Shown in pieces: positions 1 through 48,726 of a stretch of DNA of 48,726 nt. The notes under the pieces were generated by a model, which made no database searches, was not told the origin of the DNA, and saw only the letters and a list, made by a program, of their open reading frames with translations. Location of the stretch: assembly GCF_000315625.1 (NCBI RefSeq), contig NW_005434599.1, forward strand, positions 254,424 through 303,149, read 5' to 3'. Position numbers and translations under genes: made by a program. The DNA comes from Guillardia theta CCMP2712. Lineage: Eukaryota > Protista > Cryptophyta. Each line of letters opens with the position of its first letter. The stretch's first letter is position 1.

Positions 1-1485
1 CTCCTCCTCCTCCTCCTCCTCCTACCTCCTCCTCCTCCTCCTCCTCCTCCTCCTCCTCCTCCTCCTCCTACCTCGCAGTAAACGGTCTGCTCATGCTCGA
101 GGCATCTAGCAGCGAGGATGAGTGACATGGAGGTGAGGCAACCAACACTGACAGTACGCAGAGCAAGCTCTCTTCCTCCATCCTCTTGCGGTATTCCTCC
201 TCCTGACGCTGCGATCCTGCGCCTCATCAGCACCTCCGACCTGCACGGCTAGGGGATACGAGGATCTCGATCTCTCTGAGGCGCTGGAGCACGCCGTCTC
301 CTATACTGCACCATGTCCTCCTGCTCCTGCTGCTTGCAAGGGATGAGAACGAGGTCAGGGAGGGTCGCCATGTGACGAACCTCCTGCTCTGCGTCCGACT
401 TGTCTGAATCCTGCGGGGAATCATGAAGAAGAGCTCCAGCAAGCTTGCTCCCCTCACATTCTCTGCGTTGCTCGTCTTGGCCTCGTGATCATCGTCCTCT
501 TCCTCCTCCAGGTCATCATCTTCGCTGGCTGGAGGATCGGTCAGGTGCGAGGAGCAAGGGACGTCAAGCTGGACTCGCCGCCATGTCCTGCCATTGGCCT
601 GCAACTGAAGTAGAAGCGCAGGACCCCCTGATTGCTCCATCAGCATCACAACACGATCAAGCGAAAACTTTGAGTCGATCATCATCTCAACCATTATCTC
701 AACCATCATCTCAACACTCATCTCAACCATCATCAGCCTCCATCGTCACTGCGATCACTAGCATCATCTCCTCATCAACCGTTTCAACGTCCTAGCAAAA
801 CTTACAGACTTGAAAGTTCCCTCGGACAGCTTCAGCTTCATCTTCTTGGTGGTTTCTGAATCGCTCTCGATGTCAACATGCTCTTTCAATCGCTGTCAAC
901 ATCCTGCCAGCATGCCCGACAGGCGCTACCTGAGAGGTCCAACTGCAGCGAACCCAACACTTCGTGCTTCTTGTTGCTCATGTGCCGTTCCACCGACAGG
1001 ATGAGGGGCTTCTCGAGGAACCTCTCCTCCTTCTCATCCCAGAAGAGCGTCGCATTGATGACCATCCTTCCACTTCCTCACAGTCAGGTCTCAACCTGTA
1101 GGCAAACAGCACAGCTCTCACGTCTCTCCTGGCCATGTGACCTTGTTGTTTTCCTCCCATTGCACTTTAGACCTGTGTGGTTCAAACCTTACATGATCTC
1201 GCTGAGAGGCGCATGCCATCCTACTTTCCAGACTTTCTTCCGCGGATCCACCGCACAAAGATGGGCATGGTGAAGCAGTTGACGTCTAAAGGTCTTCAGG
1301 AACAAATACAAGTAGCGCATCGCTGGACCTTGAAGGGAGTGCAGTTGGATCGTGAAGCGAAAAGAATGAGGGATCGCGCCCTTGTGCCCGACCTTTCTGA
1401 ACCATCTGCTCACACGCTCATTTAAGAATCGAGGCTGTGATTGAACCCTCTGCCTCCTCCTTCCGAGCTCGCTTGCCTACGTCAT
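1..1485 (-). CDS. Multi-exon gene with a probable N-terminal NT-C2 (EEIG1/EHBP1-type) domain; continues beyond the window start
   Basis: Spliced start MT|WFRKVGHKGAIPHSFRFTIQLHSL resembles the EHBP1-type N-terminus. A later exon gives KHEVLGSLQLDLS (LG-x-x-x-hDL motif). Acidic and coiled-coil exons follow. Confidence 0.5.
678..735. repeat. Degenerate 12-bp tandem repeat (ATCATCTCAACC), probably intronic
   Basis: About 4-5 imperfect copies seen directly; produces the MMVE repeats in ORF 227..733. Confidence 0.8.
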
Positions 1486-1764
1486 CACTAACTTCTAGAC
1501 TCTCAGCAGCTCGACCCTCGTCTCCTCTCTCTTCCTCCTTCAAACGCTGCAGGCGAGTACGTACAGTTATACTCTCCTCCTCCTCCTCCCACTCTCCTCC
1601 TACACCTCCCACTCTCCTCCTCCTCCTCCTCCCACGCCATTCCCTCCCGTTGTTACCTTCGCATTGCGCCCAATGACCAATCACAATGTCGGGTTGTAGC
1701 ACCGTTATCATCCGTTACGTGTCAGTTGCAGCCAATGTCCGACAAGGTGACGGTCACGGCGAGG

Positions 1765-2324
1765 ATGGAGATGGAGGGGAAGGGCGTGCGGGCGCTGGAG
1801 GAGTGGATAGGACACGTGGGACCTGAGCCTCCTGAGCTGCTTCCTCCCCCTTAGCTGAGCCCGCAGGCCATCGACCGCGTGCACGGGCGGGTCAACGACG
1901 AGTCCCTCCTCTACGCGGCGTCCCGGGACGGCTTCTCCAACCAGACTTTCCACGCCAAGTGCGACGGGAAGTCTCCGACCGTCGTCATCGTGCAGCTCTA
2001 TGACGGCAGGTGACCCGCTGTCCTCACTAGAGCTCATGGCAGCGTGACGCGCGTTCAGAGTGTTCGGAGGGTATACCAGGATACCATGGGCCTCTAAAGG
2101 AGGGGCTCAAGCAGACCCAGCAGCCTTCCTGTTCTCCTTGTCTGATGGGGGAGACAGAGCGCCATGTCGCCTCGAGCAGTCAGACGCTCTGCTGCGCTGC
2201 TCCTGCTCCTCACGTCCCTCGTTGCAGGCATCGCAACTTCGAGTACGCCGTTCACCACCATGCGGACAGAGGGCCCTTGTTTGGCGTTGGCGCAGGAGCA
2301 GACCTCGGATTGAACCTCGACCAC
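1765..2324 (+). CDS. TLDc-domain protein, apparently 3'-truncated at a (CCT)n tract
   Basis: Exons give LLYAASRDGFSNQTFHAKCDGKSPTVVIVQ, VFGGYTRIPW...AFLFSL and GPLFGVGAGADL, typical TLDc motifs. The terminal E-x-EVF strand was not found. Confidence 0.85.
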
Positions 2325-4303
2325 GTGAGTGATGACCCGTGCTCCTGCTCCTGCTGCTTCTCCTGTCTGTGCTCCTCCTCCTCCTCCTCCTCCTCCTCCT
2401 TCGCCCTTTTTTCTCTCAAGATGTGTGACGATCTGTGCATGTCGTGACACAGCGCAAGGCGACCCTCGCAGGATCCCAGCAGGACGACTCCAGGTTCCCA
2501 GGGACAGAACTCCATCTGCCGCACGCTGTCGCCCTCCAAGAACGGATTCAAGGCCGTGAGGCATGCCGGAGCAAGCAAGCTGCGCTCCCTCGCTGCTTCC
2601 ATCTCCACGTCCTTCCACTCCTCGAACGTCAGACCATCAGGAGGCACGTCCCTTCTCAGCAGCTCCAGGGAAGGATGTCGATCCGCTGCTCTTGCCCGGA
2701 GCTCGGTGGTGCGCACGCAGAACTCGGAGGTGGAGGCGAGGCGATCGTCGAAACCTCGAGGAAGGAGAGGCGTGACGTAAGCAGGCAACGAGAAGCCTCT
2801 CAGCACCGAGTCGTTGAGAGTGTCTACGAAGACTGCTGCCCCTCTCCTCCTCCCTCCTCCCATCAATCCAGTCCGAAACACCGGCTGATGCTCCGAGACA
2901 GGAAACCCCTCTATGTACATGGGCCCCCAGGGTCTGTCCTCTCCGTCCCGCCGCCCTCCTCTCAGCTCTTCCTCTGCTCCTCGTACTCGGCTGACGAGGC
3001 CGAGCTGGAGGAGCCAGCGGGGATGACTGACGGCCTTCAGTCGGAGGTCATCGACAAGGTCGCAGGAGGAAACCTCGAGGTCGATGCTGAAGTCCATGGT
3101 GCCCGGGACGTTGAGGGAGACGTTGTGGGCGGGGGTCACGAAATCCTCCCAGCCATCCTCCCCGCCCCCCCTAGCGAGCGCGAGGTACTCGTAGGGAGCG
3201 TCTCCCGCGTCGAGCAGGTGAAGCAAAACATCGCCATCGACCAGACAGGCGTCGAAGAAGGAGGAGGAGGCTGCGATGTCAATGGCGTTCACCTTGATGA
3301 CGTGGCGAAGCTCGAGGGGTCCATGGACGTGCTGGGCTCCTCGCTCAGGCATGTCGAAGCATGGGACGTACAGCCTCAGGCTCTGACTCGCGGGTAGTTG
3401 AGCTGGTAGAGAAGCTGAGAAGCTCCGAACCACCTTGTTAAACTTGCTCGTCTTGACGATGAACGAGGTCAAGGCCTGACCGCAATACACTCCCTTCCTG
3501 CAACTCACAGCGCCTTGACGACCAACCAGAACCACTCTCAGTGAAATGCTCTCCTCTTCCTCCCCTTCCTCCTCCTCCTCCTCGCCAGCTTTCACGCTTT
3601 CTGAGAAATCAACGAAGTCCTCCAGGTGCCGAAAAAGCTTGAGGTACACCATCGGGCAAGGGACCAAACCAAGTGAGGAAAGTTGGGGATCCGCCCTAGC
3701 CTCCGATGACTCGCCACTGCAAGGCAGACAAACTCTCAGTCTCGCTGACCCACCGCACAACATCAACTCCCACCTGCTCCTCCTTCCTCCCTGTCTCGCT
3801 CTCCTCCAGGCCTCCCCATCAGCTCCCCGCACGTGCAAGAGCTTCATGCTTGCAGCACGTCCTTCTATCCATGCGGATGCTAAAGGCCAGCTGCCGTCGG
3901 GGTCGACAAGCTCGTGTGCTCGTCCGACGAGGGAGGAGATGGTCCCATCTGATCGACATGGCAGGGGAAACCAAGCGCCTTCCCAGCTCACACGTATCCA
4001 GAGAGAATCTTGATGCTCGTGGAGGAATCCATGGCGTACAGACCGAACTATGCTCCTCCAGTCGGGAAGATGGTGGAATACGGTTCTGCACGGAACCATG
4101 AAGCCGAGGATCATTCGCCAGAGGTTGCGATCCGTCATGTCCTTCTGCATGCTCCTGCAGGAACATGCAATTCGACCGATGCAAGGCAGAGACAGCCACT
4201 GGACCAGGCGCAAGAGCAGGTCGTGAGGTAGAAGGATGAGAGAGAAAGAACAAGTTCTAACTTGTCCATCCTCCTCTTCTCCGAGCGATCCCATAGCGCT
4301 CAT
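2252..4303 (-). CDS. F-box protein with possible ubiquitin-like segments and the start of a WD40-like repeat; 3' end uncertain
   Basis: N-terminal LILLPHDLLLRLVQWLSLPCIGRIACSCRSMQ...LWR is an F-box. VRQMEFCPWEPGVVLLGSCEG is WD-like. 683-aa open frame. Confidence 0.75.
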   Translation of the reverse strand: MSAMGSLGEEEDGQVRTCSFSLILLPHDLLLRLVQWLSLPCIGRIACSCRSMQKDMTDRNLWRMILGFMVPCRTVFHHLPDWRSIVRSVRHGFLHEHQDSLWIRVSWEGAWFPLPCRSDGTISSLVGRAHELVDPDGSWPLASAWIEGRAASMKLLHVRGADGEAWRRARQGGRRSRWELMLCGGSARLRVCLPCSGESSEARADPQLSSLGLVPCPMVYLKLFRHLEDFVDFSESVKAGEEEEEEGEEEESISLRVVLVGRQGAVSCRKGVYCGQALTSFIVKTSKFNKVVRSFSASLPAQLPASQSLRLYVPCFDMPERGAQHVHGPLELRHVIKVNAIDIAASSSFFDACLVDGDVLLHLLDAGDAPYEYLALARGGGEDGWEDFVTPAHNVSLNVPGTMDFSIDLEVSSCDLVDDLRLKAVSHPRWLLQLGLVSRVRGAEEELRGGRRDGEDRPWGPMYIEGFPVSEHQPVFRTGLMGGGRRRGAAVFVDTLNDSVLRGFSLPAYVTPLLPRGFDDRLASTSEFCVRTTELRARAADRHPSLELLRRDVPPDGLTFEEWKDVEMEAARERSLLAPACLTALNPFLEGDSVRQMEFCPWEPGVVLLGSCEGRLALCHDMHRSSHILREKRAKEEEEEEEEEHRQEKQQEQEHGSSLTWSRFNPRSAPAPTPNKGPLSAWW

Positions 4304-4674
4304 GCTGTTACTTCCGCTTGCAGTTTTTCGACCTTTGCCCGCGTCACATCCTGCGGTCCCTTGTTAGACATTGATACTCTCTCACTTTGTAAAACTTTGA
4401 TCGAAACTTTCTTCCTCTGTACTCCTTCCATCGACTTCCTCTCCCCTCCCCTCCTGTCATGTCCTCCCGTCTCGTCGTCTCGTCGTCTCCTCCCCTCCCC
4501 TCCCCTCCCCTCCTCCCCTCCCCTCCGTGCAAAATTTTCTCGCTGGCACATTTTGCCCCATTTTGTATCTGAGGCGAGCTCGGGATACGAAAAGCGCGAC
4601 CTCCTCCTCCTCCTCCTACGGGAGGTTCGGGGACTGCAGCAGTCAATGCCTCCAAGTTGACCTCGACTGCGCAG

Positions 4675-5153
4675 GCGGCGAAAGCTGAATCTGCCCGCAT
4701 CAAGTTGGCGCAAGTTGGGCAGGTTGAAGCGATCCGTAAAGGGATCGAGGCAGAGCTGAGTCAGGCGAAGAGCAACGAGGCCGCGATGAAGAACCAGTTG
4801 GAGAAGGAGACGAATGAGCTGAAGGAGACGATTGCGCGGCTGGAGCGGGAGAAGAAGAGTCTGGAGGAGACGCTGGAAGTGGAGAGGCAGGTCCGAGGCG
4901 AGAAGATCATCAACCTTGCTCCTGAGAGCTTCGACACTTTCATTCAAGCCTCAGACCGACCGGGTAAGACCGTCCTGTTCACGAAAAGAGAGGATACTCC
5001 GGAGCTATGGACGCAGCTGGCGGAGAAGAACTCCTACATCTGCTCCTTTGGTCTAATCCGCCATACCTCTCAGGCGCTCTTGTCCAGATGCTCCGTTCGC
5101 GCCGAAACCTTCCTCGGATCCTTTTCTACACCAACAACGTCAGTCACCCGGTC
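4675..5153 (+). CDS. Orphan gene fragment: coiled coil followed by a thioredoxin-like fold; no 5' exons visible, runs into the gap
   Basis: Heptad-rich helix, then IINLAPESFDTFI...KTVLFTKREDTPELWTQLAEK...FGLIR, resembling the non-catalytic Trx-like domain of some DnaJ proteins. Confidence 0.5.
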
Positions 5154-5253
5154 NNNNNNNNNNNNNNNNNNNNNNNNNNNNNNNNNNNNNNNNNNNNNNN
5201 NNNNNNNNNNNNNNNNNNNNNNNNNNNNNNNNNNNNNNNNNNNNNNNNNNNNN
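5154..5253. other. Assembly gap (N run)
   Basis: Run of N. Confidence 1.
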
Positions 5254-5265
5254 GTACCGTACCGA

Positions 5266-5387
5266 CCTCCTCCTCCTCCTCCTCCTCCTCCTCCTCCTCC
5301 TCCTCCTCCTCCTCCTCCTCCTCCTCCTCCTCCTCCTCCTCCTCCTCCTCCTCCTCCTCCTCCTCCTCCTCCTCCTCCTCCTCCTCC
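5266..5387. repeat. (CCT)n microsatellite
   Basis: Perfect trinucleotide run; others occur at 1-70, about 1575-1632, 2373-2400 and 4600-4617. Confidence 0.98.
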
Positions 5388-5559
5388 CTCTGACGCTGGT
5401 TCTTACCTGAGGTCTCGCGCTGCACCCCTCCTTGTCTGTCCCTCTCCTTCCCTCCTCCACCTCTTGTCTCCACGTGCTCTCCTCTCCTGCGCTCGCCTCG
5501 TAGTGTACTGACAGCGAGGGATGCTCTCTCTTGCTGACTGTCGGCATGCTTCATCCGAC

Positions 5560-6456
5560 ATGGCGAAGCTGCGGCTTCTTGACGATGGTGAGCGTACGGA
5601 GAGTCGAGAGAAGCGAGAGCACGTCCGAGAAGAAGATCGCTGGGTGTTCAAGAACTTTGTGCATGACGATTGCTTGTCGTCGCTGGGTATCGACGAGATG
5701 AGGACCAAGTTCTTGAAGCTGCTCCTGGTGGCCACAGCCATCTTGTTTGCGGCTCAGAAGATGAGCTGCAGCATTCCAGGCTGGTCGTGTGAGGAGAAGT
5801 ACAACATGAGCCTCTTCTTTCTTCACTTCTGGGGAGCCTTCAGTGTGGACCTGCTCGTCATCTTTCTAGTCGGGCGGATGCACACGAGGAGAGGCGTGGA
5901 TCAGCTCTCCCTCATCCTCCCGTGCCTCCTCGGCTCCATATACCCGTCGGCGGTTGACGAGCTTCGGTTTGCGCGGGTGTCCTTGTCCTTGTTCGAGATG
6001 TACTGCCGCTGGTCCATCGCCACCTGGCTGTTTGCGAGCGTCGAGCTACTTCTGGTAGCTGCCGCACTCTTTGCTCATTTCATCCATGCTCGTAGGACAG
6101 GCAGGCTGTCGACCCTCCTCAGCGACGCTATCCTTGGCTTCCTCCTCTTTCTCTTCCCTCAGATCGCTGACCCCGCCTTTCATCTGCATCACTGGTTCGT
6201 CGCCTGGCTGGTGGCGATGCTGGCCAGGTTCGAGCCGTACTGGTCGAGAGGCACGCAGATGTTCTTCGTCGGGTATTACATCAACGGGATAGCCGTCTAC
6301 GGCAGAGACCCTCTCCTTGCGTGTGCTAACGTTGCCTTCCTCAACACCAAGATGGGATGCGGGATAGGAGAGATGAACAATGCGACCAACAACTCTCACC
6401 CTCACGTCTACGTCCCTCCCAACCTCTGGAACTGTACCGGAGACTACGCGAGGTAG
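5560..6456 (+). CDS. Intronless multi-pass membrane protein with an HLHHW motif
   Basis: ORF 5521..6456 has about 7 hydrophobic segments and FHLHHWFVAW...GYYINGIAVYGRDP near the C-terminus. Confidence 0.75.
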   Translation: MAKLRLLDDGERTESREKREHVREEDRWVFKNFVHDDCLSSLGIDEMRTKFLKLLLVATAILFAAQKMSCSIPGWSCEEKYNMSLFFLHFWGAFSVDLLVIFLVGRMHTRRGVDQLSLILPCLLGSIYPSAVDELRFARVSLSLFEMYCRWSIATWLFASVELLLVAAALFAHFIHARRTGRLSTLLSDAILGFLLFLFPQIADPAFHLHHWFVAWLVAMLARFEPYWSRGTQMFFVGYYINGIAVYGRDPLLACANVAFLNTKMGCGIGEMNNATNNSHPHVYVPPNLWNCTGDYAR

Positions 6457-6942
6457 GCCAACTAAGTTTTAGTCCAACACCATTAAACCCCACCCTGTCA
6501 ATTTACATCGAGTTTGACTGATTTCACGTTAACCATCTCGCACGCAACATGTTGGATGTTGCTTTCTCGCAAGCCCCATCATGATGACGTCCAAGCAGAG
6601 TCAAAGCTGCAGCCTCACGCGTCCTGTCCATACATCCCACTGCACGAACGGATCTCATTCGTGGTGTACTCGAAGCACCTTGAAGACACTTCAGTACATG
6701 TGTGCCGCACGAGCTTCCAAGATCAACTCACATTCCGATCGAGCATGTATCACAGGAAACAGGACAAGCTTGGGATGCCGGCACTCCAAAGGCGTCTACG
6801 TCATCGTCGCAATACCTGCCCCAAGATTGTTAGGCACAAGCCATCGATCGAGGCTTGCACTTGCCCCATCCTTTTTGTCCAATCGGCATACACCTCACAA
6901 CCCCCATACCGTGATCTGAAATCATATCTGTCCCAAGGTCAA
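6378..6942. repeat. Segmental duplication, copy 1 (3' end of the membrane gene plus 3' half of the Cys-rich gene)
   Basis: Near-identical to about 10620-11190. Confidence 0.95.
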
Positions 6943-7449
6943 TCTCAAGCAGAAGCTGGAGGGGCAGGACTTCGTGAAAGAATGCCAAATTTTGTGCTGT
7001 GGGTTGAAGTGTGACGGTAGATCATCCGTTGGGATTGCCCCGCCGATTCACGCTCGATTCTCTGCGGCTCTGTAGGGTGGGAGCTGTTCGGGGAAAGGGA
7101 GGAAACGATATGGATTCAGGCCCAGGAGCATGAGAGAAGAATTGTGGCTGCTGCATGCTCCGTACCACGATTGTCAGGCAGACAACAAGGCATAGAGGTG
7201 AAGGCTTCAGTTCAGTTTGAGTCTCTCTGTCTCCGTGCTCTTGTATGACTCTCAGCAAGGCAGTTAGAGACGAACAGAGGCCCCCGCTGTGTCCAGTCCC
7301 ACCATCATGGCTTTTCGAAGGCAGAAGAAGCTCCGAAGGTACATGCCGGACGATTGGGGTGTGCATAGGCTGCCCTTTCAGCTACAAAAACAGCTGAAAT
7401 TGTATCTTTTGTCTCCTCACGTCTCAATATGCAATGCCGATGTACATCA

Positions 7450-8350
7450 AGTGTCGTTGGGGTCCTACAAGGAGATCCGAGGGCCTTCGGCGTGTGTCCC
7501 ATGCCCCGCCAACAGCACCACCCTTGCAACTGCGAGGAATGACTCTGGGGACTGTGTTTGCACCCTCGGGCACTACCAGACCCAGGGGGCCTCCCAACAC
7601 CTACGACGAGAGGAAGAGGCAGGCTGTAACTCCTGCCCTTCCTTCTCTACCTCCCCCGGGGCTTGATATCCGTCTACGAGTGCCAGTGTGATGTTATATC
7701 CCGTGCCAAGCTCGGGACGACTTGCGTGATCTGCAACAAGGGGTTCATCTACTGCATCCAGACGCTGACCTGCCTGGAATGCGGGTTGCCGTGTCCTACT
7801 GCACCACCGTGGAGGACCTCACCTGCTATGACGACTGCCACTGCTTCGCTGGATATGGGTTGCCTACTGCTGGACGGAGTGCGAGTAGTGGCCCGCTGAC
7901 ATCTTTCGCCCCATTTCCAACGAGGAGGAGTGCCTGTCCTGTCCCTCGGGTTCCACCACCGAGGGGGTCACCCAGAGCGACTGCCTGTGCTCTGCCGGTT
8001 ACAACGGAACGGACGGCGGGCCCTGTCGCTCTGCCCTCCTGTCCCCTACAAAAACTGCGGATTCCTGCATCCAGTACCACCCCAATGCCAGTGCAACATG
8101 GTTCCACGTGCCGTCAATGATGGTTGCACTCCCTGCCCCCAGAACATGACCTCTTCGGCAGGAAGGCTCTTGGTGACTCTAGGTGCCAGACTGGTTTCGC
8201 GGGAATTGGGACCGAGTACTGCACATTCTGCGACATGGGGATGTACAAGGACTACGAGGGACCGCTAGCGGTATAGTGTTAATTGGGGGTTGTGCCTGAC
8301 TTGCAGCGATGGAGAAACTACAGAGCAGCTGGGCAGCGTGTCTTCCTCAG
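7450..8350 (+). pseudogene. Degenerate Cys-rich GCC2/GCC3 (ephrin-receptor-like) repeat gene
   Basis: Units such as GSYKEIRGPSACVPCPANSTT...DCVCTLGHY, CLSCPSGSTTEG...CLCSAGYNGTDGGPC and CTPCPQNMTSSAG lie in different frames with stops between them. Confidence 0.7.
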
Positions 8351-8580
8351 AGTTTATCCATCTCACGGGTAACTACCGATCCTACGTCGAGCTCTGCTCT
8401 GCAATAATCAAGTGCTGGGACGGAAGCTCTCAGATTCATTGGTCCCGGTCTGATGAAGAAGTTTCTTTCAGACACAGGGAGAAGGCAGTTGCTTAAGCAC
8501 CCGTGCTGGGCTCGAGCTTTTATTGAATTCAATACTCAACACATTCTAGTATGCTTTCTCATCTGCATGGTGAGGTAAGC

Positions 8581-8665
8581 CTACTTCATCAGGCCGCTGA
8601 ACATTTGTTTGAAAGACTATTTACTTCATCAGGCCGCTGAACATCTGTTTGAAAAATTATTTACT
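8581..8665. repeat. Tandem duplication of about 41 bp
   Basis: TACTTCATCAGGCCGCTGAACAT[T/C]TGTTTGAAA occurs twice in tandem. Confidence 0.9.
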
Positions 8666-8735
8666 ACCACGTGTAGAACCACAAAAATTCAGCTTCCTCC
8701 ATCTTGATCAAGAATGCGATGAGCAAACCTCGATC

Positions 8736-9968
8736 CTAGGTTGGTTGTGTCTCTACAATTCTGACTTCTCCGAAAGCATTTTTGTCGATGTTGAAATGAG
8801 GTGGCCAGGCGATCACGATGTCGTTCTTGGGAGTTGAAGAAGTGGGTTCCATTTTACAGAGAACTCCAGTATACCCGCGATCCTCAACTGCCTTGAGCCG
8901 GTCCAACTCGACCAAATATTTTGCAAGTGATGTGAAGTGGGTGGATTCAGATGAGTCAGCAAATCTGGTCAGCTTGTCGAAGCAGTGATCCATGAAATCA
9001 CGATCTTCTTTTCCAGTAGTCGCACGAGCATGTTCTGCGAGCGAAGTTTGAAGCTCAAGGCTCTTTGGCTGTTTCCATAGAAGCTGCTCGGGGCTGTCGC
9101 TTTCTCGGGCTCGTTTGCTAATCGCACAGATCTTCCCGACACAGCAGGAAGCCACAATCAAGCCAGCAGAACGCTTCTCGCACATCTTGATTGCATAATC
9201 TGAAGCTGCTCCGCACGCGTGCAGAGAAGTGCCGATGTCAAAGTTCTCTTCATATGCCAGCACGTCTCCTAAGACAGTCCGAAAATTGGACAAACTCGCT
9301 TCCTGTGCTCGACGGATCCCCAAGTCAATACTGATAGGGTTGCGGTCGACACACACAACTTCCCATTCCGAGAAGAGGTAAGCAACCAGCAACCCGACAT
9401 GACCTGCGCCCCCGCAGAAATCTACGAGCCGCTTGGAGGTGCCCTGGGAGGGGGCAGACAAGATCATGACGGAGATGGCTCGTAACATGCTCATTAGCTG
9501 TCCTCGCTTGCGGAGCTGTCTCTTCTCTGGAAGATGATAGAGGGGATCAACCTGCGGGACGAGTCCATCCCAACCTGATCCAGCAAAAAAATCCACCACC
9601 TTCGACTTTGCTCCGTACCTTTGCAGTAGGCACTCGTTCAGATAAGAAGGACTTGGCAGCTGATGAAGCTTGATGGTCGTTTTTGAAGAGACAGAAGACA
9701 CGAGAAGCTCAGACCGGATTGTCCTCGCCTTCTTCTTCTTCCCTGGCAACTCACCTTTGAGTGGATCACTGCCAGCGCAGGCCGACATCGAGGCGTCGAG
9801 TGCAACAGGGTCCGCGCAGCTTACAATGCTTCTCTTCGTCGTGACATTGACAGTCACCGGCATGCGAGCAATGCTAGGCATCGAGCTTAATCACTGCTCA
9901 CGGCAAGACACTACTACACACCTTGTAATATCGCTTGGCAACCCACCTGAAGTCAGCATTGCTTCCAT
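8736..9968 (-). CDS. SAM-dependent methyltransferase, Methyltransf_32 / GSTCD C-terminal-like
   Basis: VDFCGGAGHVG (motif I), SLHACGAASD, SCCVGKI and KMEP...TPKNDIV are characteristic. A short 5' exon probably starts near 9968. Confidence 0.85.
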
Positions 9969-10255
9969 AGCTTCCGGTAAGGCTCCGACCGATTTCGACC
10001 TATATAGGCCCCCGGTCAGCCGGTTACATTTTCCACCGATCCTACCGGTGTCCGTTATCGTGCGGCGCAAACCGTCTGGACAGGCTGTCCGGGCCGTCCG
10101 CGCGGCTGCTCAGTGGGGTGGGCGCTACTAGGCCCGCCGCTATGAGTCAGCCTGCTCCGAACTTTACCGGGACTCAGCGCGAGGCACGTGTTGATACTCT
10201 GACACTTTACTCAAAGTTAAGTTAATTTTCCCTTTTGATTCACCCCATCCTAACC

Positions 10256-10434
10256 ACATGGCACTCGGCCTTGTGGCTGCTGCTCACTAGGATACCGGGC
10301 CTCGCCTTGGCTCTTCAGACGTCCGTGCAAGTCATCTCCAACGAAAATACTAGAGAGCAACTTGGCAAGGCATAACAGACACATTTTGTACCCCTAATTC
10401 TGAGGCGAGCTCGGCATACGAAAAGCGCGACCCT

Positions 10435-10470
<36 letters not shown>

Positions 10471-11190
10471 CCTGCTCCTCCTCGTCCTCCTCCTCCCCCT
10501 TCCTCTGGTTCTTACCTGAGGTCTCGCGCTGCACCCCTCCTTGTCTGTCCCTCTCCTTCCCTCCTCCACCTCTTGTCTCCACGTGCTCTCCTCTCCTGTG
10601 CTCACCTCGTAGTGTACTGACAATGCGACCAACAACTCTCACCCTCACGTCTACGTCCCTCCCAACCTCTGGAACTGTACCGGAGACTACGCGAGGTAGG
10701 CCAACTAAGTTTTAGTCTAACACCATTAAACCCCACCCTGTCAATTTACATCGAGTTTCGCTGATTTCACGTTAACCATCTCGCACGCAACATGTTGGAT
10801 GTTGCTTTCTCGCCAGCCCCATCATGATGACGTCCAAGCAGAGTCAAAGCTGCAGCCTCACGCGTCCTGTCCATACATCCCACTGCACGAACGGATCTCA
10901 TTCGTGGTGTACTCGAAGCACCTTGAGAACACTTCAGTATGCTACATGTGTGCCGCACGAGCTTCCAAGATCAACTCACATTCCGATCGAGCATGTATCA
11001 CAGGAAACAGGACAAGCTTGGGATGCCGGCACTCCAAAGGCGTCTACGTCATCGTCGCAATACCTGCCCCAAGATTGTTAGGCACAAGCCATCGATCGAG
11101 GCTTGCACTTGCCCCATCCTTTTTGTCCAATCGGCATACACCTCACAACCCCCATACCGTGATCTGAAATCATATCTGTCCCAAGGTCAA
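10256..11190. repeat. Mosaic duplicate: copies of 12385-12474, about 4546-4617, 5396-5513 and 6378-6942 joined in series
   Basis: Direct sequence identity to four separate loci in this window. Confidence 0.92.
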
Positions 11191-11731
11191 CTCGCCCAGT
11201 CAACCTCCATGCGCTGCTTTACCTATCAACACAAGCATCCAACGAATAGCACCCAAAGTCATCACAAATGGGGACCACGACCTATAAAGGATGAAGACCA
11301 ATTATTCGTGCTTTGTTTGAATTGCTTCATCAATGAGTGGAGTGCGAAGAGATCGATGAAAACATGGTATGTTCCCCCACGAATCCGCTTTCACGCAAAC
11401 GCAAGCCTTACCGCAGTTCCAGGAACAACCGATGGAGTCATCACAACAGGCCCGACCTAATAGTAGCAATGATTATATGATACGAATAGAGCGAGAGGTA
11501 AAGCAAGCTCCGTACCGACGCGTAAGGCGGGAGAAACGGAGGCAACGGAGCAGCCGCCGCAAGCCGCTGCCCCCGGAGGATCCCGACATTGCGAGGAGAA
11601 TGTGCACGAGCATAACCCGCTATTCTTTCCATGGGCCTTGTGCTTCTCCCATACGAGGCAACTGCGAAGATCATGGCAACCATCGCCATCGCCGCTAACG
11701 TAACCGCTACCGTCGCCTTTGATTCCGCCAT
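10934..11731 (-). CDS. Small multi-exon secreted or signal-anchored Cys-rich protein
   Basis: MAESKATVAVTLAAMAMVAMIFAVAS hydrophobic leader. Short exons VGPVVMTPSVVPGTA, VVVPICDDFGCY and YCDDDVDAFGVPASQACPVS...SCGT are separated by GT-AG introns. Confidence 0.55.
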
Positions 11732-12198
11732 GGCAAACGCCCCCTCGAACAGACAAACCGTTACAAAATGGAGATTCTGTAACCACTCAATTGAACGTTG
11801 AAATCGGTTACACCCTGCACTTTTATAAGGCTTTTTGTGGTCATCATGGATCATTCCACCCCACCCCTTCCACAGGTACCCCTACCTACCTACCTAGCTA
11901 CCCCTACCTCCTCTTTGCGGATTTCTTCTAGAGATCCACCTATATATACTACCCCTACCAGGTTGGATCATAATGAATGTTTGTACCCACCCCCTCCTTT
12001 CCTGTTTTGCACCCCCTAGCTAGTGTAACACCTCATACCACCCCGCCATGTCCCAACACGCAATCGATTACACCATCGTCACTACCCCTCATTTTCCCTC
12101 TTATTCACCCTTATGACAACCCTGTAGCCCCCACCCCACCCTACCCTACATGATTCTGTTGCTTCCCTTGAAGCGGGCCATCCCCCCCTGCGGCTGCC

Positions 12199-15100
12199 AT
12201 GGCGCACGCTTCGGCTGCGCTGGTCATGGCGCCGCCACCGCGGGGGCGCATGGAGGAGCATCCCCCGCTCCTGGATGTAGATTACGATCCTCCTCTCTCA
12301 CCTGTGGAGGAGCCAGCAGGCGTCGTGCTGCCCGATGAAGGTCAGCCTGGGGACCTCGATTCCACTGATCACGACACGCATGTAACATGGCACTCGGCCT
12401 TGTGGCTGCTGCTCACTAGGATAGGCCTCGCCTTGGCTCTTCAGACGTCCGTGCAAGTCATCTCCAACGAAATATGGATAGCTGAGGTAGCTCTTATGCA
12501 GCTTCAAACAGCAACATGCGACTGGTTCCACAAAGAAGACGTTGAATGCTTGACAATCAATGCATCGGACGAATGTGATAGAGCTTCAAACGCAAACACT
12601 CTCGAGGACTGTGAAATCACTCTGTCCAATGTTATCGATCGTTTCACTGCCACATTCCCTGCATATCCACCAACACCAGAAGAGCTTGAATTTATTGCTG
12701 CGAAGAACGATGTGTGGAATAGGGCGCTAAGGCCTGTGCTATCACTTTGCTTGTCGCAGCTTGTGCACATACATTGTCCCAGGGCCTTCATGGTGGTTCC
12801 GCTTATCACGCATCCCTTGCGTGTGGTTTCAATTCGATTGGTGCACTCGGATCTAGCGAGAGAAACTCCTAGCAAACTCTGGGACTTGTTGATCCTGTCG
12901 TTCAAAGGCAAGGACGGATCAAATCTCTTTTCTGGGCTGCTTCCCAGATTCTTTAGCTTTCTCATAATGGAGAGGATAAGAAAGATGAGAATCGAAGAAA
13001 GAATTCGACGATTCTTTCGTTCGCTTAGACAACGAAGGCATAGAGGCTTTTATGCAGAACAGGTGATTTCTGAACGCTGTATCAATTCTCTCTGACTTTA
13101 AGTTCGACAGCTGGAGAGGCTTGTTGCAGGTATTATAGACTTCTTGAGACTCTTTGCTTTGAAACTGACCTTGATTTTCGTTGCTTCTCACTGTCTTGGT
13201 TACAATAGGCTTGGTTAATGTGCTGGTGGGCACCTCCTTGTCGTATCCGCTCTGCGTCATTGAAAGAAGGATGAGCGTAGAAAAGAATTCTCCTCATCCA
13301 CTGTCTTTATTTCAATTCTTTCGGTATGTTTGATCTCTCGATTCTCCTTCATACATGACTGTGATGGGTGTAGGTACGTTGGCAGACAAATCCGGGGGGA
13401 AGGATTAGGTAGATAGTGTTTTTGACTCGACGTTTGCTTTGTTCACGATTGTCACAGGATCACTTTACAAGGGAATGTCTGCAGCTATGCTCATAGCAAT
13501 TCCCAAATTCTGTCTTCGCTATACTTCACGTTTGAACAAGGTTGTGTCTGAGTTAGGGACCGAAATCAAGCTTATTCGTGCCCAGGAAATCATGATGAGC
13601 TGGTTCGGAATACGATGGGGCTGGATACCGGTATTTCGCGTGTCAAGTGATTGTGAACTTCTGATTGAAAACCTTGCAGGTTCTCCCGGCAACAATCTTC
13701 TCAGCGATCAACGCTGGTCTCGTTCTTTCGACTCCTTTCTTCATTCGCGTGATTGATCGCAGGTCGTGCGAGACTGTCATTCCCATCTAGTCTTGCCGTT
13801 GTGGCTTGCAGTGTCGCAGCTCAGTGCCATCAGGTACCACAAGTTCCCCCACACTTCACGTGCTCTCTGACTTTCATGCAAGCTTCTGGTCGACCATGGA
13901 AAATTCCTCAACCGTCAGAGGCTGCTCAGGAACAGTGGTGATCGGGCACGGGCTCTCAGGCTGCCGCTTGTACGTTTCAGGTCAGACGACGTTCGAAGGA
14001 CCTGGTTCCGCATGGCGTACGGGAGCGATACGCCTGATCAAAATCAGATCGTCACCGAAGACGGGACCTTCGACTCTGTGGATGAAGTTACTGACAATCC
14101 CATGACGAGGGAGAGAGACGAAGATGTCAATGACATCTCAAACCAGTTAACGACAAGCTTGTCAGATTATTACAACGGTCCTGAGCATGCAGATCATTCG
14201 CCCAACTTCATCAACAAGATGCAGGCAATGAGAACCATGTACCTCAGGACTCGCAACTTCGCAGACCACAACCCTTTGTCCTTGGTGGTTGATCCAAATA
14301 ATGTGCTTGCTTCCACGTTCCTGCTGCTAGAAGCTATTCCTGCAGAGGTTGGCGATGATCTTGGAAGCTGTAATGCTGATCCTGAGAATCCAGGTCCTCG
14401 TCAATCGGCCAATTTTTGTCCGTCTAGAGGGGCAGGATGGAGCTGATTGGGGAGGAGTTCGTCGCTCGTGGATTGCAAGGTCAGCATGATGTGGGGAGTT
14501 TTCGCTCTGACCAGGGAGATAGAGTGGCGCAAGAGCTCTTCGATCCGAGGTTCGGCCTTGTGCTGGCTGTGTTTGGCAATGGTAAACGCGAGTCGCTTCC
14601 TTTTGCTGTGAGAATGACCCTGAGTGCGACGTGTAGGCGGGGAAGCGACAGGGAAGCTGATCATCAATCCAGCTCCGGGGCTGTTGTCTTATTCGGATGG
14701 CTCGCATGAAGCGGAACACGACTCGACTTGGAACGATCGCTACTACAAGTTCATGTCTGCCAGCCGATTGTCTTGCTGACCGAGAGCCTTACTGATGCTC
14801 CAGGGGGAGACTGATGGCCCTTGCGCTCATCTCAGGAGATGTGCTTGGAGTGAACATGGATTCCGCCTTCTACAAGTTTCTGATGATCCGCGACAACCTC
14901 AAAGTCATTGTATGAGCTGCCGCCCTCTCACTGGCTATATCCGGCAAGTCCCTGACTGTCCTGGGTTGCAGGCCTTTGCTCCCACGCAGATGAATTCAAG
15001 TGCAGAATGTGAATTCATCGCCAATCGTTACAAGCTCCGTCACATCATGGTCCTGCTCTCGTTCTCTTCGCCGTGCTGTCTGACAATCTTGACCTTTCAG

Positions 15101-17793
15101 GTTCTCAAGCTGATCAGACATCACCTGGCGCATTCGACGCCTGAAGGAAATGCTCTGAGGCGTATCATACGGAACATCTTTGACTCGAAGTTGTCGTGCC
15201 ATGAATCGGCAGAGGTGAAGGCGACGAACTGCTCTGCTTGACTCGCTGATCTCCTGGACTTCAGTTCATCTTCTGCGTGCTACACGGAAAGGAGAAACTC
15301 TGGGCCGACAAGAGGCTTCACAGCTTTCCCTTTCTCAATGAGTCAGAAAGTTTTGACGTTATGAGATGTGAAGACACCAGGAAGCAACTCACGACCATCC
15401 TCCTTTCCATCCTCTACAACAAGTTGAAGCAACGCCGCCGCCATGAGAGAGGCTGGGTGCTGGAAGGCATGCCGCATCGGAAGGTGAGCGGACAAGGCTC
15501 AAGGGCAGGGTTGACTGATAGCTGAACCCCGCAGGACTTTCTAGAGATGTTCTTCAGCAAAGGCGAGGCTTACCTCCCGAAATGTGCAATCATCTTCAAA
15601 CCAAAGAACCTGACCGTAAGCTTCACTCCTTGAATTGCCAACAGCCTCCCTCTCTTGAACGCTGGTGAGCAAGACGACAGGATTTCGACGATTCTTCTGA
15701 TATCTCCAAGTTGGTCTCTCACTCCAAGAAGTATGAGGTGCAGACAAGCAACCTCCATTCTCTCTTGAGGGCTGATGGTGTTCCAGGTCTACAATACGGA
15801 GTACCTGGCTCAGATAGGAAGTTTGATCAGCCTCACGAAGAAGTGGCAGGTCGACGATCCTTGTATTCTCAAAGCGCGACTGAAGCTTCAGTAGATTCCA
15901 TACTCGGTGGTCCAGTCGAGCCATTTCTGCTTTTGCTCGTTGCTGCGGAGGAAAGCACCAGAGAGTGACTGGGAGCAGGACACAGTCGAAGTTGAGCTAG
16001 ACGTGGAGATTGAAAACAAGTTTGCAACCACCCAGAGCAAGAGTCAGACTGAGACAGAAGAGGTCGACAAGCAGAAATCAGATGATATCAAACTGGACCA
16101 GAGCACGGGATGGAGCGAGATCGATTGCTGTGAGGCGAACTCAAGTTTGCAGGCAGAAAACTTCGAGCCCTGCGATCTTGTGCTCGAGGGGTCGAATGCG
16201 ACGATGATCCGACAGGATGCGGCGCATCTGCGGGCCCACGAGGTGCCTGGCGTGCTGGTGGTGGACGAAGGCCGATCATTTCACATCAACCCGGACGAGA
16301 CTCGTTGGGACCTTTTGAGCCAGCGCCGGTACGTTGACCCCCCACCCCCACCCCTCCACCTCAACCCTCCTGTGCGCCTCTCACTGCTTGTCTTCCAGAC
16401 ATTCTTCGCACTTGGGCGTAGATGACGGGAAGTGTCGGTACGGGTGCTCGAGCAGCCTGGCAGATTCTTGTCCCTTTCCAGGTACTGGAGCGAACCGAGA
16501 GAGAGGAACTGACAGACGAATGAGGGACTGAGAGGTGAGGGAGGCTGATAAAATGTGACAGATGTTGTGCGCGACGTCTATCAGTTTGTCGACTCGGTGA
16601 GATGGAGTGACGTGGAGCAGCCGGGGCTGGAGGATCTGCTGCAGTCGAACCCTGCGGAGTACTTCAAGCTCGGTGACTCGCCCCCGTTGCCCTGCCGGTC
16701 TGACCCGAAGCTCCAGCAAAGCTGCTCTCTCTCGGACGAGAAGACTTGCAGAGATGGGTTGATGAAGGACAGGTGCGAGCTCGTGGCCCTTGCTCATGGC
16801 CCCATGCCGGCTGATGCAAGCGTGTAGATGCGATTCGTGACAACGAGCAAAGAAGCTCGCGTTGCTCCCCTGCTGGGGGTCCCGATGTCCTCCCTTTCTC
16901 AGGTTGTGCCTGAAGTTCCGTGAGGAGCCTGGAAGTCACTGGGCGAGCAGGTTGAGAGTGAAGTGCTGGGAGGGTTCGGAGCAGACGAGCTGGTCGCTGC
17001 TGAGGTGCGAGGAGGTGCGGCAGGGGCGACGCGTGTGTGAAGTTGTCGAGCAGACGCTCAAGGACTACGTGGACCTGGTGTGCCACAAGGAGATGGTGGA
17101 GGATGTCACCGAGCAGATGGCGAAGGTGGAGAGACCTGGACGAGTCGCGGGTTGCTGACGTGTCATGTAGATACGGCAAGGGTTTCACGAGCTTGCTCCT
17201 CCCTCCATCCTCGGCAAGTTTCTCAATCCCCTCGGTGAGTCTCGTCGCTGCTGCTCGCGGCCTGACGTGCTTCGAGACCTCGAGAAGTGCATCGCGGGCG
17301 AAGCGCACATCGACGTGGATGACTGGTGCCTCGACGAGCCCAGCTGACCTCTAGCTGACCCTGCTGCTCAGGATGGCGAACAGCACGACCAAAGGGTTCG
17401 ACAGGGAGGCGCCGCAGCCTTCTTGGTTCTGGGAGTTCGTCGAGGAGAGCAACCAGAGCTGGCGGAGGAAGCTCCTCAGGTCTCTCACCCTCCCCCCTCC
17501 TTCTTTCCCTGACCAGCTGCCCAGCTGGACGACTGGGATGGTTCGCCCCCCCCCGGGAGGCTTCTCGCAGATGCCGCACGTGTTCACCATCCAGAGCGAC
17601 CCAGACCTCGAGCACCGCGACAGGCTTCCCGTCGCCCACACGTGCGGCTTCCAGCTGGATCTTCCGCTCTATCCCAGCAAGGAGGTGAACTAGAGCTGGA
17701 CTGTTGCTGAGCTTCTGCTGAGGTCTGTTGCAGGTGCTGGTTAGCAAGATGACGCTGGCAGTGGAGTACGAGAGTGACTTTCACTTGGTGTAG
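12199..17793 (+). CDS. Mitochondrial-carrier (SLC25/MTCH-like) repeats followed by a HECT E3 ubiquitin ligase; probably one fused gene
   Basis: Carrier motifs: HPLRVVSIRL...NLFSGLLPR and SYPLCVIERRM...QIRGEGLGSLYKGM. HECT motifs: IFVRLEGQDGADWGGVRRSW, ELFDPRFGL, GRLMALAL...AFYK, WFWEFV, WTTG and LPVAHTCGFQLDLPLY...DFHLV*. Both domain calls are strong; the fusion depends on my splice path. Confidence 0.75.
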
Positions 17794-17906
17794 ATGAAGA
17801 GGAAGGAAAGACTTGCCTACTTCACTTTCACTTAAGGGAAAAGAGGCAGAGGGAGCGGGGGGGGGGGGGTCAGCAGAAGAGAGAAGGAACGGCGGGGGGA
17901 GCAGTG

Positions 17907-18519
17907 TCAATCTGTGGCGTAGGGAGCAACCAAGCTGGAGGTCGAGGCCCGAAAGGCGCTGGGCGCTCGTCCCTTGGAGGTCATGCTGTCGATGTCCCAC
18001 GAGTTGCGTTGGTTGAAGAGCTTCTTGCCCGTCCTCTGACCTTCACGTCAGCGACGCCCACAACCTTCATCCCTCACCGGCGTCTCCACCGTCGAACTCT
18101 CCTGATCCCATGCCAGCAAGTCCCCGTCAGGTCGCGCTCGCTGGGGCGTCGCTTCTCTGCTCGAGGGAGCAGATGTCTGCCTCATGGCTCAGCTCTCGCC
18201 GCAGCCTCAAGACTCACCGCTGCTCTTCTCGGTGTGGACGTACGGCTGCGAGGACGCCCGACATCGTCCTCGGTGTCGGAGGAAGGGTCGTAGCTGCCCC
18301 ACCACGAGGGCCTCGATGAGCCCCGCTGACGCGGAGCAGAGGAAGACCGGCTGGTGTCTGAGGCAGGCTCAGTCTCTCGAGTCTTCTCGCATCCCTGATG
18401 TCACCTGCCCCCTTCTGCTCTAACGGCAAACCAGCTGGACGTCCCGGGGTCGAGTAGCCTCCCCACTTGCCCCTGTGCTGCTGCGCGACGACCGGAGGCT
18501 CCTGACAGTCGACAGACAT
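17907..18519 (-). CDS. Small hypothetical multi-exon protein
   Basis: ATG at 18519, several GT-AG introns, last exon ending ...LVAPYATD*. No recognisable domain. Confidence 0.4.
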
Positions 18520-18616
18520 TTCTCCTGCAGAGCTGAAGGAGAAAGTGAAGAGGCGGAACAAGCGCAAGGGAACAGCGCAAGCAAACTGGAGGGGAAGGGG
18601 CAGGGAGGGGGAGGAA

Positions 18617-18936
18617 ATGAGAAGCATGGATTACCTGTGCTTGGACATCCATGAGGAGCCAGGGATGCAGGACCCATCAACCTCTATGGGCTTGCCCGCA
18701 GCTTCTTCATCCCATTTGATCGATGAGATCGATCGTCTTTGCCTGCAGCTGCCCTCAGCTCTTTCGTTCAGCTAACGACAAAGAGACCTTCGCTTCCCCG
18801 ATGTGAGCTCAACAGAGAGCGAGTTCCAGTCTTCACACTGCGGGATGCCGACATCCATGCTCTTGTCGGAGAGCCACGGCGCTCCTTCGACCCCCAACTT
18901 CCTTGGCTCCTGGCCGTCTGCAAGAAACGGCATTGA
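18617..18936 (+). CDS. Possible small hypothetical protein
   Basis: Two adjacent short ORFs (MRSMDYLCLD... and ...DPQLPWLLAVCKKRH*) that could be joined by one intron. Confidence 0.3.
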
Positions 18937-18949
18937 GCAGAGATGACGA

Positions 18950-20656
18950 CGGGCGTCACTACCATGAAAAGTGGCGATGCCCTTGGAGAACTTCGAGAGA
19001 CCCTCGACGGAAGAGGAGACGTATCTAGAGGGGAGGCCTTGACTAAAAAACTGTGAGACAAGACAAGACACGAACGATAGCGTGACACCTGACTTGCAGG
19101 AAGTGACTGACTCGACTCGACTCGTCGGCACTTTGTTGCTCCCACGGGGGAAGCAGAGAGACATGCTTTTTGATCTCAAGCTCTGCGTAGCTACCAGCAG
19201 GAACCTGTCTTGACATCTCAGTTGCTTATGCTCTCGCCATCAAACGAGATCCTGACGTTCTCAAGTTTGACGTGCTGCCTCTGTCTAAACAATCCCGTTG
19301 TGGTTGAGCTTCTTGACTTGGAGAGTTCTCTCGAGACCTCTGTAGCCCAGCGATCATCAGTCCTCCTCTCAGTCTTTCTCTCGCATTCACCTGCACTCTG
19401 CATGGCCGTGTCGACATTCGATTCCGACTCCCAGGGAGCGCAAGAGGCCTTCACGTAATCCGCCTGCACGAGACATGAGCTATCCTGCCAGGGGCTTCTC
19501 ATCGTCCTACTTTTTTTCCCTTCTGCCGGGAAGCATCGCACATGCCCAAAGCTCCGAAAGGGTCGATGAGAGTGTCGATCTCGTTGCTTGCTTTCTCGAC
19601 CTTCACCACCGACGTCGGTTGATGCATCGGGTTCTCAGCCGATACAGGATGCGAGCCCTGCGTACGGATCCTTCGCTGCCCCTCAACCTGCTCAGAGACC
19701 TCAGGACCTCCCTACATCGCTTCAGCTAGCAACCTCGTGGGACTCGAACCGATGAATTTCTGCAACATGACGAGCAACATTCGCAGTCTTAGTGTCCTGC
19801 TGAAGCTGATTGAAGTGCTGCCGTTGCTTCTGAGTCCATGGTCTACGACAAACAGATCAGAACCCAAACAGCAAGTCGATTTGCTTCTCTCAGTCTCCAC
19901 ACATATGCTGAATACATGCACACACCTGCCGTATCGATCTAAAGTCGCTGGCACGCCCACTTCCACTTCCAACATCGTAACTCCTCTATGCTCGATCTGC
20001 CGTCGGGCAGGTTTGAAGCTCGCGTCCTCTCCCCCCAGAAGCGACTTCATGTCTGTGATGTAGCCTTTTGGCGCAGATGCCACTGATGCTCTTGCTCGCT
20101 GACCCTCCACTTTGACGCCGTCATCCAAAATAGCGGCACCCGTCATATGTCCTTTGATACTCATCATCACTTCCTGCGACATGATCTTCCTTTTCTCCTC
20201 CTCTCCATGCCCGACAAGAAATCCTCCGTTTGCTCCCAGAGAAGATCGCACCATCTCCCCTCTGATCGCTCTTTTCGCCTCCTCATTCCTTTCCACCTTC
20301 ACTGAAGCTCCAGCCCCGTCAAGCTTGCCAGCGCTTAGTCCTGCTCCTTCCACAGCTTTCCTTCCCTTTCCTGCCTCTGGCCTTACCTCAGCTTCGGATC
20401 TCGTTCGTCCTATGCTGTGAGGGTCAGCAGGTGCGTGCATCTTCTTCCCACGCCCGTCGCTTCCTCGAGCTTCTTCGAGGCGCTCCCGGGCGGTTCTCAG
20501 CTGACGAGGGCTGTGCTCGAACAATCTGCTCACAACACTGCCAGAGGAGGCAGACAGAGGGCGTTGGATGCTTGCTCTTCCAGCAGGAGAGGAGGGAGGA
20601 AGGAAGGATCCCCCCATCCCCCTGCTCCTCTTCATCTCTACAACGGTACGCGCCAT
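18950..20656 (-). CDS. Hypothetical low-complexity protein, multi-exon; 3' end uncertain
   Basis: 327-aa ORF 19712..20695 plus downstream minus-strand ORFs with splice-like boundaries. Confidence 0.45.
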
Positions 20657-21089
20657 GTCGATGCTTTGACCCGGAGCTATGACCCCACCCTTCAAATTTC
20701 GGGACTACCCACCCTACCTTCGAAGCCTACCCCTGCTTTTGATATGTTGGATGACCCTACCCTTTGACCATCGGACTCGGGAACTGTGGGCTCACAATCA
20801 AAAAGAGTACCCCACCTTGTTATCTTTGTACCCCTACCCCCCTTGTCTACTATAAATTCTTTCAAAATATACCCTAGAGTGATCACCCCCACCCTCTTGT
20901 TTGGAGGCGACCTAACGGTACAATCCCTTTATTATGGTTTGAGAGGACAGTAAGAAAAGAAGAAAATTAAATAGAGGATGAACTAGCGAGGAAAGGGCAG
21001 CAGTTGCTCAGTGATCGGGCTCGCCTCGCTTTCTGTGTTTGCAGGTTTTCGCAGCCGACCATGCAAGTGAGTTTGCGTGCAAGCGAGGT

Positions 21090-21320
21090 GAAAGAGAGAA
21101 AGAAGAGAAGGAGGAGGAGGAGGAGGAGGAGGAGGAGGGGGGGGGGGGGGGGGGGGGGGGGGAGGAAAAAAAAAAAGAAGAAGAGGGGGAGAGAAGAAAT
21201 AGAAGGGAAGAGAGAAGAAGAAGAAAAGATGTTATCGAAACGAGGGGAAGAGAGGATCAGAGATGAAAGAGACAAGGTGAGGGGGGGGGGGGAGGAGGAG
21301 GAGGAGGAGATGATAGAAGC
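21090..21320. repeat. Purine-rich low-complexity tract with (GAG)n, poly-G and poly-A
   Basis: Seen directly. Confidence 0.9.
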
Positions 21321-21557
21321 AGACCGACATTGTTGAGGGGTAGGGGAGATGAAGATCAGGAGAGAAGGTTAGGGGTTGAGAGAGGAGGCAAGAGCGACTA
21401 TGCTCATAATGTGGTGCCCGGGGCGTGTGTTATCAACAGGGAGCAGGTGAGCGGGGGTCTGGATAGAGTAGAAGGAAAGAAGATGGAACAAGAAAGATAC
21501 AGCAAACGAGGAAAGCAGGAGAGGAGGCGGCATGCCATGAGAAGTCAGCGGGTTAAC

Positions 21558-22089
21558 ATGAGCACTAGCAGCAGCTCCTCAGGTGTCGCAGTCTCTTTCA
21601 AGGCCTTCAGCGGTGCAGGAGCTTGTCAACCACTGGTGAGGGAGCACATACGCTGGAGTTGCCATGGCAGCAGGGTAGATCAGTGTACCGGCAGCTGCTG
21701 AGAGCAGCGCAAGTTTATCCGAGCAAGAAAAGACAAGCAATCTACCAGGACATCCGTGCTGACTTCAAGGTGAACGACAAGTGGGAAATCTCCCTCCCTC
21801 CCTCCTTCTGTCTTCTTCCCCCCTTTCCTCTCATCCTTCCCGCTTTCATTGCTTGCTCTCTTAGTCAACATTGGGTGCAGGAGCACAGGGAAGAAACGAG
21901 CGAGAAGAAGCTGCTGGTGTATCGCAGTCAGGCGCTCTCAGGGCTCAACGCTCTGCTGCAGTTCAAGGAGCAAGCGAACAGCACCAACGTTGAGGTGCCT
22001 GCTGTACTGTATGAGCACTACCGACTCACTGCCTCCTCCAGTTTCGACCCGTCACACACCCTGACCCGCGCACTAAGCGAGATCCTTGA
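21558..22089 (+). CDS. LYR-motif (Complex1_LYR) mitochondrial protein
   Basis: SVYRQLLRAAQVYPS...IYQDIRADFK|EHREETSEKKL fits the LYR pattern. Three short introns. Confidence 0.8.
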
Positions 22090-22169
22090 AGCATAAAGCT
22101 ACGCTCCTCCTCTCCTCCTCCTCTCCTTCTCCTCCGCACCTGCACCATCATCCCCATTCTTGTCTTGAT

Positions 22170-25100
22170 CTAGAGATCCGGCCAGCAACAGAGGCCGACG
22201 ACGGTGGAGGAGGTCAGTCCTCCCCACTTTGTCAGAGCTCCAGTGTTGTCAGGCATCTGAGACGCAGGGCAGTCGACGACGGAAACTTCGCTCCCCGTGC
22301 ACTGCACGCCCTCCAGCCACACGCGCGCCTCGCTCCCCAGCTTCTCCTCCACCACAGACCCGCAGGCTGCTCCTCCGCAGACCACTGGTCGAGCTCGCAG
22401 CCCCAGCGACCGGCAAGCGACTTCAGCTGAGCGCTGCGAGAAGTCACTCGGACCCACGTAACCCCATGTCCCGTCGTGCTGAACCTGCAGCTTGCACCCA
22501 GCCGTGCTGCAGTCCAGCAACCTCGTGTCCTTGGTGGAGTTCCCCTGCTGGAAGCAAGCTGGCAAGGAGCACTGCCCCCACACCTGCAGGAAGGGCTGGG
22601 AGCAGGAGGTGCATTGGGTGCCAAACGGGATGCAGGCGGTGGGAACGAGAGGCCCCATGATCGCTGCTGGTCCCTCCCCCACCCCGTTGATCGCTCGCAC
22701 GCGCACGAAGTAGCCGATGCCGTTGACGAGGCTCCCAATGCTCCTCGAAGTCTCGTTGGCTGGCACGAGCAGCTGCAACTCGAGGAGGGAGAAGCTCATG
22801 TTGATGCTCAGCTCCACGCTGTAGCTCACGATCGCCTGACCCCCGTCCTCCGACGGAGGTCTCCACCCGATGCTCACCTCCGTGTCCCCTACCTGCCCCG
22901 ACTGGCAGCTACCCGCTGCGCCTGCGCCATGGCAGAGAGCGCTGAGGTCCGTGACAGCAGCTGGAGGCTCGAAGCCCGGGGTGACAAGAACGTAGCTGGA
23001 CGGCTGGGAGCCGCCCTGCGCATTCTGAGCGACCAGGGCGAAGGCGTACTGGATGCCAGTGAGGAGAGGGCGTTGATTCTGATCGCCAGTGACGAGAAAG
23101 CGAAGGGTCTGAGAAGAGGAGGAGCGGAGGGGAGGAGGCGATCGACGTCTCGATGTTGTCGCAGTGATCGGATAGTCGTCCGCTCCTCCAGGCGGCAGCA
23201 CCCCGACCTGCAGGGTGGGACCGGGCTGAAGCAGAGCCCAGCTGCCGAGAGGGCTGGTCTTGTTGGTGATGTAGAGGAGGTAGCTGAGGATGGGCGACCC
23301 TCCGTCCTTGCTGGGGGGATCCCACGCCAACCACGCGCGCAGGTGACCAGCTTTGGCCCGTCCTGCCTGAGGCCTGTCGGGGACTGTGACCGTGGGTTTG
23401 ATGGGAAGGCTTGTCCTAATAGTCGAGCTCGACCCCAGCTGATTGATGGCAGCGACTCTGAAGTAGTAGGAGATGAAGTTGTTGAGATTCGAGACCAGGA
23501 TTGATGTCGCGTTGCTCCCTGTGCTCCTCGTGACCCATCGGTAGCTGCTGTCCCCGATCGCAAACTCCGCTTGCTCCACCGCATACCCGCTGATCGCAAG
23601 CCCTCCCGTGTCTACCGGGCTCCTCCACACAAGCTTCACCTGCTGGTCCATCGCAGTGGACCCGAGGTCTGTCGGGGCTCGCGGCTCGCGCTTGGGGATA
23701 CAAAGGAAGGCATCAGCTGAGGAGACGTAGCATAAGGCAGGGGGATGGCACACTTGCGACACGTTTGCGCAGCAGAGGTCAGCAGTAGAGGAAGGGGCAA
23801 ATCGATTTCCCCCGGGGTAGCAGCGCCAGGGCTGCTTGAGGAGCAGCGTCGATGAGCCCGAGTACGAGGCGGGGGAAGGGAAGACAGCAGGGAGAGGATT
23901 GCTCGGGGGCCAGATGGCGTTGAGCAAGGAGCGCATGCCATGAAGCTTTAGATACCCAGCGAGCCCTTCCTCCCCCGCGTTGACGAAGTTGATGACAGCA
24001 GACCGGATAGTGAGTCCGAAGGAGGTGCTGACGGTGACCTTGAAGCGAAGGAAGACGACCGGGATGCTGGCTCGCAACTCGAACGCTTCCTTCCTCCTTG
24101 CCGGCAAGGCATCTTGAGTGGAAACAGAGCCCTGCAGGAAGGAGATCAGCTGGAAGGAGTAGGCGACCGGAGCAAGCGAGCGGTTCTGGAAGGCAGCAGC
24201 AAGCAGACGTATGTCTTGATCCTGCAGGTTCGTGATCCCCACCAGCATGATGGTCCCCCTCACGTCTGCACTCTGCTGACTGGCAACGTACTTCCCTTCG
24301 CCGCACGCGAACTCCATCTCCTGCCAGGGATCTGCAAGGCCAGGGCGAGCGCTGAGGGAGGCTGCCGGGAGGAGGGAGGAGCAGTTGGAGAAGAGGTGGC
24401 ACCAACCCCCCCCGTAGGAGATACACTGGCAGCTGGAGGACAGCAGGCAGGCAGACTCACAAGAGGCGAGGGTGTGAGAGTTGCCGCACAGTGAGAGGCC
24501 GAGCTGGGGAGGGACGAGGTCAAGCGCGTCTGTCTTCATGTAGCTCTCGAGCTGGCAGGTCGCGCTGCATCCGTCCTGGTTCTGGTTGTTGCCGTCGTCA
24601 CACTCCTCGAAGGAAGAGAAGCGAACGCCGAGGGCCTCCAGGCTCTTGTTCTGCCGCACGCCATCCCCGCATCCCCTCCGACGAGGCGGCACGGAACATG
24701 CGCAGAGCACAGAGCAGATGAGGTCCTGCTGGGTCGTGGGGAGCTGAAATCCTAGCGAGGTGGCAAACAAGCAGCGAGAGAAGCAGCGACAGGCCTCGCA
24801 CTCGCTCTCCCCAACGCCGCAGATTGTCCACGTGAGAGGAGGAGGAGGAGGCGAAGAGGAGAACACGAGCTTCCACACACAGAGACCGATGGCGAGGCCC
24901 ACGAGCAAGAAAGCGGCCAGGAGGATCGGCCACCTGCGGCTGGTTGAGAAGAAGATCAAGACAAGTTCCCTGACCTCCAGCTTCGCGACGCTGACGGCTG
25001 CTTGAGGGGGGAGGAGGCAAGCTTCAACCCCTCTACCCACATGCGAAGAGCATTTTTGCTGGTCGTGCGACAAGTGAGAGCGGAGGGACCGGAGGAGACA

Positions 25101-26923
25101 CGGAAGGTGTCGGAAGACACTTGGGAAACTTTCGAACCGTGGAGATTCAAAATGCCGACGGGAACCTGCTGGGCGTTCAGAGAGGGAGAGAAGGAGAAGA
25201 GACTTTGCCTTGCCCACGTACTCATACAGGAAGCGAGAAAAGGGATCGAGAACAAACACCCGAGGCTGCCAGTCCGGCTGAGCGGCCTCCTCCTCTCCCA
25301 CGAGCTTCATAAGCTGCTCCTGCTGCAAGCTCAGACGCCGCCAGCTTCTCTCCTCCCACCTTCAGCACTCGCAGGTGCTCCGGTACTGGTCGAGTCCAGC
25401 TGAACTCAAGCTTGAGCTCGCTTCGAACACCCGAGCTGTGTTTGACGTCCCCCCCCGCCAAAGTTTTCAAGGGGAACCAGGAGGAGTGAGGAGAAGAGGG
25501 CGAGGAGAGCGAGCGAGGGGCGGAGAGGAGGGAGGAAAGAGGGACCAGCACTTCGCCGATCAGCTCCGTCGCGATGAAACCTTTGTGAAACATCCGCACG
25601 CTCAGCGTTGTCTCCCGGCTCTCCGACACGCCGAAGGTGAAGTCTTCCTCGAACTTTGCGTGCTCTCCCTGTGCAATCACGCTGACTCGCTCACTTGAGC
25701 AGGGAAGGAGGCTGGTATGCTCGAGCTGTTCGCTGCTGGTCCACGCGCAGGCGGAAGAGTCTTGAAGTTTCAACACACAGAACGCTCTCGTCCATTCCAA
25801 CGTTGGGAGGTGGGAGGCCTTGACTAGACGGACGTGGAGGATGGCGGACGGGTGCTCGTCAAAGTCTACATGTACATCAGACATGCTGCTCGAGCGCTCC
25901 TGCTCCATCCCTCCAGCTCTTTTGCCTGTCGAGGATTCTGCAGCAGCCTCCTTGCCTTGCCGGGCCGGCCCGAAGAGGCTCTTAGTCAAGCTGCGCTCTT
26001 TCCGCTCATTGATGGACGAGGCTTTAGCTTCGTTCTGCTCAAGCTGCTTATCTTCAGCGAAGCTTATTTTGATAGCGCGATACTTGAAACGTAAGAGGCA
26101 ACTTTCGTCTCGGATACTCTCTTGGAGTTCCCTGAGGATGGTTGTTTGCTCTCTCGCGTCTCTTGCTCGGCTGTCAGGCCTCACGCTGAACTCAACCAGC
26201 ACTGAGCCTTCCTTGAGCGTCAACACTTTCACCCTCTCAGCGTCAAGGTTTGCTGCCACTGCGATGCAGAACTGAAGGTCTTGCTTGAGCGTCGCCCTCC
26301 TGCTCAATAGTCATGCAACTCCCCCTCACACTTCAAACCTCTCACTTGCGAGGTTCTAAGGGCACCAGCTCCTCGAAGTCAAAGTCCAACGTCATAACAA
26401 ACCTCGCCCACTCGCTCCGCTTGCTCGCTGCCTTCATCGCATCGCTGACGCTGTTGGGGTCGACCAGCTCGTAACTGGTGTAATTCAGAGAGCTTTGTGC
26501 GATGAGATCCTTCATGTAACTGTCGAACTGGCTCTGAAACTTCTGCTCTTCCTCCACGTTGCCCTCCTCCACCTCTCTGCTAGCTATCGGGTTCTCGGAG
26601 TCCATCAGGGAAGTTCTTAGATGCTCCGTGTACATCTCAAGGGCCTGCAAGCTGCTGCGCATCTTGGCGATGTACGGATCCATCTCCTCCCTGCTAAGGG
26701 TCAAAAAAGGCTCGCGGGCAGCGAGAGGCTGGTACCTCTTCTGGGTGTCGGAGTCCAGCTTCTCCACCCGGACCTGTTGTGGGGGGTACAAGGAAGGAGG
26801 CGTGTGAGGCGAGAGAGTACTAGTATGCTTGACGAGGAGAAGCGAGTCTGGCTCGTAGGGGAAAGGATCATGAGAGACAGGGGGCGGCCACTCAGACATC
26901 CACGTGGGTCGCTCCGACGCCAT
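22170..26923 (-). CDS. Large type II membrane protein: SEA-like + C2 (+ PH-like piece) | TM | Myxococcus Cys-rich repeat, 3 x FN3, C-terminal SRCR
   Basis: C2: LHVRLVKASHLP...FEEDFTFGV...LIGEVLVPLSSL. TM: WPILLAAFLLVGLAIGLCVW. Cys repeat: CGDG...EECDDGNNQNQDGCSATCQLE. Three W-x-x-P-x-x-(D/T)GG FN3 units. SRCR: QVQHDGTWG...VACRSLG...VWLEGVQCTGSE. The three ORFs join through short GT-AG introns. Confidence 0.8.
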
Positions 26924-27003
26924 ATTTCAAAGTTGCCGGGCCTGAGACGGTGGGCAGTCAGTTAGTTACTGTCACTAGTGTTATCGAGTATCTCCTCTCT
27001 CAT

Positions 27004-27130
27004 CTCCTCTCCTCTCCTCTCCTCTCCTCTCCTCTCCTCTCCTCTCCTCTCCTCTCCTCTCCTCTCCTCTCCTCTCCTCTCCTCTCCTCTCCTCTCCTCC
27101 CCTCCCCTCCCCTCTCCTCCCCTCCCCTCG
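27004..27130. repeat. (CCTCT)n pentanucleotide microsatellite
   Basis: Seen directly. Confidence 0.97.
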
Positions 27131-27393
27131 CTCGTTTCCGTCAGTCTCAACTCGCATTTCTCTAGTTCAAACTTTGACCCAGTCGACCAGAACTGTTGAG
27201 ACTCATCTCCCTCATACCGCTCACTGCCCTCTTGCCCTCATCCCCCCTCATCCCTTTTCATCCTCCCTCATCCCAGCCCTCATCCCCCCTCTTCACTTCG
27301 CCTCCGTCAGGTTTTTTGGTTTTCAGCCGGAGATTTTGCGGCAGGAGGAGGTCGAGGACGAGGATCTTCGAGTCATCCAGCGCGCCGCAGCCC

Positions 27394-28903
27394 ATGAAGC
27401 TTGTCTTCAACTTGCTTCCTCTTCTGCTGCTCAGTTCATCCCCTCACAGAGTTGAACCGTTTGCAGTCCCGGCCGTATCATTCCATGTTGCCAGTCAGAG
27501 TTTAAAAAGGTTTCTGCGAGGTCCGCTCAATCCGACCTGAGGTTTTGTCAGGCCGTCTCTACGGATCTTTCAACCTTCGAGATCTCCTCGAAGACCAGAA
27601 GGCCTCAAGTCATTCGCCTGCAGCCTTGTGCCAAACCTTGAGTGCGTTCAAAACATACGAGACTTGTCCTCCGTGACTAACTCTCCAGTGAAGCCCGGAA
27701 GGTAAAGAGTCGATCCGTTGTCATGAGCTTGCATGTAACATGCTTCATTCCTAGAGTTTTCAGAACGGCTTGCGTGGGTACAGCAAGTGAGAGCGATGCT
27801 TGTCTGATAGTGGAGAATATCAAGACTCTCATTGATTTGAGATCGGAGAAGGAGTACGGCATGGACTCGGTCAAATACAACAGCAGCGTGTGGCAGCAGT
27901 ACGATGATCTTATTTACGAAGTCAAGAAGTCGAAGACCGGCAAGCCTAAAGCTCTCATTCCCTCTTCTCCGGCGAAGGAACCAATGCGCGCGAGACACAT
28001 GCTGTCAGTCATAGATGAGGCCATCTACAAGCGAGGAGTCTTCAAGCGGATGAGCCTGCGCAAGAAGATTAAAGCTGGAATCTACAGGGCCGTCAGCTAT
28101 ACGAAAGCTCGATCATTCTTCATAGAGTACATCAACAATGCAGGTTTGGCTCGAGATGGGCGACTCGTCCTAAAGCCTGTCTAGGTCTGCCACTGCTGAA
28201 TGAATTGATTCTCGACTACGGAGGTCCCTCCATCAAAGCGGTCATGCAAGTGGTGAGTCAGGGAGGAAAGTGATCCGAGACGTTTTAACGGCGAGCAGTT
28301 GTCGGACCGGGCGAATCATCCTGTTGCGTGCGTTGCACTTCGAGAGGTTGACAGGTGGTTTAAACAGCTTTGAATCTCAGGTTCTATTGCACTGCGGGGA
28401 AAGATCGTACAGGATTGATCGCAATGCTTGTACGTTCCTTTGGTGATGATCGTGTGGATGGTTTTGCATGACATTCATGATTAGGTGCTCTCAGTCTTGG
28501 GAGTTGATAACGAGGCTATAGTGAATGACTATGTGCTGTCAGACGACGTCGGATTGTGATGAAAGCAAGCCTGTCTTAATTGCTGTCGCTCAGGTGTATG
28601 CGAACTTGGGTGACAAGAATGCCATGGTTGGAGCGCTGAGACAAGAGCAGGTAGCACATCACATCCCTGTTCCCATAACTCTCCTAACGATACGGAAGCT
28701 GGACCCTGAAAAGTTTCTTCGTGCACCTCGTGCGGTCATGGAGCAAACAATCAAACTTCTCAAGGAGGAATACGGAGGAGCCGCCAAATATTTGGAAAGT
28801 AAGTTAGATCGAGGCTGCTCTGTCATCGTCTGAGAGTTGCACAGGCATAGGGTTCGGTCCGGATGAAGTGAAGAAATTGCGGGTGGCCTTATGCGATGAC
28901 TAG
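27394..28903 (+). CDS. Protein-tyrosine/lipid phosphatase of the Y_phosphatase3 (IphP/PtpB-like) family, with signal peptide
   Basis: Motifs NIRDL, VFRTA, IKTLIDLRSEKE, P-loop FYCTAGKDRTG, IVNDY and YGGAAKYLE-x-IG. N-terminal MKLVFNLLPLLLLSSS. Confidence 0.88.
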
Positions 28904-28949
28904 CGATAAGAAGAAAACTCTGACTGGTGTTAGAAACAAAAATGATTTC

Positions 28950-29865
28950 TCTAAGCAACAAGGCTATGTTAGCCGGCGAAGAGATCTCGCGAGAAAATCG
29001 TTTCCATGGTTTCATAAGCGCAAGCACATGGCCGTCTTGTTCGCGCACGCGATCGCTACTTGAGCCCAGGCAGCAGAGACTCAGCAGAGCGACGAGCTCC
29101 TGAACAAGTTGACAAGTCAGGAGGATGAAGAAGGAAAATCAAGTCGATTAGACACCGTGGAAGTATGATGTCCCCTTCCACCTCTCCTTCTGATACATCT
29201 TCATGGTGCGCAGCAGAACGCAAGCTAAGCATCTGCAGTAGAAATCAGAAGATACGAACCAAGATGCGCACGAAAACTTCACGTGCAAATAATCGCGATC
29301 GTTGGAAAGGCGTAGTGTAAGACATATGTATCGAAGAACGGTGTGGCTTCATCAGGGGGCAGCTTCTGTGCTCCATACGCACTCTGCAAAGAGAGGGGCG
29401 GTTGGAAAGAAAGACAAGAAGAAGATGAAACCAAACACATGAGAGGGAAAAAGAAATCACCTGCTGAAACTTCCCCCGTCTTCCGCGCATCCCCCGACCA
29501 GCTTCCTGCCCTCTCGTTGAATGCATGGAGAGGTGCGGAGACATGCTCGCTGCCTCCACATCTGAGTGATGCGATCGAGCAATGTGCTGCTGATTTTCTG
29601 CATCCTTTTTGAGTGTCTCGGCTGAAACGCCATGCTGTCGTGCGATGTGCTTGGCTTTGACGGTTTCAAACCGATGCTTCATACTCTCCTGCAACACATG
29701 TCATCTTGGTTCACCTAGTCAAGGCTCATCTCGACTGACTTCAGGTGCCTCCATCTTCAAGCTCGACGTCGCTGACTCTCCGAGCTGTGCCAGCACCACC
29801 ATCACGAGCGCCGAAGCCATCCTCGCCACCCTCCTCGCCCCCTCTCCTCTGGCCAGTCCCGGCAT
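28950..29865 (-). CDS. Hypothetical secreted or membrane protein, multi-exon; 3' end uncertain
   Basis: Hydrophobic leader MASALVMVVLAQLG, then exon ESMKHRFETVKAK...KFQQ bounded by AG/GT. Confidence 0.4.
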
Positions 29866-29978
29866 GATGTGGCACACCCCCTCATCCCACCTCCAGCCCA
29901 ACATTCCCTTCACCACCCGTAACCCCCTGTTGACCCCTCTTTACCACCCCTGCTCGACAGACTCTCGAAAGTTCTGTC

Positions 29979-32121
29979 ATGCCACCGCTTTCACTTCGTT
30001 GCGCTGACTGCGGATCACAGGCAAGCTCCCCTCCTCCTCCCTCCCTTCCCTCCACCCCTCCTCCTTCCCTTTCCTCCACCCCTCCTCCTTCCCTCCCTTT
30101 CCTCCACCCCTCCTCCTCCTCCCCTTTCCTCCACCCCTCCTCCCTCCCTTTCCTCCCTCCCTCCCTCCATCCATCCATCCCTCCTCCTTCCCTTTCCTCC
30201 ACCCCTCCTCCCTCCCTCCCTTCCCTCCACCCCTCCTCCTTCCCTTTCCTCCTCCCTCCCTCCCTTTCCTCCACCCCTCCTCCCTCCCTCCCTTCCCTCC
30301 TCCTTCCCTCTACGCGTACGCTTTTCATTCCTTTTCCTCGTTCTCATTTCACGTTCTGTGTTTGTTATCATGATGTGCATCGCAGCTCAAGGATGCCAAC
30401 GAGGCTCAAGCGCATGCAGAGCTCACTGGCCACACAAACTTCGAGGAGAGCACGGAGCCGGTCCTGTGCTCGATGTGAATCAGCATGAGGCTGCTCTGAC
30501 ATGATCTCCAGGTCCTCCAACTTGTTTGCAAAGCATGCGGGAAGCCATGCAGAAGCGATACGGAGAAGACGCTGCATATGCAGAGGAACCCGGGACACAC
30601 AGAGTTTGTCGATAAGACAGGAGAGAACCAGAGTGGCGTCTCGTATGAACTTGAAGCAAAAGAGGCAGATGATGAAGAGTTGAAAAAAGCTCTTGCTCTT
30701 TCCATGGGAAAGAATCCAGAAGATGCAACAGGTGATTACAAGTCGCCTGAAGCCTTATCATGATTGATTTCCTTCTGATTCGCCAATACAGGAGGAGAGG
30801 AAGTGATGATGGAGCGAGTGACCGACAAGGTGAACAAGGAATTGCTCGAGCAGCTCGTCGAGATGGGTTTCTCCGACATCAGGGCAGAACGGGCACTGTG
30901 GACGACTGGAAGCAAAAGCCTTGAAGAGGCTGTCACATGGCTCGCTGAACACAGCGAAGACAAGGAGATCGATGAACCTCTTCTTGTCCCGGCTGGCGCA
31001 AAGCCAAAGCTGAGCAAAGAAGAGCAAAAGCAGTTGTTGGAAGAGCGACTCGCAAAGATAAGAAAGGTTACAAATGGCTTGCTATAGCGAAGATCTTATT
31101 TCGAACCAGGACAAGGAAAGACAACAGAAGGAATTGGAGAAGCAGCAGGAGATGGCTCGCATTGCATCCTCCAAGGAGATGAACGAGGTCTCCTGGCCCT
31201 GACTGTCTGCTTGTCGTCTCCTTCTCTTCTTTCTGACACGAAATTCTCCAGGCAAGGCGCCTGCAGAAGGAACAAGAAGAGAAGATCGCGTTGGAAAAGG
31301 CTCGGCGTGAGAAAGAGCGTGAAGCGAGGGATCGGGCGCGTGTCAAGGTTTCGAGTGAGCTGAGGCGCTGCTGGACTAAGCCACTGTGAAGGCGGAGCTA
31401 GAGAAGGACCGCATGGAGCGATTGGCTGCTCGGGGGATCCGGCCAGAGCAGAAGGACGAAGTTGTCAAGGTGTTGACCTGCTTGACTTTCCGGCTCGTTC
31501 TGATCATGATGCCCTCGCCTAGACCGCTGCCGACCCGTCAGCTCTCCGATAAGTTTGCCTGCCTCTGATGCCTCTGCAGGTACAAAGAGCGAAAACTTGA
31601 ACTGAGCACAAAACTCCGAGATCTCATTGCAACGTATCGCAACGACCCGACATCTCCAAATCCTGGAACGAAAGCTCTCGAGACAGCGGTATCAGGGAAA
31701 TACGTGTGGGAGGAAGGAGAGGAGGATAGGGAGAAATCGTGAGCCCTGCAGAGAGATGATGATGCAGAAGCTTTGGACGGAAGCGGATGTCGGGAGCTGT
31801 TGGGGAGACGTAACATTGATCTGACTTTCCTTGTCAGTGTAAATATGTGGAGAACGTCGTCAATAACCCCAACGAAGACAAGTATCGCAGCATCAATATT
31901 GAGAATGCCGCGTTTCAGCGTCTGGTGGGATCAAAGGAGGGAGGGTTGTCGATGATGAAGGCCATTGGCTTTGAAGAGGTTGACGGCAGGTGACTCTCTT
32001 TCGACTTCTGTTCCCTCGCTCACGTTCCTCAAGACTCTCGCTTGCTGCTGTCGACATGGAGTGGCTCAAGCAGGCTCTGGTGGAGGTGCAGCTTGCGGTG
32101 AAACGTGGACCCTTCTACTAA
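29979..32121 (+). CDS. 2 x C2H2 zinc finger - UIM - UBA - coiled coil - PUB protein (p97/CDC48 adaptor type)
   Basis: LRCADCGSQ|LKDANEAQAHAELTGHTNF; LVCKACGKPCRS...HMQRNPGHTEF; DEELKKALALSM; LVEMGFS...AVTWL; YVENVVNNPNEDKYRSINIENAAF...IGF. The first intron (30021-30385) has a GC donor. Confidence 0.9.
30025..30310. repeat. C/T-rich degenerate minisatellite inside the GC-AG intron
   Basis: Recurring CCCTTTCCTCCACCCCTCCTCC-like units. Confidence 0.85.
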
Positions 32122-32179
32122 ATTATCCAACAAATTGCTACTGAACCGTTGTTGATGAATGAAGAATCACGGTTCCCAC

Positions 32180-32410
32180 ACTGGCAGCATGTCGCGGGCA
32201 GTCCCCGCCGGGATCTCCGGCCGGGCCGGACGGCCGCCGCCGCCGTGACCGTCTCATCGTGACGTGACCGCCGGCGGCCGGGCCCGCCGCGGAGTCCGAT
32301 CCCCGGGCCCGGGGGGGGCCTGGCCCGTGGCAGTCGGACTCAAGCAGCGTGACAACGCCGACTCGAGGCGGGCCTGCGGCGGGTCAGGGCCGGCGTTGGC
32401 GAGCGTCCAA
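32180..32410. promoter_or_regulatory. Very GC/CpG-rich intergenic island upstream of the LRR gene
   Basis: Composition and position only; similar patches at about 10010-10190 and 39300-39520. Confidence 0.35.
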
Positions 32411-32452
32411 CGGCTAATGGCTTTCTGACGAGAAGAGGGATAGAGGAGGAGG

Positions 32453-32637
32453 GGCAGAGGCAGAGGCAGAGGCAGAGGCAGAGGCAGAGGCAGAGGCAGA
32501 GGCAGAGGCAGAGGCAGAGGCAGAGGCAGAGGCAGAGGCAGAGGCAGAGGCAGAGGCAGAGGCAGAGGCAGAGGCAGAGGCAGAGGCAGAGGCAGAGGCA
32601 GAGGCAGAGGCAGAGGCAGAGGCAGAGGCAGAGGCAG
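32453..32637. repeat. (GGCAGA)n hexanucleotide microsatellite, about 30 copies
   Basis: Seen directly. Confidence 0.98.
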
Positions 32638-32732
32638 GGCTATAGATAGCGAAGAAGAGAGCCAGGAGAGGGAGGGAGGGAGGGAGGCAGAGGAGGGGAG
32701 CTGAAGAGAAGGACTCTCGTACGCAAAACAAA

Positions 32733-33873
32733 ATGCGGTCAGACCAAGGGATTCGCATAGTGGACGAGATAGTACGGAGAGATGCCGCCTTCTGTCAGGG
32801 GTTGCTGCACTCGCTTGGCATCAAGAACGACACGGCAGAGGTGCTGCTGTCACGTCAAGGTCTCGAGGAACTATGCGACATGTCGCATCTCAAATGCCTC
32901 GAGGCGCTTTGGATCAACAACAACAAGCTGAAGTCGATTCGCGGACTAGACAGCAACGTACAGATCAAGGATCTCTACGCATCTAGCAACCTCATCGACA
33001 CATTGCAGGGCTCCTTGCGCCACCTTAAGTACGTCCGAATCCTCTCGCTCAACAAGAACAAGCTTGCAGATCTGGACAAAGTGCTTGCAGCGATCTCACA
33101 CTTGACGAGCTTAGAGGAACTCGGTACAGTGCCTCATGTCTTCTCCTTCAAGCTGACTCTCATGTCTTCTCAGATCTCTCCGCAAACCCCGTCGCTAACG
33201 AGCTTTTTTACCGCGAGCGCATCATCTACACCTTTCCTAATCTTTTGGTCCTTGACCGCCACATGGTGACGCCAACCGAGCGTGAGAGCGCGAGGGTTCA
33301 CTTCGAGGGGAAGGTCTCGACCAACTTGAGCTTCATGCGCACAAAATCCTTGTGGAAGAACCCGCCACGACAGAAGATCGCCTCGCTGTCCATCCTCGCA
33401 AAGGAGATGTACCGGGAAATCGAGCAGAGGAAAACTAGACAGCATGGAGACCATGCTTCGCCAGGTCAAGCAGCTCCAGCTGAGCCACGACCTGCAACAA
33501 TGCATGGTGATCAAGCAGCGTAGAGAAGAAGGAAGACTGATGACGCGATGCACAGCAGGAGGAGGAGGGGTGAAGCATGATACCTTCAAGTTCAAGAGAT
33601 TTGTGTCACCGGTATGCGTAAGAGATGGCGACATGCGATGATGAGATGCGCAGAGCTTGTCGCTCACCAGGCCTCAGCTTGAGTTGTCCTCTTCGCTCTC
33701 ATTGCGGACGGTCAGCAAGAAGCGGGCAGAAGGCATCACCATTGACGAGGTCCTGCGCTCCTGCTGTCAAGCTCTTGACTGATGCATCGCAGAGGCGATG
33801 GAAACTTTACCAGGAGAGAAAAGCGTTGGAGCAGCAGCCCACCAGACTGGAAGAAAGCGAGTTGATGATTTGA
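32733..33873 (+). CDS. SDS22-type leucine-rich repeat protein with LRRcap (LRRC72-like)
   Basis: LEALWINNNKL, IKDLYASSNLI, VRILSLNKNKL, LEEL|DLSANPV...YRERIIYTFPNLLVLD. Confidence 0.85.
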
Positions 33874-33909
33874 GAGCTTAGGGGATGAGGAGACGGAATG
33901 CGCATGTCC

Positions 33910-36688
33910 TCATTCAAAGGCAGCTTCGGGATCGAACATTTCCTGCGCAGTTGAGGCTGCCTGTGTGGCAAGACCGAGGAAAGTCTGCTTGAGGTGAGGT
34001 GAGGCAAAGAGGAGGAGAGCATTTCCCCGATGGGAGCATTGAACCTCAACCATCTTCTCTTCTACCTGCGGGTCAGGAAAGAAGTTTGTCTTGACGACAA
34101 AGCGGGCACTTGCAAGGCTCCACTTCTCCTCCACCACCTCATGCCTCCTCCTCGCCCTCAGCCATCCGCCAACGAGCTCCACTTCCTGCTCCTGCCAAGT
34201 CTCTGAGCCGATGTCCTCCTCGCGTGTGAGGAGAAGCAGGTCGTTGAACAGCAGGAGCCGTCGAAGAGGTTGGGCGACCTCCTTGGGGCTCGCAGACCCC
34301 TGGAAGAGGGAGGCAGACAAGGCTGAGACTCTCTGATGCGGGCTCATCACCTCCACTGTCTCCTCCATCAACTTCCTCCGATGCGCCGGCAGCCACTCGA
34401 CCCGCGACATCCTCCACCCCTTAGGGCTGCAAGCTCCACACGCTAGATACGCTCCCTCCACTGCAAGCCCGTCGTCTTCCTCCATCAAAGAAGCGGTCCT
34501 TGTTGTGTTGCTTCCCCTCCCTTGGTCTACAATGAGAGCATGCAGTCTCAACAACTCAAGGAGTTCGCTGGATGTTCGTCCCTCCAGCATCTCAAGCTGA
34601 TGCGTCAGAGTCTCTGAAAGGAGAATTCTCGTCAGAGAGCATCCTCTCTACATCTCGACTCTTATTCGTCGCCTCTCGACATGTTTCTAAAGTCCTTCCT
34701 CCCCTCCTCTCACCTTGCCACTCTCTCCACTCGCTCAAAAGCACGACGTCCGGATGTCCAGCAGGAGTTGCTTTCCTGATGGCCAAGCTGACTTCAAGAA
34801 AGTCTTGCGAGCATCGCAGAGGGGCAACAAGATGGAGGGCGAGGGCGAGGGAGGAAGAGGAGAGGACTGAAGCTTCTAACGACGATAAGAAGCACAGAAA
34901 GCGTCGGTGACGAAGAGCTGAAGGGTAAGTGAACAACATAAGATCGAGAGGATCGGGAACACAAAGGCACCTTGAGAGAATGCTGAGCAGGCAGGAAGCA
35001 GTTGATAGATGCACAAGCACATCTCTGAGATCCATCTCTCAATAGCAGGACAACAGATGGCAAGGCTACAATTTCAAGGTCATGAAGAATGAGAATGCAT
35101 TCAATGACACCTCAAGCTCGGCGAGTCGAGGCGACAGAGACCGAGAGATCGCAAGGCAGCAGAGGAAGCGACCAACAAAGACTCGGAGTTCATCGCGATC
35201 ATCTTACAAATCATTTGATTCATCGTCCCCCATTCTGTTCGAAGGACTGGACGAAGAAACAAGAAGTGCAATGCATTGCAACAATCAATACATTCTTTCA
35301 TGATGCCCTCGAGTCTTTGAACACATTGAAATCGCATTTCAAAGATCTCGGCCATGGCCGTCAGTTGTTTTTCGCTTCTTGAGATTTCTGCCTGAGCAAC
35401 ATAGGAAAATGACAAGTTTACGATCACTAAAGCAATCAATAGCAAGAGTGTGACATCTCACCATCATTGTATCTTGCAGATTTTCTAGCAGCATCTTCTT
35501 CTCAACTTTCTTCACCGGAATCGCTAGAAATGAAATTTCTGTCGACTCACTCATCGTGAGCTGCAGAGCATCACTCGTGAACAAGGACAGGAGAACAGCT
35601 TGACCAGCCGTAACTCGCACAAGTCTGACGTCCGTCTTCGTGTCTTGAGCTCTTGCAGCAATCCATGCGCTCCCTTCTTCGATGACCATGAGATTGTTAG
35701 CGGCGATCTGAGACAGCAGAGCTGGACAGCTTCTCGAGACGCTCCTTCTGGTGGCGATGAATGCAAGTTGGAGCAGCGACGTATGTGAGAGAGAAGAGAA
35801 GACAGGAATCGATGTTGCTAGGCTCTCACCAAGACGCTGATGCACATCCAGTAGAAGCAGAGCGACAGAGCGAGCAAACCGTGTGCGATCAAACTGACGA
35901 ACAACTCCTGCTGTCTTGCCCCAGGCCTTCACAGCGTACGAAAACCTCATCGCCTCCTTCATTGCCTCAGGATCTAACCCCAACGTCTCCCCACTCGCAA
36001 CAGCAGAACAAGAGCCAAATGTAGATCCTTGTCCTATCACTTTGTACTGCTCATCGCCGTCCTCTACTTGGCAGTCTTGACGAGCCGTCCCGGACACGTT
36101 TCTTGAAATCACAGCAACCTCGCCAGTCACTACCAAGAAGAATGGACCCAACCTGCGATTCCTCGTGTCGATGATGGGATCATGCGGGGCGAATCGAATT
36201 CTCTTGGAGGAGGAAAGGAGGAGAGGCACATGCGAGGGCTCCAACTTAGACCATGCTGAGTTCACTCTCATCGCAGCCACGAGCTCTCCTGACTCGTCTG
36301 ATCCGTCCGTCAGCTCGGATGGCGGCCGGATGCTCTGCAGTCTTGATTTATCATCGACACTGCATTCTGTCGTCCCCGTAAGATCAGAGCATGAAGAGAG
36401 AGGCTGGCGCTCTTGCGTGCAAAGCTCGTTTATGAGGAAATGGCGCAAGGCGACGATGACGTCTTTGACCTTGTCTTTAGCAGTCAGCGACGAGGTGGCT
36501 TGGCTGGCCTCGCCTTCTCTCTTGACCTTGTCTTTAGCAGTCAGCGACGAGGTGGCTTGGCTGGCCTCGCCTTCTCTCTCGAGCAAGCTACGTGACAAGC
36601 TACGTGACACCTCCCATGCTCTTCTCCTCACCCTCTCTGACCTCCCCAACTCTTCCACCATTGCTAGCGCTGCCTCTTTCCCGGCCAT
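33910..36688 (-). CDS. Protein with two cNMP-binding-like domains, a degenerate DH (RhoGEF) domain and a PH domain
   Basis: cNMP-like: FAPHDPII...FFLVVTGEVAV...IGQGSTFG and IPVFSSLS...LMVIEEGSA. DH-like: HLVAPLR...IRKATPAGHPD. PH-like: RRLLLFNDLLLL. Confidence 0.65.
36464..36577. repeat. 57-bp in-frame tandem duplication (REGEASQATSSLTAKDKVK x2)
   Basis: Seen directly in DNA and protein. Confidence 0.95.
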
Positions 36689-36827
36689 GAAGAGTTTCAG
36701 GGGTCTGCCACTCCAAGACCATCCAAGGACGGGTGTATGACCAGTTGCAATAGGGGGTAGGGGTAGGGAGGGGGTAGGGGTAGAGAGTAAAGAAAGGGCT
36801 TGTGAGGTTTGCAAGGTAGACGAAAGA

Positions 36828-37355
36828 ATGGGGTGGTGGCCATGGGGCGAGGAAGAGAAGAAGATGAAGGCAACGTCGCGAGTGGCTTGCTACGACAGCA
36901 GAGACGAGTACTTCTTCTGTCTTGGTAAGTGCCTGCTGAGACGGCGACTCGCATATGAGACGCTTTCACGCTCATGTCAAGCTGACCTCTGTTTGTCTCG
37001 TTTCCATTGATCAATTCTACTCGTCTGGTTGCTTGAGTTGCTTATTCCGATGTTGCTTCGCATGCGCCACATACATCGATAAGCTTTTTGGTATGTCTTT
37101 TGAGCCTTTGCTTTTGAAGATGAGCACGGAGAGGAAAGTTCGAAATGCAAGCAGCTTGAGAAGAAGGTGACATTTCTCTTAAAACATGTTTCGAGGTTTT
37201 TGATGCAAGGATGGATGCAGTATAAACAGTCTTGCATGCAAGCGTGGGTGAAGTATTTCAACGTGCAACGCGAAAGGTTGAAAGCTCAAGGAAAACCATG
37301 GACCTCACCGAACATGGAGGGTCAGCATGCAAGTTTGAATCCCGAAAGACCATGA
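36828..37355 (+). CDS. COA6: Cytochrome c oxidase assembly factor 6 (COX6B/COA6 family), 3 exons
   Basis: Spliced SRVACYDSRDEYFFCL|DEHGEESSKCKQLEKK|YKQSCMQAWVKYF gives CX9C-Xn-CX10C plus WVKYF. Confidence 0.85.
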
Positions 37356-37492
37356 TGTCAAATAATGCTGTACAAAGATCTTGTGGGACAGTGTGGGATA
37401 AATCACGTGATGTCCTCTACTTATGTTGGCACAGCAGAGGCTTTTGGGATGCTGACCTCTCATTGCACGACTGTGCTTTTATTAGTATGGTC

Positions 37493-39087
37493 TCAACAAA
37501 TCAGTTCTTTAGCGACTAGTCCTCGACCAGCAACTACCATTCTTTTCACTTCTCCTACATCGCCATACTCGGATGCGCTGTCTTCCTCTGAATCAAGCAG
37601 ATCCTGAAGCAGCCGGCTGCTAGAAAGAGCCCCTAAGATATCGGAATCTTGCTGAGCATTCAAGTACTCATCTTGATCTAGCGCGCTGCTGTCATCGATG
37701 AGCATTTCTCGCCGGAAGAGCTCGAACTCGTCTCGCTGAGCTTTTGCACGAACATGATTATTCGACAGCGACTTCTGCTGTACCACTGCATGCAGGCTGG
37801 AGGAGGCACCTTCACCGCCAACGTTCCTCCTTGACAGCGAGCCGGGCAGCCCCCTATGGACCAGAGGCCTCTCCTGCTGCCGTTTGTCAGCCTCCACCTG
37901 AGCAGGGCCGCTCATCCTCGTGCTGCCGTTGAAGGAGATAGCTGGAGGGTTTGGCATCACTCCGCTGCTGAGCCGCTGACCTGGCCATGCTGAAGCACTC
38001 ATTCCCACAGGCACCTGAATGCTTCCTGTGCTAAGAATAGGGTTGGGATTGATCGCTGGGCCCGGAGAAACATTGTAATGGCGAACAGAAGACTGGGTCT
38101 GGGATGCACGGGACCTGAGCACGGACTCGTAGTGCTGAAGTTGAATCATGAAACCTTCATTCGGCTGGACAATGGGCCGTCCACTCTTGACCTGCATGAG
38201 AGCCTCTTGCAGCGTGTAGTTCTCAGTGTCCATCAAGTACGCAATGACACAGGTTGCCGACCTTGACTTACCCTCGATACAATGCACGAAAACAGTGCCA
38301 CCATATCGCTTAGCATCATGAATGAAACTTGACGTCTCCGGGAAGTACTGCATGATGTTCTGGGAAGGAGTGTCGGTTAAGGGAAGAGACTTGTAGTAGA
38401 AGCGCTGCAGAGACGTGAGATGGTGATCTAGCGATGCAGCAGAATTGGAACCTGGGGAAAGAAATTCGGACATTTCGACGAGGCCAGATTCAAGATGTGC
38501 GTCACTCCGTATGATTTCAAGCAATTCAAGTCTTGCGCAGCGTTGACATTTCCAACAAGAACCTGCCACTGCAATCATATTTCAAGCACTTGATGCAAGC
38601 GACAACCTGCTGGGCTACCCAATCGATGCTACTCATAGCCTTCCTTTCAATGCGAGAGAAATTCAAATCCATGTCATCTGCGACAGGTCCGATACCATCA
38701 GAGTCCAGCCGGTCTCCAGCTGTGTTCAGTTTTCTCACGGTAATGGTGCTCAACAGTCAAGGTTCAGAAAGACCATGTGAATACATATTCCGTGAAGCTA
38801 GCATCATTGGTAAAACCTTCCTGCGATCTTCCCTTCCCTTCCCTCTACCTACACCAGCTACTCTCCCAGATTTGGCTTGCCTTGATTAACAACTTTGACT
38901 TGGGCATCCTCCCTATCTCTTCGTATTTGCTTTCTCCCTCCCAATTCCTCCCATTCCCTCTATCTGCTGCTTTCCCACCTTTTGCTTCCCTCTCATCGAA
39001 TGGCATGTATCTCTGATTCTTCACTCCTTCCTTCAGTCCTCTTGCCCTTCCTTCCCAAATCTCCTTGACTTCTTCTGCTTGTTCCAT
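37493..39087 (-). CDS. Dual-specificity protein phosphatase
   Basis: LTDTPSQNI, VFVHCIEGKSRSATCVIAYLM, RPIVQPNEGF. Confidence 0.92.
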
Positions 39088-39952
39088 CCGGCCTCTCTTG
39101 CTGCATCGTCACTTCCTTCGCGCTCTTCTCCCCTCCCTCCACGTCATCCCTCGGCATGCAGCGGAATAGCTGCCGAAGGCGAGCCTATCACCGTTACGAA
39201 GACCGTTGCAGGTAACCGTTGACCGGTGATTGTTTTTACCTTTCAAGTGGTAGGTTTCCGAGTTCTGAGGCAGGCCCATCCTAAGCCAGTTGACCCGGGG
39301 CACGACCGTACCAACTTGCCAACTCCGTTGACCCCTACCCGCCGCTAGAATGCTCAGCGGCTCTTCCCACTGTCCAAAGGCACTTCGAGTCTACAGGCCG
39401 CGTTACTATCCGATGATATGTGGGGCCCCGAGCACCCGGATGATGATCTCCGAGTCTCGAGACTGACTCACGGTCCGATCAGTGGTGCCGTGCGAAACCA
39501 ACGATCCGATCAGATGCCAGGCTTTATTTGAATTAAAGAGGCTCACCCGGTGACTTTTTGCCGAAAAAAAAGTGCCTCAAGCAAAACAAACACACACAAA
39601 AAAACAAGAGCAAAAGTAACCAGAAGCCGCGCAGACCCTCCGTCCGCTGCCCCAGGCGGACCCCCGGGCAGCGCCGGCCGCTCCTTGTCGGCGGCTGCCC
39701 TTTCTCCATCCGCGGCCGCCCGCTTTGTGGCGGCAGCCAGGACGTCTCGACTGACCGTGGCAGTGGTCAGTCGGCTGCCTCCGGGTATCGCGTCTAAGGG
39801 ATGTTATTCCTCCTGCATGCTCCTGCTGCTTGTTGCTTGATTGCCTGACCCTTCGGCTGCTTGTCTGCGCGGCTTCGCGCTTGGGCTGGCGGTGCCGCGT
39901 CTGGATGCCAGCCGCTGAGTGCTGGTTCTTTTCGGGCTTGTGTTTTGTGTGT

Positions 39953-42582
39953 CACGGCCCGCCGCATTCCATGGCATTTTCTAATGCTCGCTTTTGATCA
40001 TTTTCGAGCGGGGTACCTCAGCCCAGGATTTTTGAATGGTCGGCGCACTGAAAATTTGTACCAGAAACTTCGATAATGGTTGAAAGTATGTTTGAATCGG
40101 GGACCGTGTCGAGCAGTTTTAGGTTTACAAGTATTCTTGCTTCCTCCAAACAACAAGGTTTCAAACATTAAAACTATTTTTGACCTTACACGCTTTTACA
40201 CGCCTGGGGGGTGCATATACGACCAAATCGCCTGCCCTACCCTTCCCCCATTGCTGCATCCGCACCCGCCGGCGCAGGCGGCGTTTGTTTGCATCCCAGA
40301 TGGCTCTCAGCCAATGGCTCTTTCATCGTATTCAAGCTCCAGGCCATCCAAGGTTGGATCATGTGTGAATGTTTGTACTTTTTGCGGCATACTGCAAGAC
40401 GACGTTTCAAACAGCTCGAGCTTGTTTTTCAAAGGAAGCTGTAGGAATCAGCATCACCATGGATTCTAGAGCCTAGGGCTGTTTTCGAATCCTTTTGATG
40501 CTCATTGCAAGATGGAGAATTTGCTCGTTTTTGGTGATCAAGCATCCACAACCCTCTTTCGTATGATTGAGCTTCGAGCACATCTCTGACTGTAGAGTTG
40601 TTTGGTGTCAAGATTGTTTCTCGTAAAGGATCTCTCTGATTAGGCAATTGATTGTTGTTTTGGTTGGCATTCTACAAGACCCATACTTCCTCCTCTCTGT
40701 GTCAACCAAGCACATAAGCATAAGGCATGTCAGTCGTGTAGGCAACTTGATTGCAAATAGATCGCAAGTGTAAGATCGATGAACTATTCAACGCCATGAA
40801 TGCCGGATGTGAAAGAACTTCCCTCAGGACTTTTCAGTATCAGAACCAGCGAGCTAAGACATAAGGTAGAGTCTCCATTGAATATCATTCCTGCGAATGT
40901 AATGTTTTTATCAGTTGTAGGGAACAGAAGCATGGAGACAAGCGGGTGCCCAAGCGAATAGGAACATCTTGCGGATGTAGGTTTGGACAAAGGCGGCGAT
41001 GATTCCGAGGTTGTGAAACAGGCAGCGAAAAGATGCTGAGGTTTTCGGAGTTCATAAACATGGCTTGTGACGAGCATGTCACACGCAAAGCGATGGAAAA
41101 CAACAAACAAAAATTGTAAAGCAATCGAAAGCAACGAAAATCAATGGAAAACAACAAACAAAAATTTTTCTCAAAGGTCTCACTCCTTGACTTCAACCAC
41201 TGATTGAACATCTTTTTGACCTCGGTCATATCTCGACAAATCCGATTGTACTCCGCCGCTGAACAGAAAGTTGTTTGCGCCATCTTTTCAACGAGTGGTG
41301 CCGGGTTTGCAATCGAGAAGTGAGAGATTTTACAGTATTTATTATTTTCGATGTCGTCTTCATGAAAAAATATATACCCATGCACTCTGAAATTATCGTG
41401 GAGATCATCGTTGGCATGCTCCAACATGCAAGGAAAGCTGAAGAAACACATTTTTGGTATAGCATTTATTTCATCCGTATCCTTGTAAATTGCTTGATAA
41501 CAATCACGGTTTCCAACTTTGTTCAAAATTCTTTTCAGGGCCACACAGGGCACTCGATTAGTTATAATGGTTTCGTCTACATGTTCCAAGAGGACTCCAT
41601 TGTACATGATGTACACATCGACAACCTGTGCATCTGAGTGCAGCGATTTGATCATGCCCAGTCGATTCACTTCAACGCCCCTGTGATCTTCACACTGATA
41701 TTGAACCCCTGTGCCAGGCTCAAGCATAATATTCAAATTACTGCCTGGCTTTTTCCAGTACATCCTGGGCAAGTCTCGATCATCAACTGACGTATGCAGG
41801 ATCATTCGAAGCTTCAAATCTTCAGGTGTCTTTGACTCATCACAAGTCTCTTCCTGCTCCAAGAATGTATCGAAATCTTCCTGCCTTCGCCTTCTCTGAA
41901 TTCCATTTGTTGCTGATACACGACGGTGAAGATTCATTTGTTTGGTGTCTATAACTGGAGCGCAAGGGAAAGGGAAGCAACGGGGAGGGAGGGGAACAGG
42001 GGGAAGGGAGGGAGCAGGGAGGAAGGGAGGGGAGCAGGGAGGGAGGGAGGGAGGGAGAAGAGCAGGAAGGAGGAGGGGAGGGATACTTGCAATGGGGATC
42101 TCAGGATTTTAATGAAAATTATTTGCTCTTTGATCGGGGGCAAGGGGACCTGTGTTTCGGTGGCACCCTATAGACATGGGGTAGGTATCTATATAAAACA
42201 ACCGGTGTAGAAAAAAAAGATTGCCGTTGCTAGCTGGCATACGACTCCTTAATTTGAAAACAAAAATACTTATTGGCTAGATTTACTACACTCGTCAATG
42301 GCTGACACTAATAAGATTTCATGAGCGTGTATCGAAATATACGAATAACCCTACCCCCTCCATATCAGACAAACATACCGGTACACAGGGAAGAGAGCAG
42401 CCAAGAGGCGTGTAAGCCGGAACTCAAATGCTTAAAACAAATATAAAAGAGTACTGAGTGGTACAAATCATTCTGGTACAAAATTGACTAAAAACTGTAT
42501 GCTTATGATCAAATTAACAGGTACAAGTGTTTGTTAAAAGGATATTAATTTATAATTGGGCATTAGTAAATGCCATGGAATA
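39953..42582. mobile_element. Non-autonomous TIR DNA element of about 2.6 kb, inserted in the retroelement 3' UTR
   Basis: 22-bp inverted repeats ATTCCATGGCATTT[T/A]CTAATGC at 39966-39987 and 42560-42581; inverted subterminal TTTGTACCAGA. The flanks rejoin to the uninterrupted 3' UTR. AT-rich interior. Confidence 0.8.
40885..41937 (-). CDS. Orphan cargo ORF of the TIR element (350 aa; C-terminal part probably frameshifted)
   Basis: Long ORF in AT-rich DNA. An internal duplication (NFCLLFSI x2) lies near 41095-41165. No DDE or RuvC motif recognised. Confidence 0.55.
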   Translation of the reverse strand: MNLHRRVSATNGIQRRRRQEDFDTFLEQEETCDESKTPEDLKLRMILHTSVDDRDLPRMYWKKPGSNLNIMLEPGTGVQYQCEDHRGVEVNRLGMIKSLHSDAQVVDVYIMYNGVLLEHVDETIITNRVPCVALKRILNKVGNRDCYQAIYKDTDEINAIPKMCFFSFPCMLEHANDDLHDNFRVHGYIFFHEDDIENNKYCKISHFSIANPAPLVEKMAQTTFCSAAEYNRICRDMTEVKKMFNQWLKSRSETFEKNFCLLFSIDFRCFRLLYNFCLLFSIALRVTCSSQAMFMNSENLSIFSLPVSQPRNHRRLCPNLHPQDVPIRLGTRLSPCFCSLQLIKTLHSQE

Positions 42583-43539
42583 GTTTGTGCAGCTTCTCGC
42601 TGTGCGCTGTGTGCCTGGAGGTTTAGCTTGTTCCTGCTTTGTTTTGCTTGAGGCACTTTTTACCTTCTGCCAGTAAATCGGACTACTAGTTCTTGCGGCC
42701 ATGAGGATGGGAGGGTACCTGCCGTCGAGAACGAGGATCCCCGACTGTATCGATGACGCTCTGAAGACCAGCTTCGTTCAGCATCGACCGAATCGTACGA
42801 GTAAGGTTGTCATGCGCCGTGGAAGCTTGGAGGATCGACGTTTGCAGGTCTGGAGATGATGTGCAGCAACGGAGGGATCGAGCTCGCGCTGACATCCATC
42901 ACATTCCGTCGTCGGACACTGGCAGATCGGCATGCCATGGAGATCGGATAGCAGTCGAGCATCTGAGCATACGAGACTCGCATCGGAGAGTGGCTGAGGT
43001 CTCGCTCAGGAAAATGAGCCGCAAGATGGTAGACTGCAAGACCCTATCCTGCGGTTGACCTGCCCCTACTTGGTCAGGTCGGCAGAGCTACCAATGTAAG
43101 GGTGGACCAACGTCACGTCACTTTTTACCTTCTGCCAGTAAATCCATTGTCACGTCCGCCATCAAGCCCTCGTACTGCTCGGACCCTCGATCGCGGATTC
43201 CCTGAGGGATGTGGATATCGCCCTTCATCTTGCGGCCATGAGAATGGGAGGGCACCTGCCGTCGAGAACGAGGATCCCCGACTGTATCGATGACGCTCTG
43301 AAGACCAGCTTCGTTCAGCATCGATCGAGCGGTACCGTGTTCGGGTCACGCCGGTCCTTGGGCCTTGCTGCGGCGTCGCCGCCGTCACGGGCGGCTCCCG
43401 CTGACCGTACTCGGCTACCGCTGACTCGGAGGCTAGCGAGGAGGACTACCTCGAGCGGTACCGTGTTCCTGTGTCCAGCCTCCCTCCGTCCGCTGCCCCT
43501 GGCGGACCCGTCCGCGGCCGCCCGCTTTGTGGCTGCAGC

Positions 43540-45560
43540 GGACGTCACAGTGAGGGACGGAGACGCTTGGCCAGCTCCGCGCCGATCGTCGGCGCCACTC
43601 GACGTGTTTCCCCCATCGGAGTCGGAGACCTCCGGCGAAGACTCCCCCTCGGGCGACTCGACAAAGTCCGAGGAGGAGCTGTCCTCTGGCTCGAGAAGTG
43701 CTTGCGCCCGCAAGGGCGTCATGCGCCTCGCACCAGACAAGAGCGCCTCCAGCGTCAGCTGCATAGTGAGGCGCTGATAGGTGGCGGCGCGTTTGCGAGC
43801 CAAGACCTCAGCAGCACTGAGTATAGGATTTACTGGCAGAAGGGAAAAACAGGTCCGTTCTTTGTTTTGCTTGAGGCACTTTTTACCTTCTGCCAGTAAA
43901 TCCAATCACCCGTCATCAGGCACGAAGTGCCGACCAAACGCCGCATCCTCAAGAGGCATCGAGCGCTGAGCAATGATGTCCGCCAAATACCAGATGAAGC
44001 GGAGGGTGTCAGGATGCAGGGTACCGTCCGTCGAGATGGCAAGAGGGATGAACGCTCGAGGAGGAGTAGTGATAGCATATGCAGCGCGATGTTTGCGAAT
44101 CTTCTCAGACGCTGCAACATGGAGGGCGTCCGTCGAGGTTGACCTCCCCCCACTTGGTCAGGTCGGCAGAGCTACCAATGTAAGGGTGGACCAACGTCAC
44201 GTCCGCCATCAAGCCTTCGTACTGCTCGGACCCTCGATCGCGGATTCCAGGGATGTGGATATCGCCCTTCATCTTGCGGCCATGAGGATGGGAGGGTACC
44301 TGCCGTCGAGAACGAGGATCCCCCACTGTATCGATGACGCTCTGAAGACCAGCTTCGTTCAGCATCGACCGAATCGTACGAGTAAGGTTGTCATGCGCCG
44401 TGGGAAGCTTGGAGGATCGGCGTTTGCAGGTCTGGAGATGATGTGCAGCAACGGAGGGATCGAGCTCGCGCTGACATCCATCACATTCCGTCGGACACTG
44501 GCAGATCGGCATGCCATGGAGATAGCAGTCGAGCATCTGAGCATAGCGGTGCGGGAAGGTCTTGAGGGGGTAGTAGCTCGAGACTCGCATCGGAGAGTGG
44601 CTCAGGTCTCGCTCAGGAAAATGAGCGAAGATGGTAGACTGCAAGACCCTATCCTGCCGGTTCAGCTTGTTCCTGCTTTGTTTTGCTTGAGGCACTTTTT
44701 ATCTTCTGCCAGTAAATCCTATATATCTCTCTCTCTCTATCCTGCGACTTGAGCGAGTGTGTCCTGCGGCTGTGCAAGGTGAGGATATCACGCTGCTGAT
44801 CGGTCAGCGCAGCGCGAGCATGCACATGGCGAGGGAAGACGCGCATGACAAGAGGGGTCACATTTCGCTGCGCAGCCTGGGGGAGGAATGAAGTGCTCAT
44901 GTCGACGAGAGCGCGCAAACCAGGGATGTGTACCACAGATGCCGGGGGGCGTCCTGCGTCATCAGGCACAGCAGCCGGGGCAGGTGGGATCGCCGCGCCA
45001 TCTGCAGCCGGTGCAGGAGCCTTGACACGACGGTAGAGGATCGCTCCAGCATTATGAACGAAGTCGTGCGCCTCAACGAAGAAGGTCGCCAGAGGATGCT
45101 TCTGGGCACGGAGAGATCTCGAGCAGTGAACGTCCAGGCTATGAGGAGAGGGCAAGGTCCGGGACATGGGCTGGTCAGAGTACCAAGCGAGGAAGCGAGC
45201 GATAGCCGTATAGTAAACAGCGGGGTGTAGACCCTCAGAGGGCGTGAACTCGTCCCCTCCCCGACTATGCGGAAGCTCCCGCTTGAACCTCGCAAACTCT
45301 AGCAGGTCGGGATGCGCGGCGAGGTACTGCGAGGAAGGCCAGCGGTGGTATTTCTCAAACGCCAGGTGGACAGAGAGGTCAAAGCGACGAATCTTTGATT
45401 GGACCCGCGGGAGAAACGGAGATGACCCCTGGAGGAAGAAGCGCAGCTTCTGGAGATGGCTCGCCCTCACCAGCGTCTTGAACATGAAGCCATGCTGGAC
45501 GAGCCCGAGCTTCGAGAGCTCTTCGTTGAGGGTAGAAACCTTCGCTCGGAGCTGACTGAC
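43540..45560 (-). pseudogene. CRE-like ORF copy: RT C-terminus/thumb, linker, CCHC and RLE; interrupted by self-insertions and a 4-bp duplication
   Basis: ELPHSRGGDEF...PAVYYTAI is the LP-x-x-x-GG thumb motif, followed by CDGC...HHLQTC, AHDNL, KGDI and ADVT. Confidence 0.8.
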
Positions 45561-45696
45561 ATAGGATTTACTGGCAGAAGGTAAAAAGTGCCTCAAGCAA
45601 AACAAAGCAGGAACAAGCTGAACCGGCAGGCACACAGGCCACAGCGAGAAGCTGCACAAACACACACAAAACACAAGCCCGAAAACAACCAGCACT

Positions 45697-45967
45697 NNNN
45701 NNNNNNNNNNNNNNNNNNNNNNNNNNNNNNNNNNNNNNNNNNNNNNNNNNNNNNNNNNNNNNNNNNNNNNNNNNNNNNNNNNNNNNNNNNNNNNNNNNNN
45801 NNNNNNNNNNNNNNNNNNNNNNNNNNNNNNNNNNNNNNNNNNNNNNNNNNNNNNNNNNNNNNNNNNNNNNNNNNNNNNNNNNNNNNNNNNNNNNNNNNNN
45901 NNNNNNNNNNNNNNNNNNNNNNNNNNNNNNNNNNNNNNNNNNNNNNNNNNNNNNNNNNNNNNNNNNN
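45697..45967. other. Assembly gap (N run)
   Basis: Run of N. Confidence 1.
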
Positions 45968-47084
45968 GGACACATGAACTAGCACTGAGCAGGGGACGAG
46001 TTCAGGTCCTTGGAGGGTCTACACCCCGCTGTTTACTATACGGCTATCGCTCGCTTCCTCGCTTGGTACTCTGACCAGCCCATGTCCCGAACGCTGACCT
46101 CTCCTCATAGCCTGGACGTTCACTGCTCGAGATCTCTCCGTGCCCAGAAGCATCCTCTGGCGACCTTCTTCGTTGAGGCGCACGACTTCGTTCATAATGC
46201 TGGAGCGATCGCAGATGGCGCGGCGATCCCACCTGCCCCGGCTGCTGTGCCTGATGACGCGAGGACGCCCCCCGGCATCTGTGGTACACATCCCTGGTTT
46301 GCGCGCTCTCGTCGACTCGTCTCATGAGCACTTCATTCCTCCCCCTGCGCAGCAGTGCTGGTTCTTTTCGGGCTTGTGTTTTGTGTGTGATTGTGCAGCT
46401 TCTCGCTGTGCGCTGTGTGCCTGGAGGTTTAGCTTGTTCCTGCTTTGTTCTGCTTGAGGCACTTTTTACCTTCTGCCAGTAAATCCACTATTCGCCTCCA
46501 GCGTCAGCTGCATAGTGAGGCGCTGATAGGTGGCGGCGCGTTTGCGAGCCAAGACCTCAGCAGCAGGGCCGTCATCAGGCACGAAGTGCCGACCAAACGC
46601 CGCATCCTCAAGAGGCATCGAGCGCTGAGCAATGATGTCCGCCAAATACCAGATGAAGCGGAGGGTGTCAGGATGCAGGGTACCGTCCGTCGAGATGGCA
46701 AGAGGGATGAACGCTCGAGGAGGAGTAGTCATAGCATATGCAGCGCGGGCGGCCGCGGACGGAGAAAGGGCAGCCGCCGACAAGGAGCCGGCGTTGCCCG
46801 GGGGTCCGCCTGGGGCAGCGGAACACGGTACCGCTCGAGGTAGTCCTCCTCGCTAGCCTCCGAGTCATCGGTAGCCAGAGGGTAAAAAGTGCCTCAAGCA
46901 AAACAAAGCAGGAACAGCTGCATATGCCATGACTCCTCCTCCTCGAGTGTTCATCCCTCTTGCGTGACATTCTTACCGTGCCCGAGTAAAACTCAGTTGC
47001 ACAGCCGAAGGACGTACTCGCTCAAGTCGCAGGATAGGGTCTTGCAGTCTACCATCTTCGCTCATTTTTCTGAGCGAGGCTATA

Positions 47085-48726
47085 GGATTTACTGGCAGAA
47101 GATAAAAAGTGCCTCAAGCAAAACAAAGCAGGAACAAGCTGAACCGGCAGGTACACAGTCCACAGCGAGAAGCTGCACAATCACACACAAAACACAAGCC
47201 CGAAAACAACCAGCACTGCTGGCACCCAGACGCGGCAGCGCCAGCCCAAGCGCGAAGCCGCGCAGACAAGCAGCCTAAGGGTCAAGCAATCAAGCAACAA
47301 GCAGCAGGAGCATGCAGGAGGAATAAAATCCCTTACACGCGATACCCGGAGGCAGCCGACTGACCACTGTCAGTCGAGACGTCCGCTGCCGCCACAAAGC
47401 GGGCGGCCGCGGACGGAGAAAGGGCAGCCGCCGACAAGGAGCCGGCGTTGCCCGGGGGTCCGCCTGGGGCAGCGGACGGAGGGAGGCTGGACACATGAAC
47501 ACGGTACCGCTCGAGGTAGTCCTCCTCGCTAGCCTCCGAGTCAGCGGTAGCCAAGTCAGTGGTAGCCGCCCGTGACGGCGGCGACGCCGCGGCAATGCCC
47601 AAGGACCGGCGTGACCCGGCGACCGATGCCGGGGAGGAAGCAGGCGAGCTCGGACCAGCAGCAAGCACCCCAGTGGTGTCGAGCTCTCCGGAGGCACCCG
47701 ACGTCACAGTGAGGGACGGAGACGCTTCGCCAGCTCCGCGCCGATCGTCGGGGCCACTCGAAGGGTTTCCCCCATCGGAGTCGGAGACCTCCGGCGAAGA
47801 CTCCCCCTCGGGCGACTCGACAAAGTCCGAGGAGGAGCTGTCCTCTGGCTCGAGAAGTGCTTGCGCCCGCAAGGGCGTCATGCGCCTCGCACCAGACAAG
47901 AGCGCCTCCAGCGTCAGCTGCATGGTGAGGCGCTGATAGGTGGCGGCGCGTTTGCGAGCCAAGACCTCAGCAGCAGGGCCGTCATCAGGCACGAAGTGCC
48001 GACCAAACGCCGCATCCTCAAGAGGCATCGAGCGCTGAGCAATGATGTCCGCCAAATACCAGATGAAGCGGAGGGTGTCAGGATGCAGGGTACCGTCCGT
48101 CGAGATGGCAAGAGGGATGAACGCTCGAGGAGGAGTAGTCATGGCATATGCAGCGCGATGTTTGCGAATCTTCTCAGACGCTGCAACATGGAGGGCGTCG
48201 AGGTTGACCTCCCCCCACTTGGTCAGGTCGGCAGAGCTACCAATGTAAGGGTGGACCAACGTCACGTCCGCCATCAAGCCCTCGTACTGCTCGGACCCTC
48301 GATCGCGGATTCCAGGGATGTGGATATCGCCCTTCATCTTGCGGCCATGAGGATGGGAGGGTACCTGCCGTCGAGAACGAGGATCCCCCACTGTATCGAT
48401 GACGCTCTGAAGACCAGCTTCGTTCAGCATCGACCGAATCGTACGAGTAAGGTTGTCATGCGCCGTGGGAAGCTTGGAGGATCGGCGTTTGCAGGTCTGG
48501 AGATGATGTGCAGCAACGGAGGGATCGAGCTCGCGCTGACATCCATCACATTTCGTCGGACACTGGCAGATCGGCATGCCATGGAGATAGCAGTCGAGCA
48601 TCTGAGCATAGCGGTGCGGGAAGGCCTTGAGGGGGTAGTAGCTCGAGACTCGCATCGGAGAGTGGCTCAGTCTCGCTCAGGAAAATGAGCGAAGATGGTA
48701 GACTGCAGACCCTATCCTGCGACTTG
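47085..48726 (-). mobile_element. Most intact 3' portion of the CRE-like element: CCHC + RLE + acidic tail (ORF 47333..48655) and 3' UTR ending ...CAGTAAATCC
   Basis: C-x2-C...H-x3-C knuckle; (R/A)HD, KGD, DVT, EKIRKH and FIPLAISTDG match RLE motifs. Two 1-bp deletions upstream of 48655 relative to the 44.6-kb copy. Confidence 0.88.

Follow-up and report, generated by a model that had tools for sequence, protein, structure and literature searches.

The gene described here lies on the forward strand of the window, the 48,726-nt stretch of Guillardia theta CCMP2712 DNA that was analysed, and its predicted product joins a carrier-like membrane domain to a HECT-type E3 ubiquitin ligase with an adenylate-kinase-like insert. 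The features are as follows:

12199-17793, forward strand: complete coding sequence of 1373 codons in 29 exons, from the ATG at 12199-12201 to the TAG at 17791-17793
12199-13062, forward strand: exon 1, with the N-terminal extension, a hydrophobic helix block and the first supported carrier-type repeat
13111-13630, forward strand: exons 2-5 (13111-13129, 13209-13323, 13374-13408, 13458-13630), second supported repeat, with the signature YPLCVIERRM plus EGLGSLYKG and micro-exons of 19 nt and 35 nt
13680-13833, forward strand: exons 6-7 (13680-13716, 13763-13833), two more hydrophobic segments (residues about 403-442) that separate the linker from the repeats
13883-14347, forward strand: exon 8, with the linker motif RLPLVRFRS..WF..AYGS and an acidic region of variable sequence, then the beginning of the HECT N-lobe
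13938-13985, forward strand: intron of the original prediction, found here to be coding; it encodes GDRARALRLPLVRFRS, whose core is kept in all orthologues
14394-14909, forward strand: exons 9-12 (14394-14479, 14523-14581, 14637-14754, 14804-14909), first part of the HECT N-lobe
14972-15615, forward strand: exons 13-16 (14972-15049, 15101-15214, 15265-15483, 15535-15615), adenylate-kinase-like module inside the N-lobe
15681-16481, forward strand: exons 17-20 (15681-15737, 15787-15849, 15895-16328, 16399-16481), acidic low-complexity rest of the insert, with boundaries drawn from frame and splice signals only
16562-17325, forward strand: exons 21-26 (16562-16672, 16717-16772, 16828-16902, 16964-17125, 17171-17234, 17277-17325), second part of the HECT N-lobe, aligning with the orthologue L007:12265-14442
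17372-17793, forward strand: exons 27-29 (17372-17479, 17525-17684, 17734-17793), HECT C-lobe, in which 17643-17645 is the codon of the catalytic Cys (AHTCGF)

A script check of splice signals and frame reproduced the start and stop codons of the original prediction, and the path through 29 exons and 28 GT-AG introns runs without a stop across all 1373 codons. Introns in the predicted model measure 42-80 nt (median 49), and the model is colinear with the orthologue L007. The splice junctions are sequence-based predictions, the least secure being intron 6 and those of exons 17-24. Genes colinear with this one were found on at least 10 independent contigs, with colinearity reaching from exon 1 to exon 24 in L017, L018 and L020-L022. 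The orthologue search returned a fragment from the cryptophyte Rhodomonas together with a further clade met repeatedly in metagenomes from lakes and the sea; since the family is present in cryptophytes (Guillardia and Rhodomonas) and in this clade, the gene is not a one-off assembly artefact. No orthologue contig extends to the HECT C-lobe, and the complete architecture is therefore known from G. theta alone.

The gene is under purifying selection. Compared with the contig of a sister strain (L001, 96.9% identity), differences amount to 26 in 165 nt upstream of the ATG, 19 in 459 nt of introns and 33 in 1924 nt of exons, where 26 changes are synonymous and 7 non-synonymous. Exon 1 accounts for 16 of them, 12 being synonymous, all four in exon 3 are synonymous, and the stretch 13649-13844 has zero differences between the strains.

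Where the carrier-like part meets the HECT part (exons 6-8), the path WIP/VLPATIFSAINAG/RARL...CHQ/LLVDHGK of the original prediction has a colinear counterpart within single orthologue ORFs, and exons 6 and 7, with a hydropathy peak at residues 417-442, follow an orthologue stretch, ...LMLPAAAAALAAG...WMECGALASCYKQLG..., that lies within one ORF. Downstream of this point the original path has to be amended. The proposed intron with acceptor at 13985 would delete RLPLVRFRS from the linker motif, which is family-specific and invariant across the orthologues, and the two strain differences that fall inside it, at 13975 and 13981, are both synonymous; exon 8 is therefore continuous from 13883 to 14347. 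The splice choice at intron 6 (13717-13762) is itself a prediction. If this segment stayed in the transcript, the reading frame would resemble a carrier signature and close with a stop at 13788-13790.

That same reading would allow a carrier-like protein to end in or near 13788-13790, with the HECT protein starting independently from the ATG at 14009 and the two transcripts never joined. We hold such an arrangement to be very improbable, as single ORFs run from the second half of a carrier repeat into the HECT N-lobe in L005:2510-4843, L007:10001-12001 and P0013-P0016, uninterrupted across the junction. Furthermore, no in-frame ATG occurs between 13599 and 14009, yet none of the five substitutions that separate the strains at 13894-13996 alters the protein in the HECT frame (p about 0.001), and each would change an amino acid in either of the other frames. 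The strains diverge by 1.2% in the junction region; the figure for the true upstream flank is 16%. Both the orthologue ORFs and the synonymous strain changes thus bear out the original view of one gene, and comparison of the sequences shows the carrier-like and HECT parts to belong to a single predicted gene.

In the N-terminal part, residues 1-64 form an acidic, Pro-rich extension which, when read directly, is without an evident presequence or targeting signal. It is followed at residues about 65-110 by a conserved hydrophobic helix with an EVALxxxQT block, and at residues about 190-285 by the first supported repeat, whose signature is HPLRVVSIRL plus a GLLPRF helix; the homologues of exon 1 (P0002-P0010) were retrieved at E-values of 1e-28 to 9e-8. 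Taken singly, the G. theta exons reach no better than E 0.22 (11.7 bits, at 13175-13330) against the Pfam Mito_carr profile (PF00153). Support for the SLC25 homology claimed originally comes from the orthologues: the second repeat of L015:733-1236, an unspliced ORF, matches profile positions 7-84 of 96 with E 3e-7 and 30.5 bits, which passes the cut-off of 22.3, and exons 3 and 5 of G. theta match this ORF in order (pairwise E 3e-9 and 1e-9). The micro-exon at 13374-13408, on which the second repeat had been said to depend, is matched by the same stretch at equal spacing in that single unbroken ORF. For the first repeat, orthologues score slightly below the cut-off (E 1.2e-4 to 1.7e-4; 21.7-22.1 bits for L014/P0005), near-cut-off scores being obtained in three lineages. 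Aligned with each other by hhalign, the repeats fall in register (E 0.045).

Both signatures, HPLRVVSIRL and YPLCVIERRM, keep the Pro and the final Arg and have lost the acidic residue of position 3 and the basic one of position 6, in all orthologues too, so that neither repeat carries the matrix salt-bridge signature P-x-[DE]-x-x-[KR]-x-[KR]; the degeneracy noted at the outset is confirmed. The likeness to MTCH proteins stands in part. MTCH2 is the top PDB match of the family profile of the first repeat, aligning HPFHVITLRSM...AGLVPRLL with the family's HPLRVVSxRL...AGILPRxx, at a marginal E of 0.013 and 18.2 bits that does not establish membership of this subfamily. Meaningful matches of the family profiles to the PDB are to carriers only, the others being the ADP/ATP carrier (E 0.15) and GGC1 (E 0.24). 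Two repeats are supported, where a carrier has three in tandem, each of about 100 residues, with six helices in all, and the conserved N-terminal block, considered as a third, matched neither of the repeat profiles nor any PDB carrier. AlphaFold2 models of orthologue pieces were of low confidence (pLDDT 65.7 and 58.0; pTM 0.36 and 0.31), and searches with them using Foldseek and VIA-align found nothing meaningful; the secondary structure that these models predict for each repeat, a long helix, a short helix and a helix, is compatible with a carrier.

An unrelated polytopic anchor, similar to SLC25 proteins by convergence or chance, could account for the missing salt-bridge residues, the single G. 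theta exons below Pfam significance, the marginal profile matches to PDB carriers, the unconvincing structure models and the undetected third repeat. We nevertheless consider it unlikely, given that one orthologue repeat exceeds the Pfam cut-off over most of the profile, the other comes near it in separate lineages, the PDB matches consistent across the family are all carriers and the helix pattern recurs in each repeat. The sequence comparisons thus indicate that the carrier identity of the N-terminal domain is divergent but real.

The HECT domain is complete, as originally claimed, and retains its catalytic Cys (residue 1341), although its N-lobe is split by an insert. The C-lobe matches Pfam HECT (PF00632) positions 204-288 with E 5.2e-17 and the PDB entries of HUWE1, HACE1, AREL1, WWP1 and UBE3A with E 3e-6 to 5e-5 (the first four with E 3e-6 to 2e-5), and a Phe sits at position -4 from the C-terminus, as read directly. 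Of the N-lobe, exon 12 covers profile positions 44-72 (E 0.026), exons 9-12 share 58-75% identity with the orthologue exons, and L007:12265-14442 covers positions 73-160 (E 8.6e-4). Orthologue ORFs match positions 35-75 and 73-160, lining up colinearly with G. theta exons 8-12 and 21-26, and those with the first part of the N-lobe resemble HECT clusters in language-model features, with a score of 0.92.

The insert, which is absent from the original prediction, spans about 380 residues (exons 13-20, 14972-16481) and opens with the adenylate-kinase-like module. The orthologue L007:12265-13050 finds adenylate kinases in the PDB (1zak, E 6.4e-8; AK9, E 1.3e-7) and, under the cut-off of 26.8, Pfam ADK (PF00406; E 2.5e-5, 24.9 bits); the sole match of G. 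theta exon 15 alone is to adenylate kinase 8 (E 3.3e-4). The Walker A motif GxxGxGK[ST] is present in the orthologues as GPPKCGKT, the P-loop that they share with adenylate kinases such as AK8 and AK9, whereas G. theta has APTQMNSS. Kinase activity of the G. theta insert is unlikely because Walker A is lost. The adenylate-kinase motif GFLLDGFPR corresponds to GWVLEG.PH in the orthologues, the Arg of FPR being His in all members seen. Where G. theta has exons 17-20, the orthologues have a low-complexity stretch that cannot be aligned. A decaying or catalytically dead relic might be suspected from the degenerate P-loop and the long low-complexity inserts, but the ratio of synonymous to non-synonymous changes, the frame intact over all exons and the retention of both the catalytic Cys and the Phe at -4 speak against it, and we regard it as highly unlikely.

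MARCH5 and MUL1 are membrane-embedded E3s that act on outer-membrane proteins with their catalytic domain in the cytosol, and we propose them as functional analogues of the G. theta protein; they differ from it in being RING-type, with 2-4 simple transmembrane helices, no thioester and no carrier fold. To our knowledge, the mitochondrial-surface E3s described so far are RING-type, and HECT ligases, with few exceptions, are soluble enzymes that adaptors bring to membranes. HUWE1, HACE1, AREL1, WWP1 and UBE3A share with the G. theta protein the C-lobe, the Cys motif and the Phe at -4, and we know of no membrane domain in any of them. Nor do we know, for any of these ligases, of an adenylate-kinase-like module of this kind dividing the N-lobe, and the HECT survey (PMC3673628) gives none; its placement inside a HECT N-lobe also sets the module of the G. 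theta protein apart from AK8 and AK9. A carrier-HECT fusion, of which the original prediction knew no example, is described neither in that survey nor in the literature covered by our full-text searches. On the carrier side, SLC25A46 is described as a member of the carrier family located in the outer membrane (PMC5328619). MTCH2 and SLC25A46 resemble the G. theta protein in having an SLC25-type repeat whose signature is degenerate. They are, in contrast, of about 300-420 residues without an enzymatic domain, whereas the G. theta protein has two supported repeats, two extra hydrophobic segments and about 930 residues of linker and HECT.

We therefore consider it likely that the carrier-like membrane domain and the HECT domain with its adenylate-kinase-like insert form one organelle-membrane E3 ligase, encoded by one gene. 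The product, about 1373 residues long, would be a polytopic membrane protein, and its N-terminal third appears to be a highly diverged SLC25-type helical domain with two recognisable repeats. Since the acid/base salt-bridge residues are lost, a canonical exchange-carrier function is unlikely, and by analogy with outer-membrane carrier homologues this domain would more probably serve as a membrane anchor or client-binding module. Two hydrophobic segments and the conserved linker would then lead into a complete HECT domain, its N-lobe split by the adenylate-kinase-like module and an acidic tail. As a HECT ligase needs a compartment with ubiquitin, E1 and E2, the protein most likely sits on an organelle surface with its ligase domain facing the cytosol. 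Membrane or membrane-proximal proteins would be its targets, the adenylate-kinase-like module may sense nucleotides, and the whole may have a role in organelle quality control.

As to the site, the mitochondrial outer membrane is a first guess. SLC25 members occur in peroxisomes and plastids as well, and cryptophytes have ERAD-derived machinery at the periplastid membrane. Together with the acidic N-terminus, these facts give some weight to the same architecture in a non-mitochondrial membrane (ER, peroxisome, outermost plastid or periplastid), working in ER- or plastid-associated degradation and not in mitochondrial quality control. The Plasmodium falciparum protein PfUT, a multi-pass HECT ligase at the ER/Golgi (PMC4022464), is a precedent of this kind; compared by description, it differs in its 3893 residues and armadillo-like region, carrier-type repeats and an adenylate-kinase-like insert being unreported for it. 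Against such a location stands the top solved match, the mitochondrial outer-membrane protein MTCH2, though this match is marginal, and we take the non-mitochondrial setting as a tentative, less probable alternative. A still more specific proposal is that a conserved protist family uses the carrier fold to set a HECT ligase in the mitochondrial outer membrane, with its groove binding clients as in the MTCH2 insertase, the adenylate-kinase-like module gating the ligase by local adenine nucleotides and retention of intron 6 giving a ligase-free isoform; this we consider speculative and rather improbable as a whole.

Overall, the sequence represents a conserved and previously undescribed HECT architecture, most likely that of an E3 embedded in an organelle membrane. 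If so, it would constitute a new way to put thioester-forming ubiquitin chemistry on an organelle, via the ligase's own SLC25-type domain, and a new fate of the carrier fold beside MTCH2 and SLC25A46, while the adenylate-kinase-like module in the N-lobe might provide a nucleotide-dependent switch of a kind undescribed for HECT enzymes.

At the sequence level, orthologues settle that a carrier-like membrane domain and a HECT ubiquitin ligase are fused in one Guillardia theta gene. Exhaustive HMMER searching recovered ten homologues of exon 1, and on the orthologue contigs, both those carrying homologues and those found via their neighbours, the same gene is laid out as three large ORFs. The middle ORF (L005:2510-4843, L007:10001-12001 and protein ORFs P0012-P0016) is uninterrupted: it starts within a carrier-type repeat, in its second half (EGW...GKFSIRC), and continues through two hydrophobic segments and an invariant RLPLVRFRS..WF..AYGS motif into the HECT N-lobe, with the motifs DPDDVLASTF, DWGGVRR, LFDPRLGLV, INPAP and LSGDPLGVNLDS. 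G. theta exons 1, 3, 8-12, 15, 23 and 24 occur in the same order on these contigs, which end before the HECT C-lobe, and thus the latter is read in G. theta. The nearest named relative of exon 1 is a EukProt entry of another cryptophyte, Rhodomonas salina (EP00961 P122397). A word-index search returned only the sister-strain ORF for exon 1 and only the window's own product for exon 8, and the ESM Atlas gave no usable match to exon 1. Upstream of the orthologue, on the opposite strand, L007 carries an adaptor-complex subunit gene (Adap_comp_sub, 5245-7442, minus strand); a gene of this type occupies the same position and orientation on a 9221-nt ENA contig representing a different species-level contig, so that local synteny is conserved in the orthologue clade.

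The path originally predicted for the G. theta gene, as amended by the orthologue comparison, comprises 29 exons and 28 GT-AG introns, giving 1373 codons with no stops. Joined-product checks consisted of junction codons and coordinates, while searches and folding used single exons or the unspliced ORFs of the orthologues. Introns measure 42-80 nt (median 49), in a region of short introns and ~52% G+C, and several of the GTC and GTT donors lie at junctions pinned by the orthologue alignment, such as 14755 and 15050.

Coding region and intron donors of the G. theta gene
ATG 12199 to TAG 17791-17793, + strand: coding region, GT-AG path with the frame kept throughout
Donor types of the 28 introns: GTG 10, GTA 10, GTC 6, GTT 2

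The micro-exon proposed at 13374-13408 is supported by a single ORF of the divergent orthologue L015, which has RYAWELVKREGLAGMYKG where G. theta has RYVGRQIRGEGLGSLYKG over three exons. By contrast, the proposed intron 13938-13985 proved to be coding, as its removal would lose the orthologue-conserved RLPLVRFRS motif. Between 13680 and 13833 two further in-frame splicings (donor 13763 with acceptor 13811, and donor 13749 with acceptor 13824) were considered and not adopted; the predicted path was retained there on the strength of the alignment between exon 7 (RARLSFPSS...CHQ) and the orthologues. If the exon 6 frame is carried on through intron 6 (13717-13790, + strand, of which the intron itself is 13717-13762), it gives a carrier-signature-like AINAGLVLSTPFFIRVIDRR before a stop at 13788-13790, and retention of this intron would yield a ligase-free carrier-like protein of ~437 residues. 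The stretch 13649-13844 shows no differences between strains.

These strain differences come from a 2613-nt metagenomic contig (L001, ENA ERZ930064) with 96.9% identity to window 12034-14589. Judged from this match, a close relative of this alga, either a sister strain or a sister species, is represented in a public metagenome. It differs from the window at 78 positions in total.

Differences between L001 and the window
165 nt 5' of the ATG: 26
459 nt of intron: 19
1924 nt of exon: 33 (26 synonymous and 7 non-synonymous)

From the carrier part to the HECT part (13631-13882) only three differences occur, unlike a true intergenic flank. No ATG whatsoever is present in 13599-13875, and the first in-frame ATG of exon 8 (13883-14347) does not come before 14009. 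The stretch 13894-13996 carries five substitutions, every one of them synonymous in the exon 8 frame but amino-acid-changing in either of the other two; as 26% of the changes possible in this stretch are synonymous, such an outcome has a chance of ~0.001. With these synonymous changes lying upstream and no early ATG in exon 8, the HECT frame therefore requires an upstream exon. The alternative of separate transcripts, with an acceptor at 13980 leading to termination at 14105, was rejected, since in that frame the differences between strains at this place would change amino acids. The prediction of a single carrier-HECT gene is thus upheld both by the orthologue ORF that crosses the join and by the synonymous strain changes 5' of the first exon 8 ATG.

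Two kilobases 5' of the gene, at 10255-10346 (+ strand), lies a ~92-nt near-identical copy of the exon 1 segment encoding the first hydrophobic helix (TWHSALWLLLTRI.GLALALQTSVQVISNE), which differs by one 3-nt insertion and is also matched by the sister-strain contig. A small segmental duplication could account for this copy, which may alternatively be a pseudo-exon. Just 3' of it, 10354-10640 consists of low-complexity, alternating-codon repeats that read as Arg-Ser, Pro-Ala or Glu-Gln runs depending on frame.

The HECT domain is complete and has its catalytic Cys, as had been proposed. The C-lobe matches Pfam HECT (E 5e-17) and, in the PDB, HUWE1, HACE1, AREL1 and WWP1; the catalytic Cys codon is 17643-17645, and a Phe stands at -4 from the C-terminus. 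The N-lobe is found in two pieces (Pfam HECT positions 35-75 and 73-160), separated by a ~380-residue insert encoded by exons 13-20, whose borders within the low-complexity portion were set by frame and splice signals only. An adenylate-kinase-like stretch opens this insert: matches of the orthologue ORF include 1zak (E 6e-8) and AK9 (E 1e-7), with a Pfam ADK score of 24.9 bits, under the cut-off, and G. theta exon 15 by itself matches AK8 (E 3e-4). The P-loop of this module is intact in the orthologues (GPPKCGKT), and APTQMNSS occupies the same place in G. theta.

A HECT survey that included G. theta (PMC3673628) makes no mention of architectures with a carrier, transmembrane or adenylate-kinase part, and full-text literature searches returned no description of a carrier-HECT or ADK-HECT protein, in agreement with the original statement that no carrier-HECT fusion was known. 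PfUT provides an earlier example of a HECT ligase with a multi-pass anchor, though the anchor is of another kind (PMC4022464).

The SLC25-like character of the repeats holds in part: one orthologue repeat exceeds the Mito_carr cut-off, whereas the G. theta exons taken singly reach at best E 0.22 (Pfam). The former, the unspliced L015:733-1236, covers positions 7-84 of the 96-position profile with 30.5 bits (curated cut-off 22.3), and is matched by G. theta exons 3 and 5 (E 3e-9 and 1e-9). For the other repeat (HPLRVVSIRL ... GLLPRF), the scores fall just under this cut-off in L014/P0005 (21.7-22.1 bits) and reach 15 bits in L016/P0010. Against solved structures, the profile of this other repeat best matches MTCH2 (E 0.013) and next the GTP/GDP carrier, and the L015-type profile matches ADP/ATP carriers (E 0.15-0.6); the two profiles align in register (E 0.045). 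Individually modest, these scores all point the same way, towards carrier homology. In the conserved N-terminal region, hhalign and a PDB profile search gave no support for a third repeat. AlphaFold2 models of two orthologue pieces were of low confidence, and from them Foldseek against the PDB and VIA-align (wide) gave generic long-helix matches only, which speak neither for nor against a carrier fold. As anticipated, the carrier signature is degenerate, the acidic position 3 and basic position 6 being gone in all family members. Lacking these salt-bridge residues, the carrier-like domain is unlikely to act as a canonical transporter.

A HECT domain requires cytosolic ubiquitin, E1 and E2, so that the ligase would be expected at the cytosolic face of whichever membrane carries the carrier-like domain. 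The host membrane may be that of the ER, the peroxisome or one associated with the plastid. The MTCH2-like match and the analogy to SLC25A46 favour the mitochondrial outer membrane, at whose cytosolic face the ligase would then act.
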